This document shows, piece by piece, positions 1 through 64,000 of a stretch of 64,000 nucleotides of DNA. Both the position numbers and the translations under genes were made by a program. Below the pieces are notes generated by a model. It was not told the DNA's origin. It ran no database searches and saw only the letters and a program-made list of their open reading frames with translations. Origin of the DNA: an uncultured Gammaproteobacteria bacterium (GTDB lineage Bacteria > Patescibacteriota > Microgenomatia > Levybacterales > UBA12049); NCBI GenBank assembly GCA_964564035.1, contig CAZLZN010000001.1, forward strand, positions 14,845 through 78,844, written 5' to 3'. Position 1 is the first letter of the stretch. Each line of letters starts with the position of its first letter.

Positions 1-565
1 AATTGAATACGCTCTTGTTTGCATTTACCATCAAGGTATCGCCTACGCTTAGAGTATGCAGATTGGCAAATATAGTTTTGTAATTACTCGGGTCAAAAAG
101 AGGCGGGAGAGTTGAATGCCCGAATACCGCGGCGTTTCCGCGAGCCGGAGGCACAGCCGTTCCCGGAAAGTTAACCAGATGCCTCGACAGATCAGTGTCA
201 ATTGTCGTGACCACTGCATTTTCAATTTTTAACTTAGGTATAGATAAAAAATAATATGTAAGCTGGGAGTCAACATGACTTGCGCTAAAAGGAGATGCCG
301 GGATCCATTCCGAGCTATTTTGATTTGTGATTTGCTGAATTGAGCGCGCGGTGCTCAGCCAAAGACCTTGAATATAATCACTTGTGATAATCGTCGTCTG
401 CGGAATTGGCGCTGTGACCATTTGCGAAGCAAATACCGGCTCTAGATACATTTTCCAGGAAATGAATGGAAAGAAAAAGTACCCCCCAAGCAGAATGCCC
501 GTTAAAAACAGCCCCAAACCCGAAAATCTTACGACCTTCCGGGTTTTACCGGTATTTTTCTTCAC
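1..565 (-). CDS. Sortase-family protein, N-terminal part; the gene runs off the window start. Putative GTG start at 565, with an alternative ATG at 451.
   Basis: Manual minus-strand translation gives (M)KKNTGKTRKVVRFSGLGLFLTGILLGGYFFFPF..., a basic N-terminus followed by a TM helix. Further on is ...GNAAVFGHSTL..., which resembles the sortase His motif (xLAGH). The Cys (TLxTC) region would lie beyond the window. Confidence 0.4.
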   Translation of the reverse strand, partial: MKKNTGKTRKVVRFSGLGLFLTGILLGGYFFFPFISWKMYLEPVFASQMVTAPIPQTTIITSDYIQGLWLSTARSIQQITNQNSSEWIPASPFSASHVDSQLTYYFLSIPKLKIENAVVTTIDTDLSRHLVNFPGTAVPPARGNAAVFGHSTLPPLFDPSNYKTIFANLHTLSVGDTLMVNANKSVFN

Positions 566-578
566 ATAATACCGTTTA

Positions 579-2873
579 TTAATCAGATGCAAGCGTGACA
601 GTAACATTTTTAGGCAGGAACGGGAAAATATCCGCTACAAACGGAACACCCGGTTTATAAACTATTGATGTGTGGTCTACTTGCGGAAGCTTGGAAATCG
701 CAGACTTAAACTCTTCTTTGGATTTTCCTCCCAGCTCTTTAGCTAAGCCGGCAGAATCGATTTTTGGCAGAAGTGATCCGCTGATCACGACAGTCGCGGA
801 TACTCTTGCATCACTTATCTTCTCGACATCCTTGATCTCTGCGCTTATGTCCTCCTCCCGGATGTCTTTATCACCGGAATTTTCCTTCTCCAGCATCTTT
901 TTAGCAAAATCATTAAGTCTTTCCTTATCATAAGACAAACCCGTAAATTGCAGACTCGCTTCAACATTTACTTTTTTCGCTTCGTCTCCTTCTTTTTTGT
1001 CATATTTCGCGGTCTGAATTTTTGTACTTAAAAGTACCGGCAACACACTTTCGTCTTTTTGAGTTTTGGCCCCGAGAACACTCTCTGCTTCCTTCTCAAG
1101 ACTCGCTGTTAGACTCGAATTAAGTTTATCCAAATCCTTTTTAGACACAACTGTGATTTTTTTTGAAGACCCGCCTGAAAAGGCCTTATCGTTTTTAGCG
1201 GCAAGAGAGCTATTCCCATCAACGCTGAACTTCATACCCGATGGTAAATTATAATCCGATCCGATCTCCTCTGCGGTCACCTCAACATCAGCAGTACCGG
1301 GTTTTGTACCGGAAAATATATCTCCTGAAGCAGAAGCCACCTTGATATCCTTGTCTGTCACAAAATCCAAGTCTCCGCTTGTTGAAAGAACAGCGCCTTT
1401 TGGCAAATTTACAGACGATGAAGTATTATTGTTATAAACAGTAACAGTGCCGCGGGCTTTTTCTCCGACTTCTTTTTCTCCTGTTGCGTCAACTGTTTCC
1501 TCTCCGCTGATCGTATCTTCGATCTCACTTGCCTTTAGAATATTCTCATCAAAATCGTTCTCGGAGTCTGTCGCAAAAACTATCTCCTCTGTTTTCACTT
1601 TATTTTCCGGAGCAAGCGCTACCACAACCGACGCGCTCATAACATATGTATAAAAATAATAAATTCCCCCTGCTATGACAGCGAGAAGAACCGCGGGTAT
1701 CAAAATAAGCTTGAACCGCCCGATAGAAACCGAAGGCATCTCCGGAAGTCCGCTCCGGATTTTTTCTGTAACAATCTGAACAAAACCTGTCTTATTTCTC
1801 CCGACATCATCACTGTCTTCTGCGCCTAGATCCGGCTCGCTATCATAACTTTCTTGTAAGACTTGCGTTTCTTCTGCTGATTTATGCGCCCTGGTTGATT
1901 GATCATCGGATTCCAAATGCTCATCTTTTATTATTTTTTCTTCAACATCCTGATCTATAACAAAACCGAAATTATCCCCGTGTACGCTCTTATCCATAGA
2001 TACTTCGTCTTTTTGCAATGCACCCAAACTATCCTCCTCGGCAACAGCACTGCTAACAACATGATCATGTTTATCTGTTTCATAATTTTTTATATGATCT
2101 ATTATCCCGCTCGGAACTTCAAAACCCATTTGCTGTGCCGCCCCGAACGAAACAGCCCTGCTGTTAAAATCGGCAGACAGCATACTGATCTGAGGCATAT
2201 GCAAAAAAGGCAAACTCTTACTCCAGTGAAACGCTGCCAGCTTCTGTGCCAGATTCTCACCGTTGTCATTGCCGTACAATACAATTCTGGCCGGAAGTGC
2301 GTCAGCGGTAAACCCCTTCATTAATCCGTCAATTGTATGAGGTATATTTTCTTTTATTTCACCCGTCACGCGCTGGATGCTCTTGCCTCCCCGTAAAAGA
2401 GTTAATGAAACGCTTGTCCTACCTATTTCCGCGAGAATCGCGGACAATGGAGCGCCCTCTTCGCTTTGTATCAAATTAGCAATCGCCTCAGTCATCACCA
2501 TAAACCCAATAGGCGTCAGGCTCAACTTCTCGCATACTTCTTTCAGCTTTTTCAAATATTCTTTCTTGATTTTCTTGCTTTCCTGATCGACCCACTCGTC
2601 AGCTACTCCGAACACCGTTTCTCGAATTTCAACATCCGGCGGCAAAACCTCCTCAAGCGGAGTTATAGCACTGTCAACTGTCTCAATAACATCCTCAAGA
2701 GACAACTCATCAAAGCTACCGCTGAAAAATTTTTCGTCCCTGTTGACGAGCCTTATTTTTTTAACATATTCTTCAAACACGACAGAGCTTACCTTTTCGG
2801 GAGTAATTATCAACCCGAGGTAATAAATAGGAGCTTCTTTTTTCGATTTAAAAAATGGAAACTGCAGCTTCAT
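579..2873 (-). CDS. Large fusion protein. An N-terminal actin-fold, PilM/FtsA-like cytoplasmic domain is followed by a single TM helix and a Ser/Thr/Asp/Lys-rich extracytoplasmic domain. Possible PilM-PilN(-PilO)-type pilus-assembly or FtsA-like anchoring protein.
   Basis: 764-aa ORF. The N-terminal roughly 260 aa (LGLIITPEKVSSVVFEE ... IGRTSVSLTLLRGG ... IVLYGNDNGENLAQKL) is PilM/FtsA-like in pattern. A hydrophobic segment follows (FKLILIPAVLLAVIAGGIYYFYTYV), then a low-complexity extracellular region. Confidence 0.35.
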   Translation of the reverse strand: MKLQFPFFKSKKEAPIYYLGLIITPEKVSSVVFEEYVKKIRLVNRDEKFFSGSFDELSLEDVIETVDSAITPLEEVLPPDVEIRETVFGVADEWVDQESKKIKKEYLKKLKEVCEKLSLTPIGFMVMTEAIANLIQSEEGAPLSAILAEIGRTSVSLTLLRGGKSIQRVTGEIKENIPHTIDGLMKGFTADALPARIVLYGNDNGENLAQKLAAFHWSKSLPFLHMPQISMLSADFNSRAVSFGAAQQMGFEVPSGIIDHIKNYETDKHDHVVSSAVAEEDSLGALQKDEVSMDKSVHGDNFGFVIDQDVEEKIIKDEHLESDDQSTRAHKSAEETQVLQESYDSEPDLGAEDSDDVGRNKTGFVQIVTEKIRSGLPEMPSVSIGRFKLILIPAVLLAVIAGGIYYFYTYVMSASVVVALAPENKVKTEEIVFATDSENDFDENILKASEIEDTISGEETVDATGEKEVGEKARGTVTVYNNNTSSSVNLPKGAVLSTSGDLDFVTDKDIKVASASGDIFSGTKPGTADVEVTAEEIGSDYNLPSGMKFSVDGNSSLAAKNDKAFSGGSSKKITVVSKKDLDKLNSSLTASLEKEAESVLGAKTQKDESVLPVLLSTKIQTAKYDKKEGDEAKKVNVEASLQFTGLSYDKERLNDFAKKMLEKENSGDKDIREEDISAEIKDVEKISDARVSATVVISGSLLPKIDSAGLAKELGGKSKEEFKSAISKLPQVDHTSIVYKPGVPFVADIFPFLPKNVTVTLASD

Positions 2874-2941
2874 AAAATAATTCTCAATTTAAAATTTTTA
2901 ATTTAAAAATCAAATTTCAATTTATAAAATTTTGAAAATTC

Positions 2942-2955
2942 ATTGAAAATTGAAA
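2942..2955. repeat. Heptamer tandem repeat (ATTGAAA)x2, within an AT-rich spacer that also holds an inverted TTTCAAT / ATTGAAA arrangement.
   Basis: Read directly from the sequence at 2871-2963, between the alaS stop and the start of the downstream gene. Confidence 0.6.
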
Positions 2956-2963
2956 ATTTTTAA

Positions 2964-4811
2964 TTACCCAACAACTGCGTAAATTCTTCTCTGCTTATTC
3001 CCTATATTTTCCTGCTTTATTATCTTAAATGATTTTACTTTGGAAGTAAAATCAACATGCGGTCCTCCGCAAAATTCTATCGAATAAGACTTGTCCGGAC
3101 TCTTTGAATCTCCTCCGATAAAATATATTTTCGATTTTTCGCCGTATGTATCCATAAAAAGTCCGATAGCGCCCATATTCTTCGCTTCTTTTGTCGGAAT
3201 AAGCTCAAAATGCACCTGAATATTTTCCTTGATCTTGTTATTTATCTCTCTCTCAAGCTGAGAGATTTCTTCATCGCTTAGCTTCCTGTCAAAATTAAAA
3301 TCAAACCTCACCCTCTCGGTCGTGATGTTCGATCCTGTTTGATGAAGCTGCTTCCCGAACATATCACGAAGCGCCTGGTGCAATAGATGCGTTGCGGTAT
3401 GCCCCATTATTGTTCTCTCCTGATGATCTGCAAGTCCACCCCGGAATTTTTTCTCGGCTCCTGCCTTTGAAAGCTTTTGGTGCGCTTCCATTTTTTCCGC
3501 AAATGCTTTTTTATCAAAAACATAACCCAGACTGGTTATTTGTGTTGGCGAAAGACCATGCGAAGCGTACAAATAAAACGCGTCGTCCGCTGTAATTTCT
3601 TTATTTCCCATCAGCTCATCCCCGGTTTTAGTACCCAGTCCGTACTTTTTCTCTATATAATGACGGGCGCGTCCAAGTGCGTTGCTATATTTATCTATCT
3701 CTTCAACTATAGTTAGCTTTATACTCTCAAATTTATCAATTAAATACGCATCTGTATCCTTATACTGCTCAATAATTTGTTCAATTATCGGACTTATATC
3801 ATTGCCCCCGAGCTTTGAAAAATGATCGTACCCCCTCCTTATCAATCTACGCAGAATATAACCTTGTTCCGTATTGGAAGGCGTAACTCCTTCTGAAATT
3901 ATGAAACTTCCCGCGACCATATGATCCGTGATTATCCTCATATCCTTATCATTATTCGAGTATTCTTGATTAGTAGTTTTTTCGATTGACCGGATGATCG
4001 GATAAAAAAGCGAAGTCCTGAATACGTCAGGCTGATTTTCTATAGCCAAAAGCATTCTTTCAAGACCTCCCCCGAAATCAACATTGGGCTTCGGAAGGAG
4101 CGTAAGCGAACCATCGGGCATTTTTTTATACTGCATGAATACGCTGTTGGCAATCTCGATAAATCTTCCGCAGTCGCAATTTACATGACAATGACTATCC
4201 TTATACGGACTTTTTTCATGAATTTTGTGTTCTGCTCCGAAATCATAAAACACTTCGCTATCCGGCCCCCCCGGCTCACCCGGCGGCATATTGTTCGGCG
4301 GTCCGCTTCTGGACCACCAGTTTTTATCAACTCCGTATTCCAAAATCCTATTCTCGGGATCAATACCGCTTTTAGCAAATAACTCTTTCCAGATCTCGAT
4401 CGATTCCTTATCTTTACCCACATTTTCGGTACCTTTAAAGACCGTAGCATAAAGCTTCTTCGGATCAAGCTTCAGATTATGCGTCAAAAATTCCCAGATC
4501 CACGGCAATTGTTCCCGCTTGAAATAATCCCCGAGACTCCAGTTCCCAAGCATCCTGAAAAAAGTCGTGTGCCTGTTGTCGCCTATTTCATCTATATCGA
4601 CAGCCCTGAATGAATTCTGGACATTTACAAGCCTTGTTCCCTGCGGGTGTGTCTCACCGAGAAGATACGGAACAAGCGGCTGCATACCCGAACTTGTAAA
4701 GAGTGTAGTCGGATCATTTTGCGGAACAAGCGGAGAATTAGCAATCTGATTATGCCCTCTTTTCTTATAATATTCTATAAAAGATTTCAAAATCTCATGC
4801 GCCTTCATCAC
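2964..4811 (-). CDS. alaS: Alanyl-tRNA synthetase, short form: catalytic, tRNA-recognition and editing domains only, with no C-terminal C-Ala domain.
   Basis: N-terminus ...FIEYYKKRGHNQIANSPLVPQNDPTTLFTSSGMQPLVPYLLG...FRMLGNWSLGDYFK is a class II AlaRS core. Editing-domain motifs HTATHLLHQALR and CGGPHV are present. The protein is 615 aa versus about 870 aa typical. Confidence 0.9.
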   Translation of the reverse strand: MMKAHEILKSFIEYYKKRGHNQIANSPLVPQNDPTTLFTSSGMQPLVPYLLGETHPQGTRLVNVQNSFRAVDIDEIGDNRHTTFFRMLGNWSLGDYFKREQLPWIWEFLTHNLKLDPKKLYATVFKGTENVGKDKESIEIWKELFAKSGIDPENRILEYGVDKNWWSRSGPPNNMPPGEPGGPDSEVFYDFGAEHKIHEKSPYKDSHCHVNCDCGRFIEIANSVFMQYKKMPDGSLTLLPKPNVDFGGGLERMLLAIENQPDVFRTSLFYPIIRSIEKTTNQEYSNNDKDMRIITDHMVAGSFIISEGVTPSNTEQGYILRRLIRRGYDHFSKLGGNDISPIIEQIIEQYKDTDAYLIDKFESIKLTIVEEIDKYSNALGRARHYIEKKYGLGTKTGDELMGNKEITADDAFYLYASHGLSPTQITSLGYVFDKKAFAEKMEAHQKLSKAGAEKKFRGGLADHQERTIMGHTATHLLHQALRDMFGKQLHQTGSNITTERVRFDFNFDRKLSDEEISQLEREINNKIKENIQVHFELIPTKEAKNMGAIGLFMDTYGEKSKIYFIGGDSKSPDKSYSIEFCGGPHVDFTSKVKSFKIIKQENIGNKQRRIYAVVG

Positions 4812-4985
4812 CTAATATTATACCATGCCGGAATTAATCCAACTTGATAGGTTTTCGAACTATTATATTGATGATTAAAGCAATCTGGAATATACTATTT
4901 ACATATTTAAATCAATAAAAACTCAATTTATTTATATTTAAAAAGCTAATACTGTGAAATTAACCTAAATCTACCTAACTTTAAA

Positions 4986-6752
4986 ATGAACAAAAATGTC
5001 AAAAAATATTTCACCCGGTTATTCAAATACATAATTGCAATATTTATCTTTACCTTATCTGCAATTTATATTACCTACCCTCTTGCGCCCCATATAGCGG
5101 ACCGGGTTACAGGATTCGGTGACGAACTTGTTATAAGTTGGATACAAAATTGGGTAATTCATTCACTATTTACTGATCCCCTGAATATCTTCAATGCAAA
5201 TATTTACTATCCTTACAACAACACCCTAGCTTTTTCTGACCCTTTTATCCTCACCGGAATTATGGCTATTCCGATTAAATTTATTACAGGCGAAGCAATC
5301 TCTGTTTTCAACTTTACTTTGATAAGCTCCTTACTTCTGCTTGGCTTTTCAATTTTTACACTGATTTATTATCTTACGAAAAACTATCTATTATCAGTTT
5401 TTTGCGGATTACTTATTAATTTTTCACCTGCCGTTCTTGATTACTCTGTTCACGTTCAAGTTCTTGCGGTTTGGAGTGTCCCGCTGTCGACTCTTTTCTT
5501 TCTGCGCTTTCTGGAGACTGCAAAAACACGTTTTTTGGCAGTTAGTCTAATAATCTTATTAATACAAATATACAACAGCGTATTACCCGGTTATTTTATT
5601 GTTTTTTCATTTTGCGTAATTTTATTATTTTATTTTTCCAAAAAATCCGCTTCGTACAATAGATTTATTAATTTAAAAAATATATTAACCATAGCGCTTT
5701 TTGCATTTGCCATTATTCCCATCGGTAATGCTTATTTTTCGGTCTCAAAAGAATTCAACTATGTGAGAGATATAAGAGATGCAGTTCACTTCGCCTTCCA
5801 GCCTGAAGACTTTTTATTTCCCGGTGTAAGAACCAAATTACACGGATTCCTATACGAAGCAATTCCGAGTAACAAATTTTCCCAAAACAACGAATTCAAA
5901 CCCGGCTATTTAGGCTTGATATTCAGCGCGCTGGTCATATTAGCAATTCTATATATTATTAAAAATTTCAAAAGAATCAGTATTGATATAAAAACATTTT
6001 TCACAATATCCATGCTTGGATTTATCCTAAGCCTAGGTCCTGTTTTGCATCTTGGCAGACAAACAATACATGAACCGTTTATGATCCCTCTGCCTTACGC
6101 GCTATTTTACTACATTATTCCCGGCTTTCAGGGACTGCGCAATTCCGGCCGTTGGAACATGCTGTTTATGATCGCGGTAGTTATCGTAATTGGACTTATT
6201 TTGAATAAATTATTATCCAGGTTATCTCTTAAAAAACAAATAATCATATATGCGTCATTATTGTTTTTAGTAATTTCAGAACTTAGTCCCATCACGCTGT
6301 ATCCGGTCACGCAAAAAAAAGATTTCCCCCCTGTATATTCTTGGCTAAACACAACTCCTCGCGATACGGTTATCATCGAATTGCCGATTTATAATTGGAA
6401 CAATGAACGATTTACCGGTCGCGAAATTTGGCGCCAATATTACGGTACGGAACACTTTCGAAGAACTTCCAACGGTTATACCGGATTTTCACCGCCCCCA
6501 TGGCAAAAATTTGTCACAAGAACAACTTTAAACTTTCCTGATAATAAAACACTGAATGAACTAAAATCTATGGGGATTAACATTATTATAGTGCACAAAA
6601 AAGAATTCGACGCCATAAGTAAATCCAATATTTTCGCCGATCAAAAAACAAGGCCGGGTAGCGAGGTGGTTACTCTATTAAATAACTCAAAATCAGTTAA
6701 ACACCTCAAATATTTCCCCGACACCAACACGCATGTATACAAATTGCTATAA
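4986..6752 (+). CDS. Polytopic integral membrane protein, about 14 TM helices; possibly a GT-C-type glycosyl/mannosyltransferase.
   Basis: 588 aa, strongly hydrophobic periodic segments; N-terminal motif YPLAPHIADRVTGFGDELVISW. No catalytic family could be assigned with confidence. Confidence 0.5.
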   Translation: MNKNVKKYFTRLFKYIIAIFIFTLSAIYITYPLAPHIADRVTGFGDELVISWIQNWVIHSLFTDPLNIFNANIYYPYNNTLAFSDPFILTGIMAIPIKFITGEAISVFNFTLISSLLLLGFSIFTLIYYLTKNYLLSVFCGLLINFSPAVLDYSVHVQVLAVWSVPLSTLFFLRFLETAKTRFLAVSLIILLIQIYNSVLPGYFIVFSFCVILLFYFSKKSASYNRFINLKNILTIALFAFAIIPIGNAYFSVSKEFNYVRDIRDAVHFAFQPEDFLFPGVRTKLHGFLYEAIPSNKFSQNNEFKPGYLGLIFSALVILAILYIIKNFKRISIDIKTFFTISMLGFILSLGPVLHLGRQTIHEPFMIPLPYALFYYIIPGFQGLRNSGRWNMLFMIAVVIVIGLILNKLLSRLSLKKQIIIYASLLFLVISELSPITLYPVTQKKDFPPVYSWLNTTPRDTVIIELPIYNWNNERFTGREIWRQYYGTEHFRRTSNGYTGFSPPPWQKFVTRTTLNFPDNKTLNELKSMGINIIIVHKKEFDAISKSNIFADQKTRPGSEVVTLLNNSKSVKHLKYFPDTNTHVYKLL

Positions 6753-6789
6753 CCCCTGCGCCTCCAGACACAATTCCATTATACCTAAG

Positions 6790-6821
6790 TCCAATACACC
6801 TAAGGGGTGTCTTAGGTTGGA
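6790..6821. terminator. Hairpin between convergent genes; putative bidirectional terminator.
   Basis: TCCAA-taca-CCTAAG-gggtgt-CTTAGG-TTGGA forms an 11-bp stem with a 4-nt bulge and a 6-nt loop. It lies between the stop of the 4986..6752 gene and the stop of the SRAP gene. There is no strong U-tract. Confidence 0.4.
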
Positions 6822-6824
6822 CAC

Positions 6825-7505
6825 CTAGGGAATTTTATCAATGCTTCTAATCAACCTTTCATCATCTCTCCCCGGAACATTGACAGCCGTAGATACTCCG
6901 TAAGACACCATTTCCGCGTCAGGATATGGCGATAAAAGCGGAAGTAGTATGTCCGGCTCTGTAGTATCCGGGTTAAGCCACGCGTCCTCAGCGTCCCTCC
7001 GAAGTATCACGGGCATTCTGGGATGAACCTGGCCCACCACCCCGTTTGCCTGTGTGGTAATTATTGTGTAGCTTGTAACCTCGTGTCCGTCTTTCGGATT
7101 CACCCACACATCATATAGCCCCGCGAACGCGAACATCCCTTCATTTTTCAATCTGAAATAATACGGTTGACTCGGTTTCTGTTTTTTATCCCATTCATAA
7201 AAACCCGTAGCCGGCACCAGGCACCTCTGCATTCTGAACGGCTTTCTATATGCAGGTTTATTTTCAATCCCCTCGGCCCTTGCATTGATCGTCTTAAATT
7301 TGAAACTGTCATCCTTGGCCCATGCCGGAATAAGCCCCCAAAACATAAGACCGATCTGATTCGGACTATGCCTGGTGACAACCGGATTCATCTGACCCGG
7401 CGCGATATTATAACGCGGGGACAAATCTTTCAGAGTATTAATCGTTCCAAACCTATCCCGCAACTCCCTCGCTTCCTTTACTACAAGTCCATATCTGCCG
7501 CACAT
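6825..7505 (-). CDS. yedK: SOS-response-associated peptidase (SRAP/YedK/HMCES family); abasic-site DNA-protein crosslinking protein.
   Basis: The protein begins MCGRY... (catalytic Cys2). It carries RYNIAPGQ, FYEW and HPRMPVIL motifs typical of SRAP. It is divergent from lexA. Confidence 0.85.
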   Translation of the reverse strand: MCGRYGLVVKEARELRDRFGTINTLKDLSPRYNIAPGQMNPVVTRHSPNQIGLMFWGLIPAWAKDDSFKFKTINARAEGIENKPAYRKPFRMQRCLVPATGFYEWDKKQKPSQPYYFRLKNEGMFAFAGLYDVWVNPKDGHEVTSYTIITTQANGVVGQVHPRMPVILRRDAEDAWLNPDTTEPDILLPLLSPYPDAEMVSYGVSTAVNVPGRDDERLIRSIDKIP

Positions 7506-7577
7506 AGCAAGAGAATTTTAGATCTTATGTAAAAGAAATAGGTAATAATTTTGCTATACGCACACACCCAAGACACC

Positions 7578-7609
7578 CAAACCCGGTTCGTTTTATGTAG
7601 ACAAACAAG
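7578..7609 (+). repeat. REP-like element copy A (aaacccggttcgttttatgtagacaaacaagg).
   Basis: About 80% identical to the two REP copies flanking the RAYT gene at 10032-10064 and 10769-10800. It contains the GTTTnnnnnnnnnCAAAC hairpin core and sits in the SRAP/lexA divergent intergenic region. Confidence 0.7.
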
Positions 7610-7678
7610 GTGATTTTCAAATAAAGGGCTGATATTAAATTTTAAATATTAAAATTTGGTAATAAATTAAAAATCCCC

Positions 7679-7713
7679 TTGACAGGAAACGATCGTTTCC
7701 TATATATTATACT
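7679..7713 (+). promoter_or_regulatory. lexA promoter with embedded operator: -35 TTGACA (7679-7684), perfect 16-bp palindrome GGAAACGATCGTTTCC (7685-7700) filling the spacer, and a -10 TATATA/TATTAT (7701-7710).
   Basis: Read directly. The palindrome GAAAC-GATC-GTTTC resembles the Gram-positive Cheo/LexA box (GAAC-N4-GTTC). The ATG of lexA lies only about 5-10 nt past the -10, so the mRNA is likely leaderless. Confidence 0.6.
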
Positions 7714-7715
7714 CA

Positions 7716-8284
7716 TGACTATTGATGAAGCAGCCAAAAGAATAAAAAAATTTTATCTGCTCAACAGACGGATGCCGTCATACAAAGAGCTATGCATTGA
7801 GCTGGATCTCTCCTCCAAAAAAAACAGTTTCAAATGGGCAAAAAAACTTATAGAGACGGGCCTGCTTGGGAAAGACAAACAGGGTAAACTCTTTCCCAAG
7901 TCCCTGTTCGCGATTCCCGATTTCGGCATCATCAAGGCGGGATATGCTGCGCCGGCGCACCAGACAGAAAATAATAGCCTGGATTTATATAAATTTATAC
8001 TCGATCTTCCGAATGGAGTTTTCTCTTTAACTATACACGGAGACTCAATGATCGACGCGTCGATCCGGGAAGGAGACATCGCTCTTATTGATCCGAACAA
8101 ACAGCCTCTCCACGGAGATATCGTCGCCGCTTTGGTGGATGGCGAGTGTACTCTCAAATATTTTTACAAAGATCACCGGGGCGTACGCCTTGTACCCGGC
8201 AATCCCGAATATCCCATTATCTATCCGCAAAACGAACTCGTCGTACAGGGAGTATTAATCCATTTAATAAGGAAGTTCAGATGA
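7716..8284 (+). CDS. lexA: LexA repressor (wHTH plus S24 peptidase).
   Basis: Ala-Gly cleavage site (IIKAG-YAAP), GDSM catalytic Ser and a downstream Lys (TLKYF). The ATG at 7716 is preferred over the TTG at 7679, which would read through the promoter. Confidence 0.85.
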
Positions 8285-8412
8285 GGATATTATGTGCTTC
8301 TTTTTGAAATTTAAAAATATTAATTTAATATGTTAAATCAAAACTCAAAAACCATAGGAACAAGCGTCTTAACCATAAAAGGCAAAATGGATCTTTAAGC
8401 CTTGATCTAGGT

Positions 8413-8440
8413 TTTGATCTTTGAGATTTGATTTTTGATC
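8413..8440. repeat. Heptamer tandem repeat (TTTGATC)-like x4: TTTGATC TTTGAGA TTTGATT TTTGATC.
   Basis: Read directly; intergenic, upstream of the small-ORF/polymerase operon. The same unit recurs at 15042-15062. Confidence 0.65.
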
Positions 8441-8526
8441 TAATTTAGCTTGACACGCCTGTTCGTCATCTCGCTCATACTAAATGATGTAAATTAATTT
8501 TCTTAGATAAGCTCTGAAGGGGAGGT

Positions 8527-8787
8527 ATGTTAGAAAAAATACATGAAAAAATTGATGTCATTACTATTTACAAGAAATATCCGGCACGGGTCATTCCATA
8601 TAAAATCAGATGGAACGGTAGAGATCATATTATTACGAAAATCGGGTATCATCACAAAATTCGTAAAGGCCATACGTTCTTTCATATCTTTTCTGTCTGC
8701 TCCGATACCTTAGCGTTCCGCCTTCGCTTTGACACAGAAACTATGTACTGGACGCTGGAGGAAGTATCAGATGGATTTACCGATTAG
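8527..8787 (+). CDS. Small hypothetical protein (86 aa) immediately upstream of, and overlapping, the Y-family polymerase gene; possible accessory subunit.
   Basis: ORF with the purine-rich AAGGGGAGG just upstream of the ATG. The 3' end overlaps the polymerase start by 17 nt. No recognised family. Confidence 0.4.
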   Translation: MLEKIHEKIDVITIYKKYPARVIPYKIRWNGRDHIITKIGYHHKIRKGHTFFHIFSVCSDTLAFRLRFDTETMYWTLEEVSDGFTD

Positions 8788-10015
8788 CAAAAATAAACCC
8801 CAAATTATGCATATTGATCTCGATTCTTGCTTCGCAACAATCGAACAACAGGCAAATCCACTCCTCCGGGGGAAGCCCATCGTTGTCGCCGCACACAATG
8901 CTCCCAATGGATGCATTCTGGCATCGTCTATTGAGGCTAAAAGGATGGGAATAAAAACCGGAATGAGAATTAAAGAGTCGCGCTTAATCTATCCCTATAT
9001 AATAATCCGCACGCCTGACCCGGCAAAGTATCGTGACGTTCATGTCAAATTCAAAAAAATTTTTTCGGATTATTCAAACAAGGTTATTCCTAAGTCAATT
9101 GATGAAGCGATAATAGATCTACATGATATAGAACGACTTAACCTTGACTTGGTTAAAATCGGCCGGGAAATAAAACAGCGAATGAAGACGGAAATAGGAG
9201 AATGGATAAGCTGCAGTATAGGAATCTCTACAAATCGATTTCTCGCTAAGCTTGCCGCAACTATCCATAAGCCGGACGGCCTCGATGTTATAACACACAA
9301 AAATCTGGTTGATATCTACAGCAGGATAGAACTTCTGGACCTACACGGAATCAATGTGCGGTACCAGGCGAGACTCAACGCATACGGAATATTCACGCCG
9401 ATGGATTTCCTGCGGGCAGCCTGTGAAACTCTCGAAAAAAAAGTTTTCTTAAGCATCTGCGGCCGGCAGTGGTATGAAAGAATACGTGGATACGAGACTG
9501 ATGACATCGAATTCAAGACCAAAAGCATCGGTCAACAATACGCGCTAAAAAAGCCGACGGCAAATCCTGCGGAACTCGGCCCCATGATGATGAAACTATG
9601 TGAAAAAATGGGAAGAAGACTGCGTCACAAAGGCTATACCGCGCATGGCATCCACGTGAGAATTAATTATAAAGACGGGACGACTTGGCATAGAGGTCGC
9701 ATGACGAATAGTGAGCTGTACACTACAATGGAACTATATAAAGTGGCGCTTCTTATTTTTAACCAGCAACCGGAAATTAAGCAAGCCACACTTCTTGCAG
9801 TAAGCTGTTACAAGCTGGAAGCAAACGTAAAATCCCAAATGTCTTTATTTGACGCTGATCACACAAAACATAGAAAAATGTCTGATGCTATGGATGAGAT
9901 AAATGACCGCTGGGGAGAATTTACCGTAACACCAGGCCTAATGCTCGGGACAGAGAATATTATTCCTGACAGCATTGCCTTCGGTCGCGTTAAAGAACTT
10001 GAAAACTTAGAATAA
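8771..10015 (+). CDS. dinB: Y-family translesion DNA polymerase (DinB/Pol IV-like).
   Basis: MHIDLDSCFATIEQ... matches the Y-family N-terminal DxD motif, and SIDEAIIDL supplies the catalytic D/E. A strong SD (GGAGGAA) sits 7 nt before the ATG at 8771, with an alternative ATG at 8807. Confidence 0.85.
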   Translation: MDLPISKNKPQIMHIDLDSCFATIEQQANPLLRGKPIVVAAHNAPNGCILASSIEAKRMGIKTGMRIKESRLIYPYIIIRTPDPAKYRDVHVKFKKIFSDYSNKVIPKSIDEAIIDLHDIERLNLDLVKIGREIKQRMKTEIGEWISCSIGISTNRFLAKLAATIHKPDGLDVITHKNLVDIYSRIELLDLHGINVRYQARLNAYGIFTPMDFLRAACETLEKKVFLSICGRQWYERIRGYETDDIEFKTKSIGQQYALKKPTANPAELGPMMMKLCEKMGRRLRHKGYTAHGIHVRINYKDGTTWHRGRMTNSELYTTMELYKVALLIFNQQPEIKQATLLAVSCYKLEANVKSQMSLFDADHTKHRKMSDAMDEINDRWGEFTVTPGLMLGTENIIPDSIAFGRVKELENLE

Positions 10016-10031
10016 TTTTTCCACAAATGCA

Positions 10032-10064
10032 CGAACCTGGTTTGTTTTATATTGACAAACAAGG
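10032..10064 (+). repeat. REP-like element copy B (left flank of the RAYT).
   Basis: cgaacctggtttgttttatattgacaaacaagg; an inverted partner lies at 10769-10800. Confidence 0.7.
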
Positions 10065-10096
10065 ACAGAGTGCGTAATACTAAATTATCGCTTAGT

Positions 10097-10768
10097 ATGC
10101 CATATAGAAAAATTCCACTTGTAAAAAATGAAATTTATCATATCTTCAACCGAAGCATTGCAAGACAGCCTATTTTTAAAACACAAATAGATCACAAACG
10201 AATTCTTGAGATTATAAACTTTTATAGACATGATACCAGACCCCTACGATTTTCACATTTTAAAAGGTTACCAATTGACCAAAAAAAAGATATCTTAGAG
10301 GAATATGCAAAGAATCAAAAATATCTCGTAGAAATATATGCATACTGCGTAATGCCAAATCATTTCCACTTCTTATTAAAAGCAACTCAAGACTCCGGAA
10401 TTTCAATTTTCATGAGAAACCTGCAACATAGTTATTCTAATTATTTTAATATAAAAAACAACAGGACAGGATCATTATTTCAGTCCATGTTTAAAGCAAT
10501 CAGAATAGAAACTGACGAGCAGCTTTTCCATGTTTCAAGATATATTCATTTAAATCCGGCAACTTCATTTATCATACCTATTGAAGCTCTTGAAACATAT
10601 CAATGGTCTTCATTTAAAGATTTTATAAACAAAGCAACTGAAAGCATGATCAATAAGCAGTATATTTATGAGAATTTTAAAAGCGTAGGAGAATACAAAA
10701 AGTTTGTGTATGATCAAGCTGATTATCAGCGCGAGTTAGATAAAATAAAGCACCTTATCTTCAAATAA
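10097..10768 (+). CDS. REP-associated tyrosine transposase (RAYT; IS200/IS605-like HUH Y1 transposase).
   Basis: HUH motif YCVMPNHFHFLL and catalytic Tyr motif RYIHLNP. Flanked by inverted REP copies, one of which abuts the stop codon. The ATG at 10097 is preferred over the TTG at 10052, which lies inside REP B. Confidence 0.75.
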   Translation: MPYRKIPLVKNEIYHIFNRSIARQPIFKTQIDHKRILEIINFYRHDTRPLRFSHFKRLPIDQKKDILEEYAKNQKYLVEIYAYCVMPNHFHFLLKATQDSGISIFMRNLQHSYSNYFNIKNNRTGSLFQSMFKAIRIETDEQLFHVSRYIHLNPATSFIIPIEALETYQWSSFKDFINKATESMINKQYIYENFKSVGEYKKFVYDQADYQRELDKIKHLIFK

Positions 10769-10800
10769 CCTTGTTTGTCTACCTAAATCAAACCGGGTTC
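10769..10800 (-). repeat. REP-like element copy C (right flank of the RAYT, inverted orientation).
   Basis: ccttgtttgtctacctaaatcaaaccgggttc is the reverse complement of the copy A/B consensus. It contains the GTTTG-N11-CAAAC hairpin. Confidence 0.7.
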
Positions 10801-10875
10801 AGTTAACATATTAACATCGCAATACAACGAGACCTCTTGACCTTGCCCGCTGAATTATTTTATATTTAAATAAGA

Positions 10876-11088
10876 ATGAAAAAAGAAACAATACTCTGGC
10901 AAATAATTGTAGTTATCCTCGGTCTACTCCTGATATTGACTCTAAACTATTATCTGCAGGAAAATAACAAAATAAAAGCCCTCTCGGAAACGGCAAAATG
11001 CATATCCGATATGAAAAACGCGTTTCCCGATGGAAGCAGATCCGATGTATGCGAAGACATCCTGAACTTCAAAAATAAATCCCTCTAA
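10876..11088 (+). CDS. Small hypothetical membrane-anchored or secreted protein (70 aa).
   Basis: N-terminal TM/signal-like segment ILWQIIVVILGLLLILTL. Confidence 0.35.
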   Translation: MKKETILWQIIVVILGLLLILTLNYYLQENNKIKALSETAKCISDMKNAFPDGSRSDVCEDILNFKNKSL

Positions 11089-11100
11089 ACCAGATCTTAA

Positions 11101-11409
11101 TCAACTCACTCGCCACAAAGACTTACTCAGATCTACTTTATCGCCCTCAAAAAAAACACCCTCTTCCTCTAGCATTTTTTTCTTGGAGCTTATACCGTCA
11201 CCGGCCGAATACCCGGTAAGCTTTCCGTCGGACGCGACTACCCTGTGACACGGAGTATTCGGAATATCGGGATTATTCCTCATACACATCCCGACAGCGC
11301 GGGCCGCCCGCGGACTTCCGGCGAGCACCGCGATCTGCCCGTAAGTTGCAACCTTACCCCTGGGAATTTTTCTAACCTCTTCATACACTCTAAATCCAAA
11401 CTTTCTCAT
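11101..11409 (-). CDS. ogt: Methylated-DNA-protein-cysteine methyltransferase, a short form with the DNA-binding/active-site domain only.
   Basis: Active-site motif PCHRVV and the upstream YGQIA...G motif. Confidence 0.8.
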   Translation of the reverse strand: MRKFGFRVYEEVRKIPRGKVATYGQIAVLAGSPRAARAVGMCMRNNPDIPNTPCHRVVASDGKLTGYSAGDGISSKKKMLEEEGVFFEGDKVDLSKSLWRVS

Positions 11410-11417
11410 ACTTCCCC

Positions 11418-11438
11418 TTAATACTTAATACTTAATAC
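11418..11438. repeat. Heptamer tandem repeat (TTAATAC)x3.
   Basis: Read directly; lies between the MGMT start and the dnaJ stop. The same unit recurs at 56942-56955. Confidence 0.7.
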
Positions 11439-11442
11439 TATC

Positions 11443-12318
11443 TTAAAACCATCCCTTTTTCCCCTGCAATTCTTCCTTCCTGAATTCCTCCAAAAGCTCT
11501 TTTTGTTTCTTATTCAGTTTTTTCGGAACACTGACTTTGATTCTCACATAATGATTCCCGCGCCCACTGCCGCGAAGATGCGGCATGCCCCGGCCGTTAA
11601 GGCGTATCAATATTCCGGGCTGTGTCCCCTCCGGAATTTTTATTTTTAGAGGACCGTCAATCGTCTCAACTTCAACCTCATCTCCCAGCGCGGCCTGAGC
11701 GATCGAAACTTCTTTCTCTGAAATGATCTCCGACCCTTCTCTTTCAAATCTCGGATCGGACGCTACATCGAGCACTATATCATATTTCTCAAATCTGATT
11801 CTCGAACCGCTGTCAACGCCAGCCGGTATTTTTATTTTCTGCTTCTCTCCGTTTACTACCACTTCTTTTTCAGTGCCTTTCGCCGCTTCCATAAAAGTAA
11901 TTCTGGCCGAATAAACAGGCCTTCTCTGCCGGCCGCCAAACGGACTGCCGCCGCCGAAAAATTGCTCAAAAATCTCAAAAGGATCGGAATAGCCTCCGAA
12001 ATTAAAATCAAAACCGCCTCCATTATTGGAATAAGTGTAATTAAAAGGCCCGTATTGTCCGCCCTGACCTCCATAAGGATTTTGTCCCGCGCCCTGTTCA
12101 TACGCCGAATGTCCGACCTGATCATACATCTTCCTTTTTTCATCATTCGCCAATACTTCGTAAGCTTTAGTTACCTCTTTGAACTTCGCCTCAGCATCCT
12201 TGGATTTATTTCTATCAGGATGATATTCCAAAGCAAGCTTACGGTAAGCCTTCTTGATCTCATCAAGACTCGCTGTTTTATTGACCCCCAATATTGAATA
12301 ATAATCTCCGCTCGCCAT
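11443..12318 (-). CDS. dnaJ: DnaJ-class co-chaperone without a Zn-finger (CbpA-type).
   Basis: J domain (YYSILGV...HPDRN) and a G/F-rich region, but no CxxCxGxG repeats. Confidence 0.85.
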
Positions 12319-12406
12319 ATTACTACCTGTTATTTACCAAAAAAGCGCCTTACTGCGCTCAATTATTTCAAATTTCTAATTTATAATTTGAAATTAATTT
12401 TCAATG

Positions 12407-12427
12407 TTTTAAATTTTAAATTTTAAA
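12407..12427. repeat. Heptamer tandem repeat (TTTTAAA)x3.
   Basis: Read directly, in the dnaK-dnaJ spacer. Confidence 0.7.
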
Positions 12428-12439
12428 CATTTATGTTTG

Positions 12440-12474
12440 ATTGAAAATTGAAAATTGAAAATTTCAAATTGAAA
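12440..12474. repeat. Heptamer tandem repeat (ATTGAAA)x3, followed by ATTTCAA and ATTGAAA.
   Basis: Read directly, in the dnaK-dnaJ spacer, ending 1 nt before the dnaK stop. Confidence 0.75.
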
Positions 12475-12475
12475 A

Positions 12476-14398
12476 CTATTCTACCACTTCTCCCTCAACC
12501 GGCTCATCTTTGTCTTTTTTCTTTTTATCTTCTTTTTTCTCGCCCTCAGCATTCTCAGCCTGACCCTCGGCGCCTTGATCCTGAGCCTGATCTCCGGTTG
12601 CGCCGGCTGCACTGTACATGCTCTGACCAATCTTTTGCAGATGATCCGAAAGTTCCTGAGTTTTTGCCTTAATATCTTCTTTGGAACCGCTATCGAGTAT
12701 ATCTTTTAGCGCCTTTACCTTTTCCTCAACTTCTTTCCTCAGATCCTCGCTGATCTTGTCTTTATCTTCACGTAATGCCTTCTCTGCTGTAAATATCAAA
12801 GCATCTGCCTGATTCCTGACTTCAACTTTTTCTTTCTTTTCTTCATCTTCTTTCGCGTGCAATTCAGCCTCTTTGGTCATTTTCTCAACTTCTTCTTTCG
12901 ATAAACCTGTCGATCCGGTTATTTTGATGCTTTGCGCTTTGCCTGTTGCCTTATCTTTCGCGGTAACATTCAGAAGTCCGTTCGCGTCAATATCAAAAGT
13001 AACCTCAATCTGCGGTACGCCTCTCGGCGCCGGCGGAATTCCGTCCAAAATAAATCTCCCCAGTGATTTATTATCGTTCGCCATCGGCCGCTCTCCCTGT
13101 AAAATATTTATTTCTACCTGCGTCTGATTATCGCCTGCTGTAGAAAATACCTGCGATTTTGAAGTAGGAATAGTTGTATTTCTTGTAATAAGCGGCGTAG
13201 ATACTGCCCCCATCGTCTCAATACCCAGAGTCAGTGGCGTAACGTCAAGAAGCAATACGTCCTTAACTTCTCCGCCGAGAACTCCGGCCTGCACGGCCGC
13301 GCCGACTGCGACTACTTCATCCGGATTGACCGATCTATTGGCTTCTTTCCCGAAAAACCGCGTTACAACCTCAACCACTTTAGGCATCCTCGTCATACCT
13401 CCGACCAAAATTACTTCGTTTATATCTTTCTCAGTCATTCCGGCATCTTTTAGAGCCTTCTTGACCGGCTCAAGCGTTTTTTCAACTAATTCACCGACAA
13501 CCATCTCAAGCTTTGATCGTGTCAAAGTCATTGTCAGATGCAGCGGTCCGTCTTTGCCTTGAGTTATAAACGGCTGATTTATTTGCGCTTCCTGACTGCT
13601 GGACAGCTCTATCTTTGCCTTCTCCGCCGACTCTTTCAGCCTCTGAAGGGCTTGCGAATCTTTGCGTAGATCAATACTGTTTTCTTTCTGGAACTCCTCG
13701 GCTATATATTCTATTATTTTCTGATCAAAATCGTCTCCACCGAGATGCGTATCGCCATTCGTGGATTTGACGTGGTATACGCCTTCTCCAAGCTCAAGAA
13801 TTGAGATATCAAAGGTTCCGCCTCCCAAATCATAAACCGCAATCGTGTGTGTATTTTTCTTATCGAGCCCGTATGCCAAAGCTGCAGCTGTCGGTTCATT
13901 AATAATACGAAGTACCTCAAGTCCGGCTATCTCACCGGCCTGTTTGGTAGCCTGTCTCTGACTGTCATCAAAATACGCCGGAACCGTAATGACCGCCTGT
14001 GTTACTTTACTTCCCAAATACGCTTCGGCATCTGCCTTAATTTTCTGAAGAATCATCGCGGAAACTTCCTGCGGAGTAAATGTTTTACCCTCAACCTCAA
14101 CGACTGCCATATCATCACGACCTGCCTTGACTGTATATGGAAGCCATTTTGTATCAAACTGGACAGACTTATCATGGAACTTCTTTCCCATGAGTCTCTT
14201 AATTGAAAAGATTGTCCTCTTTGGCTTAAGCACCATTTGCCTCTTCGCGACGTCTCCGACCACGTGCGAGATTGGATCGACTACAGACGGTATAACATTG
14301 CGTCCTTCTGCGGAATGGATCACTTTTGGCGATCCGCCCTCCATTACAGCGACACACGAATTTGTTGTTCCTAAATCAATTCCTATTATTTTTCCCAT
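12476..14398 (-). CDS. dnaK: Chaperone DnaK (Hsp70).
   Basis: [18 protein letters not shown]..., DLGGGTFD and the full Hsp70 architecture. Confidence 0.95.
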
Positions 14399-14526
14399 AA
14401 TTTCCTTTCGTTAATAAACTACTTGTCAAAATTTATACCTCCCCAAGCTTTCTGATTCGAACTTATCATCAGTGTTCTGCTCTGCAGAACTTCTTCAGCG
14501 CTCTGCTCTGCAGAAATTACAATATC

Positions 14527-15033
14527 TTATTCTTCAGTGTCCTGCTTTGCTGAACCTACTATCACCTGTGCAGGTCTCAAAACCTTATCATTTATTATAT
14601 ACCCGGTTCTCAAAACTTCAAGCACTTTGTTTTCTTCTCCTTCCGCAACTTTTATACATTCCATCAGATTTGGATCAAACTCTTTACCCTGCGCTTCGAT
14701 CTGAGTTACCCCTTCGGCTTTCAGTGCGTCCAGAAACTGATCAATGCTTACTTTCAAACCTTCATTGTTTATGTGCTGATTTGCCAGTAATAGTGTATCC
14801 AAAACAGGCAATAATCGCAATAGCAATTCTCTGTTTGCCGACCTTATTAAATTTAACCTTTCATCTGCCGTCCGTTTCTGTAAATTTTGATAATCGGCAA
14901 GCGCCCTCTTATACTTACTCTCATTTTCCTCAACCTGAGCTTTCAATTTTTCCAGTTCCTGTTCATCCTCAGGTTTCTTCAGCTCTTTTTCTTCTACATC
15001 TTCCTTTTTATTTTTATTATCATCACTCTTCAT
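14527..15033 (-). CDS. grpE: Nucleotide exchange factor GrpE.
   Basis: Coiled-coil N-terminus and GrpE C-terminal motifs; syntenic position hrcA-grpE-dnaK-dnaJ. Confidence 0.9.
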   Translation of the reverse strand: MKSDDNKNKKEDVEEKELKKPEDEQELEKLKAQVEENESKYKRALADYQNLQKRTADERLNLIRSANRELLLRLLPVLDTLLLANQHINNEGLKVSIDQFLDALKAEGVTQIEAQGKEFDPNLMECIKVAEGEENKVLEVLRTGYIINDKVLRPAQVIVGSAKQDTEE

Positions 15034-15041
15034 CTTTAATT

Positions 15042-15062
15042 TTTGATCTTTGATCTTTGATT
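15042..15062. repeat. Heptamer tandem repeat (TTTGATC)x2 plus TTTGATT.
   Basis: Read directly, in the hrcA-grpE spacer. Confidence 0.7.
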
Positions 15063-15068
15063 TTATCT

Positions 15069-15803
15069 CTACCAGCCCGATGCGCTCGACTCAATCAAAT
15101 TCCCAAAATACCTGACTGTCGGTATAATAGATGTATATCTGAGCCTGACCGGACCTACCACTCCAATTTTACCCGTAATATTCCTTGGTGTCTTAAAATC
15201 TGTAAATATAAATCCATAAGGCCCATGCAGACTGTCTCCCAACTCATCCTCGATCAACACATGAATATCCTCAGACTCATTATTGGTATGAGCAAATATC
15301 CCTCTGATCAGATCATATTCATCAATAGCAGTCAGCAAATTTTTAGTAACGTCTATATCGTAAAACTCCGGCATATCCAAAATATTTGCGTACCCCGAGC
15401 AGTACAGGTTCTCATTGTCTATAGTCGCGATTGCCAAAGTGTTGGTTTTCTCCGCAAGAGATTTTGTAACTTCCTTCAAAAACCTCTGCATCTTATCTCT
15501 ATAGTCCCAAACTTTCTCCTTTAGCGCGACCTCTTCGACGATCGACAGCTCTTTTTCCTTCATCAACTCCCTGACATAAAACTTAATTCCTTTAGAAGTA
15601 GGTATGCGCCCGGCCGAAGAATGCGGCTTTTTCAGATATCCCTGCTCAGAGAGCTGCACCATCTCATTTCGTATCGTAGCAGGAGATGCGCTTATGTTCC
15701 TCTTCTTCTCAATCGTCTCGGAACCGACCGGCTCCGCTGTCTCAATATATTCCTCGACAATACTCTTGAGTATTTCAATTTGCCTTTGCGTTAAGTTATG
15801 CAT
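15069..15803 (-). CDS. hrcA: Heat-inducible transcription repressor HrcA, a compact 244-aa form.
   Basis: N-terminal wHTH (QRQIEILKSIVEEYIETAEPVGS) and its position at the head of the grpE-dnaK-dnaJ operon. Confidence 0.85.
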   Translation of the reverse strand: MHNLTQRQIEILKSIVEEYIETAEPVGSETIEKKRNISASPATIRNEMVQLSEQGYLKKPHSSAGRIPTSKGIKFYVRELMKEKELSIVEEVALKEKVWDYRDKMQRFLKEVTKSLAEKTNTLAIATIDNENLYCSGYANILDMPEFYDIDVTKNLLTAIDEYDLIRGIFAHTNNESEDIHVLIEDELGDSLHGPYGFIFTDFKTPRNITGKIGVVGPVRLRYTSIIPTVRYFGNLIESSASGW

Positions 15804-15812
15804 ATTACTAAT

Positions 15813-15839
15813 TTAGCAATAATATAACATGAGTGCCAA
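15813..15839. promoter_or_regulatory. Degenerate CIRCE-like inverted repeat (TTAGCAATA-N9-GAGTGCCAA) immediately upstream of hrcA.
   Basis: Compared by eye with the CIRCE consensus TTAGCACTC-N9-GAGTGCTAA. The right half matches 8/9 and the left half 6/9. It lies about 10 nt upstream of the hrcA ATG. Confidence 0.4.
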
Positions 15840-15884
15840 TTCATGTCAAGAGATAAAAATCCCGCAACTTAACGCTCGGGAAAT

Positions 15885-16075
15885 CATATACTGCGCTTTG
15901 TAGGGAGTGACCTGCCTTGCAGCCGTGTCTGCCTGCAGGCAGGAAATCCCGTCCGATACGAAAAACCTCTTCGCTCTCATCCTACAGCTTATGGTACGAC
16001 TACGCTCGCTATCCTGAGCATGCCGAAGGACGCTCGAATTTTTCCGCGAAGGGGGATAACATTCAGTATTAATTA
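15885..16075. ncRNA. GC-rich structured element; candidate small RNA of unknown class.
   Basis: An island of about 190 nt with visibly higher GC than its flanks. It contains an 11-bp hairpin (CCTGCC-t-TGCAG...CTGCA-GGCAGG). It lies between the hrcA promoter region and yidD. The only ORF here (89 aa, minus strand) has an implausible composition. It does not match RNase P, tmRNA or SRP RNA by eye. Confidence 0.25.
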
Positions 16076-16098
16076 TCATTATTCTGTATAATAACTGT

Positions 16099-16329
16099 AT
16101 GAATGGGCTATTCATTTATACAATACGTGTTTATCAAAAACTTTTCTCCCCCCTCCTGAGTTCTGCCGGGATCCAGTGTATATACAAAAAATCTTGCTCC
16201 GATTACTGTGTGGATCAGCTTAAAAAACACAATTTCATAAAAGCCTTGATTCTATGCGCTCTCAGGATCCTAAGCTGTAATCCTGTAAACTCTTATCTGA
16301 AAAATAAAAAATTACGCCGTACTCAATAA
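16099..16329 (+). CDS. yidD: Membrane protein insertion efficiency factor YidD.
   Basis: Pattern YQKLFSPLL...CIYKKSCSDYCVDQLKKHNFIKALILCALRILSCNP, with the conserved Cys spacing of YidD. Confidence 0.75.
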   Translation: MNGLFIYTIRVYQKLFSPLLSSAGIQCIYKKSCSDYCVDQLKKHNFIKALILCALRILSCNPVNSYLKNKKLRRTQ

Positions 16330-16380
16330 ATCCGCCTTTCATTGCGATAGTATTTAAAATATAATAAAAACAACACACCT

Positions 16381-16788
16381 ATGCCTGCATTTATACCATT
16401 TAAATCTTTCAATAAAAAAAATTTTATACTCAACTTTCTTTTCGGCATTATATTCCTGATAGCCTCGGCCGCAACAATCATTTTTTTCCCGCCCGGCCAT
16501 AATTTTAATCTATATGGCATAAACATAGCGGCCACTTCTGTTTTTTATACCTTATTATTCTTAACTGTTTATTTCCTGGTAAATTCGTTCCTCCCCAACA
16601 AAAAACACGGTATACTGATCGCATTATTTACTGTCATTTACCTGATTTTCCGCCAATACAACCTGCGCAATCCATTATTTCTCCTTCTATTACTTGCACT
16701 TTTTCTGACCTTCGAATTCCTCTTCTCAGGCTCTCGGACAAAATCACGCGGGGTAAAAAGCCTGGACAGCGGCTCCGATAATAATTAA
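16381..16788 (+). CDS. Hypothetical small integral membrane protein (4 TM).
   Basis: Hydrophobic 135-aa ORF. Confidence 0.5.
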   Translation: MPAFIPFKSFNKKNFILNFLFGIIFLIASAATIIFFPPGHNFNLYGINIAATSVFYTLLFLTVYFLVNSFLPNKKHGILIALFTVIYLIFRQYNLRNPLFLLLLLALFLTFEFLFSGSRTKSRGVKSLDSGSDNN

Positions 16789-16842
16789 TTACATTGTCAA
16801 GCTTGTACAAACAATAACGCTCTGATACAATTTTTTTATCAA

Positions 16843-18288
16843 ATGAATAAATTCTACATAACAAATGCGATCCCCTATGTTAACGCCCGACCCCATATTG
16901 GTCACGCGCTGGAATTTATTCAATCAGATGTTTACGCGCGCTTTCACCGTCTGCTTGGCCGCGATGTAATGCTTTTATGCGGCTCCGACGAAAACTCCCT
17001 CAAGAACGTCCAAGCTTCGGAAAAACTTGACCTCCCCATCCAGGAATTCGTGGATCGTTATAGCAAATACTTTGAAGAATTAGCCGGCAAACTGCATGTT
17101 AAATTTGACGTTTTCCAAAAAGGCTCAAATCCGCTCCACCACAAATCATCGCAAAAATTATGGGAATTATGCCGGGAGAAAGATGATATTTATAAAAAAA
17201 AATATACCGGCCTCTACTGCGTAGGCTGTGAAATGTTTTATACGCGCGATGAGCTAAACGAAAACGGCGAATGCTTTGAGCACCCGGGCACCAAGCTGGA
17301 AGAGATAGAGGAAGAAAACTATTTTTTCAAATTAAGTAAATACCAAAAAGAACTAAAAATATTGATCGAAAACGACACTCTAAAAATCACGCCTCTATAC
17401 CGCAAAAATGAGATACTTGCCTTTATAGATAGCGGCCTCGAAGACATAAGTATTTCCAGATCAAATCAGCGTGCCAAAAACTGGGGCGTATCAGTCCCGG
17501 GTGACAACAGTCAAAAAATGTATGTTTGGTTTGATGCCCTGAATATTTACCAAAGTGGAATCGGGTTTGGAGATGACGACCAAAAATACCGCAAGTGGTG
17601 GCCTGCGGACTTGCACGTGATCGGCAAAGGAATTATACGTTTTCATGCCGTATACTGGCCGGCTTTTCTGATCTCGGCAGGATTGCCTTTGCCGAAACAG
17701 CTTTTTGTCCACGAATATATCACTCTCAATGGACAGAAAATCTCAAAAACTCTCGGCAACATCATTGACCCGAACGACATTATTGATAAGTATGGAAGCG
17801 ATGCTCTCCGATACTATCTCCTGGCCAAAATATCGCCATTTCAGGATGGTGATTTTTCAGACATTAAATTTACACAAGCCTACAATGCGGATCTCGCGAA
17901 TGGTCTGGGCAATCTCATCGCGCGCGTTGCCAAAATCTGCGAAACAATCGAGTATCAGCAAATGGGAACCGCAAGCCGCGCGACCGAACACATTATTCAG
18001 GACAGCGAATATATGAAAACAATTGAAGAATTCAAATTCAATGAAGCTCTAAACTTTATCTGGAAAAAAATATCGGCACTCGATGTATATATAAATCAGG
18101 AAAAGCCTTGGACCTTGATCAAAACCAACAGTCAAAAACTCCAATCGATATTGGCTCACTGCGTAGACCAGATCCAGGAAATTGGACTCCTGCTGGATCC
18201 TTTTATGCCCGAAACATCTGCCAAAATTCTTGAGCAATTCAAAGGCCCCCAAATAAAATCAGACAAATCTCTATTCCCCAGAATTTAA
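16843..18288 (+). CDS. metG: Methionyl-tRNA synthetase, minimal form.
   Basis: HIGH motif (PHIGHAL), Zn knuckle (YCVGCEMFY...ECFEHPG), KISKT (KMSKS-like). Confidence 0.9.
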   Translation: MNKFYITNAIPYVNARPHIGHALEFIQSDVYARFHRLLGRDVMLLCGSDENSLKNVQASEKLDLPIQEFVDRYSKYFEELAGKLHVKFDVFQKGSNPLHHKSSQKLWELCREKDDIYKKKYTGLYCVGCEMFYTRDELNENGECFEHPGTKLEEIEEENYFFKLSKYQKELKILIENDTLKITPLYRKNEILAFIDSGLEDISISRSNQRAKNWGVSVPGDNSQKMYVWFDALNIYQSGIGFGDDDQKYRKWWPADLHVIGKGIIRFHAVYWPAFLISAGLPLPKQLFVHEYITLNGQKISKTLGNIIDPNDIIDKYGSDALRYYLLAKISPFQDGDFSDIKFTQAYNADLANGLGNLIARVAKICETIEYQQMGTASRATEHIIQDSEYMKTIEEFKFNEALNFIWKKISALDVYINQEKPWTLIKTNSQKLQSILAHCVDQIQEIGLLLDPFMPETSAKILEQFKGPQIKSDKSLFPRI

Positions 18289-18316
18289 ACTACATCATAT
18301 TCTAGGTTAGCTAAAA

Positions 18317-18337
18317 CCTAACACCTAAGCCCTAATC
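18317..18337. repeat. Heptamer repeat (CCTAACA CCTAAGC CCTAATC), adjacent to a TAGGTT-agctaa-AACCTA hairpin at 18303-18320.
   Basis: Read directly; lies at the convergent junction of metG and the sortase, overlapping the sortase stop codon. Confidence 0.5.
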
Positions 18338-18955
18338 ACTATGCGTTAACTCCGAAAAAACAACCGTTCTATGCGAATAATTTTCAGTATTTTCATTCCA
18401 TTCACCCCTGCATGTAATTAAATTAAGACGCGGCACATCAGACGCCCCGAATACCTCCTCAATCGGAAAATCATCATAAGGAAAATCTTGAATATTTGTA
18501 ACCAGAAACACAAACTCCTGACCCCTTTCATCCTCGATAACAATCTCATCGCCTTTTTCAAGCTTTGATAAATCCCAAAAAACAGCAGGTGACCCGTCCT
18601 CTCTATCATAATGCCCGGCAAGCACCGCGTTACCTTTGGTACCCGGTTTAAATCCCGGACCAAACCACGATGTATTTCCTGCGTCTTTCGGCACATCCAT
18701 TCTACCCTCACTGTCTACTCCTACGCGCTCAACTTGCGTATCTACATTTATAGTAGGTATGCGGACTTTGACAGGCGTAGAGGGCTCGTTCTCGACAGCC
18801 TGTTTACTAGAACTAATAATAGGACTTATCTCGTTTTTGGTATTAGATTTATCTCTCTGAGATTGTGCCTGTAAAAAATTAAAATTATTTACCAGTGCAA
18901 CACTTATAAATACCAACCCGATTAGTCCTATTATTAAAGCTATTCTCATATACAT
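18332..18955 (-). CDS. Sortase-family transpeptidase.
   Basis: N-terminal TM anchor; His motif VLAGHYDR and Cys motif NLITCRGEW. Confidence 0.8.
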   Translation of the reverse strand: MYMRIALIIGLIGLVFISVALVNNFNFLQAQSQRDKSNTKNEISPIISSSKQAVENEPSTPVKVRIPTINVDTQVERVGVDSEGRMDVPKDAGNTSWFGPGFKPGTKGNAVLAGHYDREDGSPAVFWDLSKLEKGDEIVIEDERGQEFVFLVTNIQDFPYDDFPIEEVFGASDVPRLNLITCRGEWNENTENYSHRTVVFSELTHSD

Positions 18956-18965
18956 GATGCTGCCT

Positions 18966-19145
18966 TTACTGCGCTCTTCCTGTCGCCGGTGCGCTATCCG
19001 GCATGGTTACCGATGGCGAAGTAGCTGGCGATACGGTAGGTGTAGTAGTTGGCCTTTGCGTTGGGCTTTGAGCCAATACTACGGTAGCCGCCGCTAGAAT
19101 TGAAAAAGCTATTACTCCTGTTGATAATGCTGCTCTTCTTATCAT
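18966..19145 (-). CDS. Small secreted protein (59 aa: signal peptide plus a Pro/Thr/Ala/Ser-rich region), immediately upstream of the sortase. It is below the ORF-track size cutoff.
   Basis: Manual translation gives MIRRAALSTGVIAFSILAAATVVLAQSPTQRPTTTPTVSPATSPSVTMPDSAPATGRAQ. A strong SD (GGAGGTG) lies 10 nt upstream of the ATG. Confidence 0.35.
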   Translation of the reverse strand: MIRRAALSTGVIAFSILAAATVVLAQSPTQRPTTTPTVSPATSPSVTMPDSAPATGRAQ

Positions 19146-19257
19146 AATTATTTATCACCTCCTTTATTATTTACTGATCTTCAATGATTAAAATACTAAC
19201 TTCTCAGGGTTTAAATCCAATAAGAATAATTTAATAACTAAGTAAGAAGAGCGAATT

Positions 19258-20748
19258 TCACCACAGCATCACCCAAAACTCCTGCATGACCAAAATTTGC
19301 ATAGCCTGAAAAAATAAGAATACGCAAAATTGGATTCTTGTAAATCTCAGGCTTTTTGTCAAAAAACCGGCTCCGATCAACGCCATAAACGGCATGAATA
19401 CAACCAGTATCCGTCCGCCCTCACCTCTTATCGAACCGGAAAAATTAACAATAATTAGCATCATTAAAAAAGCAATAAAAACAAAATCTAATTTCCTGAT
19501 ATTTTTTAAAAAATTTCTGCCAAAAACATTCAGGCAGAAAAATTTTGTTTCCCGAATGAATTTATAAAAAAATACCATACTCAATGGAATTCCCGCGAAT
19601 ATAAAAAAATCAACCGCGTTATACCAGAGCCACAAACTGTAAGATCTTGAATTAACATGTGTTACTGTCGTCATAATTATTCGCGTCATTTCATAAAAAT
19701 TAAAATTAAAAAACACCAATAATAAAATTGGCAAAAGCAAAAATCCACCCGCAAATACGGAAGAATCAATAAGCAATCTCATCGGCTTCAATTTTAATCC
19801 CAAAAAATTCAGCAAATAAAATATCATGAATAAAACACCGATCGTAAGAAGTGATAAATTAAAAAATACACCAACAAAAAGAGTTAAGCCCGACAAAAAT
19901 AAATAATATTTTTTATTTTCTTTTATACCTTTATAAAAAAACAAAAATGAAGTAATAGAAAAAATCGGCAAAAATGAATCGTTAATTGGAATAAAAAGCA
20001 CGGCGCTTGGGATAAAAATATATATAAAAATTGTTCTCAAAGCGATCTTTACCCCGTATAATGCGCTAGCCGCAAAATATAGAGGAACGACTGTGAAAGA
20101 CGCTAGCATAGGTATAAAAAAAGCAGAAAAAACAGCTCCCGCTTTTTGAGCAGCTTCGAGTGTAACCCAAATAAGCCTTACGTCCGGACGGCTGGGAGAT
20201 AGTTTATCCACATAATCGATAAACGCCGGAAACATCGAAGCGAATAAATTATTAAAATAAAAAAACAATATAGCCCCCGGCGGATGAGACGCCGCGTGAT
20301 AAACAAAGCTAAGAACATTTTCGTTGTATGTGCTTACAAATTCATAAACGTTTTTTATATTCAGTGACGCGGTAAAATACCCGTTCAATTCCGGATTAAT
20401 AATCCTGTGGATCAACACACCTATTCCGGCTCTGCTGAAGTACAAAACTCCCATCTGAAACATATAAGAAATTAGTGCGGCGCAAATTAAAAAAACATAA
20501 ATATGTTTGACGGCAAATTTCTGATGCCGCTCAACAAATAAATACATTCCGAAAATAATAATAGTCACTAAAAGCGGCGCCCATAATTTATTTAATGTAT
20601 TTACAAATAAATAATCCCATTGCCATTCCGGCGGATATGGCGCCGGCCCCCTCAAAAGCGGAAATATATCCCAAGAGACTGATGCAAAAAACCCCGCCGT
20701 CACGACGCTTACCAAAACCAAAAATCTATTTTTAAACCCCTCTGACAT
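19258..20748 (-). CDS. Polytopic integral membrane protein (hypothetical).
   Basis: 496 aa, more than 10 predicted TM segments; no motif assigned. Confidence 0.55.
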   Translation of the reverse strand: MSEGFKNRFLVLVSVVTAGFFASVSWDIFPLLRGPAPYPPEWQWDYLFVNTLNKLWAPLLVTIIIFGMYLFVERHQKFAVKHIYVFLICAALISYMFQMGVLYFSRAGIGVLIHRIINPELNGYFTASLNIKNVYEFVSTYNENVLSFVYHAASHPPGAILFFYFNNLFASMFPAFIDYVDKLSPSRPDVRLIWVTLEAAQKAGAVFSAFFIPMLASFTVVPLYFAASALYGVKIALRTIFIYIFIPSAVLFIPINDSFLPIFSITSFLFFYKGIKENKKYYLFLSGLTLFVGVFFNLSLLTIGVLFMIFYLLNFLGLKLKPMRLLIDSSVFAGGFLLLPILLLVFFNFNFYEMTRIIMTTVTHVNSRSYSLWLWYNAVDFFIFAGIPLSMVFFYKFIRETKFFCLNVFGRNFLKNIRKLDFVFIAFLMMLIIVNFSGSIRGEGGRILVVFMPFMALIGAGFLTKSLRFTRIQFCVFLFFQAMQILVMQEFWVMLW

Positions 20749-20787
20749 TTAAAACAATTATACAAATATTATTGCTATAATGTAATC

Positions 20788-21615
20788 ATGATCGATGCCC
20801 ATTGTCATTTGAATTTCAGTGCTTTCGAAAAAGATTTTGATGAAGTAATCAAAAACGCACAAAAAGAAGGCGTACATACTATTATTAATGCAGGAACGCA
20901 AATAAGCTCTTCGAAATGGGCCGTCGAACTGGCCGGCAAATTCCCGAACCTCTATGCTGTTATCGCAGTGCATCCTCATCACGCTGACAAACTTGATTCA
21001 AATGACAACACAAAATGGAGCGAAGAACTTGAAGCTTTAGGCAAACACCCCAAAGTAGTTGGAATAGGCGAATTTGGACTGGACTATTACAATTACAAAT
21101 CAAACGGAATTGTTGACCCCGAGCTCCAAAAAAAAGTATTTTTAACTCAACTGGAAATAGCACATGCTTTGAAACTGCCGCTCCAGATCCACACCAGAGA
21201 CGACCGGGCACGTACAGAACTTGTTAAATTACTGAAAAATAATAAAAGCCTGCTTCTAGATCCGCCCGGGATGTTCCATTGCTTTGCCGGCAGTATGGAA
21301 TCAATGAATTCGGTTTTAGATCTTGGATTTTATTTGGGCTTTGATGGAAATATCACATACGGCGGTACGCCGCCGGGTGAACCGCTGCCTCTTGCGGATT
21401 TAGTAAAATCTGCTCCTCTTGAGCGGATCATGATCGAAACGGACAGCCCGTATCTGACGCCCATGCCGTTGCGCGGCAGGAGAAATGAGCCGAAATATGC
21501 TATAATTACTGGCAAGTTCATCTCAAAAATCAAAAATATTTCATTCGAAGAAGTGGAACACCAGACAGAACAAAACGTATATACCGTTTTCAAAAAAATA
21601 TCCCGGTCAATATGA
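20788..21615 (+). CDS. tatD: TatD-family metal-dependent DNase/hydrolase.
   Basis: MIDAHCHLNF... and the conserved TatD His/Asp/Glu pattern. Confidence 0.9.
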   Translation: MIDAHCHLNFSAFEKDFDEVIKNAQKEGVHTIINAGTQISSSKWAVELAGKFPNLYAVIAVHPHHADKLDSNDNTKWSEELEALGKHPKVVGIGEFGLDYYNYKSNGIVDPELQKKVFLTQLEIAHALKLPLQIHTRDDRARTELVKLLKNNKSLLLDPPGMFHCFAGSMESMNSVLDLGFYLGFDGNITYGGTPPGEPLPLADLVKSAPLERIMIETDSPYLTPMPLRGRRNEPKYAIITGKFISKIKNISFEEVEHQTEQNVYTVFKKISRSI

Positions 21616-23105
21616 CAGACTTTTTTTCCAAAATATTCGCGCGCTATCCCGTCAAATCCCGCAGGATTTTAGAAATTTTCCCGGGATTTGTAGTCTGGAC
21701 ATTGATCACTCTTCCGGTTTGGGGATCTTTCCTGATACCTACAGTTGTCGCGTATTTCATTTTGTTTTTTGATATATTTTTCTTCTACAAATCTTTTGCC
21801 CTGGCCGTTACATCAACAATCGCATCAAAAAAAATCAGAGAGACTGAAAAAAAAGACTGGTATGAAATTGCCAAAAAGCTACCCAATTACAGACCTGTCG
21901 ATCACGTGCTTGTTATTACAAATTACCAGGAAAAAACAGAAAAGCTCCGTCTCACACTTGAAGCATTAGCAAATCAATCCTACCCGTCATCAAATCTGCA
22001 CGTCGTACTTGCTATGGAAGAGCGTGAAAAAGAAGCAAAAGAAAGAGCGCGAATTCTCATCAAAGAATTCAAACATGTCTTCGGAAATATTTTTGCCACA
22101 TTCCACCCGGATTTGCCGAATGAAGTAAAAGGGAAATCTTCCAATGAATCATACGCCGGCAAAGAGGCTTACAAAATTTTATTTGAAAAAGGCAAATTAA
22201 ATATAGATTTCGCGACAGCATCCTCAGTAGACGCTGACAGTATTTTCCACAAAGAATTCTTCGCTCATCTTACATACAAATTCCTTACCGATCCGGCCCC
22301 GTACAACAAATTCTGGCAATCCGCGACAGTTTACCACAACAATATCTGGAAAGTTCCGGCTCCGACCAGAATTATTTCATTTTTCGGCAGTCTTTGGAGA
22401 ACAGGCCTCCTGGTCCAGGGAGACAGGCTTATTACAAACGCCACATATACTCTGTCATTCAAAATGCTCAAAAAAATCGGCTTCTGGGATGTCGATGTGA
22501 TACCCGAAGACTATAGAGTTTTCTTCAAAGCCTTTTATGCTCTAAAAGGTCAAGTGTGGGTAGAACCGGTATTTTTAAAAACATCGATGGACGCGCCCCA
22601 TTCAATCGGCTATGTTAATAGCCTCAAAAACAAATACAATCAGGAACGCAGATGGGCATGGGGTGTGTCAGATGATCCGCTGTTTATTGAATGGTGGCTC
22701 ACTGTTCCGGGAGTTCCTTTCTTCCGCAAAACTTTCCTGCTATACCACGTACTGCTTGATCATATCCTATGGCCTACAAATTGGTTTATTGTTACAATTG
22801 CCGCCAACGTCATGGCCGTTCTGAATCCGGTTTATTCCCGCACCTCTCTTGGATACTATCTTCCGCAACTTGCAGGCATACTTTTAAACACCTGTCTAAT
22901 TGCTTTAATTGTGATGATGTATATAGACTACAAAAACCGCCCGGATCATGCCCGCATGTCTCTCAAAAGAAAACTGCTTTTCCCGTTCGAATTTATTTTA
23001 ATGCCTCTGGTTGGTTTTTTCTTGTCTTCATTGCCGGCGCTCATTTCCCATACACAGCTGATGCTCGGCAAAAGAATGGAATACAAAGTAACGGAAAAAA
23101 TCTGA
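21612..23105 (+). CDS. Membrane-embedded GT-A (family 2-like) glycosyltransferase.
   Basis: N-terminal TM helices, then HVLVITNYQE... in a GT2-like layout, with C-terminal TM helices. Confidence 0.5.
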   Translation: MTDFFSKIFARYPVKSRRILEIFPGFVVWTLITLPVWGSFLIPTVVAYFILFFDIFFFYKSFALAVTSTIASKKIRETEKKDWYEIAKKLPNYRPVDHVLVITNYQEKTEKLRLTLEALANQSYPSSNLHVVLAMEEREKEAKERARILIKEFKHVFGNIFATFHPDLPNEVKGKSSNESYAGKEAYKILFEKGKLNIDFATASSVDADSIFHKEFFAHLTYKFLTDPAPYNKFWQSATVYHNNIWKVPAPTRIISFFGSLWRTGLLVQGDRLITNATYTLSFKMLKKIGFWDVDVIPEDYRVFFKAFYALKGQVWVEPVFLKTSMDAPHSIGYVNSLKNKYNQERRWAWGVSDDPLFIEWWLTVPGVPFFRKTFLLYHVLLDHILWPTNWFIVTIAANVMAVLNPVYSRTSLGYYLPQLAGILLNTCLIALIVMMYIDYKNRPDHARMSLKRKLLFPFEFILMPLVGFFLSSLPALISHTQLMLGKRMEYKVTEKI

Positions 23106-23384
23106 TTATTTTTTGTGGCGCTTAGTAAATTCTTTATATATTTCTTCAATACTTATTCCCAAAGTCGAAAGCATAACTAGGCTATGGAACCATAGATCAG
23201 CGGTTTCCGAAATTACCTCTTTTTTGTTTTTATTTTTTGCGGCAATAACCGCCTCAACCGCCTCTTCGCCTACTTTTTGAATGATCCTGTCATCTCCGGA
23301 CTTAAAAAGCTCCGCGACATAAGAATTTTTAGGCATTCTCTTTTTTCTGTCCTCGATTATTTTATAAACTTCATCAATGTTCAT
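23106..23384 (-). CDS. hisE: Phosphoribosyl-ATP pyrophosphohydrolase.
   Basis: 92 aa; ...SYVAELF...GxxxIxxKVGEEAxE... HisE (MazG-like) pattern. Confidence 0.85.
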   Translation of the reverse strand: MNIDEVYKIIEDRKKRMPKNSYVAELFKSGDDRIIQKVGEEAVEAVIAAKNKNKKEVISETADLWFHSLVMLSTLGISIEEIYKEFTKRHKK

Positions 23385-23401
23385 GATTTTGTTTAATACT
23401 A

Positions 23402-23746
23402 TTATATAACTGTTTTTTTGTCCGTTTTTACTTTGCTAAAAAAACAGCTTAGACTGCCGGTATGACACACATTTTTACCTATCAGTGTAACTTTTATCAA
23501 AAGCGTATCCAAATCGCAATCCCTTAATATTTGATTAACCTTCAGCATATTTCCCGACTCCTCCCCTTTCATCCATAATTTCTTACGTTTTCTGCTCCAA
23601 AAATGCACATATCCTGATTCCATAGTTTTGGTCAGCGCTCTATCATTCATATATCCAAGCATATATACCTGATTTGATTCAGAGTCTTGAATTATTGCCG
23701 GCACCAGCCCGCTATTTTTCTCAAAATTTATTAATTTATGTTCCAT
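23402..23746 (-). CDS. hisI: Phosphoribosyl-AMP cyclohydrolase.
   Basis: 114 aa; ...GLVPAIIQD...YMNDRALTKT...HFWSRKR...KGEESG...DCD HisI motifs. Confidence 0.85.
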   Translation of the reverse strand: MEHKLINFEKNSGLVPAIIQDSESNQVYMLGYMNDRALTKTMESGYVHFWSRKRKKLWMKGEESGNMLKVNQILRDCDLDTLLIKVTLIGKNVCHTGSLSCFFSKVKTDKKTVI

Positions 23747-23807
23747 AATTCATATTTGTAATTTATAATTTGCATAAAAATTTAAAATTATAAATTGAAA
23801 ATTGCCA

Positions 23808-24563
23808 TTAAATCCTCATCTCTATTTTATTCTTTCTTAGATTATTCTTTACTTCTTTAATCCTAAGCTCTCCAAAATGAAAAAGTGATGCCGCTAGAGC
23901 GGCGTCCGCTTTGCCTGTTGTAAAAACATCCCGAAAATCCGAAAGACTCCCCGCACCACCTGACGCAATTACCGGCACATTCACACGGGATGAAACACTG
24001 GCAGTCAAGCCCAGGTCAAAACCTATTTTTGTACCGTCCCGATCCATACTTGTCAAAAGTATCTCTCCGGCGCCTAGTTTGACAGCATCCCGCGCCCATT
24101 TAACCGCGTCTTTTCCGGCAGAGATACGTCCGCCGTTTACAAACACATCCCACCCGGATCCGGCTTTTTTAGCATCAATCGCGAGTACAACACATTGATT
24201 TCCGAAAATATTTGCCAATTCCGATATGATCCTTGGATTTTTGACAGCAGCCGAATTCACCGCTATCTTATCCGCGCCGTTTTTCAATATACTTCTCGCG
24301 TCATTGACATTGTTTATCCCCCCTCCGACAGTAAACGGGATAAATATTTTTGCCGCAATTTGCTTTACAATATCCAGCATAATATCCCGCCGCTCATGTG
24401 TCGCGGTTATATCCAAAAAAGTAAGCTCATCTGCTCCTTCATTATTATATATCTCGGCAAGCCGCACAGGATCTCCCGCGTCTTTTATATTTACGAAATT
24501 AACCCCTTTGACAACCCTTCCGTCTTTTATATCCAGACATGAAATTATTCTTTTAGCTATCAT
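23808..24563 (-). CDS. hisF: Imidazole glycerol phosphate synthase, cyclase subunit.
   Basis: [20 protein letters not shown]...; ATG at 24563, 2 nt after the hisA stop. Confidence 0.9.
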
Positions 24564-24565
24564 AA

Positions 24566-25273
24566 TCAACTTCTTATCATCTCTTTAATTGAAATCTTAT
24601 TTTCATACAAAGCCTTACCGACTATTACGCCTTCGACTCCTATTGCATCTAACTTTTTTATAGCACTTATACTAGATATTCCGCCCGCTGCAATAATAGG
24701 CACATTTAAATTATCAATAAGTTTTTTAACCTCTTTATAATTCGGAACAGTCAGTGTGCCATCCCTCGTTACATCTGTATAAATAAAACGCATAACGCCG
24801 CTTTCCTCAAGCTCCCGCGCTTTCTTTAACGCGCCGGTATCTGCCTCTTCCTGCCATCCTTTAATAGCTAATTTTCCGTTTTTCGCATCAATCGATACTA
24901 TTATATTGTCCCGATATTTAATTAAAAGTTTTTCAAAAATCGGCTTTTCTATAACCGCCATAGTGCCGATAATTATTCTTTCTATTCCAATTGCGATCAG
25001 CTTATCGGCTGTCTGAATATTATTGATACCGCCCCCGACTTGAATCGGAATTTTGACGGCGTTACGAATTTTTTTAATAACGTCAAAATTTTTAAGAGTG
25101 CTTTTTTCCGCTCCGTCTAAATCAACGATGTGTAAATATTTTGCGCCTTCACTTTCCCATCGCAGGGCAAACTCAACCGGATCATCGCTATACACTTTTA
25201 CATCACTAAATCTACCCTGCGTAAGCCGCACGCATTTACCGTTTTGGATATCTATTGCCGGAAAAATTATCAC
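24566..25273 (-). CDS. hisA: ProFAR isomerase.
   Basis: [17 protein letters not shown]...; 4-nt overlap with hisH. Confidence 0.9.
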
Positions 25274-25908
25274 AATAAATTCTCCTTTCGCTCGACTGCT
25301 ATATCATAAAAATTATTCAACAATTTTAAACCCGTTTCTCCACTTTTTTCAGGATGAAACTGTACTCCATATATATTTTCATACGCGAAGGCACTGCAGA
25401 ATTTTTTCCCATATCTCGTAACTCCGGCAACAACTGCATCGTCAGCCGGCGCGCAGTAATAACTATTCACAAAATAAAAGTGACTATTATTCTCTATATT
25501 TTTAAATAAATTCTGAATTCTGAATTCTGAATTCTGAATTCCGACTTTATTCCATCCAATTTGCGGCACTTTAAATTTTGTTCTAAATTTCTTTACGTTT
25601 CCCTTTATCAAATCCAGACATTCGGTTTCTCCCTCTTCGCTAAATGACATCATAATCTGCATTCCAAGACAGATACCGAGAATTGGAGTTCCGCTCATCA
25701 CTTTCTCGATTATGACTTGGTCCATACCCGTAGACTTCAAATTTTTCATACCGGTACCCGCTGACCCTACGCCGGGCAATATCAGCGCTTCAGACTTTTG
25801 TAATTCTGAAATGCTGTCTGCAATCAAATAAGGTATCCTCAATTTTTTCAGCGCGTTTGCAACACTGGCCAAATTCCCAAGTCCGTAATCAATTATTGTT
25901 AATTTCAT
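25270..25908 (-). CDS. hisH: Imidazole glycerol phosphate synthase, glutaminase subunit.
   Basis: GxGNLxS, GVG and HPEKS motifs. It carries a 28-nt heptamer array in a loop (see the repeat at 25511-25538). Confidence 0.9.
   Translation of the reverse strand: MKLTIIDYGLGNLASVANALKKLRIPYLIADSISELQKSEALILPGVGSAGTGMKNLKSTGMDQVIIEKVMSGTPILGICLGMQIMMSFSEEGETECLDLIKGNVKKFRTKFKVPQIGWNKVGIQNSEFRIQNLFKNIENNSHFYFVNSYYCAPADDAVVAGVTRYGKKFCSAFAYENIYGVQFHPEKSGETGLKLLNNFYDIAVERKENLL
25511..25538. repeat. Intragenic heptamer tandem array (TTCTGAA)x4 inside hisH; it encodes ...IQNSEFRIQN....
   Basis: Four perfect 7-nt units, read directly. They lie in a loop that is about 4 aa longer than in E. coli HisH, by memory alignment. 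Confidence 0.8.
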
Positions 25909-25913
25909 ATAAT

Positions 25914-26789
25914 TTAAATTATCATTTTTTCAATTGGCAACACTATTATCCCTGTCGCGCCGTACTTCTTTAACTTCTCGATCGTTTCCCAAAAAAACTC
26001 TTCTTTGACAACAGTTTGCACAGAAACCCAATCCCGATCGGCAAGCGTTGAAATAGTCGGAGACCTAAGGCCCGGCACTACTCTTTTTATTTTATCTATA
26101 GCATTTTTGGGCACATTCATCATGATATATTTATAATCCCGCGCGCTCAAAACAGCATTAAAACGCATCAATAACCCGTCAAGAATTTTTTTCCTGCCGT
26201 TTACAAAAGAATCTTTATTCGCGATCAAAACCGCCTCGGAATCGTAAACTTTCTCCAATATCCTCAGGTCATTAAGCGCCAAAGTGCTCCCCGTAGAAAC
26301 CAGATCAACAATTGCGTCGGCGATTCCCAGGGCAGGAGTAATCTCCAGAGAACCGCTTATCGCAACTATCTCCACGTCAATTTTATTTTTCTTAAAAAAA
26401 CTTTTTGCGGACACAGGATATGATGTCGCGATTCTTTTCTTATCCAAATCGATAATGCTTTTGTACTTGGACTCTTTCGGAACAGCGGCATACAGTGAGC
26501 AATAACCATAATTTAAATTAAAGATCTTTCTTACATCCGGCCGCTCTTCATTCAAAATGTTTTGTCCGACAATTCCCAGATCAACGGTTCCGGTCGCGAC
26601 ATAATTCGGAATATCATCGTCTCTGACATACAATATTTCAAGCGGAAAATTCCTGCACTTCGAAAATAATTTTTGCTTATAGCTTGTAAATTCGAGCCCT
26701 GATCTTCGCAAAAATTCAAGAGTCTCCTCCGTCAGTCTGCCGCTTTTTTGCACAGCTAATTTTAAATTTTTATTGTTTAAATTTGCCAT
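25914..26789 (-). CDS. hisG: ATP phosphoribosyltransferase, long form.
   Basis: MANLNNKNLKLAVQKSGRL... The ATG at 26789 sits directly after the T-box terminator U-tract. Confidence 0.9.
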   Translation of the reverse strand: MANLNNKNLKLAVQKSGRLTEETLEFLRRSGLEFTSYKQKLFSKCRNFPLEILYVRDDDIPNYVATGTVDLGIVGQNILNEERPDVRKIFNLNYGYCSLYAAVPKESKYKSIIDLDKKRIATSYPVSAKSFFKKNKIDVEIVAISGSLEITPALGIADAIVDLVSTGSTLALNDLRILEKVYDSEAVLIANKDSFVNGRKKILDGLLMRFNAVLSARDYKYIMMNVPKNAIDKIKRVVPGLRSPTISTLADRDWVSVQTVVKEEFFWETIEKLKKYGATGIIVLPIEKMII

Positions 26790-26995
26790 AAAAAAACTCC
26801 CGTCCTTTACAACCAATATCTTTGGTTATAAGGAACGAGAGGTCAAACATTTCTCCCGCGGTCCCATCCTCATTCCCCGATTCCTGTATCTATATCGGGG
26901 CGCTCTATACCGACTCCGCATCTTGTGCGACATCGTCTACCCAATTTTACGGCTGGATTTCCGTGGAGTATTTCGCTCCCAACGCTCTCTTTATT
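26790..26995 (-). promoter_or_regulatory. T-box riboswitch leader of the his operon, probable tRNA-His specifier.
   Basis: On the minus strand: AAGAGAGCG... stem I start; GAGGATGGGACCGCGGGAG matches the T-box sequence AGGGUGGNACCGCG; a CAC is present in the candidate specifier region. A terminator hairpin (CTCGTTCCTT...AAGGACGGGAG) plus U7 directly abuts the hisG ATG. Confidence 0.55.
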
Positions 26996-27142
26996 TTTAA
27001 TGAATAGAATTCCGGATCGTGACTCCGGTCAGACGTTTTATAATAAAATTATTATATAAATATAATGCATGCGTGTCAATTGCGAACTCATTTGCTTTCA
27101 GCTATTTCAAAAACTATAATAAATCAAACGATCTTAGCAATG

Positions 27143-28636
27143 AACAAAATAAATTTAAAATCAATAAAAACCGAATTATTATTTTTGGCAGGCATTATAA
27201 TTGTTTTCATTTTATTACGCATCCCTTCCTTAATTGAGCCGCTCTGGTACGGCGATGAAGCAATCTACCAAGTCGTTGGCGATGCGCTCAATTCCGGCAG
27301 ATCAATCTACTCTGAAATCTGGGACAACAAGCCTCCGCTTCTCTATTATATATATGCCCTAGCAAATAGCGACATGTTTACTGTAAAATTCCTATCGCTG
27401 ATTTTCGGAACTTTGTCTATCATTCCTTTTTACTTTTTATCAAAAAAATTATTCGCAAACAAGCTGACATATTTAACTACCGGGATTTATTCATTATTTT
27501 TTGCCCTACCGCTTTTAGAAGGCAACATCGCTAATGCTGAAAACTTTATGCTCTTACCTGTCATAACTGCCGGATTCTTGATTTACACAACTGCTGTGAC
27601 AAAAAAAACAAAAATAATAAATCTAAAATATTTTACAGCCGGACTTTTACTTGGCATAAGCTTCTTATTCAAAATAGTTGCAGTGTTTGATTTGATCGCA
27701 TTTTTGTTTTTCCTGATATTTTTTATATATAAAAATCAAATCCTGAATAAAAATATATATCCAAAACTCAAAAAAATAATAAAATATACATTAATAATTA
27801 AATCCGGTTTTCTTTTACCTGTATTACTGGTGTCTGTTTTTTATATCATCAGCGGCAACTTTACAGCGTTTATCCAATCGGCATTTTTTGAAAATGTTGG
27901 TTACGTAGAGTACGCTAACGAATTGATAATCCCTCAAGGATTACTGATCTTGAAATTTTTAATCCTCATCATATCGCTGATTGTAATAATGCGCTTCAGT
28001 AAATCAATGTCTTCGCCCGTTTTATTTATATTCCTCTGGTTTATTTTTGCTCTCTGGAATTCTCTCTTCTCCGGACGAATATGGACTCATTATTTATTAA
28101 CAGTCTTGCCTGCTTTTGCGCTCATTAACGGACTGCTTTTCAACAAGTCCAAACCGATCAGATTAGTTTCCCTTCTCGCTATTGCTGTTCTGATTTACTT
28201 TTCAAATACTCATTTTAAACTATCAGATAAAAGCATCATTGGCACTGCACAATATTACACAAACTTTATAAACTATACAGCAGGAGCATCATCTCTTGAT
28301 GAATACAGAATGTCTTTCGACTCCGATGTGCCCCGGGATTACGCTGTTGCGAAATACCTGAAATCAAATACTGCCAAAACTGACAATATTTTTATCTGGG
28401 GCAACAACCCCCAAATATATCATCTCACAAACAAACTTCCGCCGGGCAGATATACTGTGGCATATCACATTATTCAAAATCCCGGTGCGATAAATGAAAC
28501 AAAAAAAGTCTTGCAAAAATCGCGCCCGAAATATATCGTCCTACTCGATTCCGATCCGGAATATCCTTTTTCTTTAAATAATTACAGATATGTATATAAT
28601 ATAAAGGGAGCGCGTATTTATGAAAAATCTGATTAA
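27143..28636 (+). CDS. GT-C fold glycosyltransferase of the ArnT/PMT (GT39/GT83) family.
   Basis: LWYGDEAIYQVVGDALNSGRSIYSEIWDNKPPLLYY, the DE...KPPL signature of ArnT/PMT-type enzymes; polytopic. Alternative upstream start at 27065. Confidence 0.7.
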   Translation, partial: NKINLKSIKTELLFLAGIIIVFILLRIPSLIEPLWYGDEAIYQVVGDALNSGRSIYSEIWDNKPPLLYYIYALANSDMFTVKFLSLIFGTLSIIPFYFLSKKLFANKLTYLTTGIYSLFFALPLLEGNIANAENFMLLPVITAGFLIYTTAVTKKTKIINLKYFTAGLLLGISFLFKIVAVFDLIAFLFFLIFFIYKNQILNKNIYPKLKKIIKYTLIIKSGFLLPVLLVSVFYIISGNFTAFIQSAFFENVGYVEYANELIIPQGLLILKFLILIISLIVIMRFSKSMSSPVLFIFLWFIFALWNSLFSGRIWTHYLLTVLPAFALINGLLFNKSKPIRLVSLLAIAVLIYFSNTHFKLSDKSIIGTAQYYTNFINYTAGASSLDEYRMSFDSDVPRDYAVAKYLKSNTAKTDNIFIWGNNPQIYHLTNKLPPGRYTVAYHIIQNPGAINETKKVLQKSRPKYIVLLDSDPEYPFSLNNYRYVYNIKGARIYEKSD

Positions 28637-28973
28637 CAAAATAAAATTAGACAAAATTATCAAACTGGGAACATATCTTTCACTGAGTTTAATTTTTTTG
28701 CACTTGATAATAATTGCGGGTTTTTACGTGATCCTCCCGCCATATATACCCTTATACAACCAGATGTCCTGGGGCAATGATCAGATTGCGTCCAAAATGG
28801 AGATCTTTATACCTATTTTTATTACATCTGTTTTTTTTATAATGAATTTATTTATCGGATTAAAAATTTATGAAAAAATGCCGCTCCTTTCAAGAATACT
28901 TAGCATAACAGCATTGCTTCTGTGCATACTTTCAATTATATTTATAATACGGATAATTAGTCTCGCGCTATAA
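28620..28973 (+). CDS. Small integral membrane protein (hypothetical).
   Basis: 117 aa, 3-4 TM. Confidence 0.5.
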   Translation: MKNLINKIKLDKIIKLGTYLSLSLIFLHLIIIAGFYVILPPYIPLYNQMSWGNDQIASKMEIFIPIFITSVFFIMNLFIGLKIYEKMPLLSRILSITALLLCILSIIFIIRIISLAL

Positions 28974-28974
28974 T

Positions 28975-30069
28975 ATGTCATTCTTACCCTCTTTAGTTTA
29001 TATCCCGTTTATTGCGGCTTTTTTAGCAACAGTTATACTCACGCCTCTGTGTATCCGTCTTATTAAAAAAGCAGGACTTATTGACCACCCGAAGCTTCAC
29101 ATTCATCCGGCAATAATCCACAAAAAACCAACGCCGCGGGGAGGCAGTATTTCGATATTTCTTGGTGCCGCGATTGCCGGACTCCTTGTTCTCCCTATTA
29201 ACAATATCACACTAAGTATTTATTTAGCGGCATTTATAGCGTTGGTAGTCGGCATTGTCGATGACTGGTTAAATGCCAAATCCAAAGACGTCCCCCCGTC
29301 GCTTAGATTTTTAGCCAACATTCTCACCGCTGTAATAGTTGTCGCGAGCGGTGTCAGTATAAAATTTATTACAAACCCCTTCGGTGGAATTTTGTATCTC
29401 GATATTATCAAAATACCGTTATTCATCCTCCCGTATAGTATTTTATTATCAGATCTTGTTTCGATCTTATGGCTTGTTTGGGTAATGAATATGCTTAACT
29501 GGAGCAAAGGGATCGATGGTCAAATGCCGGGCATCGTTGCAATCTCCGCGATCATAATCGGAATTTTAAGTCTTAGGTTTATTCCGTCCGGAGATTTAGC
29601 ATATATCGATGTCAAGCTTTCATTCATAATCGCGGGGGCATCATTAGCATTTTTAATATATAATTTTTATCCCGCAAAAATATTTCCGGGTTATGGCGCT
29701 ACTTCTCTTTATCTTCTGCTGGGTGTTGTTTCAATTTTATCGGGCGCTAAACTGGCAACTGCAATTTTAGTAATGGGCATCCCGACTGTTGATGCATTAT
29801 TTACAATCGGCAGAAGAATTTATCAAAGACACCACCCCTTCAAAGGCGACAAAAAACATCTTCACCATATTCTTTTACAATTCGGTTTTTCTCAAAGACA
29901 AATTGCATTGTTTTATTGGATAATCTCTGTTATATTAGGTATAGTTTCTTTGACATTACAAAGCGCAAATAAACTATTTGCAATTATAATGTTAATAGTC
30001 ATTACAATAGGTGCGTTATTTTATTTGCATCTCATTGCAAAAAATGAAACAGAGAAAACTCATTCGTGA
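28975..30069 (+). CDS. Polyprenyl-phosphate N-acetylhexosamine-1-phosphate transferase (WecA/TagO/MraY family).
   Basis: VGIVDDWL (DD motif) and an MraY/WecA-like TM topology. Confidence 0.8.
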   Translation: MSFLPSLVYIPFIAAFLATVILTPLCIRLIKKAGLIDHPKLHIHPAIIHKKPTPRGGSISIFLGAAIAGLLVLPINNITLSIYLAAFIALVVGIVDDWLNAKSKDVPPSLRFLANILTAVIVVASGVSIKFITNPFGGILYLDIIKIPLFILPYSILLSDLVSILWLVWVMNMLNWSKGIDGQMPGIVAISAIIIGILSLRFIPSGDLAYIDVKLSFIIAGASLAFLIYNFYPAKIFPGYGATSLYLLLGVVSILSGAKLATAILVMGIPTVDALFTIGRRIYQRHHPFKGDKKHLHHILLQFGFSQRQIALFYWIISVILGIVSLTLQSANKLFAIIMLIVITIGALFYLHLIAKNETEKTHS

Positions 30070-30982
30070 TTATCTAAGACTTCTTCGTCCGCGGCAGTGG
30101 ACAAAAAACCTGGCTGTTTATGCGGCTATCCTTTTCACCGGTCAACTTTTCTATTATCCTCTTTTCGAAAAAGTTTCCTACGGCTTTCTGATTTTTTGCG
30201 CGATTTCTTCGGCAATCTATATAATTAACGATATTTTTGACATCCAAAAAGATAAACTTCATCCGTTTAAAAAATACCGCCCCCTGGCACATGGGGATAT
30301 CTCCAAAAAATCCGCGATTATATTAGCAGTTACCCTCGCATCAATTTCGCTTATAGGCAGCTACCTTATCGCTCCGCCTTTTTTCCTGATTACCCTGAGT
30401 TATTTAATTCTGCAATTATCATATACAACTGTATTCAAGCATCTCATGATCCTGGACATTTTGGCACTCGCCGGAGGATACATACTCAGAGTATATGCCG
30501 GTGAAGTAGTAAGCGGCGCTCATATTTCTGCCTGGCTACTATTAACAACAATTTCACTCTCGCTATTCTTGGTTATAGGAAAAAGAAAATCCGAACTAAC
30601 CCTTCTGCGATCTCATGTTGGCGCTCAAGTAGCCGCGACCCGAAAAACACTCTCTCATTATTCCGAAGACCTGCTAAGCGTATACGCGTCAATATTTGCT
30701 ACATCAACGTTCATATCGTATGCGCTTTTTACATTTCTGGAAACCCCTCAGGGACCCCCGCTCGCGGGATTCCTGTTCCCGCACGCTTTCAGTATATTCA
30801 TCCAAAAAAAATGGCTAATGCTGACAATCATTCCGGTCGTATATGGCCTAATGCGGTATTTACAAGATATTTACGAAAAACATGAAGGAGAAAGTCCTGA
30901 AAGAGTAATCTTCTCTGATAAACAGCTTTTATCAGCGCTTATAATCTGGGCAGTATTAGTGATAGTTATAATCTACTCCTGA
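30044..30982 (+). CDS. UbiA-family prenyl-phosphate phosphoribosyltransferase (decaprenyl-phosphate 5-phosphoribosyltransferase-like).
   Basis: LRPRQWTKNL motif and Asp-rich NDIFDIQKD (NDxxDxxxD); polytopic. Alternative GTG start at 30011. Confidence 0.65.
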   Translation: MKQRKLIRDYLRLLRPRQWTKNLAVYAAILFTGQLFYYPLFEKVSYGFLIFCAISSAIYIINDIFDIQKDKLHPFKKYRPLAHGDISKKSAIILAVTLASISLIGSYLIAPPFFLITLSYLILQLSYTTVFKHLMILDILALAGGYILRVYAGEVVSGAHISAWLLLTTISLSLFLVIGKRKSELTLLRSHVGAQVAATRKTLSHYSEDLLSVYASIFATSTFISYALFTFLETPQGPPLAGFLFPHAFSIFIQKKWLMLTIIPVVYGLMRYLQDIYEKHEGESPERVIFSDKQLLSALIIWAVLVIVIIYS

Positions 30983-31029
30983 TTCCTATTGCCTTTAGAT
31001 ATATATTAATAGTACAATATCTTTAGTGT

Positions 31030-32067
31030 ATGAAAAAGATCCTTATAACAGGCGGAACAGGTTTTCTAGGCGTACATCTTGCAAGAAAATTTTTAAAAGA
31101 CAAGCACAAAGTCACCCTTTTTGATATGGCTGATCTGGACGCGCGTGATCTTTTTGGCAAAGTAACAGTCATAAAAGGAGATATTCGAAATAAATCAGCA
31201 GTCGACAAAGCCCTGAAGGGACAGGAGTATGTCGTGCACGCCGCCGCCGCTCTCCCTATCCAATTGACCCAAAAAAGTATCTACAGCGTAAATATTGACG
31301 GCACGCGCAATGTACTACAATCATGTCTGAAACACAAAATTAAAAAAGTAGTATTTATATCATCAACCGCCGTTTACGGTATTCCCAGAGACTTACCCGA
31401 AAAAGAAACCAGCCCGATTGACCCGATCGGTTATTACGGGGAATCAAAAATAGCCGGTGAAAATCTATGCAGAGAATTCGGTAAAAAAGGACTCAAAATA
31501 AATATAATTCGTCCGAAAACTTTCTTGGGAATTGAAAGACTGGGCGTATTTGAATTATGGTTTGAGGCAATTTATTCGGGCAAAAGAGTATATGTCTTGG
31601 GCAATGGCAATAACTTATATCAGCTCCTTGCAGTCACCGATGTCGTGAGCGCGATAGAAAAAGCACTATTCAGCAGGATTAGCGGCGAAACCTTCAATAT
31701 AGGAGCAAAAGAATTCGGTTCATGGCGGGAAGACTTGGGCTATGTCATTTCTAAAACAGGTTCAAAATCACGTATCACCGGCTTGCCTACAATTCCTTCC
31801 CAACTAGCTTTGTCTGTACTTGAAAAACTAAATCTGTCCCCGATAGCCGCGTGGCATTACAAAACAATGCCCGTTGATTCTTATGTTTCTATCGAAAAAG
31901 CCGAAAAACTCCTCGATTGGCATCCCAAAAAATCAAACAAAGAGCTTTTCCTGGAAAGTTATTTATGGTATAAAAAAAACAGGGACAAAGTTATAAACCG
32001 CGTCGGCAACACACACCGGGTCGGTTGGAACTTCAAAATACTTAACCTGATTTCAAAATTAGGTTAA
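31030..32067 (+). CDS. NAD-dependent epimerase/dehydratase (extended SDR).
   Basis: MKKILITGGTGFLGVHL... Rossmann motif, and catalytic Y in the context AVYGI...YGESK. Confidence 0.85.
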   Translation: MKKILITGGTGFLGVHLARKFLKDKHKVTLFDMADLDARDLFGKVTVIKGDIRNKSAVDKALKGQEYVVHAAAALPIQLTQKSIYSVNIDGTRNVLQSCLKHKIKKVVFISSTAVYGIPRDLPEKETSPIDPIGYYGESKIAGENLCREFGKKGLKINIIRPKTFLGIERLGVFELWFEAIYSGKRVYVLGNGNNLYQLLAVTDVVSAIEKALFSRISGETFNIGAKEFGSWREDLGYVISKTGSKSRITGLPTIPSQLALSVLEKLNLSPIAAWHYKTMPVDSYVSIEKAEKLLDWHPKKSNKELFLESYLWYKKNRDKVINRVGNTHRVGWNFKILNLISKLG

Positions 32068-32095
32068 TTTGGACCATTAATTTTTTTATTTACCT

Positions 32096-32644
32096 ATGAA
32101 CATCGGCTTCGATTTGGATAAAATATTTATTGATACACCTCCGCTTATACCCAAAAAAATAATTGAAAAACTATACAAAAAAAAAGATAATGGAATACTC
32201 TTATACAGAATACCAAGCAAAACAGAACAACTTTTTAGAATGCTGACTCACTGGGATATACTTCGCCAACCCTTGAAAGAAAACTTGGAATTTCTTCACA
32301 GTCTCCCAAAAGACAACAACAGATTTTACCTCATATCAAGCCGCTTCAAATTTCTCGAAAAAAAAACGCAAAACTTAATTAAAAAATACCGTTTCGAAAA
32401 AATATTCAGCGGTATGTATTTTAATTTCAAAAACGATCAGCCGCATCTTTTTAAAAACAAAATAATATCCGATCTCAAACTTGACCTGTACATTGACGAC
32501 GACTTGTCTCTACTCGAATTTGTAGCAAAACACAATCCCAAAACCAAATTTTTCTGGCTCGACACAAATAAAGATAGAACAATTAAGGCGCAGAACATTA
32601 AAAACATCAAAAACTTAACCGAAATTATTCATTTAATCAAATAA
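32096..32644 (+). CDS. HAD-superfamily phosphatase-like protein.
   Basis: N-terminal FDLDK (DxD) and C-terminal YIDDD motifs. Confidence 0.5.
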   Translation: MNIGFDLDKIFIDTPPLIPKKIIEKLYKKKDNGILLYRIPSKTEQLFRMLTHWDILRQPLKENLEFLHSLPKDNNRFYLISSRFKFLEKKTQNLIKKYRFEKIFSGMYFNFKNDQPHLFKNKIISDLKLDLYIDDDLSLLEFVAKHNPKTKFFWLDTNKDRTIKAQNIKNIKNLTEIIHLIK

Positions 32645-32648
32645 TATT

Positions 32649-34850
32649 ATGACGACATATGATATTATCTCAGTATTTCAGTGGTGGCTCGTGATCCTTT
32701 TTATCGGTATAATTTATCTCCCTCTTGCCTCAGTGATATTTTCCCGCTTTTTTGATAAGGGCTATATATTCTCCAAGCTAATAGGAATAGCACTTGCTAC
32801 ATATACGGTATTTCTGTTCGGTATTCTCAAAATAATACCGTTCGGTCAAAATTCTTCAATCTTTATAACTCTACTGCTCGCCATAACTATATTCTTTTTA
32901 TTACCCGCGAAATTCAATATTATTTCTTTCTTCAAAGAAAATTGGAAAATATTCCTGCTGGAAGAAATTATCTTTTTATCGGCTCTTTTCTTCTGGAGTT
33001 ATATCCACGGCTTCAATCCCGACATTCATGGACTTGAAAAATACATGGACTACGGCTTTATAAATTCTATCCTGCGCTCGGATTATTTCCCGCCTCTGGA
33101 CATGTGGTTTCCCCCTGAGCCTATTAATTATTATTATTTTGGCCACTTGATCACAGCATTTTTAACCAAAATATCATCCGTCCCGCCGGCTCTGACTTTC
33201 AACATCATGCTTTCAACCCTGTTTGCTTTTTGCTTAGCTCAAACTTTTTCAATCGGAGCAAACCTGTTTTATTTCTCACGCGAAAAAATCGACAGCAAAA
33301 AATTAAAAATTAAACTTTTTATCGCGGGTATGCTGACCGCTATGTTGACAACACTGGGAGGAAATCTGCACATTATTTATGCTTTTTTTGAGCCTTACAA
33401 AGTAGATGACCCGAAACCGGTCTGGGAGCTTGCTTTTAATCCTTTAAATTTTCCCAACTCCTATTGGTATCCAAACGCCACGCGCTATATCTACAATACT
33501 ATTCATGAATTCCCCGCGTACTCCTGGGTCGTTGCCGACGTTCACGGCCATGTTTTGGATATTCCGTTTGTCCTGCTGCTCATTGCGCTGCTGCTGAGTA
33601 TTTTCATAAAATCCGATCAAACAGACAACAAAAATAATACTACTACAAAATTCGGACTTTTATTACAAAACGCCAGAATAAAACAATTCACGAAGCTCTT
33701 TCTCCTTCATCCATTTTGGATTGTACTCTTAGGATTTATATTGGCTATCATGTATATGACTAATGCCTGGGATGGAGCGATATATCTGCTTTTAACGGCG
33801 CTGGTTATTTTGTATCTAATTTATGAGAAACAGAAAAAATTATCCATACCGGTTTTCCTGATACGCGCGGTTGTACCGGTCATACTTATCGCGTCATCTT
33901 TCCTGCTTTTTACACTTCCTTATAATTTATTTTTCAAACCCTTTGCGTCCGGTATTGGGATTTTATGCAGTCCTGAATTCCTGACGAAAATCGGTAAATT
34001 TGGTCCATTTTTATTCGAAAAAGATCATTGTCAGCATTCTTATCTCTGGGAGCTGTTGATGCTTTATGGATTCTTTTATTTTTTTGTAATACTATTTATA
34101 ATCTACCTGAATTTTACCAAAAAAATCCGCCGGATAGATTCTTTCGTACTAATACTCATTGCGCTTTCGACCCTGCTCATTATTTTACCCGAATTTATTT
34201 ATGTCAAAGATATATATCCGGGGCACTACCGCGCGAATACCATGTTCAAACTCGTCTTCCAAGCCTTCATCATGCTCTCAATATCAAGCGTTTATATTAT
34301 TTCGGTACTTTCTCAAACGAAATATAAAATTCCTTTCTTATTCTCCTCGATCATTCTGATCGCGCTTGTTATGACTTATCCGTATCTCGCTATTCCTTCA
34401 TATTACGGAGATTTCAAAAATTATAAAGGTCTAAATGGCACTACCTATCTGAATAATTTGTATCCGGACGACTACGCCGCGATACTATGGCTCAACGCGT
34501 ACATTGATGGCCAGCCTGTTATTCTGGAAGCGCAAGGCGATTCATATACCGACTATGCCAGAGTTTCCGCGAACACCGGACTGCCGACAGTACTCGGATG
34601 GACCGTTCACGAATGGCTATGGCGCGGAGATTATAGCGTGCCTGCTCCGAGAATTACCGACGTAGCAACGCTTTATGAAACACAAGATCTCAAAAAAACA
34701 CAAGAGCTTCTCGAAAAATATAAGGTCGAATATGTTTTTATCGGTAATTTGGAAAAAGAAAAATATCCGAATCTTTTTGAAGACAAATTCAGCTCGCTTG
34801 GCAAAATAGTATATCAGCGAAATAATACCAAGATCTACAAAGTTTTATAA
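32649..34850 (+). CDS. Large polytopic membrane protein with a YYYFGH motif; probable GT-C glycosyltransferase (Chlor_Arch_YYY-like).
   Basis: 733 aa, many TM helices; PPEPINYYYFGHLITAF. Confidence 0.5.
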   Translation: MTTYDIISVFQWWLVILFIGIIYLPLASVIFSRFFDKGYIFSKLIGIALATYTVFLFGILKIIPFGQNSSIFITLLLAITIFFLLPAKFNIISFFKENWKIFLLEEIIFLSALFFWSYIHGFNPDIHGLEKYMDYGFINSILRSDYFPPLDMWFPPEPINYYYFGHLITAFLTKISSVPPALTFNIMLSTLFAFCLAQTFSIGANLFYFSREKIDSKKLKIKLFIAGMLTAMLTTLGGNLHIIYAFFEPYKVDDPKPVWELAFNPLNFPNSYWYPNATRYIYNTIHEFPAYSWVVADVHGHVLDIPFVLLLIALLLSIFIKSDQTDNKNNTTTKFGLLLQNARIKQFTKLFLLHPFWIVLLGFILAIMYMTNAWDGAIYLLLTALVILYLIYEKQKKLSIPVFLIRAVVPVILIASSFLLFTLPYNLFFKPFASGIGILCSPEFLTKIGKFGPFLFEKDHCQHSYLWELLMLYGFFYFFVILFIIYLNFTKKIRRIDSFVLILIALSTLLIILPEFIYVKDIYPGHYRANTMFKLVFQAFIMLSISSVYIISVLSQTKYKIPFLFSSIILIALVMTYPYLAIPSYYGDFKNYKGLNGTTYLNNLYPDDYAAILWLNAYIDGQPVILEAQGDSYTDYARVSANTGLPTVLGWTVHEWLWRGDYSVPAPRITDVATLYETQDLKKTQELLEKYKVEYVFIGNLEKEKYPNLFEDKFSSLGKIVYQRNNTKIYKVL

Positions 34851-35990
34851 ACTGGGCTTTGGGGTTACAGTCGGAGCTGTTGAACAATTTCCCCGCTCTA
34901 TCTCACACTTCACATACTCCCGAATATCCGAATAATCTCCGTTTCCCGCTTTCGGGATAAGTATCCACTGATTTCTGTACTCGGCGCCGGTCGGAGGATT
35001 GATGAGTAACCCTTCACGTTCGGAAGCATAGTCGCCTGTATCTATAATGGCACTGCGTATTTCCGACTTCTGGAATTTCTGAGCAAGTCTGACAAAATCA
35101 TCATATTCTTCCTCCTTGATATCGGTAGCGATACTGTCCTTGATTACGTCAATTATATCCATGACATTAACCGGATTAAGCAGTAGATTTAATGAAAAAA
35201 CCTTATCTTTTATAGCCGAAATTACCCGCTCTTGCCTTTTTGACCTCGCGAAATCCGACCCCTCGGGTCCGAGCGCATGCCTTGACCTCACATACTTCAG
35301 CGCTGTTTCCCCATCCATTTGCACAATGCCCTGATCAAAATGCAGATGCTCATACCGGCACGGAAATGATTCCGATTCTGTAGCGCTCCCGGTCGCGATC
35401 TGCGCGGAAAGAGACGCGATTATCGTCTCGTCAAAACCGCAGGATTCATCTTCTTTTCCGGTAATAGGATATGCATAATCATCAAAAGATCTTTCAACAT
35501 TTACATCCAGACCCCCCATTTTATCAATTGCCTTAACAAACCCATCAAAATCAATTTTAACCGCGTAATCAATATCTTGTCCCAAAATTCTGGAAACCAT
35601 TGCCTTGGCAAGCACTAACCCGCCGCCCTTATCTTTCTCTTCGCCATAAACATATGCTGTATTAATTTTCGCGGAAATCTCAGGCACCCACATATCACGC
35701 GGCAGAGAAACAAGAACAGCCTCCTGTTTTTTGGGGTCAATTGTCGCAAATATTATTGTATCTGTCAGATCAGGCCCTTCATGTACGCCTCCCCCCACAC
35801 CCAAGAGCAATACATTGATTCTCTTTTCCTCAGCCTGCTTCAGTTCGATCTTATCATTTGTAACCACTTGGACACCGATAGTCAGATATTTCCACAACCT
35901 GACTCCCGCAACGGCTCCGATTATAATTATAAATATTACGAGTACCAGTAGTACTTTTTTCAAACTCTTGCTCTCTTTTTGGGTAGGCAT
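34845..35990 (-). CDS. LytR-CpsA-Psr (LCP) family glycopolymer-peptidoglycan ligase.
   Basis: N-terminal TM anchor; NVLLLGVGGG...DTIIFATIDPKKQEAVLVSLPRDMWVP LCP core. Confidence 0.85.
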   Translation of the reverse strand: MPTQKESKSLKKVLLVLVIFIIIIGAVAGVRLWKYLTIGVQVVTNDKIELKQAEEKRINVLLLGVGGGVHEGPDLTDTIIFATIDPKKQEAVLVSLPRDMWVPEISAKINTAYVYGEEKDKGGGLVLAKAMVSRILGQDIDYAVKIDFDGFVKAIDKMGGLDVNVERSFDDYAYPITGKEDESCGFDETIIASLSAQIATGSATESESFPCRYEHLHFDQGIVQMDGETALKYVRSRHALGPEGSDFARSKRQERVISAIKDKVFSLNLLLNPVNVMDIIDVIKDSIATDIKEEEYDDFVRLAQKFQKSEIRSAIIDTGDYASEREGLLINPPTGAEYRNQWILIPKAGNGDYSDIREYVKCEIERGNCSTAPTVTPKPSL

Positions 35991-35994
35991 AAAA

Positions 35995-36711
35995 TTAAAA
36001 TGAAGCTTCTTTTACTAGTGCTGCAAACTTGACCGGATCCAAACTGGCACCTCCGACCAAAACGCCGCTGATCGTATCTTTTTGAATATAACTCTGAATT
36101 ATCTCCGAATTAACACTGCCGCCATAAACTACATCTTCAATAGCTGCATGTTTACTCTTTACTAATCCGGCTACTCTATGCGCGTTATCCGGCGTATCCG
36201 GATTACCTGTTCCGATAGCGCTCGGCGGCTCATATGCAACCAGTTTTACGCCATTTGGTATTTGCGTATTTTCGTCCTGAATACAGTATATCGGAGTCAG
36301 ACCGTTCTTAAGTGCTTGCTCTGTTTTCTTGAAAATCAGATCATCACTTTCCCCCAAATTCCGCCGCCTTTCAGAATGTCCGATTATTACATAATCTCCG
36401 AACTCTTTAATTTGTCGGGCATTTATCTCGCCGGTATAAGCACCCGCTTCAAATGGAGAAATATCCTGCGCGCCAATCTTAAACGGAAGCTTTTTATCTT
36501 CGATCAATTTTTTAAGCGTGGAAAAGAGAGTAAACGGCGGACAAATTATAACTTCTTTTTCACTAACCTCGTCCGATTGCCCGATCTTATCTTTTAGGAG
36601 AAGCGCGTTGTTGATAAAGACCTCAATATTTGATTCCTCATCAAACCATCTGTTGGTTTCCTCAACTGTCATGTTTGATTTCCAGTTTGCGATGATAAAC
36701 ACCTTCTTCAT
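35995..36711 (-). CDS. tpiA: Triosephosphate isomerase.
   Basis: IGHSERR and VYGGSV motifs. Confidence 0.9.
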   Translation of the reverse strand: MKKVFIIANWKSNMTVEETNRWFDEESNIEVFINNALLLKDKIGQSDEVSEKEVIICPPFTLFSTLKKLIEDKKLPFKIGAQDISPFEAGAYTGEINARQIKEFGDYVIIGHSERRRNLGESDDLIFKKTEQALKNGLTPIYCIQDENTQIPNGVKLVAYEPPSAIGTGNPDTPDNAHRVAGLVKSKHAAIEDVVYGGSVNSEIIQSYIQKDTISGVLVGGASLDPVKFAALVKEASF

Positions 36712-36753
36712 GTGGTAAAATTTTATGTACTCTCTGTTCCATTATTATACTCT

Positions 36754-38640
36754 ATGAAAGATATATTACTCAAGGAATTAAACCCCATGCAAAAAGAAGC
36801 AGTTACCCACACTGATGGCCCGACCATTATCCTGGCAGGTGCGGGAAGCGGCAAGACACGAGTTCTTACCTATAAAATCGCGTATTTACTCCTCGAAAAA
36901 AATATCCCCGCGGAATCAATTCTCGCAGTCACATTCACCAATAAAGCCGCGAACGAAATGAAAGAACGAATAAAAAAAACTATTCATTCATTTCCTGAAT
37001 ACAAAAAATATATTGGCAACCCGTGGATTTCGACTTTTCATTCGCTCTGCGCCAAAATACTGCGCCTGAACGGTCAATACATCGGATACTCTCCTAAATT
37101 CGCGATATACGACAGCCACGATCAGCTGGAAGTTGTAAAAACCGCCATGAATAAATTATTCATTTCTGTCAGAGACTTCAAACCTGCCTCCATTCATGCA
37201 GTTATTTCTCAAATAAAAAATGAACTTATCACGCCTGAAGAATATCCTTCTTTTGCTAGGGGCTATTTCCAGGAAGCTGTCGCCAAAATATATCCTCTAT
37301 ACCAGAAAATTCTGAAAGAAAGCGACGCACTCGATTTTGACGACTTGATCATGCAAACCATAAAGCTCTTCAAAGAAAACGAAGCTGTCTTAAACAAATA
37401 TCAAACTATGTTTCAATATATTCTGATCGACGAATACCAGGACACAAACAGAGCGCAGTACTTGCTGACTCGTCTTTTAAGCGCCAAATATCAAAATATA
37501 TGCGTTGTCGGTGATTTTAGCCAAAGCATATACAGTTGGCGAGGCGCTGATTACCGCAATCTGATCAAATTCAAAGATGATTTTAAAAATACCCGCACTT
37601 TCACACTTGAACAAAATTATAGATCCACCCAAACAATACTTGATTGTGCCTCGGCTGTCGTTTCCAAAAATACATCTCACCCCGTTCTCAAGCTTTGGAC
37701 CGAGAATCCCGGAGGAGAAGAAATTGAAATTTATGAAGCCGACAACGAAGAAGATGAAGCGCTTTTTATAATACGCAAAATAATTGAATTAAACATCAAA
37801 AATCTGCACGAAGTCGCTGTTCTTTACCGCACAAATGCTCAGTCACGCGTCTTGGAAGAAGCACTTCTGCATCATTCCGTTCCCTACGTACTAGTAGGCG
37901 GTACGCGCTTTTATGAACGCCGTGAAATCAAAGATATACTTGCCTATCTCCGCCTTATAGAAAATCCCAAAGACGTGATATCATACCGCCGCGCGGAAAA
38001 ACTCGGCAAAGGAAGGCTCGCTAAATTCCTGGAATTTCAATCAGCCGTCACACCTCAGTTAATAAATGCTCAGGGCGCGAACGAAATCCAAAAACAACAG
38101 GAAAAACCGAAAACAATCGATATCCTGGATGGCGTACTTAGAGCTACAAAATATTTGGATCTTTACGACGAAAAAATAGAAGAAGACAGGATGCGCCTCG
38201 AAAATATCAAAGAGCTCAGATCTGTCGCGATCAGGTTTCCGGATCTTACTGATTTTCTGGAAAACGTCGCTCTTGTCGAGCAGGAATATTCTTCAAATCG
38301 GACAAAATCGGATCAGGACCCCAAATCGGACTATGACAAAAAAAACGCTATTACACTGATGACTCTTCACGCCGCCAAAGGACTCGAGTTTCCATATGTA
38401 TTCATGATCGGTATGGAAGAAGGATTGTTTCCGCACAGCAGAAGCATCAATGACCGCCTGGAGATGGAAGAGGAAAGAAGACTCTGCTATGTCGGTATGA
38501 CCCGGGCCAAGGATAAGCTTTTTCTGACACATGCCAGACGGAGATTATTTTTCGGAAGCAGAACCATGAACACCATCTCCCGATTCATCTTCGACCTCCC
38601 GGAAGATCTAATAATCAAAAAAGAAGCCTTTGACTTCTAA
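36754..38640 (+). CDS. pcrA: UvrD/PcrA-type ATP-dependent DNA helicase.
   Basis: Walker A AGAGSGKT plus helicase motifs. The C-terminus ...RFIFDLPEDLIIKKEAFDF is duplicated downstream. Alternative start at 36712. Confidence 0.9.
   Translation: MKDILLKELNPMQKEAVTHTDGPTIILAGAGSGKTRVLTYKIAYLLLEKNIPAESILAVTFTNKAANEMKERIKKTIHSFPEYKKYIGNPWISTFHSLCAKILRLNGQYIGYSPKFAIYDSHDQLEVVKTAMNKLFISVRDFKPASIHAVISQIKNELITPEEYPSFARGYFQEAVAKIYPLYQKILKESDALDFDDLIMQTIKLFKENEAVLNKYQTMFQYILIDEYQDTNRAQYLLTRLLSAKYQNICVVGDFSQSIYSWRGADYRNLIKFKDDFKNTRTFTLEQNYRSTQTILDCASAVVSKNTSHPVLKLWTENPGGEEIEIYEADNEEDEALFIIRKIIELNIKNLHEVAVLYRTNAQSRVLEEALLHHSVPYVLVGGTRFYERREIKDILAYLRLIENPKDVISYRRAEKLGKGRLAKFLEFQSAVTPQLINAQGANEIQKQQEKPKTIDILDGVLRATKYLDLYDEKIEEDRMRLENIKELRSVAIRFPDLTDFLENVALVEQEYSSNRTKSDQDPKSDYDKKNAITLMTLHAAKGLEFPYVFMIGMEEGLFPHSRSINDRLEMEEERRLCYVGMTRAKDKLFLTHARRRLFFGSRTMNTISRFIFDLPEDLIIKKEAFDF
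38570..38640 (+). repeat. Direct repeat copy 1 (intact 3' end of uvrD/pcrA, about 70 bp).
   Basis: acaccatctcccgattcatcttcgacctcccggaagatctaataatcaaaaaagaagcctttgacttctaa. It is near-identical to 40509-40580, which carries a 2-nt CG insertion and a TAG in place of the TAA. Confidence 0.85.
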
Positions 38641-40433
38641 ATCTTCTCAAATATCACTAACTCTACGCCTCCAAGCGGATTATTAATAAAGGTACTTTTT
38701 AATTTGATATTCCTCAATTCGTCTTGAGAATATTTGCCTACAGCAAGCCCTTCAATTAAGCCTTGACTTTTATCTGTAACACTTACCGCAACAGCATCGT
38801 TTTTTTTAATTGCCGCAACCAAGTCGCTATCTTCATTTAGCCTAAATGCTGTTACCCTTTTCCTATATCCGGTAAGATAATTTATAAATCCGTCCTCCAA
38901 TGAATCCGATATGCCGATAGACTTATTGTCAGTACTGCTTAAATACTTTCCCGCAGAAATAGTTTTGCCGTGATTAAACTTATAGTTATACAAGTAAAAA
39001 TTCGGCTGAATATCTCTCTGATTAAAATACAAATGCCAATTCCAGAAACAAACCACTATAACAGGTATCACCAGAAGAGTAACCATTTCGGTTTTTAGTT
39101 TCATCTCCCATCTGCAATACGCCCAATGCATTGCGGCTGTTGCAGCAAATAGTATCAAAAGAATGAACCCGGACACCCTTAGCGCATTAGGATGACCTAA
39201 TCCATAATAATGGAAATCCGGAATTACCTCCGAGGAGAATATGTCGCTAACAATCGGCGGAATAAAAAGTATCGCCATTAGCAAAAATATTTTGCGCTTA
39301 TAAAAAAAGAGATAAATAAAACCGAAAATCGCAGTTATCATAGTAATGATATCAAAAACAGGAGCCGCGGCGGGATTCTTTCCTGGATTGGGGTCTCCGC
39401 TCGCGGGAGGAGCATCGGGATCAGGGTTAGGTAACTGAAAAAAAGTATACACAACAGTCCTGCTGAAATTTCCCCAAATTTCCTTTCTAAATTCCTCTGC
39501 TGTATAATTTCGGTTAAAAATCGAGATCTCGTTTGTTCTGCCCCAGAATCCGGCCGGATCCAAAATCCAGCTTGTTATCAAAGGCATTATTGATATCAAA
39601 AATACCGTAACAAAAAAAACAGCGCTTCTGATAAATTTCTCTCGATTTGAATAAAAAATGAATAACATAGTAAATAAAAAAATTACAACGGCAAAAGGTC
39701 TGAAATTCAAATAGGTATATAATCCTCCTCCCAAAGACAACGCAATTCCAGCCAAATTATAAATATTTTTATTCTTGATATATAAAAATATAAAGAGCAA
39801 GGTTAGAATCTGAAAAAATAGAGATGGAATAGGCTCATAAGCTAATCTTGACAGAACTATATGCGTATATTGGAATATCATCATGCTTGCTCCGAGCACT
39901 GCGATTACGGGATTAAAAAATAGCCTTAAAAATATATAGAATACGGCAACCGAAAATGCACCGAACAATATGCTGGGAAACCTTATTGCTGTTAAAGTAT
40001 TACCAATAATATTGATGCTATGAGCTGTCATATACATAAGCGGTGTCGGATGAAAATAATAATGAGGATATGTACCGTCATAAGGTATCCACTCCGGATA
40101 TTTCAATAAATCCAGGCTGAATACTGCTACAGTCAACTCATCCCCATACATCCCGGGCGTAATTTCTTCAACCTGAAACATCCTGATCATAAAAGCAAGT
40201 GTAAATAATAAAAATATTATTAATAACTCTTTATATTTTGACTTTATAATCCTGAGTAAATGCAGTTTTTGAAATATCATTAACCACAGCAAGGCTACAG
40301 TAGTAATATGCAGGGACATAATAAGAGGCGGGTATTTTCTAAATGTGACAAAATACGCAAAAATTATTAAATTTATGGAAATAAATGCAATTATAATATT
40401 CTGCAGTCTGATAAATTTTTCTAAAAAAAACAT
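38637..40433 (-). CDS. GT-C fold membrane glycosyltransferase (PMT/ArnT-like), located between the 70-bp direct repeats.
   Basis: 598 aa, polytopic; GMYGDELTVAV... (DE motif region). The stop codon overlaps the uvrD stop. Confidence 0.6.
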   Translation of the reverse strand: MFFLEKFIRLQNIIIAFISINLIIFAYFVTFRKYPPLIMSLHITTVALLWLMIFQKLHLLRIIKSKYKELLIIFLLFTLAFMIRMFQVEEITPGMYGDELTVAVFSLDLLKYPEWIPYDGTYPHYYFHPTPLMYMTAHSINIIGNTLTAIRFPSILFGAFSVAVFYIFLRLFFNPVIAVLGASMMIFQYTHIVLSRLAYEPIPSLFFQILTLLFIFLYIKNKNIYNLAGIALSLGGGLYTYLNFRPFAVVIFLFTMLFIFYSNREKFIRSAVFFVTVFLISIMPLITSWILDPAGFWGRTNEISIFNRNYTAEEFRKEIWGNFSRTVVYTFFQLPNPDPDAPPASGDPNPGKNPAAAPVFDIITMITAIFGFIYLFFYKRKIFLLMAILFIPPIVSDIFSSEVIPDFHYYGLGHPNALRVSGFILLILFAATAAMHWAYCRWEMKLKTEMVTLLVIPVIVVCFWNWHLYFNQRDIQPNFYLYNYKFNHGKTISAGKYLSSTDNKSIGISDSLEDGFINYLTGYRKRVTAFRLNEDSDLVAAIKKNDAVAVSVTDKSQGLIEGLAVGKYSQDELRNIKLKSTFINNPLGGVELVIFEKI

Positions 40434-40508
40434 ATCTCCAAAATACTTACCAATTTATCATTTCATAATTAGACATGCAGTTCAATATCATAAAAAGAAT
40501 CTACATAT

Positions 40509-40580
40509 ACACCATCTCCCGATTCATCTTCGACCTCCCGCGGAAGATCTAATAATCAAAAAAGAAGCCTTTGACTTCTA
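40509..40580 (+). repeat. Direct repeat copy 2 (degenerate duplicate of the uvrD 3' end).
   Basis: See 38570-38640. The frame is broken by the CG insertion. It is followed by a GC-richer non-coding relic (40582-40640) that reads HPEPYTDLDQIARSFHYEP* in the same frame. Confidence 0.85.
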
Positions 40581-40811
40581 GCATCCTGAGCCCTACACCG
40601 ACCTCGACCAAATCGCCCGGTCCTTCCACTACGAACCATAATTCAACACCTCAATCCCCCATCTCGCAAACTTGCGCTATTCAGGCTATAATAATCATCA
40701 GTGATAAATGTATATACCAATTAACAGAGACCTAACTTTGCAAAAAAACACGATACATTTCACACCTGAATCAATAATGCTAATAATTAAAACTTGAAAT
40801 AAAATCAAAAT

Positions 40812-41948
40812 ATGGAAATACGCGAAATTGCTGAGAAAGAAAAAATTGAATTTAACAGAGTCGTCACTCACCCTCTCCAATCCTACGAATGGGGCGAGTT
40901 TCGGCAGGCAACAGGTATCAAAGTAATACGCCGCGGCTTTTATAAAAATAATAAACTTATCAAAGCTTTTACTCTCACAATTCACAAAATCCCCCATACT
41001 CCGTCTACAATCGGCTATTTCCCCAAAGGCGATTTACCCGATACGGATGTAATTCACGAATTAATTAAGATAGGAAAAACGGAAAAATGCATCTTCATCC
41101 AACTCGAACCAAATATCATTAAAAAAAACGTGTCAAAAACTAATATTGTAAATTATGAAAATGAAAATTTAAATTTCATTGAAAATTGTAAATTGAAAAT
41201 TGAAAATTTAACAATTACACCTGCTGCCCATCCCCTCTTTACCAAATATACTTTTGTTCTGGATCTTACAAAAACAGAAGAAGAACTCCTCAAAAATATG
41301 CATTCCAAGGCGCGCTACAACATCAAAGTTGCCAAAAAACACGGCGTCGAGGTTACTGAGAATAACTCAGATAAAGCATTTGAAAACTACCTGAAGCTAA
41401 TGAGTGAAACAACCGCACGCCAAAAATTTTACGCACATACCGAAAATTATCACCGAGTTTTATGGAAAACTTTAAAATGTCATCCCGAATTTATTTCGGG
41501 ATCTTCTAATGACAAGATGCTGAAACAAGTTCAGCATGACAAAACTGGCAAGGAAACCAATAAATTAACAACCCATCTTCTCACTGCCAAATATCAAGAC
41601 AAGATATTAACCGCCTGGATGCTATTTGTTTTTAAAGATTCGCTATATTATCCATATGGCGCCTCAAGCAGTGAAAACCGTGAAGTAATGTCAAGCAGTC
41701 TGATGATGTGGGAAGCAATCAGATTCGGCAAAAAATTAGGACTTAAAAAATTCGACATGTGGGGCGCGCTCGGCCCTGATCCCGACCCCAAAGATCCCTG
41801 GTTTGGCTTTCACAATTTTAAACAAAAATACAGCCCGGACCATGTCGAATTTATCGGAAGCTATGATCTGATCATAAATCCGGCTTTATATCAACTTTAC
41901 AAATTAACCGATAAACTGAGATGGATATATCTAAAATTTAGAAAATAA
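40812..41948 (+). CDS. FemAB-family peptidoglycan aminoacyltransferase (Lipid II / tRNA-dependent cross-bridge formation), by inference.
   Basis: HPLQSYEWGEF..., KARYNIKVAKKHGV and a C-terminal coiled region typical of FemAB/FemX. It carries an in-frame AT-rich heptamer insertion at 41179-41206. Confidence 0.6.
   Translation: MEIREIAEKEKIEFNRVVTHPLQSYEWGEFRQATGIKVIRRGFYKNNKLIKAFTLTIHKIPHTPSTIGYFPKGDLPDTDVIHELIKIGKTEKCIFIQLEPNIIKKNVSKTNIVNYENENLNFIENCKLKIENLTITPAAHPLFTKYTFVLDLTKTEEELLKNMHSKARYNIKVAKKHGVEVTENNSDKAFENYLKLMSETTARQKFYAHTENYHRVLWKTLKCHPEFISGSSNDKMLKQVQHDKTGKETNKLTTHLLTAKYQDKILTAWMLFVFKDSLYYPYGASSSENREVMSSSLMMWEAIRFGKKLGLKKFDMWGALGPDPDPKDPWFGFHNFKQKYSPDHVEFIGSYDLIINPALYQLYKLTDKLRWIYLKFRK
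41179..41206. repeat. Intragenic heptamer tandem array (ATTGAAA ATTGTAA ATTGAAA ATTGAAA) inside the FemAB-like gene; it encodes ...IENCKLKIENL....
   Basis: Read directly. This is the same unit as the intergenic arrays at 2942 and 12440. Confidence 0.75.
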
Positions 41949-42037
41949 ATAATTTTTTATTTATATATATTTTTTGCCTGCCCCGTAGACTCGCTCCTCC
42001 GAGGCATGGACGCAGGCCTTGCGAGGAGGTAAGAGCT

Positions 42038-42610
42038 CTATGGGGAATTTTTATTTATAGTTTTGATCTTTGCACTTTGATCTTTGATCTTTTCTGGTAC
42101 TTCGTACATATAAAACTCGTTCTTCAAATCCTGCTTCACAATCGGCAGATCAATTTTATATACAAAAGTCACAATCTTCGTACCCGGTTTCAGCTCTTTA
42201 AGAAGTTTCGGCTTCAACTTCGCAAGAGTTTTAGGAATAAGATACATAAATACAACTGTCGCATCTCCGATCTCCGACTGGAAAAAATTCTGCCTTTTGA
42301 TCTTTACCTTGTATCCAACGTTATTAATAAATACCATCAATTTTGAAATAAAGTACCTCAGAGGATCAATTTCAATTCCCACCGCTCGCGCGCCGAATTT
42401 CTTCGCAGCCGTAATCAATAGAGTGGAATCCCCGGATCCCAGATCATATATGACATCTTTTTTGGAGATATTTACAAACTTACAAATCAACCGGCTTCGA
42501 GCCCCATTGGTTCTCCACCAGGGAGACCATGGGCTATCAGGCGGCCATACCATTGAGAGCAGGAACAGAAGCAGAGTGACTGTAACTAATATCAGAACCG
42601 ACTCGACCAT
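42038..42610 (-). CDS. Class I SAM-dependent methyltransferase with an N-terminal TM anchor.
   Basis: VIYDLGSGDSTLLI (motif I) and the context AVGIEIDP; it overlaps sodX by 19 nt. Confidence 0.6.
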   Translation of the reverse strand: MVESVLILVTVTLLLFLLSMVWPPDSPWSPWWRTNGARSRLICKFVNISKKDVIYDLGSGDSTLLITAAKKFGARAVGIEIDPLRYFISKLMVFINNVGYKVKIKRQNFFQSEIGDATVVFMYLIPKTLAKLKPKLLKELKPGTKIVTFVYKIDLPIVKQDLKNEFYMYEVPEKIKDQSAKIKTINKNSP

Positions 42611-43014
42611 ATTACTTTTCCTATTATACTCCCTCTGTCGAGATAACCAAAGTACCTGCTGTCGGTACTCATATTTTTATTATCCCCCTCAACAAAATAT
42701 TTACTGCTTTCAATTCCGGTAATTCTTTTAATAAGCACCCTCCCGCCCCTCGGATCTCTAACTGCAACTATATCGCCCTGCTCAGGCTTATCAAAAATAT
42801 ATACTATTCTGCTCACTATAAGCAGATCGCCTTGATTAATAATAGGCTTCATGCTATTGCCATGGATTTTGAAAAATAAAATTGGTGAAAATTTATTAAA
42901 TAACTGAATTAAAGAAGAATATATTTTGAATTTTGAGCTGTAGTTTTGACTGTTGACTTTTGAATTTTTACTTTCTTTATTACTTCGCGGCTTTCGTTGC
43001 TTTAAAAATTTCAT
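42592..43014 (-). CDS. sodX: S26-family signal-peptidase-like protease; predicted NiSOD maturation peptidase SodX.
   Basis: GNSMKP (catalytic Ser) and GDNKNMSTDSRYFG (S26 box E-like). It lies immediately downstream of, and overlapping, sodN. Confidence 0.7.
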   Translation of the reverse strand: MKFLKQRKPRSNKESKNSKVNSQNYSSKFKIYSSLIQLFNKFSPILFFKIHGNSMKPIINQGDLLIVSRIVYIFDKPEQGDIVAVRDPRGGRVLIKRITGIESSKYFVEGDNKNMSTDSRYFGYLDRGSIIGKVIWSSRF

Positions 43015-43393
43015 CGATCTCCTGAATTAATTTCAATAATTCCTCTGCATCCGCCGGGTTTGTTGATTTCTTAGTTTGTCCTGCCGCTTTTGTCGCCTTC
43101 CAAAAAAGATCATGCAGATTTGGATATTTCTCTAAATGCTCAGCCTTGAAATAATCGGTCCACAAAACCCACAAATGATGTTTACAAAGCTCTGCCCGTT
43201 CTTCTTTGATAATAATTGCCCGAGTCTTGAAATGCACATCATCGGATTCATTATATTTTTTTATCGTGTTAAGAATACTTTGTGCTTCAATTCGAGCCTG
43301 GACCGGATCATAAACCCCGCATGGGAGATCGCAGTGTGCATAAGCTGCTTGGACAGGGAGTAGCTGAAATAATTTCTTGATCAAAACTTTCAT
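42980..43393 (-). CDS. sodN: Nickel-containing superoxide dismutase precursor (NiSOD).
   Basis: Leader MKVLIKKLFQLLPVQAAYA, followed by the Ni-hook HCDLPCGVYDP that defines mature NiSOD. The ATG at 43393 is preferred over the longer TTG-containing ORF, and gives a precursor of about 137 aa. Confidence 0.85.
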   Translation of the reverse strand: MKVLIKKLFQLLPVQAAYAHCDLPCGVYDPVQARIEAQSILNTIKKYNESDDVHFKTRAIIIKEERAELCKHHLWVLWTDYFKAEHLEKYPNLHDLFWKATKAAGQTKKSTNPADAEELLKLIQEIDEIFKATKAAK

Positions 43394-43508
43394 CTCATTA
43401 ATGATAGTATCCGTACGCAAAAAAATCAAGATAGGAATCAGTAAGAAAAGCCTTCTTCTTACAGCAATATTACTAAATATCCTAAAACCGTCGGGTATAA
43501 TTAACGTT

Positions 43509-43901
43509 ATGGAAATGCATCTGAAGATAGCGTCAGTTATCGCCAATCTCCTGGACAACAGTTTTGAGATTTTCGGCAGACGCTTCGGGATAAACGGCCT
43601 GCTCGGATTACTGCCCGGCTTAGGAGACCTGATTCCCGCCCTGTTATCACTTTACCTGGTCTGGGTCGGAACCAAAATGAATCTCCCCAAAACCGAAATA
43701 GCCCGCATGCTTGGCAATATTGGATTTAATTTCTTCGTCGGCCTGATTCCGCTGGTCGGAGATTACATCGATTTTTTCAATCACGCTAATATGAAAAACC
43801 TGGCGATACTGCGCAAATATTCTCAAGATAAAATTATAGACGGGGAAATAATTGAGTCTGAGAATTTGACAAATAAATCAAATAATATTACTGTCAAATA
43901 G
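43509..43901 (+). CDS. Small membrane protein, DUF4112-like.
   Basis: FGINGLLGLLPGLGDLIPALLSLYLV pattern. The internal start at 43509 is preferred, because the ORF's 43377 start would overlap the sodN 5' end. Confidence 0.45.
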   Translation: MEMHLKIASVIANLLDNSFEIFGRRFGINGLLGLLPGLGDLIPALLSLYLVWVGTKMNLPKTEIARMLGNIGFNFFVGLIPLVGDYIDFFNHANMKNLAILRKYSQDKIIDGEIIESENLTNKSNNITVK

Positions 43902-44620
43902 TGAAGTATATCAACCAATTACTCCTCTTAATTATAGTCTCGCTGATCACTGCTATCTCTTACATAGGAATTTCCGGAACATGGTCATACATATTTACCG
44001 TACCGCTTATAATAATAGTTGGCTTTATTGTATTTTATCTTTATAAGCAATTCGAATCTGATGAAAAGGACAGAAAACAGAAGGCGCTCAAACTGGCAAT
44101 AGAAGACGAAGAAGCAGGAAAATGGATTAAAGACTCGTTTTTACCTCAAGCAATCGGCTTCGGCCTGCAAAACCGCAAAACACTTTTAATTTACTTTTTT
44201 ATCTTTATTATCAGCATTTACTTCTTATGGCATTTTATTTCATATGGGTTTGAAAATGCAATCTATAGCACGCTTACCGGCGCGGCTTTTTTATTACTGT
44301 TTATGATCTATGTCTTCATTATGTCATCAATAACCGCAAAAATGATCAAATTCATACCTGAAAATCTGCGCAAAATTGTCTCAAGTGACTGGATACGCGC
44401 GTATATTTATCTTCTTCCGGTTGCATTTATTGCTTACCTCTTTAATCCAACCGATACCTCTGCACCTGACTTTAATAACAAATTATTTTCAGTCCCGCTG
44501 TTTATTTTAATTTACACCTTTTTATTCCTCGGCATATACTCCATCTTTTACCTTTATTCAGAAATCAATAAGGACGCTGAAATCAAACCTAAAAACGAAT
44601 TTGAGGATATTCGGATTTAA
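43901..44620 (+). CDS. Hypothetical integral membrane protein.
   Basis: 239 aa, about 6 TM. Confidence 0.5.
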   Translation: MKYINQLLLLIIVSLITAISYIGISGTWSYIFTVPLIIIVGFIVFYLYKQFESDEKDRKQKALKLAIEDEEAGKWIKDSFLPQAIGFGLQNRKTLLIYFFIFIISIYFLWHFISYGFENAIYSTLTGAAFLLLFMIYVFIMSSITAKMIKFIPENLRKIVSSDWIRAYIYLLPVAFIAYLFNPTDTSAPDFNNKLFSVPLFILIYTFLFLGIYSIFYLYSEINKDAEIKPKNEFEDIRI

Positions 44621-45303
44621 TCTTTTTTATAAGCCGCGAGGTTATTAGCAAGTGCGTCAGCTCTTTCATTATTCAAATCTCCCGAGTGCCCCAGAACTTT
44701 TTCATACCGTACATGCAAATTATTTTTCGCTATCAAATCTTCTATTTTCTCAAAAATCTCCCGATTCATTTTCACCATATGCGAACGTTTTTTTAAGTTG
44801 TGTAGTGATATCTGGCTATCCGTAAAAATCTTAATTTTCCTGATATTCATCTCAGCCGATTTTTCAATTGCCTTAAGAATTGCAGTACCCTCAGCGACAT
44901 TATTGGTCTGCTTAGATCCTGTTATAAGACCCGAGCCTTCAATTACTTCCGGATTATTTGCGCGCCGGATCACATAAGCCCAGGCGGCGCGGGCGTTTGG
45001 TTGCCCGTTAAATACACAAGCTCCGTCCGTCCAAATCTCCGCATCAAAGCTATTGTCCTTCAATTCTCTTTCTCCTCCGAACAAATTATTATTCACAACC
45101 TTAAATTTATCATCATGATAAATTTTCCGGCATCCGGCACAGTAATAATAAGCCGTATAATAATAAGCCTTTTTTAGCTGTTCGGATTTCTTCTGCGTCT
45201 GACGGATTATTAATTTATCTCCGCAACTGCGGCAAATTTCAGTATTTGTCATTCTTTTTGTTATTTTATCATCTTGTCCTAAAAATTTCTTACTGCGCTG
45301 CAT
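44617..45303 (-). CDS. rnhA: Ribonuclease HI with an N-terminal zinc-ribbon (CxxC...CxxC) domain.
   Basis: WTDGAC, NNVAEGTAI, IFTDSQ and NERADALA motifs (the DEDD set of RNase HI). N-terminal CRSCGDK...CAGCRK. Confidence 0.8.
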   Translation of the reverse strand: MQRSKKFLGQDDKITKRMTNTEICRSCGDKLIIRQTQKKSEQLKKAYYYTAYYYCAGCRKIYHDDKFKVVNNNLFGGERELKDNSFDAEIWTDGACVFNGQPNARAAWAYVIRRANNPEVIEGSGLITGSKQTNNVAEGTAILKAIEKSAEMNIRKIKIFTDSQISLHNLKKRSHMVKMNREIFEKIEDLIAKNNLHVRYEKVLGHSGDLNNERADALANNLAAYKKD

Positions 45304-45447
45304 AACTGCTTAAAAGAGTCTGCTTTATATTTTTGTATTCCTGAACTAATTATTATATATAGAGCTTAGATAAAAGAACAGATAAACTTCTTCTGCGGAG
45401 TAAAGCCTAACCTTGGACGTTAAATGGGTTTACAAATAAACAAATTT

Positions 45448-46218
45448 TTAATATTTCGGCATCTCCACCTCAAGCCACGGAGCGTTTTCTTTTTTAATTC
45501 TGTCAAATATTTCTTGTGCTTTTGTGGGATCTTTTCCAAAAATTTGAACCGCCCTAAATACTTCTGAAACCCTATTCAAATTTGAAATATTTTGTTCTCT
45601 TAATACCTGTTGCCAATTCCCACTTTCATTTTTCGACAAATAACCAAGATCACCAATTATAAAGTTATAACTTCCATCCGGTTTAATTACCGCAAACCAT
45701 GCATCGGTAGGGATTAATAAATCAGCATTTGCGGCCTTCATAGCTAATTTTTGAATAATTTCTTTTTCCAGCTCCGAATCCATGGGTACAGCGTTTGCGA
45801 AATTATCCATTAGTTCCCGATTTTCGGCATAAATACTACTCATTGTTTTTCTGTCATATAACAAATCCGTTTCCGAAAATACTATATTTATCCCATTTTC
45901 TGACAAATCGCTTATAAGCAGATCCCTACCGTCTTCGGTAGATCTGAATGTTGTAGGAACAGGTAAGCCTGCCTTTTTAGCATTATTATAATTTTCTAAT
46001 TCATACCTATTCCCCAGTTGCTCTGACCGCCTGGCTCGATAAACAAAATTAAGCATCCGGCTCCGCTGATTTTTACTCCATCTAATAGTAGCGCCAAATA
46101 TTTCAGCCTCTGCACCTTCACCAATTTTATCTCTTAATTTAATTTCTAATTGTTTCCCTGATTTAGTGAATAATATGGGAGGATTTTTTATTTCTGACCT
46201 ATCTTCTAAAAGAGGCAT
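45448..46218 (-). CDS. Protein-kinase-like fold protein (atypical; RIO/Bud32/Kdo-kinase-like).
   Basis: Gly-rich loop IGEGAEAEIF, catalytic-loop-like LISDLSENGINIV, and the DFG-like IIGDLGY. Confidence 0.45.
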   Translation of the reverse strand: MPLLEDRSEIKNPPILFTKSGKQLEIKLRDKIGEGAEAEIFGATIRWSKNQRSRMLNFVYRARRSEQLGNRYELENYNNAKKAGLPVPTTFRSTEDGRDLLISDLSENGINIVFSETDLLYDRKTMSSIYAENRELMDNFANAVPMDSELEKEIIQKLAMKAANADLLIPTDAWFAVIKPDGSYNFIIGDLGYLSKNESGNWQQVLREQNISNLNRVSEVFRAVQIFGKDPTKAQEIFDRIKKENAPWLEVEMPKY

Positions 46219-46285
46219 ATGGATATATTATACCAACATTAAATTTTTATAAATATTTTTAACTGCTTGGCTGTTTTTCAAAGCA

Positions 46286-48421
46286 TCAAAAAATTAGTTT
46301 TCCGGATTTGACCTTCGGTTCAATAGTATCTCCCGCCTTAATACTCCCTTCAATTATCCTCGTCGCGATTTCATCGACCAGCTTTTCCTCTATCGCACGC
46401 CTCAAAGGCCTCGCGCCAAACAGCGGATCATAACCGGTTTCCGCGAAATACATTGCAACATCATCCGTTATTTTCAGATCAATATTATTCTCGCTCATCC
46501 TGACCCGAACTTGATCAAGCTGTTGTTTTGCAATCTCAATAATATCTTTGGCAGACAAAGGATTATATATAACAACACTATCTAATCTGTTAAGAAATTC
46601 CGGTTTAAAACTCCGGTGTAAAAGATCCCAAACTTTAGTTTTAATTTTCTTGGCATCTTTTTCCTCCTGTATCAGCTCTCCGCCCAAATTACTGGTCATT
46701 ATCAAAATCGCATTTGTAAAATCAACCGTCACGCCCTTGCTGTCGGTCAGTCTGCCTTCGTCAAATATTTGCAGGAACAAATTAAACACCTGAGGATGCG
46801 CTTTTTCAATCTCGTCAAGCAAAATCACCGAATACGGTTTTCTCCGAACTGCCTCCGTTAGCTGACCGCCCTCTTCATAACCGACATATCCGGGCGGCGC
46901 CCCGATAAGCCTCGCCACCGAATGAGACTCCATATATTCACTCATATCAATTCTGGTCATCGCGTGTTCATCGCTGAATAAAATCCTTGCAAGCGCCTTG
47001 GCAGTCTCAGTCTTGCCCACACCTGTCGGTCCCAAAAAAAGAAACGATCCGATCGGCCTGTTTTTCGCGCCAAGCCCCGATCGACTGCGTCTAATAGCTC
47101 TTGCGACAACATTCACAGCCTCGTCCTGCCCGACCACCTGCTTCTTCATTTCTTCATCCAAATGAAGAAGTTTCTCCGATTCGGTAGATAGCATTCTTGT
47201 AACCGGTATTCCCGTCCATCTGGAAACTACCTTTGCAATATCCTCCTCATCAACCTCTTCGCGCAACACTCTCTCGTCTCGCGGTATTTTATTCCACTCC
47301 TCCGAAAGCATATTTAATTGCTTTTCGATCTCCGGCATCTTCCCGTATTTCAGCTCCGCGGCTTTTTGCAGATCAACATCACGCTCCGCTTGATCAAGCT
47401 CTATCTTCAAAGCGTCGATTTTCGCCCGCGCATCCTGGATCTTTTGAATGGTCTCTTTCTGCTTTAACCATCTATCCTCAATTGTTGACGCCTGTTTTTT
47501 GAGCAACTCTAATTCTTGCTCCCGCTGAACTTTTCGGCTCTTCGCGATATCATTTTTATCTTTACGCAAAGCAGCCAGCTCAATTTCAATCTGCGTAATT
47601 TTTCTCTTGAGACCATCCAGCTCCGCCGGCATACTCTCGGTTTCTATCTTGATAGCGGAAGCCGCCTCGTCAACCAAATCAATCGCCTTATCGGGTAAAA
47701 ATCTTTGCGGAATATATTGAGCCGAAAGCTTTGCCGCGGCAATAATCGCGTTATCCGTAATTCTGATACCGTGATGAACTTCATACTTCTGCTTAATCCC
47801 CCTGAGAATTGATATTGTATCCTCAATCGTCGGCTCATCAATAAGAACCGGCTGGAAACGTCTCGCAAGCGCCGGATCTTTTTCAATATATTTCCTGTAT
47901 TCGGCAACTGTAGTTGCCCCGATCATACGAAGTGTACCGCGTGCAAGCGCGGGCTTAAGCATATTTGCCGCGTCAACCGACCCCTCAGCCGCACCGCCTC
48001 CGACCAATGTATGAAGTTCGTCAATAAATATAATATATTTACCGTCTGAATCTTCGATCGCTTTTATAACCGCTTTCAGTCTTTCTTCAAATTCCCCCCT
48101 GAATTTTGCACCTGCCAGAAGTTGTGCAAAATCAAGTACCATCACTTCTTTGTCGCGAAGGGTAGTCGGTACGGATTTTTCAACGATCTTCTGCGCCAGC
48201 CCTTCGACGATTGCGGTTTTCCCGACACCCGGATCGCCGATCAAAATCGGATTATTTTTCGTCCGCCTGGAGAGTATCTCCATAACCCGTCTGATTTCAA
48301 TCTCGCGTCCGATTACAGGGTCAATTTTCCCTGCCTTCGCCTGTGAAGTCAGATTGATCGTAAACTTTTTTATCGCCTCCTCCGGCGTAACCGGTTTTAA
48401 TAAATCTTGCATATTATCCAT
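46286..48421 (-). CDS. clpB: ClpB disaggregase lacking the N-terminal domain.
   Basis: The protein starts directly at ...LTSQAKAGKIDPVIGREIEIRR, with two AAA+ modules and a middle coiled-coil. The ATG at 48421 is preferred over the TTG at 48445, which lies inside the CIRCE. Confidence 0.9.
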   Translation of the reverse strand: MDNMQDLLKPVTPEEAIKKFTINLTSQAKAGKIDPVIGREIEIRRVMEILSRRTKNNPILIGDPGVGKTAIVEGLAQKIVEKSVPTTLRDKEVMVLDFAQLLAGAKFRGEFEERLKAVIKAIEDSDGKYIIFIDELHTLVGGGAAEGSVDAANMLKPALARGTLRMIGATTVAEYRKYIEKDPALARRFQPVLIDEPTIEDTISILRGIKQKYEVHHGIRITDNAIIAAAKLSAQYIPQRFLPDKAIDLVDEAASAIKIETESMPAELDGLKRKITQIEIELAALRKDKNDIAKSRKVQREQELELLKKQASTIEDRWLKQKETIQKIQDARAKIDALKIELDQAERDVDLQKAAELKYGKMPEIEKQLNMLSEEWNKIPRDERVLREEVDEEDIAKVVSRWTGIPVTRMLSTESEKLLHLDEEMKKQVVGQDEAVNVVARAIRRSRSGLGAKNRPIGSFLFLGPTGVGKTETAKALARILFSDEHAMTRIDMSEYMESHSVARLIGAPPGYVGYEEGGQLTEAVRRKPYSVILLDEIEKAHPQVFNLFLQIFDEGRLTDSKGVTVDFTNAILIMTSNLGGELIQEEKDAKKIKTKVWDLLHRSFKPEFLNRLDSVVIYNPLSAKDIIEIAKQQLDQVRVRMSENNIDLKITDDVAMYFAETGYDPLFGARPLRRAIEEKLVDEIATRIIEGSIKAGDTIEPKVKSGKLIF

Positions 48422-48438
48422 ATGCCAATATTTTAAAA

Positions 48439-48465
48439 TTAGCAATCAAATTTGTCAAGTGCTAA
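48439..48465. promoter_or_regulatory. CIRCE operator (TTAGCAATC-N9-AAGTGCTAA) upstream of clpB.
   Basis: Matches the HrcA CIRCE consensus at 8/9 plus 8/9 with an exact 9-nt spacer. It lies 18 nt upstream of the clpB ATG. Confidence 0.6.
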
Positions 48466-48474
48466 TATCATAGT

Positions 48475-50790
48475 TTGACATATATAAAACATTTATGTTA
48501 TCAAATATATAGAGTGGAAAATAATACTCAAAACAAAGACAAACAACCGTCAGTCATATCTACCTCCGGATCGCGCAAAAAACTATTTATTTTAGCAGGA
48601 CTTGTTGTAATTATATTAATAATTTTAGGTTTTGTTTTCTTTAGCAATACCGGTATAAATAATAACAGCGCTAAAAACCAAGCCCAAAACTCCCCCTCAA
48701 ATACGATAGAACAAAACCGGACCAACAACAACACCAATACCCAGGTAAACAATCAAAATAAATTAATACCCGATCTGATCTATGGTGTATGGAGCGGAGA
48801 AAATTCAGTTATCAAAAGCTACAATTTCGCGTCGGGAGATACCCGTATACTGGCAAACCTGCCTCAGGATATTAAAAAAGTGAGCATTTTATCACCAAGC
48901 TCACTCATATATATAGATAAAACCAACGACCGCGATCATGGCTCCACAATATCAATGTACAATACGCAGACCAAACAAAGCCGTATCATATATACTGCTT
49001 CAGCCGGATATGGAATTGATGATTATGTTCTCTCACAAAATAAAAAATATATTTCTACCTGGGAAGTTGCGTTTGCCCCGAACTCGTCAGTTATGGCCGG
49101 CGGCAAATCTAGACTATTTGTCATAAATATAGATCAGCCGGACATAAAAAATATGCTTTACGACGAAACAGCAGACAAACCGGTACATTACCCGAGGATG
49201 GTTATGAATAATGGAAATGTTCTCGCGGATACATTCATGCCCAATGATCCTATCGGTGGAACAGGATGGGCATACGGCATGAGTCTTGCAAGTTTTGACG
49301 GTAAACAAAAAAAAGACCTTGATACCATGAAAGCCGGAACATACGGCACCCAGCCTGAACCGACTCTTGACGGTAATTATCTGGTTTTTGCGGGATATGA
49401 CGGCAAAAACGGCCCTGGAGAAGCTGTCGTAAATGGATTCAGACAATCGATCCTGACGCCGAACACAATAGAGCTTCTTGATACTAAGACATTTACCCGC
49501 AGTAAAATAGCGCTATTTAACAATGAAGACATTTATAGTACAGCCGGTGTGGATAAAGCTTCAGGACAAATTTTGGTTACTGCTATTTCAAAAAATCTAA
49601 ACGATATGGGCCTGTACCGTTATGACCTATCTAAACAAACCAAAACCAAAGTTGACTTGGATGCGACCAATATTACCGGACTCACGCTGGTTTCCCTCAT
49701 ACCGGACAATCAACTACTCTTGGCAAGCACTCAGGATTCAAATGTATCAATCAGTAATCTTGGTGAAAACTATGCACCAAACCTTTTACAACTTTATAAA
49801 TTTGCAGATGGCAAAACGGAAGTACTCAAACTTCCCGATACCATTATGCAATTTATAACATTTTTACCTATCGATAATGATCTCGTACTGGGGAGTAACG
49901 ACCGGAAAGTATTATCGGAGACTGCAGCTCCAACAAGTATTATTTATTTTGATGAAAAATCAAACAAAAATAAAGAAAGCCTTCAGCTTCACAGTTTCTT
50001 TGTAAAATTAAATCTTGGCCAAAGCAGACTAAGTCAGCAATCGGATAATACTGAAGTGGATGAAGCAACTAGAAAATTATTCGGTGATGACCGGCAAACC
50101 GGAACCAGATGCAGAGACTTAGCGGCCGCCCAATGTTCATCACAAGGATACCAGCCGGACACGACGGAATTCAAGCAATGCCAAATTAGAACCATGGTAA
50201 CAATTAAAACATCGTCGATGAACAATGGCGGAGGTTCATCTGCTGTTTGCTACGACTCACCCCTGTATCTATATGGACCCAAAGGACAACAGGTGCAAGT
50301 AAACATCAATACTCCTGTTTATAATAGCTTCCCTGAATACAAAAACGGTTACAATATAACTTTAGACAACAACAACTTACAAATAAATGGTAAATCATAC
50401 GAAAGTATAAAATATGATTATATTCCGCAAACCTTGGTTAAGCCTGATATGTCATCCGGAAGAATAGTTACCGCTGAGAAAGTAAAAGATGTGCTCGAAG
50501 ATTATTCAAACAAACTAGGATTAAATGAAAAAGAGACCCAGGATCTATTATTTTATGCGGCACAAAAAATCACCAAACCCTTCGTCTTCGTATCCTTCTA
50601 TCCTCATGAAATATCATCCAAAATTCTTCCTATTTCTTTCATGCCGCAACCCGACAATTACCTGAACATTATTTTCTACTTCAAGCAGTTCGATAAATAT
50701 CCGTTTATAAGCGTATCTGATCCGGTATTCCCGCCGCCTCTGGACCGCACCGGCTTCACCGCCGTTGAAATTAGTGGAGTTGTTGAATAA
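48475..50790 (+). CDS. Large membrane-anchored or secreted protein, possibly beta-propeller-like (hypothetical).
   Basis: N-terminal TM/signal anchor, an Asn/Thr/Gln-rich linker, and a long beta-rich body. Confidence 0.5.
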   Translation: MTYIKHLCYQIYRVENNTQNKDKQPSVISTSGSRKKLFILAGLVVIILIILGFVFFSNTGINNNSAKNQAQNSPSNTIEQNRTNNNTNTQVNNQNKLIPDLIYGVWSGENSVIKSYNFASGDTRILANLPQDIKKVSILSPSSLIYIDKTNDRDHGSTISMYNTQTKQSRIIYTASAGYGIDDYVLSQNKKYISTWEVAFAPNSSVMAGGKSRLFVINIDQPDIKNMLYDETADKPVHYPRMVMNNGNVLADTFMPNDPIGGTGWAYGMSLASFDGKQKKDLDTMKAGTYGTQPEPTLDGNYLVFAGYDGKNGPGEAVVNGFRQSILTPNTIELLDTKTFTRSKIALFNNEDIYSTAGVDKASGQILVTAISKNLNDMGLYRYDLSKQTKTKVDLDATNITGLTLVSLIPDNQLLLASTQDSNVSISNLGENYAPNLLQLYKFADGKTEVLKLPDTIMQFITFLPIDNDLVLGSNDRKVLSETAAPTSIIYFDEKSNKNKESLQLHSFFVKLNLGQSRLSQQSDNTEVDEATRKLFGDDRQTGTRCRDLAAAQCSSQGYQPDTTEFKQCQIRTMVTIKTSSMNNGGGSSAVCYDSPLYLYGPKGQQVQVNINTPVYNSFPEYKNGYNITLDNNNLQINGKSYESIKYDYIPQTLVKPDMSSGRIVTAEKVKDVLEDYSNKLGLNEKETQDLLFYAAQKITKPFVFVSFYPHEISSKILPISFMPQPDNYLNIIFYFKQFDKYPFISVSDPVFPPPLDRTGFTAVEISGVVE

Positions 50791-50915
50791 GCATTATAAA
50801 CCTCGAATATATTGACTCTACAAAACAAACTGTTACTGCAGCTCATGACCCGTTGGAGAAATGTTGGTATTGTCAAATACCGACAACAAGAGTATAATCT
50901 GATCTCTTTATATTT

Positions 50916-51749
50916 ATGAGCAAAGAACGTAGCTTACCCGTACCCCACAATCCTGATTGGGGCATGCAACGAGCCCCACTGCTTGAAAGAGATAGTGACT
51001 TCAATAACGCATACTTTAAATATTTAAGAAACACCAGTGAATCCCATGTTCACAATAGAAACCCACAGGAGCCTCGTGCCCTTATGTGCATGGACGAAGG
51101 CATTACACCGCCTGCGCAATCAACAATTCGTGTAGCCGGACCTGTTCCGTTTTTTACGAGAACCAAGGAGACTTTATTGGAAGCGGTTGTTCAAGGCAAA
51201 GTGGTAATTAGTACAATATATAGCCATGATCACTGCGGAGCAATGGGATACAATATGAAAGCCCTTGATCAAGAAGATTACAATCCGAATATCGTTGGGA
51301 AAGCTATGGCGAGATATTTTCAAGACAGAATTAGAAAAGCTCTTTACAGAGAACAGTCCAGTAGCGCTCAGGAAAATGAGCTTGCGTATGGAGGACATCT
51401 TCCGATCACAAGAAGGCCAAGAAACAAACACACTGGTCAGATAATATACTTTGATAACCGAATAAACGGTCTTGACCCGGCCCTTATACCCGGATTGCGC
51501 CCTGGCTTTACAATTAGTCGACGAATTGTCGGCGAGCACGCATCGTATGAATATGCAACAGTTGCACTTGATATTGCATTCAACGCCCAACATTTAGGAA
51601 ATGAACTGGACGAGAAACATCCATTTTATCTTGTAGGATTAGCTCAAGACGAAAGAGATACAAAAAAAATAAAGGGTGAACTTGATGACATAAGGCGCTC
51701 ACATCTCAACGATAAGGACAGGATGCAGGTCAAAATCATTACCGTCTAA
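50916..51749 (+). CDS. Hypothetical protein with a beta-carbonic-anhydrase-like metal-site pattern, divergent.
   Basis: CMDEG ... SHDHCGAMG resembles beta-CA CxDxR ... GHxxCGA, but lacks the Arg of the Asp-Arg dyad. The local GC content looks higher than the surroundings. Confidence 0.3.
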   Translation: MSKERSLPVPHNPDWGMQRAPLLERDSDFNNAYFKYLRNTSESHVHNRNPQEPRALMCMDEGITPPAQSTIRVAGPVPFFTRTKETLLEAVVQGKVVISTIYSHDHCGAMGYNMKALDQEDYNPNIVGKAMARYFQDRIRKALYREQSSSAQENELAYGGHLPITRRPRNKHTGQIIYFDNRINGLDPALIPGLRPGFTISRRIVGEHASYEYATVALDIAFNAQHLGNELDEKHPFYLVGLAQDERDTKKIKGELDDIRRSHLNDKDRMQVKIITV

Positions 51750-51752
51750 AAT

Positions 51753-52763
51753 CTACAGCTTCCTGATCTCCTCCTCCACGAAACCATCCAACTCGCCGCC
51801 CAAAACACCCTCCGTATCTGACGACTCAAATCCCGTCCTCAGATCCTTGACCATTCTGTACGGATGCAAAACATATGACCTGATCTGATTTCCCCAGCCC
51901 GGAGTTTTATATGCACCCTTCAGCTTCGCTTCCTGTTTTCGTCTCTCTTCCTCCTGCAGGAGCCAAAGCTTAGCGCTAAGCAGCTTCATAGCAAACTCCC
52001 TGTTCTGCGCCTGAAATCTCTGCGTCTGTGCAGTTACCACGATGCCTGTCGGCATATGCTTGAGCCTTACCGCGGTCGACACCTTATTCACATTCTGCCC
52101 CCCATGTCCGCCGCTTCTAAACGCCTCAAATTCAATATCATCCTCCTTTATCACAACCCCTGTACTCTGATCAATATCAGGCAGTACCTCAACCAAAGCA
52201 AAAGACGTTTGTCTCAGGCTATCGGCGTTGTAAGGCGACAGCCTCACAAGCCGGTGTACTCCTGCCTCATGCTTCAAATGCCCATACGCATAATTCCCCT
52301 TTATCTCAATAACTATGCTCTTGAGCCCTGCCTCGTCTCCCGGCGTTTGCTCGACAATTTCATACTTCCAGCCTTTTCTCTCACAATACCTCGTATACAT
52401 CCGAAAAAGCATCTCCGCCCAGTCCATGGCCTCGGTCCCACCCTGACCGGAATGAATTGACAATATAACCCCGTCCTTGTCGTGGACAGACGAAAAATAA
52501 AGCAGTGTCTCAAGCTTCTTAAGCAGACTCTCCGCCTCCTTATACTCCCCCTCATCGATCCACAACTGCAAAAGCTCTATCTCCTCAACTTCTTTTTGGA
52601 GATCAGACATCTCTTTCATCTTGCGCGCGGCTGTCTGGTGATCCTGCCAGAAATTAACATGCATACTCTCCGCCTCAAGCTCGCGGATCTTTTTACGCTT
52701 GCCGTCAGCATCAACAACCTCAATCAGCTTACGGCATCGGTCTACCAAAACATCTTTTTCCAT
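51753..52763 (-). CDS. prfB: Peptide chain release factor 2, with no programmed frameshift.
   Basis: SPY (SPF-type) and GGQ motifs. A TATAAT-like -10 sits directly upstream of the ATG; no in-frame CUU-UGA site was seen. Confidence 0.85.
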
Positions 52764-52822
52764 AATATTTACATTATACCCTAGAAAAGATTTGTTTTCT
52801 TATTGAAGAGAAGCGGTAAAAA

Positions 52823-53167
52823 TTACTTATTATTTAAAAATCCCTCAGCTTGAGCTTTTATATACTCCTGAAATCCCCTGAAGTCCTCGGCTATTTTTTG
52901 CCCGCGGTTTACAATATTTACAAGATCCGATACTTTCAAATTCAACGCTTCACCCTGAACTTTTTTAACACCTTCATCAATATCGGATTTGATCTGCCCG
53001 GTCACATCCTGTGCTTTTTCGGTACCAATTCCTTTTACATCCGGAAGCGACTTATTTTGCGGTAAATAAGTTAGAATATTATTTCGAATCGCAGGCTGAT
53101 TATAAAGAAGTATCCCCCCGCCGATGACAATAAAAAGTAAACACAGAGATATAAACTTGAGCAGCAT
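52823..53167 (-). CDS. Hypothetical membrane-anchored protein.
   Basis: Signal/TM N-terminus, 114 aa. Confidence 0.45.
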   Translation of the reverse strand: MLLKFISLCLLFIVIGGGILLYNQPAIRNNILTYLPQNKSLPDVKGIGTEKAQDVTGQIKSDIDEGVKKVQGEALNLKVSDLVNIVNRGQKIAEDFRGFQEYIKAQAEGFLNNK

Positions 53168-53174
53168 AACTTTT

Positions 53175-55022
53175 TTACTTAATCAACTTTTTCACTCTCT
53201 TAACAATATGTTTCGCGCTTATACCGGCGTTATCCAGAAGCTCATCTGCTGTGCCGGACGTTGAGATTTCCTTGACCGCCATTTTCACGACCTGCGCCCC
53301 GCTTCCCGATACCCCGTCCAGTACAAAATCCCCAAGCCCACCGTGTTCAAAATGATCCTCGACTGTCAAAATTATTTTCTTTTTCGTCTCACCCACTGCT
53401 TTTGTTAGCGTTTTCGCGTCGATCGGCTTTATACTGTAGCAATCGATTATCCTAACATTAATCCCTTCTTTTTCAAGCTCTTCATATGCTTTTAACGCCT
53501 CAAATACAGTTATACCTGCGCATGCAATCGTCAACAGGTCCTTTCCGGACCTTCTCAGAACTTTGGATCCTCCTATTTCAAACTTATCATTTTTATCATA
53601 AACGATAGGTGTTTTTGGTCTAAGTGTTCTCAGATATGAGATGCCATTATGCTGTGTTAGGAGAGGCATTAATTTTGCCGTAGACTCCCCATCGCTCGGA
53701 TGAAGAACAATCGACCCGGGAATGGCGCCAAATATCGCGAAATCCTCAAGCGCCATTTGTGACGGCCCGTCCTCGCCAATAGATACACCCGCGTGCGAAC
53801 CGCATATTTTCAAGTTAGCTCCTCCTATTGCAGCGACTCTGATCTGGTCAGTTGCTCTCGTCAAAAAAGCCCCGAACGAAGAAATGAAAGGAATCTTTCC
53901 CAGTCTCTGTAATCCGACTCCGATGCCGATCATGTTTTGCTCTGCTATAAAACACTCGACAAATCTGTCCGGATAAACTTTCAAAAATTCCTGAGAATAT
54001 GTAGAATTCTTGACTTCCGCATCAAGCGCGAAAACATTACTGTTAGCTTCTCCGATTTTTACCAGCACTTGCCCATAAACTTCCCGCGTAGCATAATTTT
54101 TGGATTTATCAAGCTCCGGCAATTTGACTTTGCCTTCTGCACCGGACTGTTTCACCGCAACGGTTTTAACAGGCTTTTTAAGTGTAAACTTCAAATTTTC
54201 ATCAACATCTCCCAATTCTTTCAAAGCAGTCTCAAGCTCATCTTTCTTGAGCGGCTTACCATGCCAACCCGATTTATCCTGAAGAAACGATATTCCGCTT
54301 CCTTTAAAAGTTTTCGCGACAATCACAAAAGGCTTGCCGCTTTTGTTGCTGACAGCCAGCTTAAATGCACGATCTGCTTCATATAAATTATTCCCGTCTA
54401 TTGCGATTACCTCAAACCCGAAAGCCCTGAATCTGTTAATATACTCATCAACCTGATGTCCGAACATAGCCTCCTGACTTTGCCCCAGCCTGTTTATGTC
54501 AGCAATTGCGATCAGATTATCAAGCTTATTAAAGCTCGCGAAATTACAAGCCTCCCAAATTTGACCCTCCGCAAGCTCTCCGTCTCCGAGAAATACATAA
54601 GTATTAAAGGGCAAACCCTCACGTTTCGCGAGTAAGGCCATTCCCGCTCCGACTGACAATCCCTGCCCGAGCGATCCTGTCGCTGCCTCGGCATAAGGAT
54701 AAAGCCTTGTATTAGGATGCCCCTCATATATACTGCCGAGTTTGCGAAGCGTCATCAGATCCCGAAGCGGATAAGCGCCTGCCATACCAAAAAGCGTATA
54801 TAGAAGCGGAGCCGCATGTCCCTTGGACAAAACGATTCGATCGTTATAAATATTTAATGGATTTTTTACATCGTATGTAAAATATCTATCGAATAATACG
54901 GTTCCCAAATCGGCCGCGGAAAGACACGAAGTGGGATGACCCGAACCTGCTTCGGTTGTAGATACCAAACACCATTTCCTGACCAATTTTGCTTTATCTG
55001 CCAGATCGCCCAAACTCTTCAT
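53175..55022 (-). CDS. tkt: Transketolase.
   Basis: TPP-binding GSGHPTS...GDG motifs; full length at 615 aa. Confidence 0.9.
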   Translation of the reverse strand: MKSLGDLADKAKLVRKWCLVSTTEAGSGHPTSCLSAADLGTVLFDRYFTYDVKNPLNIYNDRIVLSKGHAAPLLYTLFGMAGAYPLRDLMTLRKLGSIYEGHPNTRLYPYAEAATGSLGQGLSVGAGMALLAKREGLPFNTYVFLGDGELAEGQIWEACNFASFNKLDNLIAIADINRLGQSQEAMFGHQVDEYINRFRAFGFEVIAIDGNNLYEADRAFKLAVSNKSGKPFVIVAKTFKGSGISFLQDKSGWHGKPLKKDELETALKELGDVDENLKFTLKKPVKTVAVKQSGAEGKVKLPELDKSKNYATREVYGQVLVKIGEANSNVFALDAEVKNSTYSQEFLKVYPDRFVECFIAEQNMIGIGVGLQRLGKIPFISSFGAFLTRATDQIRVAAIGGANLKICGSHAGVSIGEDGPSQMALEDFAIFGAIPGSIVLHPSDGESTAKLMPLLTQHNGISYLRTLRPKTPIVYDKNDKFEIGGSKVLRRSGKDLLTIACAGITVFEALKAYEELEKEGINVRIIDCYSIKPIDAKTLTKAVGETKKKIILTVEDHFEHGGLGDFVLDGVSGSGAQVVKMAVKEISTSGTADELLDNAGISAKHIVKRVKKLIK

Positions 55023-55106
55023 GAAGGAACTTTACTATAGACCAAGATATAAAGTCAAGTATCTCCTGAATTTGTTTTTTACACAAAATTCTGATATACA
55101 AATAAT

Positions 55107-56072
55107 GTGGAAAATTCGATGATTATAATCGACAGAATATACGGAAAGTACAAAATCGATAACCCCCTGTTGATTGACCTTATAAATTCGGCACCGGTTC
55201 AGAGATTGAAAAAAATTGCTCAATACGGCATACCCGACAAATACTACCACCTCACAAACTATTACCGCTTTGAACACAGTATTGGAGTCATGATACTTCT
55301 CAAAAGACTTGGCGCCGGAATTGAAGAACAGGCCGCGGGGCTCCTTCACGATGTCTCTCATACTGCCTTTTCTCATTTGATCGATTGGGTCGTCGGGGAC
55401 GGTACCAAAGAAGACTTTCAGGATGATCAGCACGAAAAATTTTTCTCTAATTCGATTTTGCCGGGTATTATCAAAAAACATGGGTTTGACCCGCAAAAAA
55501 TCTCAAACTACAAAAACTTTACGCTCTTAGAGCAGGAAATACCGGATCTTTGTGCTGACCGCGTCGATTATTCACTGCGCGAGTTCAATCCTGAACTGGT
55601 AAAACAAATACTCCCCGCGTTAAGCGCGTACAAAGGCAAAATAGTATTTACCAATCCCAAACCCGCGTCCCTATTTGCATATTCATTTTTGGAAAAACAG
55701 GAGAGCCACTGGGGAGGATTCGAGGCTGTAACCAGGTACAAATATTTTTCAAAACTTCTCAAAACTGCTTTGGCGGAAAAAGTAATTACCGAACAAGACT
55801 TTTGGCAAACAGACACCCTGATAATTAACAAACTGGAAAAATCCAAAAACACAAATATCCGCGAGCTTTTAAGATCCATGTCGAATAAATCTCTTGAAAA
55901 ATTTCCGCTTAGCGGAAAAATATTTCACAAAAAATTCAGACACACCGATCCGCGCGTACTCATAAACGGCAAACTGAAAAAACTAAGTACGATCGATAAA
56001 AACTTCTCCAACCTGCTGTCAACCGCCAAAAAACACAACAAAGACGGCATCCAAATCCCGATTTTGCCCTAA
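55107..56072 (+). CDS. HD-domain metal-dependent phosphohydrolase.
   Basis: H...HD...H...D pattern (HSIGV...LLHDVSHTAFSH...CADRVDY). Confidence 0.7.
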   Translation: MENSMIIIDRIYGKYKIDNPLLIDLINSAPVQRLKKIAQYGIPDKYYHLTNYYRFEHSIGVMILLKRLGAGIEEQAAGLLHDVSHTAFSHLIDWVVGDGTKEDFQDDQHEKFFSNSILPGIIKKHGFDPQKISNYKNFTLLEQEIPDLCADRVDYSLREFNPELVKQILPALSAYKGKIVFTNPKPASLFAYSFLEKQESHWGGFEAVTRYKYFSKLLKTALAEKVITEQDFWQTDTLIINKLEKSKNTNIRELLRSMSNKSLEKFPLSGKIFHKKFRHTDPRVLINGKLKKLSTIDKNFSNLLSTAKKHNKDGIQIPILP

Positions 56073-56087
56073 AAAAAGCATCACCAT

Positions 56088-56294
56088 CTACACGTTTTTC
56101 TCCCATGCGGCAATCGATGAATGGGCCTCATCCGGAGTCAAGATCTTGACGATTATTCCCATTTGCACCATCACATAATCTCCGACGCTTACAGGATCGG
56201 CGCCGATGAGAGCCTTCCTGCTCTCCGTGCCGTACTGAACCAGCGCTGTCCTTCCATCAACTTTTATGACTTTACCCGGTGCCGCAATACACAT
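56088..56294 (-). CDS. hypC: [NiFe]-hydrogenase maturation chaperone HypC.
   Basis: The MCIAAPGKV N-terminus (MC(L/I)A(I/A)P signature); 68 aa. Confidence 0.8.
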   Translation of the reverse strand: MCIAAPGKVIKVDGRTALVQYGTESRKALIGADPVSVGDYVMVQMGIIVKILTPDEAHSSIAAWEKNV

Positions 56295-56301
56295 AAAATA
56301 A

Positions 56302-56336
56302 TTCAGAATTTAAAATTCAGAATTCAGAATTTCTCA
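56302..56336. repeat. Heptamer-phased array TTCAGAA TTTAAAA TTCAGAA TTCAGAA TTTCTCA.
   Basis: Read directly; lies in the hypC / hydrogenase divergent intergenic region. The unit is the reverse complement of the hisH intragenic unit. An (ATTCTAA)x2 follows at 56361-56374. Confidence 0.7.
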
Positions 56337-56411
56337 ACTTTTGATATTCTTAATTATTGAATTCTAAATTCTAAAATTTTGTAAAATATGTTATGATTAT
56401 ATCATCTTTGT

Positions 56412-56918
56412 ATGGATCAGCAGACAGCTCAAAATAAAAAACTCGTTATCGGTTGGTTCTCGTTTACCTGCTGTGAAGACAGTACAATTCTCCTCACCGA
56501 ACTCCTCAATGACAATTTACTCGAATGGAAAAAACTGGTCGAGTTTAGACACCTCAAAGCACTCAAAACAAAAAACTCAATGGAAGGACTTGATGTCGCT
56601 TTTATCGAAGGCGCGGTTTCATCAGATTCCCAGGCGGAAGAGGTCAAAAAAATCAGAAACAATGCCAAATATGTAGTCGCGATCGGCTCCTGTGCCTGCA
56701 CAGGGATGCCCTCAGCGTCCAGAAACGCCTTTGTCAGCGAGCAAATAAACGACAAAATCAAATGGTATATGAGCCAGTTCAGCTATAGCGACAAAGTCCG
56801 CAAGCTCGAAGAGGTCATAACTGTCGACGACAAAGTCCAGGGCTGCCCCATGAGCGCATCATCTTTTATCGAAACTTTGACGAAATACTTAAAGCAATTT
56901 AATATAATAGCGGTTTAA
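56412..56918 (+). CDS. [NiFe]-hydrogenase small subunit, proximal-cluster-only, group-3-like.
   Basis: FTCCEDS, GSCACTG and QGCP cysteine motifs; 168 aa. Confidence 0.75.
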   Translation: MDQQTAQNKKLVIGWFSFTCCEDSTILLTELLNDNLLEWKKLVEFRHLKALKTKNSMEGLDVAFIEGAVSSDSQAEEVKKIRNNAKYVVAIGSCACTGMPSASRNAFVSEQINDKIKWYMSQFSYSDKVRKLEEVITVDDKVQGCPMSASSFIETLTKYLKQFNIIAV

Positions 56919-56941
56919 CAAAAATAAAAAAACCTTTATAC

Positions 56942-56955
56942 TTAATACTTAATAC
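56942..56955. repeat. Heptamer tandem repeat (TTAATAC)x2, just upstream of the hydrogenase large-subunit start.
   Basis: Read directly; the same unit as at 11418-11438. Confidence 0.65.
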
Positions 56956-56960
56956 AAATT

Positions 56961-58265
56961 ATGCACAGCGCCGATATAACAATCGAAAATATAACCAAAA
57001 TAGAAGGTAACGCCAGCTTGAAAGTAACGATCGAAAACGATTCTGTAAAACAACTTCAGTTTATAATCTCGGACTACCGCCGCTTCTACACAACAGCAGT
57101 CAAAGGCAAACCATTCATGACAGTCCCTTCATTCCTGTCCAGAATCTGCGGCACCTGCTCGGTAGCGCATTTATTTGCCTCAATAAAAGCTATAGAGCGG
57201 TCTCAGGGCATCGAAGTCTCCGAACAGACCAAGCTTCTCCGCGCCTTAGCGTATGACGGCCTTATGATCCGCGATCATGCACTGCATTTATACTTCTTCG
57301 TTTTACCCGATATTCTCGGAATTGATTCAATCCTCGACATTCCGGACGATGACAACAATCCCGGCCATATTCTTCTTCACGATTCCTTTGACATAAAACG
57401 CCTTGGCACAGATATCACAAACGTGATTATAGGAGCCGCGATCCACGCGCCCTTCCCGACGATCGGAGGATTCCTCAAAAACCCCGATCCATCCAAATTC
57501 CCCGAACTGATCCAAAGACTTGAAGCCATCCGGCCGCAGGTACTTCGCGGCATTAAAACCTTCTATGACTGGAACGCGTCATTGATTCGCAATTCCAACT
57601 ACTTAGGGCTTCGCAGTGAAAAAAAATTCGACTTTCTGGAAGGCGACGTATTCAATTCCAACGGCAGACTTATCGCGCAAAATGATTTCAAGAATTATCT
57701 CAGGTACGTCCAAATTCCCTATTCACAAGCTGAGGGTTATGAATTCTCCGACACACAAAAAGACTACCTTGCCGGCTCATTAGCGAGAATAAACCTCAAT
57801 AAAGACCTCCTTCACGAACGTACCAAAAAAGATGCAGCCGAGTATATCGCGGCTTTCCCCTCTAACAATATCTATCACAATAATCTCGCACAGGCAATAG
57901 AAATACTTCACTGCGTAGATGAAGCAATAGATATCTTGAAAACGATCCAAATATCACCCGATGAAAAACCCGTTCGCAAACCTCCTCAGGCAGGCGTTGG
58001 CGTCGGACTTGTCGAAGCTCCAAGAGGCATACTATATCATATGGCCAAAGTAAACGACAAAGGACTGATCGAAGACTACGACGTGATCGTACCTACAGCC
58101 CAAAACCAAATTCAAATAGAAAACGATCTCAAAGAATATTTCAACAGAAATTTAAATAAACCGGAAGAAGAACTCAGACTGGATGCTGAGAAAATTATCA
58201 GAGCCTACGACCCCTGCATGTCCTGCGCCACCAATTTCCTCAAAATCGACTGGATACGCAAATAA
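56961..58265 (+). CDS. [NiFe]-hydrogenase large subunit (group 3 type).
   Basis: L1 RICGTCSVAH and L2 DPCMSCATN motifs; 434 aa. Confidence 0.85.
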   Translation: MHSADITIENITKIEGNASLKVTIENDSVKQLQFIISDYRRFYTTAVKGKPFMTVPSFLSRICGTCSVAHLFASIKAIERSQGIEVSEQTKLLRALAYDGLMIRDHALHLYFFVLPDILGIDSILDIPDDDNNPGHILLHDSFDIKRLGTDITNVIIGAAIHAPFPTIGGFLKNPDPSKFPELIQRLEAIRPQVLRGIKTFYDWNASLIRNSNYLGLRSEKKFDFLEGDVFNSNGRLIAQNDFKNYLRYVQIPYSQAEGYEFSDTQKDYLAGSLARINLNKDLLHERTKKDAAEYIAAFPSNNIYHNNLAQAIEILHCVDEAIDILKTIQISPDEKPVRKPPQAGVGVGLVEAPRGILYHMAKVNDKGLIEDYDVIVPTAQNQIQIENDLKEYFNRNLNKPEEELRLDAEKIIRAYDPCMSCATNFLKIDWIRK

Positions 58266-58606
58266 TCCGCGCCTGTCCCCATCGGAATCCCGATAAGCGT
58301 TATCTTCCCGAGTTTACCGAGTTTTTTTAAATATTTTAATTGAAAACCCAGATCAAAATCATGAACCGATCCCCGGGGATTGTCGGTTAATTTTCCGGGA
58401 TCAAAATCATCAAATAATTCTACGCTCTCAAGCCCCTGAACGTTGTCCAGAATGACAACCCGGCTTTCACCGACAAACGGCAAATCTTCGTTTGGCTTTA
58501 CAAAAACAAAATCACACTCGCTCATAGTTTTTTTTAATTCCAATGCTGCTTTTATGGCGCCGCTGTCAATCGCCTCATCTTCATTCCCGAAAACATACAC
58601 TTTCAT
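58205..58606 (-). CDS. Hydrogenase maturation endopeptidase (HycI/HyaD family).
   Basis: VFGNEDEAIDSGAIKAA (GNxxxxDDGxG-like) and GSVHDF motifs; convergent with the large subunit, overlapping it by 61 nt. Confidence 0.7.
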   Translation of the reverse strand: MKVYVFGNEDEAIDSGAIKAALELKKTMSECDFVFVKPNEDLPFVGESRVVILDNVQGLESVELFDDFDPGKLTDNPRGSVHDFDLGFQLKYLKKLGKLGKITLIGIPMGTGADYLRIQSILRKLVAQDMQGS

Positions 58607-58667
58607 ACTTGCACCATTTTACCAAAGTTGTAAATGCAAAATCGCTTAAAATGCGGTTATCCCAAAG

Positions 58668-59273
58668 TTATTTTATTTTATAAACCAAAGCGGCAAGTGC
58701 GGATCCCAAAAACGGACCTATCAGATAAATAAACAAGTTATTCAGATTCTGAGACAAATTCGCGCTGTCATACAAAATAGGCCCGATAGCAACAGCCGGA
58801 TTAAATGCCCCTCCCGATATCGGCCCTACAGAATAAGCGCCTGCCAAGACCGTGATACCAATAGCAAGACCGAAGTAATTATTGCCTTTTGTTTTATCGG
58901 CAACAGCTACATGAAGTACTACACTGCAAAGTAAAAAAGTATACAAAACCTCAAGTAATATCGCGGTATTTATCGGCGTAGTCGGAGCCGGAGCCGGAAC
59001 AAAATTATTCAAACTCACCAAGCCGAACACAACAGCCGCCGCGAGACCTCCCAATATTTGAGAAATCATATAAAGCATCGATGTTTGCGGTTTAATGCCT
59101 TTATTTAACATCACGGCAAGCGTAACAGCCGGATTGTAATGCGCCCCGGATATATATCCGCCCATATACACAAGTGCCGCGAGCACCAAGCCGATAGCCA
59201 GAGGATTGCCGGAAAACGCTATCGTCAAAACCAGAAAAAAAGTCCCGATAAATTCAATAATATAGCTTCTCAT
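58668..59273 (-). CDS. Aquaporin/MIP-family channel.
   Basis: Two NPA boxes (HYNPAVT, AFNPAVA). Confidence 0.85.
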   Translation of the reverse strand: MRSYIIEFIGTFFLVLTIAFSGNPLAIGLVLAALVYMGGYISGAHYNPAVTLAVMLNKGIKPQTSMLYMISQILGGLAAAVVFGLVSLNNFVPAPAPTTPINTAILLEVLYTFLLCSVVLHVAVADKTKGNNYFGLAIGITVLAGAYSVGPISGGAFNPAVAIGPILYDSANLSQNLNNLFIYLIGPFLGSALAALVYKIK

Positions 59274-59343
59274 AAAACTTACTCATCTATTATTATTGCA
59301 CATCAAACCCAAAATGCAATAAGTACTTTCATAACCAAAATAC

Positions 59344-59364
59344 CCCTAAGCCCTAAGCCCTAAA
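59344..59364. repeat. Heptamer tandem repeat (CCCTAAG)x2 plus CCCTAAA.
   Basis: Read directly; intergenic. Confidence 0.7.
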
Positions 59365-59394
59365 ACCTGATACAATATTATATAATTACTTCAA

Positions 59395-60108
59395 ATGGAC
59401 AAAAAAGCACTAATTCTCGAATCACGATTCTCCCTCCCTCCAAATTTTCTCGGATACTGCGGCCAAAAAACAGCACACGAGAATTTCAAAAAGTGCATAA
59501 CTGCAGGCGACTGCACGGGCGTCCCCCGGGAGGTCACCAAATTCATCGTGTTATATCCTTATCTGAAAACTTTATCCTCTGTAACCGGACTATCTGAATT
59601 ATCCTATCCCGTAGTAGAAAGTTACTGGTTCGGAAACGATAAGCTCAGTCTTGCCAAAAACGAACACTACGATCTGCTCCTCGACAACTTTCTCCGGCAA
59701 GGCGTGCCCGATTTTTTCGTGGAAGAATTACGAGCTAAAAAACCGACAGTATTTATACCAAGCCACCTGTTCCACGTACTCCATATCGGAGTAGGCCGCG
59801 CAAGTGGTGCTGTACCCTTCAACATGGACTCAATAAACAACTGCATGATCCGCTGGGGCAAAATTATTGAAATTACAAACAACTCCGCTCTTGTTGATCT
59901 CCATTCGCTAAAAACAAACAAAACCGGCTATGTTCTCTTTAAGCACAAAGAAGTAATACCTATCGATCACGAATTAACTCCCGGACTCAAACAAAACCAA
60001 ACTGTTGCTGTTCACTGGAAATTAATTGTCAAAAAATTGACATCCGAGGAAACTGAAAAATTGGACTATTGGACTAAAAAAGTCATTAGTATTATCAAAC
60101 CCGCATGA
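59395..60108 (+). CDS. Hypothetical protein (Cys-containing N-terminus).
   Basis: 237-aa ORF; no family recognised. Confidence 0.45.
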   Translation: MDKKALILESRFSLPPNFLGYCGQKTAHENFKKCITAGDCTGVPREVTKFIVLYPYLKTLSSVTGLSELSYPVVESYWFGNDKLSLAKNEHYDLLLDNFLRQGVPDFFVEELRAKKPTVFIPSHLFHVLHIGVGRASGAVPFNMDSINNCMIRWGKIIEITNNSALVDLHSLKTNKTGYVLFKHKEVIPIDHELTPGLKQNQTVAVHWKLIVKKLTSEETEKLDYWTKKVISIIKPA

Positions 60109-60116
60109 TCTATAAT

Positions 60117-61049
60117 TTATGCCGCTTGAGCTATGCGCTCTTGTTTGACAGTGCGGATTGCCGAATACCCGAATAGTGCGGCTCCGGCTATTATCAGAAC
60201 AGCTTGAATTCCAAGCTCAGCCGGCCACTTTTGAGTAACAAATACTGCTGACAGTGCGTTTGTCACAAGAGTAGATGATACCAAAATCGACGTGACGAGT
60301 GTAGCAGGCGCAAATCTCAGCGCCCTATACCATGTCATGACATAACCGAGAAGCGTTACCATAGTAATTATCATCCACATAATTTGTGAATTTTCCAAAC
60401 TGAACACGCTCCCCAATGCCGCAGGCGCCACCATGAAAGACGCCCCAAGCAGAATCAGGGATCCAAAGCCCATCCTCGCAGCGGTAACAATATCCGGATC
60501 AACTGTCGGCAGAATTTTTTTAGCAAGCACATTCTCAACCGCCCAAAATATTGTCGCTATCAATACCAAAAACTCTCCCTCCATAAGCGTAAATCCCTGA
60601 AAACCTCCTACAAAAACATTCGCGCCAAACAGTATTAGAACAGCCAGGATCTGCAGCTTGCTAAGCCTCTCCTTAAGAAGCGGGATCGCCATGATCGCAA
60701 CCCAAATAATAAGGGTTTTATGGATAATCGCGGCGTTTATCGCCGGAATTTGAGTAAGACCGGTAAAATAAAGATAAAACGGTATCGTGCCTCCGATTAT
60801 CCCTATCAGCGCCAAATAAACTATTTCCCTTTTATTTAATTTTCCGAACAGCTTCCACTTTCGGCTCGCGAGAATTACTGCGGCTATCAAAAGCCCTACG
60901 CCGAGATTTTTCACCGTAGTAAAAACCAAGGGAGGCTGTATCGCCGTTACTGCAAATTTATTCACAAAAATTGCAACACCTGAAATAACAGACGTCATGA
61001 GGGAAAAATAAATACCTTTTTTAATATTGGACATATAATTAATGCTCAA
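60117..61049 (-). CDS. EamA/DMT-family transporter (10 TM).
   Basis: Duplicated EamA-like hydrophobic halves. Confidence 0.7.
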   Translation of the reverse strand: MSINYMSNIKKGIYFSLMTSVISGVAIFVNKFAVTAIQPPLVFTTVKNLGVGLLIAAVILASRKWKLFGKLNKREIVYLALIGIIGGTIPFYLYFTGLTQIPAINAAIIHKTLIIWVAIMAIPLLKERLSKLQILAVLILFGANVFVGGFQGFTLMEGEFLVLIATIFWAVENVLAKKILPTVDPDIVTAARMGFGSLILLGASFMVAPAALGSVFSLENSQIMWMIITMVTLLGYVMTWYRALRFAPATLVTSILVSSTLVTNALSAVFVTQKWPAELGIQAVLIIAGAALFGYSAIRTVKQERIAQAA

Positions 61050-61140
61050 TTCCCAACTATTTCTCTTTAAGTATACAGAACATACATCTACAAAATCAAT
61101 ACAGCTATTGACATAAATTTTTATTTAATATAAAGTTATT

Positions 61141-61286
61141 ACTAATCAAGAGTGATGGGGAGAGAATTGGCTCAACGATCCATCCGGCAACCCCGCTAAG
61201 CGGGGTGCCAAACCCAAACCCGTGAGGGAAGGATTAGCTCCGATTATTTCGGGGAAACATCTTACCCCGCTCGGCGGGGTTTTTTT
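61141..61286 (+). promoter_or_regulatory. SAM-I (S-box) riboswitch with an intrinsic terminator.
   Basis: cTAATCAAGAG...GGGGAGAG...GGCAACC...GGTGCCAAACCC...GGATTAG matches SAM-I conserved blocks (AUCAAGAG, GGCAACC, GGUGCUAAAUCC, P1 closure). A terminator CCCCGC-tcg-GCGGGG plus U7 ends 1 nt before the metF ATG. A TTGACA -35 lies at 61108. Confidence 0.8.
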
Positions 61287-62240
61287 ATGGACAAATCAAA
61301 TTCATTATCTTTTAAAATAAGAAACAAGCGCCCATGCGTCTTGTTTGAACTGGTTCCTCCGCCGGCAGAATACAAAAAAAACATAATCAATGAGTCTCTC
61401 GCGTCTCTCACCCAAATTTTGACCCGCACATCAGTCGACGGCATAAATATTCCGGAAGTAATTGATGAACATCGAAACGGTGAGAGGGTGAATAAAATTC
61501 CCGACAAGCTCGAGCCTCGAATATTAGCAAAGTATCTGCACGGCCTGGGCTTAGACAATATAATAATTAACCGGCCCGTAGTTTATTCCCCCTGGGATCT
61601 TCAAATGAAATGGCTCAAAGAAACATATTCCAAATTCAAAATTAAAAACTTTGTTCTGGTAGGCGGCGAATCATCCGGCACCGAATATCCCGGATATTCG
61701 GTAAACAAAACAGCGCTGGAAATTTCCGTGTCCCAAAAAGATCTCTTTCCTGACATTCTTCTTGGCGGCATTACGATACCGGGTAGAAAAAATGAAGCTG
61801 ACAGATTATATAAAAAAACACAAAACGGAATTAACTTTTTCACGACGCAAATAATTTATGATTCAAGATCCATAACAAAACTGCTCGCCGCTTACTGGAA
61901 AATATGCATTGCAAAAAAAGAAAAACCCAAAATGATATTTCTCAGCTTCGCGCCTGTAATCACAAAAAAAGACATTGAGCTTCTGCTATGGTTGGGAGTT
62001 AAAATTCCGCAATCCACTTTGAAACAGCTGAAAAATGGCTGGCTCGGCGTCGGACACAGATCAACCAAAATCTGCATAGATATTCTAAAAGATATCTTTT
62101 CGTTTATAAAAAAATATGATATAAGTATACCTGTCGGCCTGAATATAGGTTATGTCAACAGAAATAACTTTGAATTTTCACTTGAATTTCTGGATAAATT
62201 AAGTCAGGTCTATCTGAAAGAAATAAAAAATAATAAATAA
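61287..62240 (+). CDS. metF: Methylenetetrahydrofolate reductase-like protein.
   Basis: MTHFR-family pattern (VLFELVPPP...). It is under a SAM riboswitch and upstream of metE. Confidence 0.65.
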   Translation: MDKSNSLSFKIRNKRPCVLFELVPPPAEYKKNIINESLASLTQILTRTSVDGINIPEVIDEHRNGERVNKIPDKLEPRILAKYLHGLGLDNIIINRPVVYSPWDLQMKWLKETYSKFKIKNFVLVGGESSGTEYPGYSVNKTALEISVSQKDLFPDILLGGITIPGRKNEADRLYKKTQNGINFFTTQIIYDSRSITKLLAAYWKICIAKKEKPKMIFLSFAPVITKKDIELLLWLGVKIPQSTLKQLKNGWLGVGHRSTKICIDILKDIFSFIKKYDISIPVGLNIGYVNRNNFEFSLEFLDKLSQVYLKEIKNNK

Positions 62241-62243
62241 AAT

Positions 62244-63200
62244 ATGGCAACCGTAAAAACATACATACATGGCATTTACCCGCGCTCAAATGACCTGATC
62301 CAGACTAGCAGAGAACTGATCCGCAAAAAGAAAAAAGAATCGGATTATCTGTCTCAGCTAAAAAAAGATTTTTTAAATTTGCAGCAAATTCAAAAATCTA
62401 ATAATTTCGATTACATAGAAGACGGAAAATTGAATTGGCACGACATATTCCGGCCTATCGTCGAATCAGCTTCAGGTTTCAAAATCGGCGCGCTGACCAG
62501 ATGGTTTGACAACAATTGTTTTTTCAGGCAACCCGTCGCGGCAGGCAAATTAAAACTCGACAAAAATAAACTGGATAAATTATTTCCAAGAATTACGCCT
62601 GAAAAAAAATGGAAAGTTACGCTTCCTTCCCCTTTTACTTTCGCGCGCCTAACCCTGAACGAAACTGGTACTTCATTTGAAAATCTGCTTGATCAAATTA
62701 CTGAAATAATCTCGGAAATTATCAGCTACCTTGATAAAAAAGGGGTAAATTTTGTACAGCTGAATGAACCCTTCCTGCCCTATCAAGGTGTGAGCAATCA
62801 GGATATTACTTTATTCAACAAAATGATCAAAAAACTTGAATCAAAAAAAGGCAAACTCGCAATCGCTTTGCATCTATACTTTGGTGATGCCGGACCTGTT
62901 TTAAAAAAACTCGACAAAAATAAATTCATAGATATCATCGGGATAGATTTTTACAAAACAGCCCTCACCTCTATCCCCAAAAATTTTGACTATGCACTGG
63001 CCGCGGGCATAGTCGACGGCAGGAACTCACTTATCGAAGACCAAAAAACGCTGAAAAAATTTATAAACGACGCGGTAGAGCACCTCAAGCTCGAGGAGAT
63101 TTATATTACAAACAACTCCGACTTGGACTTGTTGCCCGAAACGATAGCATCCAAAAAAATTGAAATACTCTCAGGTATAAAAAACTTATACAATAAATAA
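62244..63200 (+). CDS. MetE N-terminal-like (non-catalytic UroD/MetE-fold) domain protein.
   Basis: Degenerate MetE-like blocks (VQLNEPFLPY compared with IQIDEPA). Adjacent to the catalytic metE domain gene. Confidence 0.45.
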   Translation: MATVKTYIHGIYPRSNDLIQTSRELIRKKKKESDYLSQLKKDFLNLQQIQKSNNFDYIEDGKLNWHDIFRPIVESASGFKIGALTRWFDNNCFFRQPVAAGKLKLDKNKLDKLFPRITPEKKWKVTLPSPFTFARLTLNETGTSFENLLDQITEIISEIISYLDKKGVNFVQLNEPFLPYQGVSNQDITLFNKMIKKLESKKGKLAIALHLYFGDAGPVLKKLDKNKFIDIIGIDFYKTALTSIPKNFDYALAAGIVDGRNSLIEDQKTLKKFINDAVEHLKLEEIYITNNSDLDLLPETIASKKIEILSGIKNLYNK

Positions 63201-63201
63201 T

Positions 63202-64000
63202 ATGAAACAATTTATAACTCATGAAATAGGAAGCCTTGCCAAAGTCGAATGGCTCCGCAAGCTCAACATGAATAATCCGATAGACTCCAAAGATATCGAA
63301 TGGGCTGAAAACTGGGGCAAAAGACTATCCCTGCGCTACAAGCCTCTCCTCGCGATTCTCGCCAAGAAAAAATATTCGGAAACAGACAAAAACGAGCTTC
63401 GCAAATGGGCATCAATTTACGGCGTAGGCATTTTGGACAAAGCAGGGATCGATGTTGTTTATGACGGAGAACAGCAAAGAAGCGAAATGTACCAATATCC
63501 TGTTAATAAATCTACAGGATTCTTATTCCGCGGCTGGGTCAAATCCTTCGACAACAGATACTACCGCAAGGCATCCTGCGTCGCCCGCCCCAAAGTCAAA
63601 GAGCCGTGGCACACGCAAGAATATGAATTACTAACTTCGATCACAAACAAAAGGATCAAAATTCCTGTCACCGGCGCATACACACTGGCGGCCTGGTCAT
63701 TTGATGAATACTACGGCAAAAATGCCCAAGCTCTCGGAAGTATTAGTAGTCTGAAGGACAAACAAAAAGCCCGCCGCGAATTCATATTAGATATTGCCAG
63801 AAATCTCGTCAGGCCCAATCTCAAAATGCTTCTCGACGCCGGCGCGGATTGGATTCAGATAGACGAACCGGCAGCGACAACTGTCCCCGGCGAAACCGAT
63901 CTGTTTGTCGAATCATTCAACGAATCCGTCAAAGGCCTCAAGGGTGAATTCAGCGTCCATATCTGCTTCTCGGATTACCGCCTGCTGTTCCCTCACATTC
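63202..64000 (+). CDS. metE: Cobalamin-independent methionine synthase catalytic domain, a stand-alone short MetE; partial, runs off the window.
   Basis: Manual translation gives YDGEQQRSEMYQY, GWVKSFDNRYYRKASCVARPKV, WSFDE, IQIDEPAATT and HICFSDY, which are canonical MetE C-domain motifs. Confidence 0.8.
   Translation, partial: MKQFITHEIGSLAKVEWLRKLNMNNPIDSKDIEWAENWGKRLSLRYKPLLAILAKKKYSETDKNELRKWASIYGVGILDKAGIDVVYDGEQQRSEMYQYPVNKSTGFLFRGWVKSFDNRYYRKASCVARPKVKEPWHTQEYELLTSITNKRIKIPVTGAYTLAAWSFDEYYGKNAQALGSISSLKDKQKARREFILDIARNLVRPNLKMLLDAGADWIQIDEPAATTVPGETDLFVESFNESVKGLKGEFSVHICFSDYRLLFPHI

Follow-up and report, generated by a model that had tools for sequence, protein, structure and literature searches.

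A probable SOS-type translesion-synthesis operon with a small ImuB-C-like protein in a candidate-phyla-radiation bacterium

Genes and repeats at the locus

Six genes lie side by side in one part of the 64-kb stretch of DNA that we analysed (hereafter the window), accompanied by a promoter with a palindromic operator, three REP-like repeats and a further short open reading frame (Table 1). The preliminary description had counted six DNA-damage or repair functions within 4.6 kb. All six genes lie where they had been annotated, and Pfam and NCBIfam lend domain support to each except the 86-aa ORF, but the count is overstated because the RAYT, which serves a repeat element by processing DNA, has no repair function.

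Table 1 Coordinates of the genes, regulatory sites and repeats in the window
Feature	Position	Strand	Basis and remarks
SRAP (YedK-like abasic-site crosslinking protein)	6825-7505	-	PF02586, 243 bits; divergent from lexA
REP-a, RAYT right end as a decayed solo copy	7580-7630	+	REP and ~20 nt antisense to the 3' end of RAYT
lexA promoter and operator	7679-7708	+	-35 TTGACA 7679-7684; palindrome GGAAACGATCGTTTCC 7685-7700; -10 TATATT 7703-7708
LexA repressor, S24/LexA-like	7679 or 7715 to 8284	+	PF00717, 84.6 bits; 189 aa from ATG 7715
lexA-small ORF spacer, 242 nt	8285-8526	+	GATCT-rich short repeats
86-aa all-beta protein, standalone ImuB-C-like (GSU0042-like), putative small polymerase subunit	8527-8787	+	homology, AF2 model
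DinB-like Y-family polymerase, 414 aa	8729 or 8771 to 10015	+	IMS and IMS_C (Pfam)
REP-b, left hairpin repeat flanking RAYT	10033-10064	+	hairpin -5.9 kcal/mol, z -3.6
RAYT (REP-associated tyrosine transposase, Y1/HUH)	10052 or 10097 to 10768	+	PF01797, 42 bits
REP-c, right hairpin repeat, inverted relative to REP-b	10769-10800	-	inverted repeat I2, 32 nt, 84%; hairpin -4.7 kcal/mol, z -2.1
70-aa ORF, N-terminal hydrophobic segment	10876-11088	+	putative; within the ~1.1-kb insertion between polymerase and MGMT
MGMT, single-domain O6-alkylguanine-DNA alkyltransferase	11101-11409	-	PF01035, 108 bits; convergent with polymerase

The leftmost gene encodes a SRAP protein that has the MCGRY start reported for it, contains the GFYEW and HPRMPVIL motifs and matches the solved SRAP, YedK and HMCES structures. 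In four of the 55 related loci from the candidate phyla radiation (CPR; Microgenomates) that made up our context survey, SRAP likewise lies divergently upstream of the module, and it is found repeatedly next to operons of this kind. The physical association of SRAP, LexA and polymerase that had been pointed out is real and recurs in relatives.

A LexA-type repressor and its operator

The Ala-Gly site, the GDSM serine and the TLK lysine of the S24 protein align to UmuD and LexA structures, and Geobacter LexA can be aligned with it from end to end, LexA_DNA_bind region included (E 3e-25). The promoter match ahead of its gene scores highest in the region (11/12), and a palindrome that occurs only once in the 64-kb window sits inside this promoter. 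Since the -10 element ends 6 nt upstream of ATG 7715, the lexA mRNA is predicted to be leaderless. In 23 related loci the promoter holds a LexA-type palindrome, of the class AAC/TAC-N4-GTT/GTA and placed between -35 and -10 (background frequency, 0.013 per 100 nt); the exact sequence of the window occurs in no relative among the related loci searched, so that the motif class alone is shared. The same class of box also precedes the small ORF where lexA is not adjacent, which implies a LexA that acts in trans.

The stretch between lexA and the small ORF contains no terminator-like site (8285-8526). Elsewhere this spacer measures 9-23 nt in four related loci, and it reaches 381 nt in another. In the window the gap is 242 nt, TTGACA at 8450 may form an internal promoter and the spacer lacks a LexA-like box, so SOS control of the polymerase is predicted to depend on read-through.

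A small gene coupled to a Y-family polymerase

Aligned to a solved Pol IV (7yll), the polymerase retains the DLD (DxD) and SIDEA catalytic motifs, in agreement with the earlier view that it is catalytically intact. The polymerase tails carry a Q(L/M)SLF clamp motif (QMSLF in the window) and end in a conserved DRIAFGG, and the N-terminal part of DUF4113 matches nine of 18 such tails. The polymerase of the window also has a RecA-NT-like motif. A GGAGG precedes the ATG at 8771. The overlap with the small ORF that had been noticed is real, but it amounts to 17 nt when counted from this likely start and not to the 59 nt of the mechanically called TTG ORF.

This arrangement is conserved. By tblastn, the polymerase is the next match downstream of the small ORF in 53 of the 55 loci, with an intervening ORF in one of the 53, while of the remaining two one has no polymerase and the other reaches the end of its contig; counted over the 53 loci with readable downstream DNA, the polymerase follows directly in 52. 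At 37 of these 52 junctions the two genes overlap, in nearly every case over 17 nt; such an overlap implies translational coupling. The divergence of the small protein co-varies with that of the polymerase among the related loci (r 0.80). Whether the small ORF keeps its place beside the polymerase in relatives had been named as a test of the idea of a polymerase accessory factor; because the ORF is both conserved and translationally coupled to the polymerase, this remains the best reading of it.

Relationship of the 86-aa protein to ImuB-C

The 86-aa protein matches no Pfam, NCBIfam or PHROG model, PF00717 (S24 peptidase) and PF08863 (YolD) included, and gives no sequence match in the PDB. Its family nevertheless comprises 42 close clusters and 757 profile matches, and an AF2 model (pLDDT 91.6) predicts an all-beta fold of seven strands. 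Judged by sequence, the family is clearly homologous to the 84-aa product of a Geobacter gene that lies between lexA and a Y-family polymerase gene (hhalign 98.2%, E 5e-14; BLASTP E 3e-10), the reference being a plasmid-borne protein of Geobacter anodireducens that is equated with GSU0042 by genus, size and gene order. The proposal of a new family therefore does not hold, since the homologue occupies the position of the described standalone ImuB-C.

Timinskas and Venclovas reportedly described standalone ImuB-C in 2019 and linked it to DinB, LexA and SRAP. We know of no experiment showing a role or polymerase binding for any such protein. The small proteins at the lexA-adjacent position in Geobacter have been classed as standalone ImuB-C ("GSU0042-like"; Aravind 2013, PMC3765255), which has DinB as its most frequent partner and LexA and SRAP as common ones (PMC3765255).

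A direct tie between the 86-aa family and the ImuB C-terminal domains is weak at the sequence level. Among Pfam models, DUF6504, corresponding to ImuB residues about 420-503, is the one that family members match most often; 11 of them do so below threshold, none at the gathering score. With hhalign, the family and the ImuB C-termini give a collinear, end-to-end alignment of 77 columns whose score of 20.4 (probability 4-6.5%) exceeds that of 400/400 shuffles (P 0.006). The models of the two proteins have the same strand order, and size and a conserved C-terminal Trp are also alike, but their PDB fold neighbours differ; no solved structure was available for a fold comparison of the 86-aa protein with ImuB-C.

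A probable SOS-type translesion-synthesis operon

Taken together, we consider it likely that the core at 7679-10015 is an SOS-type translesion-synthesis operon consisting of lexA, a gene for a small ImuB-C-like beta-barrel protein and a gene for a DinB-like Y-family polymerase. LexA would repress its own promoter through GGAAACGATCGTTTCC, between the -35 and -10 elements; once DNA is damaged, RecA would stimulate LexA to cleave itself at the Ala-Gly site, which would relieve this repression. The small protein and the polymerase would then be produced together, both genes probably being read through from the lexA promoter. The polymerase may be recruited to the sliding clamp through QMSLF, bind RecA through the RecA-NT-like motif and contact the small beta-barrel protein, probably via its conserved C-terminal DxIAFG tail, so as to form a small Pol V-like complex that would copy past lesions; SRAP, encoded divergently at the left, would shield abasic sites in single-stranded DNA. 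Ten of the larger ORFs of the window, picked by RecA-like size or context, were scanned for RecA, and none proved to encode it.

Two other accounts of these proteins deserve consideration. The 86-aa protein could belong to a truly new accessory family, an analogue of UmuD' or YolD unrelated to ImuB-C, with an ancestry limited to a small Geobacter/CPR clade that the literature has grouped with ImuB-C on weak evidence. Such a view would fit the lack of Pfam, NCBIfam and PDB sequence matches, the like absence of a DUF6504 match from the Geobacter homologue, the low hhalign probability, the differing fold neighbours of the models and the e values of only about 1e-4 to 1e-5 that connect ImuB with GSU0042-like proteins (Aravind 2013, PMC3765255). 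We nonetheless think it unlikely, in view of the collinear alignment that no shuffle equalled, the prominence of DUF6504 among the family's Pfam matches, the shared strand order, size and C-terminal Trp, and the same operon partners (LexA, SRAP and a polymerase with a RecA-NT motif); even if it were true, the family and the operon would already have been described under the ImuB-C name. Less probable still is that the S24 protein is not the cell's LexA but a polymerase manager resembling UmuD or UmuDAb to which a DNA-binding domain has been added, its cleaved C-terminal fragment joining the polymerase and the 86-aa protein serving another role, for example damage sensing. The S24 domain does score slightly higher to UmuD than to LexA (NCBIfam, 82.6 versus 77.3 bits; PDB, 3e-16 versus 1e-12), and a Pfam scan detected no LexA_DNA_bind in the N-terminal domain. 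Against this stand the full-length alignment with a canonical Geobacter LexA, winged-helix region included, a palindromic operator within the gene's own promoter, as in an autoregulated LexA, and the boxes upstream of small ORFs that have no lexA beside them.

Comparison with known systems

The operon type, with SRAP alongside, has already been described (SRAP, LexA, ImuB-C and DinB form a published SOS gene neighbourhood; PMC3765255), and its host here is a CPR bacterium. The closest counterpart is the Geobacter operon lexA-imuB-C-polY, which shares the order of lexA, a gene for a homologous small protein of ~85 aa and an overlapping gene for an active-type Y-family polymerase bearing both QLxLF and a RecA-NT-like motif, has no imuA or dnaE2 nearby and frequently neighbours SRAP. 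The G. sulfurreducens operon is reported to be a damage-induced single transcription unit (Jara 2003 in PMC6511836). The window differs in its host, which is not a member of the Desulfuromonadia, in sequence (identity about 29%), in its 242-nt spacer, in a LexA N-terminal domain missed by Pfam and in its LexA box, which is of the GAAC-N4-GTTC class as opposed to GGTT-N10-AACC in Geobacter (PMC8565304).

The ImuA-ImuB-DnaE2 mutasome resembles the operon in being SOS-linked, often with SRAP alongside, and in the size, strand order and C-terminal Trp of ImuB-C (Pfam DUF6504), with a weak but non-random profile similarity. There, ImuB-C binds DnaE2 and ImuA (PMC12926913), whereas here it would be a separate protein with a catalytically intact Y-family partner and neither ImuA nor DnaE2. 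Pol V (UmuD'2C-RecA) and Bacillus YqjW/UvrX-YolD are likewise LexA-controlled Y-family polymerases co-encoded with a small all-beta subunit, and in their polymerases, too, a conserved C-terminal tail comes after a RecA-NT-like motif. However, the small subunit in the window belongs neither to the S24 peptidases nor to the YolD proteins, its gene precedes that of the polymerase with a fixed 17-nt overlap, and the ImuB-C barrel differs from the SH3-like barrel of UmuD'/YqjX (PMC12926913).

The RAYT element and the right-hand flank

The RAYT carries NHFHF and RYIHLNP motifs and scores 52 bits with the NCBIfam REP_Tyr_transpos model, below the model cut-off. The three REP-like copies reported at 7578, 10032 and 10769 are present there; they are the only ones in 64 kb (7585-7610, +; 10039-10064, +; 10769-10794, -), where none is expected by chance. 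REP-a forms a 51-nt inverted repeat (I1) with 10749-10799, to which it is 82% complementary, and its hairpin is lost (-0.3 kcal/mol, z +1.66); it is a remnant, now decayed, of the RAYT element. Like the REP/RAYT units of Proteobacteria (REPtrons), the element consists of one HUH/Tyr Y1 transposase gene between two inverted hairpin repeats of ~32 nt. Unlike in REPtrons, all three copies lie within 3.2 kb of the RAYT gene, so that the 64 kb give no evidence of a dispersed REP population, and the RAYT is about 223-238 aa long, compared with the 146 positions of the NCBIfam model.

It had been suggested that REP/RAYT activity assembled or moved the module, the lexA-polymerase segment being REP-bounded cargo. 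REP-a and REP-b do flank lexA, the small ORF and the polymerase gene in direct orientation, all the copies cluster at the module, and the piece of the RAYT 3' end in REP-a points to a past rearrangement. We find this reading largely refuted and give it very little chance of being right. Dozens of Microgenomates loci have the same gene order without a RAYT or such a REP (RAYT in 0/55), the next-closest relative has the core without it, and in four relatives MGMT adjoins the polymerase exactly at the present RAYT site. REP-a has no hairpin, RAYT homologues elsewhere (about 18 metagenomic ones) are nearly always flanked by their own inverted hairpin pair and carry no cargo, and GC content shows no discontinuity at the lexA-polymerase block, dropping only in the RAYT segment, to 30-33%. 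The suggestion thus fails because the module is conserved without RAYT, and not because the repeats are ubiquitous. Instead, the RAYT and the two hairpin REPs beside it form a late, lineage-specific insertion between polymerase and MGMT, as the absence of this unit from all 55 relatives and its splitting of the polymerase-MGMT junction indicate. The 70-aa ORF in the inserted DNA has no Pfam or NCBIfam match and only weak PHROG matches.

The MGMT gene was found as described, with a PCHRV active site that aligns to M. tuberculosis OGT. In the four relatives it directly abuts the polymerase 3' end, and MGMT is an ancestral neighbour of the polymerase in this lineage. In the window it lies 33 nt downstream of dnaJ (stop at 11443) and probably belongs to the dnaK-dnaJ operon, with which it would be transcribed.

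Gene content of the region

The six open reading frames that the preliminary description had read as a DNA-damage island were all found at the positions given there, with solid Pfam and NCBIfam domain support for the genes that match a known family. The SRAP protein retains the N-terminal Cys2 nucleophile in its MCGRY start, and its PDB matches are SRAP/YedK/HMCES-type structures. In LexA, the KAG, GDSM and TLK motifs align to the catalytic positions of UmuD and LexA (KAG being the Ala-Gly cleavage site, GDSM and TLK giving the Ser and Lys of the dyad), with the catalytic domain scoring marginally better against UmuD. The Pfam LexA_DNA_bind model was not matched in this protein, and HTH_27 was reached at an E-value of 0.03 only; residues 10–64 align with the LexA_DNA_bind (winged-helix) region of a Geobacter LexA, within a full-length alignment with an E-value of 3e-25. 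The HIDLDSCFA and SIDEA motifs of the Y-family polymerase align with HVDMDAFFA and SIDEA of the solved structure 7yll, and the catalytic carboxylates are intact. Likewise, the active-site PCHRV of MGMT aligns with the PCHRV of M. tuberculosis OGT, while the N-terminal domain is missing. The RAYT contains both NHFHF and RYIHLNP (the HUH motif and the catalytic Tyr) and scores 52 bits against the NCBIfam REP_Tyr_transpos model, under its cut-off of 80. The surroundings are those of an ordinary chromosome, with genes for tRNA synthetases, a release factor and cell-envelope enzymes as well as dnaK-dnaJ.

Coordinates of the genes and short sequence elements of the region (positions in the window)
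Feature	Position	Strand	Evidence
SRAP	6825-7505	-	PF02586, 243 bits, full length; starts MCGRY
REP-like element (REP-a)	7585-7610	+	
Perfect 16-bp palindrome, putative LexA operator	7685-7700		GGAAACGATCGTTTCC
LexA (S24 peptidase)	7715-8284	+	PF00717, 84.6 bits
Small ORF, 86 aa	8527-8787	+	no family match
Y-family polymerase	8771-10015	+	IMS + IMS_C
REP-like element (REP-b)	10039-10064	+	
RAYT (Y1/HUH transposase)	10097-10768	+	PF01797, 42.4 bits vs cut-off 23
REP-like element (REP-c)	10769-10794	-	
MGMT, 102 aa	11101-11409	-	PF01035 (DNA_binding_1), 108 bits

The small protein is conserved beside the polymerase

Scans of the 86-aa protein against Pfam, NCBIfam and PHROGs gave no significant match, and the PDB held neither a sequence nor a fold match. 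The protein nevertheless belongs to a sizeable family: it has 42 close clusters, all of about 85 aa (the sole named one being from Levybacteria), and an exhaustive profile search retrieved 757 representatives at 50% identity (E ≤ 0.001), the best 150 of which are all standalone proteins of 64–123 aa. A word-indexed homolog search with A2, the more diverse of our two family alignments, returned only CPR family members and added no annotation. Since the family is unseen by all three domain collections, its members are annotated everywhere as 'hypothetical protein'. The AlphaFold (AF2) model is all-beta, with seven strands and a pLDDT of 91.6. Two tryptophans, W75 and W29, are invariant in the narrower alignment A1 and conserved in at least 90% of A2; R32 is nearly invariant in A1.

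To place the gene in its context, A1 was used to gather 55 loci from species-representative genomes, all of which proved to be CPR Microgenomates (Levy-, Roizman-, Gottesman-, Woese-, Davies-, Shapiro- and Collierbacteria). By tblastn, 53 of the 55 have a polymerase match downstream of the small ORF; of the two that do not, one is cut short where its contig stops and L010 is without polymerase. The two genes overlap at 37 of 52 junctions, nearly always by exactly 17 nt, as they do in the window, and the divergence of the small protein from its window counterpart co-varies with that of the polymerase (r 0.80, n 50). Further upstream the arrangement is less constant, with lexA preceding the pair in about 14 loci and a divergent SRAP gene in four loci and the window. 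The preliminary description had named as refuting evidence a small ORF not conserved beside the polymerase; the loci of the relatives contradict this, small ORF and polymerase form a unit, and the proposal that the small protein partners the polymerase is supported by gene order, overlap and co-varying divergence. On this genomic evidence, the 86-aa protein is predicted to be a real polymerase partner.

Two kinds of variation were seen around the pair. In two loci an insert of ~0.9–1.1 kb separates small ORF and polymerase (L030:10296-11366 and L032:10259-11162), in the former, which is one of the 53, consisting of a 356-aa ORF with a HELEH (HExxH) motif and no Pfam match. In one lineage without an adjacent lexA, an 85-aa GIY-YIG nuclease-domain gene stands directly 5' of the pair (L001:5612-5869, L002:479-736 and L003:824-1081).

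The polymerase tail is also conserved throughout the family. It carries a clamp-type QMSLF motif, then MSDAMDEINDRWGEFTV, and finally a DxIAFG end. The N-terminal, RecA-NT-like part of DUF4113 (positions 2–22 only) matches 9 of 18 tails with a best E-value of 0.001, and the tail in the window at 0.051; every one of these matches is below the gathering score, and the motif is visibly conserved. With a clamp-type motif and a possible RecA-NT-like motif in its tail, the window polymerase is consistent with the PolYs coupled to standalone ImuB-C, for which a RecA-NT-like motif has been reported (PMC6511836).

Relationship to ImuB-C

Several identities for the small ORF were considered. A leader peptide was rejected in view of conservation at the protein level down to 37% identity and of the confident fold. 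The preliminary description had suggested a functional analogue of UmuD or YolD; membership of either family was rejected, as neither YolD/YqjX (PF08863) nor UmuD (S24, PF00717) was matched by any of 24 family members at E ≤ 5, or by the window protein. An EF-P KOW-like domain was likewise rejected, being reached in only five members, with E-values of 0.02–0.1. DUF6504, the Pfam domain (PF20114) whose matching fragments are named 'protein ImuB' or 'DUF6504 family protein' in databases, was matched in 6 of 24 and 5 of 52 members, with a best E-value of 4e-4 and none above the gathering score.

The ImuB-C superfamily was defined from the Geobacter 'small GSU0042-like proteins' and the ImuB C-terminus, and is beta-rich with a conserved C-terminal tryptophan (Aravind et al. 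2013, PMC3765255). An active PolY coupled to ImuB-C as a standalone protein has since been described (Timinskas & Venclovas 2019, PMC6511836), and the lexA-imuB-C-polY genes of G. sulfurreducens are damage-induced and form a single transcription unit (as cited in PMC6511836). The decisive evidence was a tblastn search of plasmids with a family member, which matched a Geobacter anodireducens plasmid (E 9e-7), whose protein L159:3501-3752 served as our Geobacter reference in place of GSU0042 itself. There, a canonical LexA is followed, 4 nt downstream, by the start of a gene for an 84-aa hypothetical protein, and a Y-family polymerase begins 4 nt before the stop of this small gene. Comparison of A2 with the 84-aa protein gave an hhalign probability of 98.2% (E 5e-14, 81 columns) and a BLASTP E-value of 3e-10, and the CPR family shares with it a C-terminal WTLE(E/A)V.DG. 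By these profile and pairwise alignments, the CPR small family and the Geobacter lexA-adjacent protein are clearly homologous. The Geobacter protein has no Pfam match either, so the missing Pfam match is uninformative on novelty. The polymerase gene of this plasmid (L159:3752-4980) is split by a frameshift into ORFs of 288 and 128 aa, and is missing from the plasmid gene table.

The relationship to ImuB itself is more distant. Five ImuB proteins were taken from imuA-imuB-dnaE2 cassettes on plasmids, by using E. coli DnaE to locate DnaE2 genes on plasmids and then the ImuB beside them (a direct tblastn of the polymerase against plasmids, seeking ImuB, gave UmuC and DinB only, and two candidate sources were unusable: H60, a fragment, and H63, not an ImuB locus). 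Comparison of the small-ORF family with five proteobacterial ImuB-C regions by hhalign was not significant. Against 125 ImuB C-termini, the alignment spanned 77 columns, collinear end to end, with a score of 20.4, a P-value of 0.006 and a probability of 6.5%, and this score topped all 400 shuffles (200 by column and 200 by block). The ImuB-C model has the strand order of the 86-aa model plus one helical insertion. Taken together, the sequence comparisons suggest a weak, non-random similarity between the CPR family and the ImuB C-terminus. DUF6504 maps to the C-terminus in three of the five ImuBs, with genuine ImuBs scoring just 19–31 bits or failing; PF20114 thus misses two of five genuine ImuB C-termini as well as the Geobacter standalone protein (L065, L067 and L159), and standalone ImuB-C-like proteins are therefore systematically unannotated. 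On Rhizobium and Burkholderia plasmids, SRAP genes were seen directly beside imuA-imuB-dnaE2 cassettes (L063:6766-8105, two in tandem, and L065:367-1278).

SRAP-LexA-ImuB-C-DinB is an already described neighbourhood, and the window holds a divergent CPR version of it. The preliminary description was accordingly right in seeing a real SOS module, whose gene neighbourhood recurs in relatives and in the literature, and in making the small protein a partner of the polymerase; its suggestion of a new family does not hold, given the homology to the Geobacter protein, nor did REP/RAYT activity build the module (see below). No new kind of system is revealed. What changes is the range of the lexA-imuB-C-polY type of translesion cassette, which now extends to the Microgenomates branch of the CPR, and the fixed 17-nt overlap, the joint divergence of the two proteins and the conservation of the polymerase tail offer handles on the function of standalone ImuB-C.

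LexA and regulation of the cassette

The palindrome upstream of lexA occupies the stretch between -35 and -10 in the region's best promoter match, and is a putative operator for LexA autoregulation. The exact window form, GAAAC-N4-GTTTC, is absent from relatives, which share the motif class alone: 23 closer relatives have a palindrome of the class GAAC/AAAC/GTAC-N4-GTTC/GTTT/GTAC between -35 and -10, against a background of 0.013 per 100 nt. It precedes lexA where this gene is adjacent, and otherwise immediately precedes the small ORF. In the window, the 242-nt gap between lexA and the small ORF yielded neither a terminator nor a second LexA box, and SOS control of the polymerase would depend on read-through from lexA.

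In another 23 loci (L030-L060; e.g. L031, L035, L039 and L047), the space between -35 and -10 is occupied by a direct repeat, TTCG-N7-8-TTCGG, ~12–15 nt (at most 30 nt) ahead of the small-ORF start (background 0.007 per 80 nt). This repeat and the LexA-type palindrome are mutually exclusive, and the loci that carry it are more distant and without an adjacent lexA. The repeat could reflect either a switch of the LexA motif or a different regulator within Microgenomates. A broader reading is possible, if rather doubtful at present: in those ultra-small CPR genomes that are without ImuA and DnaE2, the divergent ImuB-C-like barrel would be the sole small subunit in a minimal mutasome that depends on RecA and has an active DinB-like polymerase at its core, with operon control rewired within Microgenomates.

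Some features of the transcripts were also noted. The -10 hexamer of lexA (7703-7708) ends 6 nt before the ATG, without a Shine-Dalgarno sequence (window 7703-7717), a spacing that points to a leaderless lexA mRNA; the -10/start geometry is the same in relatives, there upstream of the small ORF. The spacer between lexA and the small ORF contains, at 8385-8445, a run of short GATCT-containing repeats (gatctttaagccttgatctaggttttgatctttgagatttgatttttgatct), missing in relatives with spacers of 9–23 nt. In L006 and L007, the corresponding spacer (~190 nt) is spanned by a long-range inverted repeat, CCCGTCTCGCTA ... TAGCGAGACGG, which could be a large transcript stem or a small inserted element.

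RAYT, REP-like elements and MGMT

Rather than being ubiquitous, the REP-like element has exactly three copies in 64 kb (0 expected by chance), all of them local and located as the preliminary description had stated; a scan of the JGI metagenome collection with the REP consensus gave 0 matches. REP-b and REP-c are inverted around the RAYT (repeat I2, 32 nt, 84%), with hairpin z-scores of -3.6 and -2.1. Among the metagenomic RAYT homologues examined, ~18 of 19 carry their own inverted hairpin pair, with scores far above the null, and the RAYT of the window is for this reason an ordinary RAYT unit. REP-a has lost the hairpin and carries ~20 nt of the antisense RAYT 3' end, and is thus a decayed remnant.

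Every contig of the same species has the RAYT; none of the 55 related loci does, nor does L078, the next-closest relative. Since MGMT abuts the polymerase 3' end in four relatives (L015, L016, L022 and L027), the RAYT unit, together with a 70-aa ORF, was inserted into a pre-existing polymerase-MGMT junction. The distribution of the element marks the RAYT unit as a late insertion, and the idea that REP/RAYT activity assembled or moved the module is left unsupported, the junction being older and the RAYT missing from every one of these loci. In L078, a MazE/PIN toxin-antitoxin pair (L078:9564-10234) comes after the polymerase, in place of RAYT and MGMT.

MGMT is convergent with the polymerase and starts 33 nt past the stop of dnaJ; it is tied to the module by position, not by shared transcription. 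The dnaK, dnaJ and MGMT genes are co-oriented (11101-14398, minus strand; gaps of 157 and 33 nt), and the chaperone operon may end with MGMT, an unusual pairing.

Elsewhere in the window, a SAM riboswitch (RF00162, 55 bits) was found at 61140-61239 (+), upstream of an ORF at 61287-62240, and the ORF at 56961-58265 (+) has a match to the large subunit of NiFe-hydrogenase (PF00374, 98 bits). A 764-aa protein (579-2873, minus strand; with the neighbouring gene, L070:1323-4347) gave a weak Baseplate_J match; its gene adjoins a sortase gene and lies upstream of that for alanyl-tRNA synthetase.

Follow-up and report, generated by a model that had tools for sequence, protein, structure and literature searches.

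Introduction

Among the Y1 tyrosine transposases, class 2 is defined by the tyrosine motif Y---NP, whereas class 1 (IS200) is defined by Y---Q (PMC6006769). Class-2 Y1 genes are found in about 25% of species, distributed over many phyla, and, according to earlier reports, large genomes are enriched in them. The TnpA-Y1 proteins of subclass 2.1 (PMC6006769) correspond to RAYT Group 1 (PMC5581495) and to the TIRYT/TIRtron type (PMC3733652), and their signature consists of NH[YF]H, FQ (for WQ/WE) and Y[IV]HLNP in a protein that is about 238 aa long and carries a C-terminal tail (PMC6006769). The similarity of the C-terminal region to HTH domains (Bac_DnaA_C, HTH_23, HTH_28) is heterogeneous in subgroup 2.1.2 (Quentin et al., PMC6006769). 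What defines the canonical REP is a 5′ GT[AG]G tetranucleotide where its hairpin has its foot. The TIRYT type has been described as being without typical REPs (PMC3733652). GGGGWSAS is the majority type of TIR, and other TIR types exist (PMC3733652). The 16-mers that flank Group 1 genes number about 12 per replicon (PMC5581495), and in some genomes the TIRtron repeats form moderately abundant families of monomers, dimers or clusters. In the literature searched, no paper was found that ties REP/RAYT to the Microgenomates of the Candidate Phyla Radiation (CPR).

The locus described here lies in a stretch of 64,000 nucleotides (64 kb) from such a bacterium, which was analysed as a whole and is referred to as the window. 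Its features are as follows.

7578-7630, plus strand: solo third copy of the repeat, right-end type (TAGACA), with an extension of about 20 nt (repeat searches, nhmmer)
10032-10064, plus strand: upstream repeat, left-end type (repeat searches, nhmmer, ssDNA fold)
10097-10768, plus strand: Y1 HUH tyrosine "transposase-like" gene, 223 aa, class 2 / subclass 2.1-like
10769-10801, minus strand: downstream repeat, right-end type (TAGACA), inverted (repeat searches, nhmmer)

The Y1 protein and its relation to known systems

The product of the ORF at 10097-10768 is a member of the HUH Y1 superfamily, as a sequence-only reading had already proposed from its motifs. It contains MPNHFHFLL, with H89-F90-H91, and RYIHLNP, with Y149, and its match to Pfam Y1_Tnp (PF01797) scores 42.6 bits (E = 7.7e-11), the cut-off being 23. 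An alignment of 42 homologues with 53-65% identity shows no variation at H91, Y149, I150, H151 or L152, and at least 90% of its sequences retain H89, N153 and P154. The AlphaFold model (pLDDT 90.8) places helices 162-222 in an extension of about 65 aa past the catalytic core. When the model was searched with Foldseek, the matches were 4er8, 2xma, 2a6m and 2vjv (E = 2e-7 to 1e-3); the top PDB match was 4er8 (E. coli TnpA-REP, E = 1.9e-7), which outranked the IS200/IS605 transposases. A profile search from the family reached both ISDra2 TnpA and the 4er8 TnpA-REP, and a single-sequence PDB search gave marginal ISDra2 matches only. The protein thus shows an HUH fold with an intact catalytic HUH/Tyr arrangement. 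Plasmid and phage searches returned just distant "transposase" relatives with 24-35% identity, and the nearest plasmid-borne relatives come from other phyla. The family of the gene is a large one in the Microgenomates, with some 3,800 proteins in the public databases, and as far as seen it is confined to the Microgenomates of the CPR.

The class-2 tyrosine motif is present as Y149-I-H-L-N-P, and comparison with Table 1 of PMC6006769 identified the subclass 2.1 motifs NHFH, LFQ and YIHLNP in a protein of 223 aa. These motifs point to subclass 2.1 / Group 1 and not to the canonical REP-associated Groups 2/3 of subclasses 2.2/2.5, the placement being one of motif matching only and not of phylogeny with reference members. 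The C-terminal extension and, probably, a low copy number are also shared with subclass 2.1/TIRtron, and inverted repeats at fixed distances flank the gene, as in the TIRtron, instead of GTAG REPs. Unlike subclass 2.1 members, the C-terminus of the Y1 protein is without Pfam-detectable HTH/DnaA_C similarity: residues 151-223 gave no Pfam matches at E <= 10, and at the same threshold the whole protein matched nothing besides Y1_Tnp. Unlike the majority of TIRtrons, the repeats are without GGGGWSAS and are built of an iterated CAAACC-N-GGTTTG palindrome, and unlike the known subclass 2.1 systems, this one has a CPR Microgenomates bacterium as host.

The closest structure is that of E. coli TnpA-REP (RayT/YafM, 4er8; subclass 2.2, Group 2), with which the protein shares the Y---NP motif. 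As in the E. coli REPtron, inverted hairpin elements bracket the gene and are also found elsewhere as singlets and inverted doublets. E. coli TnpA-REP is a single-copy gene, and here each exact protein was found in one context on the contigs examined. However, the identity between the two proteins is about 16%, the HUH motif is NHFH and not DHLH, an extra C-terminal domain of 65 aa is present, and the elements have no GT[AG]G guide tetranucleotide and number from a few to some tens, not hundreds. With the IS200/IS605 TnpA proteins (IS608, ISDra2) the system shares the HUH/Y1 fold and a presumed single-strand hairpin recognition. It differs from them in having Y---NP and not Y---Q, no tnpB partner (the ORFs adjoining the Y1 gene are dinB and a 70-aa ORF), no multi-copy identical elements among the contigs examined, and flanking hairpins that are inverted and not on the same strand.

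The REP/RAYT label that the sequence-only reading had given to the locus therefore stands for the Y1 HUH gene and its conserved inverted elements, but not in the canonical sense: the protein scored 52.3 bits with NCBIfam REP_Tyr_transpos (NF047646), under the equivalog cut-off of 80, and the repeats are without GT[AG]G and low-copy. Likewise, the description of such pairs as characteristic of proteobacteria holds for the canonical subclasses but does not extend to class-2 Y1 genes as a whole, given their wide distribution.

The repeats in the window

The upstream repeat consists of the 13-nt palindrome CGAACC-T-GGTTTG, a loop and then TTGACAAACAAGG, and it ends 32 nt before the ATG of the Y1 gene. 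It is overlapped by a promoter-like site, TTGACA-18-AATACT at 10052-10081, of which the -35 hexamer TTGACA (10052-10057) falls within the repeat. The downstream repeat begins with the first base past the Y1 stop codon. Over their 32 nt, the inverted arms (10033-10064 and 10769-10800) show 84% complementarity, and the positions previously given for these flanks were right within 1-2 nt. The third copy proper (7578-7610), which had also been recognized, lies in the intergenic region of the divergent SRAP and lexA genes; its stretch 7580-7610 has 87% identity to the left copy, and in inverted orientation the third copy is 33/37 identical to the right copy. A degenerate 31-nt consensus matched exactly 3 sites in the 64 kb, with 0 expected in shuffles, and an nhmmer profile made from 58 related elements gave the three window copies E values of 1e-9 to 1e-8, while the next-best match had E = 0.015. 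A chance origin of the repeats was rejected from the shuffles and the nhmmer profile.

The third copy is followed by sequence that resembles the Y1 gene. Read on the opposite strand, positions 7611-7630 resemble the final 20 nt of the Y1 coding sequence, with a 14/20 match (p ~6.5e-5; 13 of 200,000 random 20-mers do as well), and the third-copy region forms a 51-nt inverted match that is 82% complementary to 10749-10799. The similarity to the gene ends about 20 nt past the element. In view of its TAGACA right-end type and the 14/20 match, the third copy, which had been noted as a third REP 2.4 kb away, is a relic of the right end of a second, lost RAYT and gives no sign of REPs dispersed through this genome. 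No free copy of the element was found within the 64-kb window, all 3 being located at the gene or derived from it, and the system is nearly quiescent in this stretch, with two flanking copies and one right-end relic.

When folded as single-stranded DNA, the left copy reached -8 kcal/mol (z = -3.0) and the right copy -4.3 to -4.6 kcal/mol (z ~-1.4), and the fold of the third copy was no better than that of shuffles. The GTTTG...CAAAC hairpin core noted earlier is real but weak. Hairpins of this strength (-4 to -8 kcal/mol) and the unfolded third copy count against the explanation proposed in the Discussion.

In the element (about 33 nt), a palindrome of the form CRAACC-N-GGTTYG is separated by a 7-nt spacer from T(T/A)GACAAAC(A/C)(A/G)GG, and as single-stranded DNA these parts can jointly fold into a hairpin of 9-10 bp. 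Of 58 distinct elements, 47 have Watson-Crick pairs at 7 or more of the 10 stem positions, a figure that gives pair counts only for elements gathered with a pattern fixing most stem positions. The 13-nt palindrome is the best-conserved part, being perfect in 40/58, and its central N and the base that it faces in the hairpin do not co-vary, the combination A-A being frequent. The data would be explained just as well if a dimer, or the C-terminal domain, recognized the palindrome as duplex DNA. Two compensatory changes in the stem were seen at the level of lineages, and the lineage variants keep the same layout (CAAACC/GGTTTG...ACAAAC versus ACACACC/GGTGTGT...ACACAT), which shows that the element sequence co-varies with the protein lineage while the layout is kept. 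In column counts over the 58 elements the GT[AG]G foot is absent, the foot here being C(A/G)AA-CC, and GGGGWSAS is missing from all element sequences listed.

Conservation of the gene and its flanking elements

The upstream element was present at the same position in 15/15 distinct homologous loci, in every case with a TTGACA -35 box inside it, and a downstream inverted copy was located 0-30 nt past the stop codon in 13/15, of which 12 were of the TAGACA type. The inverted flanking elements are thus a conserved trait of the whole gene family that co-varies with lineage.

Identical Y1 proteins had the same genomic context in every case checked, including one protein on 24 contigs, and the locus of the window was 100% identical in 5 other samples (6 sequencing runs). 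In two Levybacteria the Y1 gene is located at a syntenic site and has 84% aa identity between them, whereas 8 of its 9 neighbours are at 64-81% identity and the ninth, DUF2130, is at 31%. These comparisons show that the gene stays stably in a single genomic context. The locus had been put forward as a handle on genome plasticity; in this window the Y1 unit is stable and not an active source of plasticity. The neighbourhood of the gene varies among genera, and an earlier movement of the entire unit is therefore possible. A strain comparison showed a breakpoint at the element and no clean presence or absence of the element.

Copies away from the gene in related genomes

Relatives that carry the element were obtained by scanning CCNGGTTYGNNNNNNNTWGACAAACNRGG against genome contigs and metagenome contigs. 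In Curtissbacteria RIFCSPLOWO2_12_FULL_41_16, 4 contigs together gave 6 matches to the exact element and 9 under relaxed matching. On one 312-kb contig of a relative, 7 exact matches were spread over 5 places, and the stretches of it that were retrieved contained one RAYT. Together with the 3 copies in 64 kb of the window, these counts do not amount to a high-copy REP/REPIN population of tens to hundreds per genome. The RAYT-less copies have a low density, about 1 per 40 kb, and are arranged as singlets and head-to-head doublets in intergenic gaps or unrelated genes; most dispersed copies, singlet or doublet, consist of the complete palindrome with no gene remnant. The sequence-only reading had staked itself on a Y1_Tnp match and on further copies of the element, and both were found, because the protein matches Y1_Tnp and the related genomes hold RAYT-less copies.

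Among the RAYT-less copies, 10/26 are located in frame within intact housekeeping genes, always in one of two frames, QTRFxxxRQTG or KPGLxxxDKPGL. In 6-phosphogluconate dehydrogenase, a full element occupies the same codons in three orthologues that are 72-76% identical, and the length of the segment at this site is equal in all 114 orthologues examined. A closer, element-free orthologue has the exact CAAACCAGGTTTG palindrome (QTRFE) and GGG at the same distance. It is conceivable, if rather doubtful, that in this CPR clade the element spreads not by insertion alone but also by overwriting look-alike sites without a change in length. Such a route would involve Y1-mediated cassette exchange, or a conversion of the oligo-annealing type, on single-stranded DNA.

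Discussion

The locus is probably a REPtron/TIRtron-type unit, in which a fixed, vertically inherited subclass 2.1-like Y1 gene lies between inverted cognate elements. By analogy with E. coli TnpA-REP and the IS608/ISDra2 TnpA proteins, the Y1 protein would bind the element in its folded form on single-stranded DNA such as the lagging-strand template, nick it via Y149 with the metal held by H89/H91, and rejoin the strands. Nicking and rejoining could occasionally lead to copying or exchange of the element in trans at other sites. By the same analogy, the Y1 protein would probably autoregulate its expression by binding to the upstream copy, with which the promoter of its gene overlaps.

An alternative is that the locus is an autonomous IS with 32-nt TIRs, in which the whole 770-bp repeat-gene-repeat unit transposes and the solo copies are relics of excision or decay. 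The inverted repeats do bracket the Y1 gene exactly, the unit has different neighbourhoods in different genera, and among the RAYT groups of Bertels only Group 6 is more IS-like than Group 1; in addition, a RAYT 3′-end relic accompanies the third copy of the window, and therefore a second unit once existed. However, multiple or identical copies were not seen, each exact protein being in one context on up to 24 contigs, and the locus is syntenic in the two Levybacteria, with the Y1 gene better conserved than its neighbours. The decay of a 770-bp unit would not yield geneless singlets and doublets, many of them in frame in housekeeping genes, and duplex terminal inverted repeats are not known as substrates of Y1 enzymes. 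We therefore regard an autonomous IS as unlikely.

It is unlikely, too, that the repeats are only cis-regulatory, that is, a promoter operator and a 3′ stem-loop bound by the Y1 protein or a host factor, with copies elsewhere arising by ordinary duplication or recombination. The downstream hairpin has no T-run 3′ of it and is therefore unlike a terminator. Copies are found on other contigs, in gaps and in unrelated genes, as singlets and head-to-head doublets, and the full element at the same site in three 6-phosphogluconate dehydrogenase genes also speaks against this account, despite the -35 box within the upstream copy at 15/15 loci, the low copy number, and the strong conservation of a duplex-type palindrome whose centre does not co-vary.

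The suggestion that the elements are LexA (SOS) operators, which would fit the third copy between the divergent SOS genes SRAP and lexA, the left copy that follows dinB, the neighbouring SRAP, S24 LexA-like and dinB genes, and the resemblance of the core CGAACC-N-GGTTYG to CGAAC-N4-GTTCG, the form of Gram-positive SOS boxes, is barely credible and was rejected, because the half-site spacing is N3 instead of N4, these elements also accompany Y1 genes that have no SOS gene next to them and are found inside coding regions, and the perfect palindrome of lexA itself (GGAAACGATCGTTTCC, between -35 and -10) is a better operator candidate.

As a probable REPtron/TIRtron-type unit, the system is a further member of an already known kind, in an ultrasmall CPR bacterium. 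The unit of this window is a stable, apparently single-copy and probably domesticated gene adjoining an SOS cassette, and the practical message from this window alone is modest. If the overwriting reading is true, pairs of genes before and after the event would show where an enzyme of the RAYT type cleaves and joins DNA, which bears on how REPs are disseminated. The biology of REP/RAYT has so far been drawn almost wholly from proteobacteria, and a new large family is now added from the Microgenomates. In these genomes of about 1 Mb the layout of a gene between its own repeats persists, despite the reported enrichment of class 2 in large genomes, and the low copy number, the clear left-end and right-end types and the in-frame copies provide unusually clean material for target sites and joining points.

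Fold, active site and class of the Y1 protein

The sequence-only reading had described the gene as a REP-associated tyrosine transposase (RAYT) gene flanked by inverted repeats, on the strength of an HUH motif and a catalytic tyrosine motif, and both motifs are present in its product. The features of the window that are referred to are as follows.

10097-10768, + strand: Y1 HUH gene, 223 aa, with MPNHFHFLL (H89-F-H91) and RYIHLNP (Y149)
7578-7610: third copy of the element, with the right-end signature TAGACA, between the divergent SRAP and lexA genes
6825-10015: compact SOS-type cluster of an SRAP (YedK-like) peptidase (- strand), a LexA/UmuD-like S24 protein, an 86-aa ORF and a DinB/IMS polymerase
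7685-7700, + strand: perfect 16-nt palindrome GGAAACGATCGTTTCC, exactly between the lexA -35 (TTGACA, 7679-7684) and -10 (TATATT) sequences
61140-61239, + strand: SAM riboswitch RF00162 (55.2 bits); no other Rfam family passed the threshold in the window

The Pfam Y1_Tnp model matched the protein at 42.6 bits (cut-off 23), as the earlier reading had anticipated. A PDB search with a profile of 42 homologues returned the ISDra2 transposase (E = 2e-4) and E. coli TnpA-REP, 4er8 (E = 0.012). The AlphaFold model is confident (pLDDT 90.8), and its top structural match is 4er8 (E = 1.9e-7), a REP-associated transposase in complex with a REP hairpin, with all IS200/IS605 transposases ranking behind it. 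In the 42-sequence family alignment H91, Y149, I150, H151 and L152 are invariant, and H89, N153 and P154 are kept in at least 90% of the sequences. Because the catalytic residues are conserved in the family, the enzyme is presumably active. In terms of the start codon, a 232-aa annotation in some assemblies corresponds to an upstream start, probably GTG at 10070. The ATG at 10097 is favored by the N-terminus MPYRK, which does not vary in the family.

The protein is characterized by NHFH, by FQ replacing WQ/WE, by YIHLNP, and by a length of 223 aa with a helical C-terminal extension, in which Pfam detected no HTH similarity. The same signature, with a median length of 238 aa and 'no REP', has been given for subclass 2.1 (Group 1 of Bertels et al.) by Quentin et al. 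(PMC6006769), where the subclass is taken to correspond to the TIR-flanked 'TIRYT/TIRtron' genes that Di Nocera et al. described (PMC6006769; PMC3733652).

Conserved layout of the flanking elements

The inverted flanks of about 32 nt and the third copy that had been noticed by eye were borne out. The flanking arms (10033-10064 and 10769-10800) are 32 nt each and 84% complementary, and a degenerate consensus of the three copies found three sites only in the 64 kb, with none expected in shuffled sequences. An nhmmer profile built from 58 related elements gave E = 1e-9 to 1e-8 for the three copies, with no further match under 0.01, and the 13-nt core palindrome CRAACC-N-GGTTYG occurs in the window only at these copies.

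An upstream element in the orientation of the gene was present at all 15 distinct homologous genes, ending 20-32 nt before the ATG and containing TTGACA in every case, and an inverted downstream element was present at 13 of them, starting 0-30 nt past the stop codon and containing TAGACA in all but one (12 of 13). In the window, TTGACA (10052-10057) is followed after 17-18 nt by AATACT/TAATAC, which makes a promoter-like site, and therefore the Y1 promoter appears to be built into the upstream element. The sequence of the element varies by lineage, and its layout and length are kept. It reads CAAACC-N-GGTTTG...TAGACAAAC in the lineage of the window and ACACACC-G-GGTGTGT...ACACAT in one Levybacteria lineage, where the left arm has G in place of T and, correspondingly, the right arm and the left palindrome half have C in place of A. 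In another lineage it reads CCGAACC-C-GGTTCGG, with different outer arms that result in a long symmetric structure.

The 120 nt downstream of the Y1 gene in one Curtissbacteria stretch (L014, 1934-3600, equal to L041 and L049) contain no inverted element. One lies approximately 1 kb downstream (3571-3600) and is followed by a sequence resembling the 3' end of a RAYT gene, which suggests that about 1 kb of DNA was inserted near the end of the gene or that a second, decayed copy is present.

Anatomy of the element

Counted column by column, 58 distinct elements gave the consensus C(A/G)AACC-N-GGTT(T/C)G, a semi-conserved spacer nA(A/C)TAGn, and T(A/T)GACAAAC(A/C)(A/G)GG. In complete copies TTTG comes next, so that the same 13-nt palindrome recurs 23 nt further on. 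Of the 58 elements, 40 have a perfect first palindrome and 47 retain at least 7 of the 10 Watson-Crick pairs of the hairpin CCNGGTTTGn/ACAAACnnGG, and the central N of the palindrome shows no co-variation with its hairpin partner. These pairing counts and the absent co-variation are therefore compatible with a hairpin in single-stranded DNA and equally with a duplex palindrome to which a dimer binds. Head-to-head doublets that have a central ACCWGGT in common are found at the flanks of the gene in some genomes, and elsewhere too. The hairpins predicted for single-stranded DNA in the window are modest, with -8 kcal/mol (z = -3) for the left copy and about -4.5 for the right copy; the third copy folds no better than shuffled sequence.

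The third copy and its SOS neighborhood

The third copy agrees with the right copy at 33/37 positions, against 27/31 for the left copy, and so resembles the right one more. In the 20 nt that follow it, 14 positions are shared with the reverse-complemented final 20 nt of the RAYT coding sequence, and just 13 of 200,000 random 20-mers of the window score as well. The third copy is best read as what remains of the right end of a second unit, which ran in the opposite orientation and is now gone, and it is no evidence for trans-mobilized REPs in this genome. In the window the system is quiescent, with three copies.

The SOS-type cluster sits between same-orientation copies at 7578 and 10032; its 86-aa ORF (8527-8787) has no family match and overlaps the dinB start. 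The position of the third copy beside SOS genes had prompted a reading of the repeats as LexA boxes. This was rejected, since the half-site spacing is wrong, the elements also sit away from SOS genes and inside coding regions, and lexA has a perfect palindrome of its own. That palindrome is likely the autoregulatory operator of the S24/LexA-like gene. No other such site occurs in the 64 kb, including upstream of dinB or SRAP.

Dispersed copies in related genomes

Dispersed copies without a RAYT gene, absent from the 64-kb window, were found in relatives. The element pattern was scanned over 185,579 species genomes and the JGI metagenomes, which gave 20 and 36 stretches, respectively, against a chance expectation of about 9 matches per scan as estimated from the information content of the pattern and database size. 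Approximately 7 of the 20 genome stretches come from unrelated high-GC or non-CPR (Candidate Phyla Radiation) organisms and look like chance background; the remaining stretches belong to CPR contigs of low GC. In Curtissbacteria RIFCSPLOWO2_12_FULL_41_16, 6 exact and 9 relaxed copies are spread over four contigs, with the Y1 gene on one only. On a contig of 312 kb the pattern matched exactly 7 times, in five places, with the sole RAYT in the fetched stretches at one of them. Its density of about 1 copy per 40 kb is far lower than that of canonical REPs and agrees with the roughly 12 occurrences reported for Group 1 flanking 16-mers (PMC5581495). On the same contig (Ga0315279_10000032, stretch L050), two identical elements point the same way at a distance of 794 nt (1473-1528 and 2267-2322), and both are embedded in a 56-nt repeat (93% identity).

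Short intergenic gaps, often 0-30 nt from a stop codon, account for 16 of 26 gene-less copies, and long ORFs for the other 10. Seven of these ORFs are clearly intact housekeeping genes by above-threshold Pfam matches (phosphoglycerate kinase (PGK), 6-phosphogluconate dehydrogenase (6PGD), M24 peptidase, release factor, MiaA, Sua5/YrdC and a nuclease), and two others (PEP-utilizer and Ig-domain) have sub-threshold matches only. The element is read in two frames only, as QTRFxxxRQTG or KPGLxxxDKPGL.

In-frame copies in long ORFs, and the 6PGD genes compared, by stretch of related DNA
L029, 5971-6023
L054, 449-501
L031, 1775-1804
L064, 328-357
L061, 3385-3414
L055, 1536-1588
L017, 4383-4412
L025, 1376-1405
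L038, 6849-6878
6PGD genes of related Microgenomates: L027, 6021-6050; L085; L086; L087

Two genomes with PGKs of 55% identity have a PGK doublet at the same site. The copies in the M24 peptidase and at another PGK site resemble insertions of about 11 aa. In 6PGD the element lies on native codons with the length unchanged, the segment being 31 residues long in all 114 orthologues, four of which have the element-encoded QTRFE(L/I/T/V)ARQ(T/A)G. The DNA of three of these four contains the full element at the same codons, in genes that are 72-76% identical pairwise. An element-free orthologue, 79% identical to one carrier, has an exact CAAACCAGGTTTG (coding for QTRFE), then native sequence, then GGG at equal distance. 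This suggests that a look-alike site was overwritten rather than an element inserted; a single old event followed by reversions, or overwriting on several occasions, may lie behind it.

Hosts and stability of the gene

A search with the Y1 protein gave 3,837 relatives at E ≤ 1e-3. Identity ranges from 53 to 93% in the best 120, which have a length of about 222 aa, and the named hosts among them are Candidatus Curtissbacteria and Levybacteria, which are Microgenomates of the CPR. The nearest plasmid-borne relatives from other phyla are just 24-35% identical. Five stretches (L013, L023, L024, L027 and L028; 37-40% GC) from MAGs labelled 'uncultured Gammaproteobacteria bacterium' (CAZPZA01, CAZRWL01 and CAZYIC01) hold the CPR-type gene and element. 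Their 6PGD is 60% identical to that of Curtissbacteria L014, with Microgenomates as the nearest named homologues, and the label of these MAGs is probably wrong.

No sign of recent movement of the gene was seen, either in look-ups of exact proteins or in a comparison of two Levybacteria. Each exact protein that was looked up occurs in one genomic context only, including one found on 24 contigs from many samples, and the Y1 locus of the window is 100% identical in six sequencing runs; the samples sharing it include the SRR31850039-43 series. In the two Levybacteria genomes the gene is syntenic (84% aa identity), with eight of nine neighbors at 64-81% identity and the ninth, DUF2130, at 31%. The gene thus shows the same housekeeping-like stability that Bertels et al. 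described for RAYTs (PMC5581495). Its context differs from genus to genus, perhaps because the unit moved long ago or because synteny simply decayed. In a strain pair (L042 864-897 and L043 4817-4850), identity drops from 99.96% to 91% with indels, and the drop coincides exactly with the GG end of an element; the breakpoint lies between tsf and frr, and the indels include a 136-aa extra ORF.

Proposed mechanism and relation to known systems

The analysis shows the fold, the conserved residues, the architecture and the distribution, and from these we infer binding, cleavage and autoregulation as follows. By analogy with TnpA-REP and the IS608/ISDra2 transposases, the Y1 protein most likely recognizes the folded element on single-stranded DNA and would nick it through Y149 and rejoin the strands. 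The element would occasionally be copied or exchanged in trans, with the gene staying in place. Binding to the upstream copy would probably repress the gene's own promoter.

The REP/RAYT reading stands in part. The fold nearest to 4er8 and the conserved flanking elements speak for it, and the unit would work like a REPtron. In contrast to canonical RAYT/REP systems, the protein scores 52.3 bits, below the 80-bit cut-off of the NCBIfam REP-associated tyrosine transposase equivalog, and the element is not a canonical REP because the GT[AG]G foot is absent. The unit agrees with the description of subclass 2.1 and the TIRtron on four of six features tested. In the literature search no paper linked REP/RAYT with Patescibacteria or Microgenomates, the sole co-occurrence being a KEGG annotation in an archaeal genome. 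The unit is present in a phylum where such a system had not been described.

Follow-up and report, generated by a model that had tools for sequence, protein, structure and literature searches.

Cyanobacteria have been known since 1990 to carry heptanucleotide repeats, and the canonical STRR units are CCCCAGT and similar sequences. In the survey of Mrazek, Guo and Shah (2007), as reported in PMC4679880 and PMC4692102, heptamers were the most abundant long simple-sequence repeats in many bacteria; according to the same reports, the proposed cause was that seven nucleotides represent the DNA segment contacting the polymerase, which would favour slippage. Cyanobacterial STRR consist of 7-bp repeats situated, for example, between hupS and hupL, where transcript stabilisation or translational coupling was suggested (PMC2670836). 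In marine Beggiatoaceae, forward-oriented TAACTGA repeats closely precede start codons and often adjoin genes without a Shine-Dalgarno sequence; TAACTGA direct repeats are also present in some cyanobacteria and Bacteroidetes (PMC4679880). The original prediction, that tandem repeats so dense and phase-regular are not expected in an ordinary bacterial genome, was therefore overstated, since heptanucleotide excess is documented in many bacteria, as far as the survey is conveyed by PMC4679880 and PMC4692102.

We analysed a stretch of 64 kb (hereafter, the window) from a patescibacterial genome. Its gene content indicates such a host, with a short AlaRS (615 aa), an HrcA of 244 aa and a minus-strand hrcA-grpE-dnaK-dnaJ cluster. 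DnaJ has 291 aa, and its match to the DnaJ model is split, with about 70 central model positions skipped. The nearest relatives of DnaK (78-85% identity) were derived from Candidatus Levybacteria/Levyibacteriota and other Microgenomates metagenome-assembled genomes. The strain itself was present at 99.85-100% identity in Logan assemblies from more than 20 sequencing runs. The window represents a lineage-specific instance of the known class of heptanucleotide microsatellites, and not a new system.

Similarly to the STRR of Calothrix, Nostoc and Anabaena, the window contains tandem 7-nt units of few families per genome, which occupy dispersed and chiefly intergenic loci, including operon spacers, and can form hairpins when inverted. 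The STRR between hupS and hupL (PMC2670836) is paralleled by the array (CTTAATA) x3.1 at 56934-56955, located between the genes for the small and large hydrogenase subunits, 5 nt before the start of the latter. Tandem 7-nt copies, the period-7 excess, dispersed and mainly non-coding loci and a limited number of families make the window STRR-like, whereas neither its host nor its units are those of cyanobacterial STRR in the strict sense: the host is a member of CPR/Microgenomates with a genome of about 1 Mb, the units are different and AT-rich, and the arrays are short (2-9 copies). With the intergenic TAACTGA repeats (2-6 copies), which are also found in essential-gene operons (PMC4679880), the window shares heptamer direct repeats; unlike Beggiatoaceae with their one dominant unit genome-wide, it has many units, no orientation bias and an enrichment after stop codons, with none before starts. 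The Xanthomonas and Nostoc repeats GGGAATC and GGGGA(T/C)T resemble those of the window in their intergenic, lineage-specific heptamer spike with other periods normal, in some inverted pairs, and in the differing length and sequence between related species at shared intergenic sites (PMC4692102). Their units, however, are G-rich and quadruplex-capable (PMC4692102), whereas those of the window are AT-rich and not quadruplex-capable. With the 2007 survey, as summarised in the two later articles, the window shares the dominance of period 7 among long units and the sporadic taxonomy; that survey predates the CPR genomes, and the window belongs to Patescibacteria, for which our literature search found no report of a heptamer-array pattern. 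As to phased sites of the HutP/TRAP type, NNTAGAA recurs at period 7 in some relatives, with units being diverse and without strand bias.

Head-to-tail tandem 7-nt copies were detected by both TRF and exact-run scans. Period 7 made up 26 of the 62 TRF rows in the 64-kb window, and about 20 array loci were present. When exact-run scans required a matched run of 9 or more, they returned 13 arrays at period 7 versus 0-2 for any of the other periods in the range 2-16; when 12 or more were required, seven arrays were found at period 7 and none at the others. The genome is AT-rich, with a GC content of about 40% overall and 36% in intergenic DNA. We compared the window with 200 simulations that preserved dinucleotide content in each coding or intergenic segment, so that AT content was matched: 12 exact arrays were observed at period 7 versus 0.26 expected (simulation maximum 3), and counts at the remaining periods from 4 to 12 agreed with the simulated expectation. 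The original prediction had named a period histogram without enrichment of 7 over its neighbours, at matched AT content, as the outcome that would count against it; in the DNA available, the spike persisted. All arrays that it listed are real and were located by TRF and sequence inspection at the positions it gave. Further arrays, which it had not listed, were recorded at 2886-2932, 7635-7657, 12365-12427, 23754-23803, 41145-41177, 42062-42092 and 42923-42968. Perfect and decayed arrays are adjacent in the window, as seen with TRF. Once arrays were masked, no lag-7 signal was left in intergenic DNA, and the possibility that the spacers were built wholesale from decayed heptamers is thereby ruled out.

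The excess of tandem repeats is thus confined to period 7, is statistically strong and, moreover, lineage-specific. The 13 period-7 arrays of the window (64 kb) correspond to 0.20 per kb, with other periods at expectation. In 53 related Microgenomates dnaK neighbourhoods (919 kb), 50 period-7 arrays were found (0.054 per kb), with 2-13 at other periods in the range 4-11. An unrelated control was made up of 48 bacterial loci (466 kb) around distant hisH homologues (identity of 45% or less) taken from a JGI protein-based scan; it contained 4 period-7 arrays (0.0086 per kb) and 15, 9 and 9 arrays at periods 6, 9 and 10, respectively. The window and its relatives each exceeded this control with high significance. 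No period-7 spike was seen in the control, including its AT-rich subset (299 kb, GC < 0.45), and the spike is therefore lineage-specific rather than universal. Among the relatives the presence of arrays was patchy, with six in locus L007, five in L010 and none in many loci. In 9.4 kb of same-genome flanks outside the window, no arrays were found versus about two expected (P about 0.1).

Within the heat-shock cluster, dnaK is encoded on the minus strand with its ORF ending at 12476. The array (ATTGAAA) x5.1 at 12440-12475 (TRF score 58) is located directly before the dnaK stop codon and therefore opens the dnaK 3' untranslated region; its perfectly periodic core (12440-12463) is 12 nt from the stop. 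It is followed in the dnaK-dnaJ spacer by a degenerate ATTTCAA-like array at 12365-12427 (9.1 copies, 76% matches), detected by TRF and in the sequence, which includes a perfect (TTTTAAA)x3 at 12407-12427. An intrinsic-terminator-like hairpin on the minus strand (GAGCGCAGTAAGGCGCTT + TTTT, 12343-12360) separates these arrays from dnaJ, and the arrays at 12365-12475 therefore occupy the dnaK 3' untranslated region. The position of the hairpin is conserved: most relatives have one at the matching dnaK-dnaJ position, followed by a TATAAT-like box. In the 33-nt dnaJ-ogt spacer, a perfect (CTTAATA) x3.3 (11417-11439) fills the gap, leaving 3 nt to the dnaJ stop on one side and 7 nt to the ogt start on the other, and (ATCTTTG/TTTGATC) x4.3 (15032-15065) takes up the entire 35-nt hrcA-grpE spacer. 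Many relatives also have arrays in their hrcA-grpE-dnaK-dnaJ spacers.

Of the remaining intergenic arrays, the one in the spacer past the alaS stop (2886-2958) is composed of degenerate AATTTAA x6.7 and perfect ATTGAAA x2.4 (at 2942), the perfect array being 5 nt from the stop. TTTTGAT/TTTGATC x4 (8412-8439, 76% matches) is found downstream of the umuD-like gene. Divergent regions contain TTAAATT x3.3 (7635-7657, flanked by the genes for SRAP and a LexA/UmuD-like protein), (CCCTAAG) x2.9 (59344-59363, aquaporin and DUF6390) and, between hypC and the hydrogenase small-subunit gene, an imperfect inverted pair (56300-56375) of AATTCAG x4.6 (56300) and AATTCTA x2.3 (56360), whose predicted fold is a hairpin. 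In the convergent gap between metG and the sortase gene, the degenerate CCTAACA CCTAAGC CCTAATC (CCTAANN x3, 18317-18337) overlaps the sortase stop codon with its last unit. The number of copies per array is mostly 2-5 and spans 2-9, and an Rfam scan revealed no RNA family at any array in the window. The description of these repeats as residing in operon-internal spacers is consequently correct only in part: the dnaK-dnaJ spacer contains a terminator hairpin, some arrays are found in divergent or convergent regions, and several are located in coding sequence.

Four arrays are of the latter kind. A perfect (AATTCTG) x4.7 of 33 nt (25509-25541, minus strand; GAATTCA on the coding strand) had been assigned to the hisF-hisI spacer and is actually part of the hisH coding region. 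Other heptamer arrays, ATTTGTA x2.7 and TAAAAAT x4.1 (23754-23803), fill the true hisF-hisI spacer (23747-23807). The hisH array encodes GIQNSEFRIQN in a loop that follows GWNKV and exceeds its counterpart in solved HisH structures by 4-7 aa, in a protein with the amidotransferase domain at residues 5-201 of 212. Inside a FemAB-family ORF, an ATTGAAA-family array (41145-41209, plus strand; 9.4 copies, 71% matches, core 41178-41208) encodes ...NENLNFIENCKLKIENL..., while on the minus strand a methyltransferase-like ORF (42038-42610) has a C-terminal tail formed by (TTTGATC) x4.4 (42062-42092), and a degenerate array of TTTTGA[AC] type (42923-42968; 6.7 copies, 72% matches) belongs to the N-terminal coding part of an S26/SodX-like peptidase. 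None of the coding arrays has a stop codon on the coding strand. Furthermore, the linker of IF-2 carries arrays in three relatives at one and the same position with three different units (AATTCAG, GTATCAA and AGGGAAA); the AATTCAG array encodes IQNSEFRIQN, the peptide of the HisH insertion in the window.

The units had been regarded as unrelated in sequence; they instead fall into recurrent families. Six pairs of units of identical class were found where the intergenic 7-mer spectrum of the window itself predicted 0.30 (P = 2.5e-4): ATTGAAA and TTTGATC each recur at three loci and CTTAATA at two, and AATTCAG and AATTCTG are mutual reverse complements. The classes AAGTATT, AATTCAG and AAAATTG were also found in other genomes. 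In the window, the flanks of same-family arrays shared no similarity and had no element ends, and a larger mobile element around these arrays was rejected in view of the unrelated flanks. Dispersed copies of the same family tended to share a DNA strand whichever way the genes ran, without reaching significance (7 concordant versus 2 discordant independent comparisons, P about 0.09). Orthologous sites contain differing units in different genomes: at the dnaK flank, TAAACAG in at least 17 copies in L007, AAGTTAT in L011 and L012, AATTNCT in L037 and ATTGAAA in the window. Some decayed arrays retain a core with variable flanks, namely NNTAGAA at period 7 (x4) in L016, L010 and L019 and CCTAANN in the window.

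The placement of arrays was assessed for the window and related Microgenomates loci pooled. Intergenic DNA, 8.2% of the sequence, contained 43 of 83 arrays, a density 12 times that of coding DNA (P = 6e-25), with some of the arrays counted in ORFs being artefacts of naive ORF calling. Same-strand spacers accounted for 37 of these 43 arrays and for 61% of intergenic length (P = 3e-4). In such spacers, 18 of 37 arrays started within 5 nt past the upstream stop codon versus 4.7 expected (P < 5e-5), and degenerate periodicity often continued into that stop codon; beside downstream start codons there was no enrichment, with 4 arrays within 5 nt versus 4.7 expected. Many close relatives have array-free spacers of 0-20 nt at the matching sites, and across the window and relatives array-free and array-bearing spacers had median lengths of 18 and 54 nt, respectively, for hrcA-grpE, and of 26 and 84 nt for grpE-dnaK; array-free relatives thus have much shorter spacers at orthologous sites. 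Among the 37 intergenic same-strand arrays, units contained a stop codon in 30 cases on the sense strand and in 28 on the antisense strand; because stop content was alike on both strands, a role of the arrays as a three-frame stop device after genes was rejected. The orientation of units relative to transcription was unbiased (A>T in 13 versus T>A in 11; G>C in 18 versus C>G in 11), and no strand-specific bias in composition or 4-mers was significant. Predicted RNA folding of the spacers was weak: dnaK-dnaJ gave z = -2.25, to which the terminator contributed most, and the alaS spacer gave z = 0.0.

The arrays were reproduced base for base in approximately 35 independent Logan contigs, which came from more than 20 sequencing runs, and since independent assemblies gave identical sequence, the arrays are not assembly artefacts. 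No indel was seen in arrays shorter than 31 nt across these contigs, including SNP-divergent strains (0.1-0.15%, i.e. 8-10 SNPs per 6.5-7.5 kb). Copy-number variants among 90% protein clusters were not found, the clusters being singletons, and a scan of JGI metagenomes for hisH allele patterns gave 0 matches. Every k=31 Logan contig (about 20 runs) terminates inside the 33-nt hisH array, approached from both sides; this fits mixed alleles and, equally, pure-repeat 31-mers shared with another (AATTCAG)n locus or with a co-occurring relative such as L010.

We consider it probable, though by no means certain, that the arrays are genuine heptanucleotide microsatellites of STRR-like kind in a Levybacteria-like (Microgenomates, CPR) genome, which arise when slippage or tandem duplication operates in a 7-nt register and whose survival is then decided by selection. 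Most likely they originate as a side effect of DNA copying and persist where harmless. A DNA-level process would duplicate 7-nt segments at any position of the genome and later expand them, the standing hypothesis being slipped-strand mispairing with the register set by polymerase-DNA contact. Selection would then eliminate most of the products: about 80% of AT-rich units contain a stop codon, and three copies would place a stop in all reading frames, so that arrays would survive mainly in unconstrained DNA. Their main refuge would lie directly downstream of a stop codon, ahead of the signals that serve the next gene on that strand (terminator, promoter or ribosome-binding site), and in-frame units without stops may persist in tolerant protein loops or linkers. 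Once established, arrays would lengthen spacers, decay by point mutation and occasionally re-expand, and inverted pairs could give AU-rich hairpins. Any function in transcript stability or gene spacing would be secondary and is unproven.

A generator at the DNA level combined with a selection filter is favoured because of the lack of orientation bias, the turnover of units at orthologous sites, the arrays in coding loops, the perfect arrays beside decayed ones and the absence of residual lag-7 signal. The original prediction had suggested either a common generating mechanism or a common reader of the 7-nt phase; coding loops, differing units at orthologous sites, shorter array-free spacers and unbiased orientation speak for the former, and the reader, as well as a templating enzyme, remained unsupported. 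Since no copy-number change was observed, we only infer that slippage is ongoing. This explanation was examined on 64 kb of the genome and 9.4 kb of array-free flanks, and some observations stand against it. Slippage alone gives no reason for a period of 7 over 5, 6 or 8. Unit families within the genome (P = 2.5e-4), some of them shared across genomes, are not predicted by random seeding. The abutment to stop codons (18/37 versus 4.7) could mean function or a localised mutational trigger instead of mere tolerance, and arrays in the heat-shock operon spacers are recurrent in many relatives.

An alternative is based on function. The arrays may be mRNA or single-stranded-DNA cis elements read in a 7-nt register by a protein with a site of about 7 nt, tuning 3'-UTR stability, termination or translational coupling, and candidate readers would be proteins with a cold-shock domain, ribosomal protein S1 or a HutP-like ring that binds phased triplets; taken together with these candidates, we hold this explanation to be unlikely, though not negligible. 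The non-random placement after stop codons and in same-strand spacers, the heat-shock spacer arrays in many relatives, the genome-specific unit families, the cores retained in decayed NNTAGAA and CCTAANN arrays and the hairpins from inverted arrays are all in line with it, and a similar proposal was made for the TAACTGA repeats and the hupS-hupL STRR (PMC4679880, PMC2670836). A reader would, however, hardly be reconciled with the unbiased orientation towards the transcribed strand, the many distinct units per genome, identical units in coding loops, close relatives that lack arrays at the same sites (spacers of 0-20 nt), the lack of enrichment near start codons (4 versus 4.7) and the weak spacer folds. 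Footprints of a sequence-targeted DNA enzyme, either an element with 7-bp target duplications or a single-strand-specific, Y1 transposase-like activity, would account for the fixed length with a period of strictly 7, the limited set of units and their occurrence in families; the strand concordance of families (7 versus 2, P about 0.09) and a conserved Y1_Tnp-like gene at 10052-10768 point the same way. We nonetheless find such footprints improbable: same-family arrays are surrounded by neither element ends nor similar flanks, the strand concordance is below significance, and no transposase other than the Y1_Tnp-like one was detected among about 25 window proteins and the scanned Logan gene calls. 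To our knowledge, moreover, IS200/IS605-type Y1 transposases are established not to produce target duplications.

Two further explanations bear on the stability and reality of the arrays. Contingency loci, at which a hypermutable copy number switches the expression or the reading frame of adjacent genes, would agree with a unit length that is not divisible by three, with the location of some arrays in promoter regions or within genes, and with the contig breaks at the hisH array, as mixed alleles would give these from both sides. This option appears very improbable. Copy-number polymorphism between strains, raised by the original prediction as a mark of contingency loci, was not borne out: arrays shorter than 31 nt were free of indels throughout the contigs compared (about 35, more than 20 runs), SNP-divergent strains included, and hypervariability of the contingency type was therefore not seen. 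Copy numbers are low (mostly 2-5), and the hisH break could equally result from pure-repeat 31-mers shared with another (AATTCAG)n locus or a co-occurring relative, with (AATTCAG)x5.3 present in L010. The neighbouring genes are those for chaperones, aminoacyl-tRNA synthetases, histidine biosynthesis and hydrogenase, i.e. housekeeping functions, and not surface, antigenic or restriction-modification genes. Chance, low-complexity AT-richness or assembly artefacts could be suspected from the AT-rich composition (GC about 40%, intergenic 36%) and the shortness of the arrays. This reading retains practically no probability and is refuted: AT-matched simulations gave 0.26 arrays versus 12 observed, at period 7 only, the AT-rich unrelated control (299 kb, GC < 0.45) has no spike, and the sequence is identical in independent assemblies.

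With slippage or duplication in a 7-nt register followed by selection as the preferred explanation, the 7-nt register itself, the recurrence of families and the nucleation at stop codons leave room for a new mechanism with modest probability. We give a small probability to the proposal that Microgenomates have a lineage-specific and still-active heptamer-duplicating activity, due to a reduced replisome or repair set or an unrecognised enzyme and nucleating preferentially where translation ends, or else that a protein of cold-shock-domain or S1 type reads the arrays as 3'-UTR elements with a 7-nt register. R-loops or exposed single-stranded DNA past the stop codon could offer a route for such nucleation.

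The arrays have practical consequences, as they disrupt short-k assemblies (all k=31 contigs end in the hisH array) and add peptide segments to conserved proteins such as HisH and IF-2, which is relevant to the annotation of metagenome-assembled genomes. The heptamer phenomenon is hereby extended to CPR bacteria, whose genomes are very small and whose machinery for replication and repair is pared down. Close relatives with and without the spike coexist, and this contrast could reveal the responsible factor by comparative genomics. If a heptamer-duplicating activity or a 7-nt reader does exist in Microgenomates, the patchy occurrence of the spike in genomes of about 1 Mb would open the question "why seven?" to phylogenetic profiling.

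Heptamer arrays beside dnaK were also observed in related Microgenomates. In one relative, L007, the dnaK-dnaJ spacer (11920-12136) contains TAAACAG in 17 or more copies; a run of N, representing a gap or masked sequence, breaks the array, and a terminator hairpin comes after it. This layout matches that of the corresponding spacer in the window, but with a far more expanded array. Inverted pairs around a short loop were a frequent arrangement of the arrays in relatives (L012, 2970-3040, and the L081, L023 and L016 spacers), with the unit sometimes being 8-9 nt long instead of seven. Such inverted pairs would form long AU-rich hairpins adjoining dnaK.

Arrays were likewise present within coding sequence. 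The IF-2-like genes of three relatives (L010, 20424-20460; L051, 17108-17139; L039, 19880-19900) carry heptamer arrays that coincide in their position within the linker but are built from different units, and the L010 array encodes VQNSEFRIQNSEL, the peptide motif that also occurs in the HisH insertion of the window. The 33-nt hisH array itself (25509-25541) was the point where every Logan contig (k = 31) ended, on both sides, across approximately 20 runs (loci L087-L103). These ends reflect either heterogeneity of alleles or repeat k-mers common to another locus or organism.

Further elements were identified near the heat-shock genes and elsewhere in the window. Two CIRCE-like inverted repeats, TTAGCA-N15-GTGCYAA, were found at 15813-15839 and 48439-48465, with three and two mismatches to the consensus, respectively, against none expected by chance; one of them overlaps a promoter-like site upstream of hrcA, and the other is situated in a divergent region with a large gene on either side. 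The grpE-dnaK spacer (14399-14526, minus strand) contains, upstream of dnaK, an imperfect 21-nt direct repeat, TTCTGCAGAGCAGAGCGCTGA and TTCTGCAGAGCAGAACACTGA, with a spacing of 26 nt, which is not a heptamer array.

A gene for a protein of approximately 232-238 aa with a Y1_Tnp (IS200-like) domain is located at 10052-10768 on the plus strand, flanked by dinB-like and ogt-like genes. It was identical in all contigs, no inverted ends were seen at the gene, and its product exceeds typical IS200 TnpA in size; the protein could represent a transposase that has been domesticated, or one of the REP-associated type.

A SAM riboswitch (RF00162, 55.2 bits) was detected at 61140-61239 on the plus strand, followed downstream by an unannotated 317-aa ORF and then by split MetE-like genes, Meth_synt_1 and Meth_synt_2. 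Genes for nickel superoxide dismutase and a SodX-type maturation peptidase (42592-43393) co-occur in this small CPR genome with hypC and the [NiFe]-hydrogenase small- and large-subunit genes (56088-58265).

Approximately 8 kb past the window end, the 3' ends of two contigs, L170 and L171, enter a 16S rRNA gene, identified by eye via its conserved 5' sequence, which could allow exact taxonomic placement of the organism.
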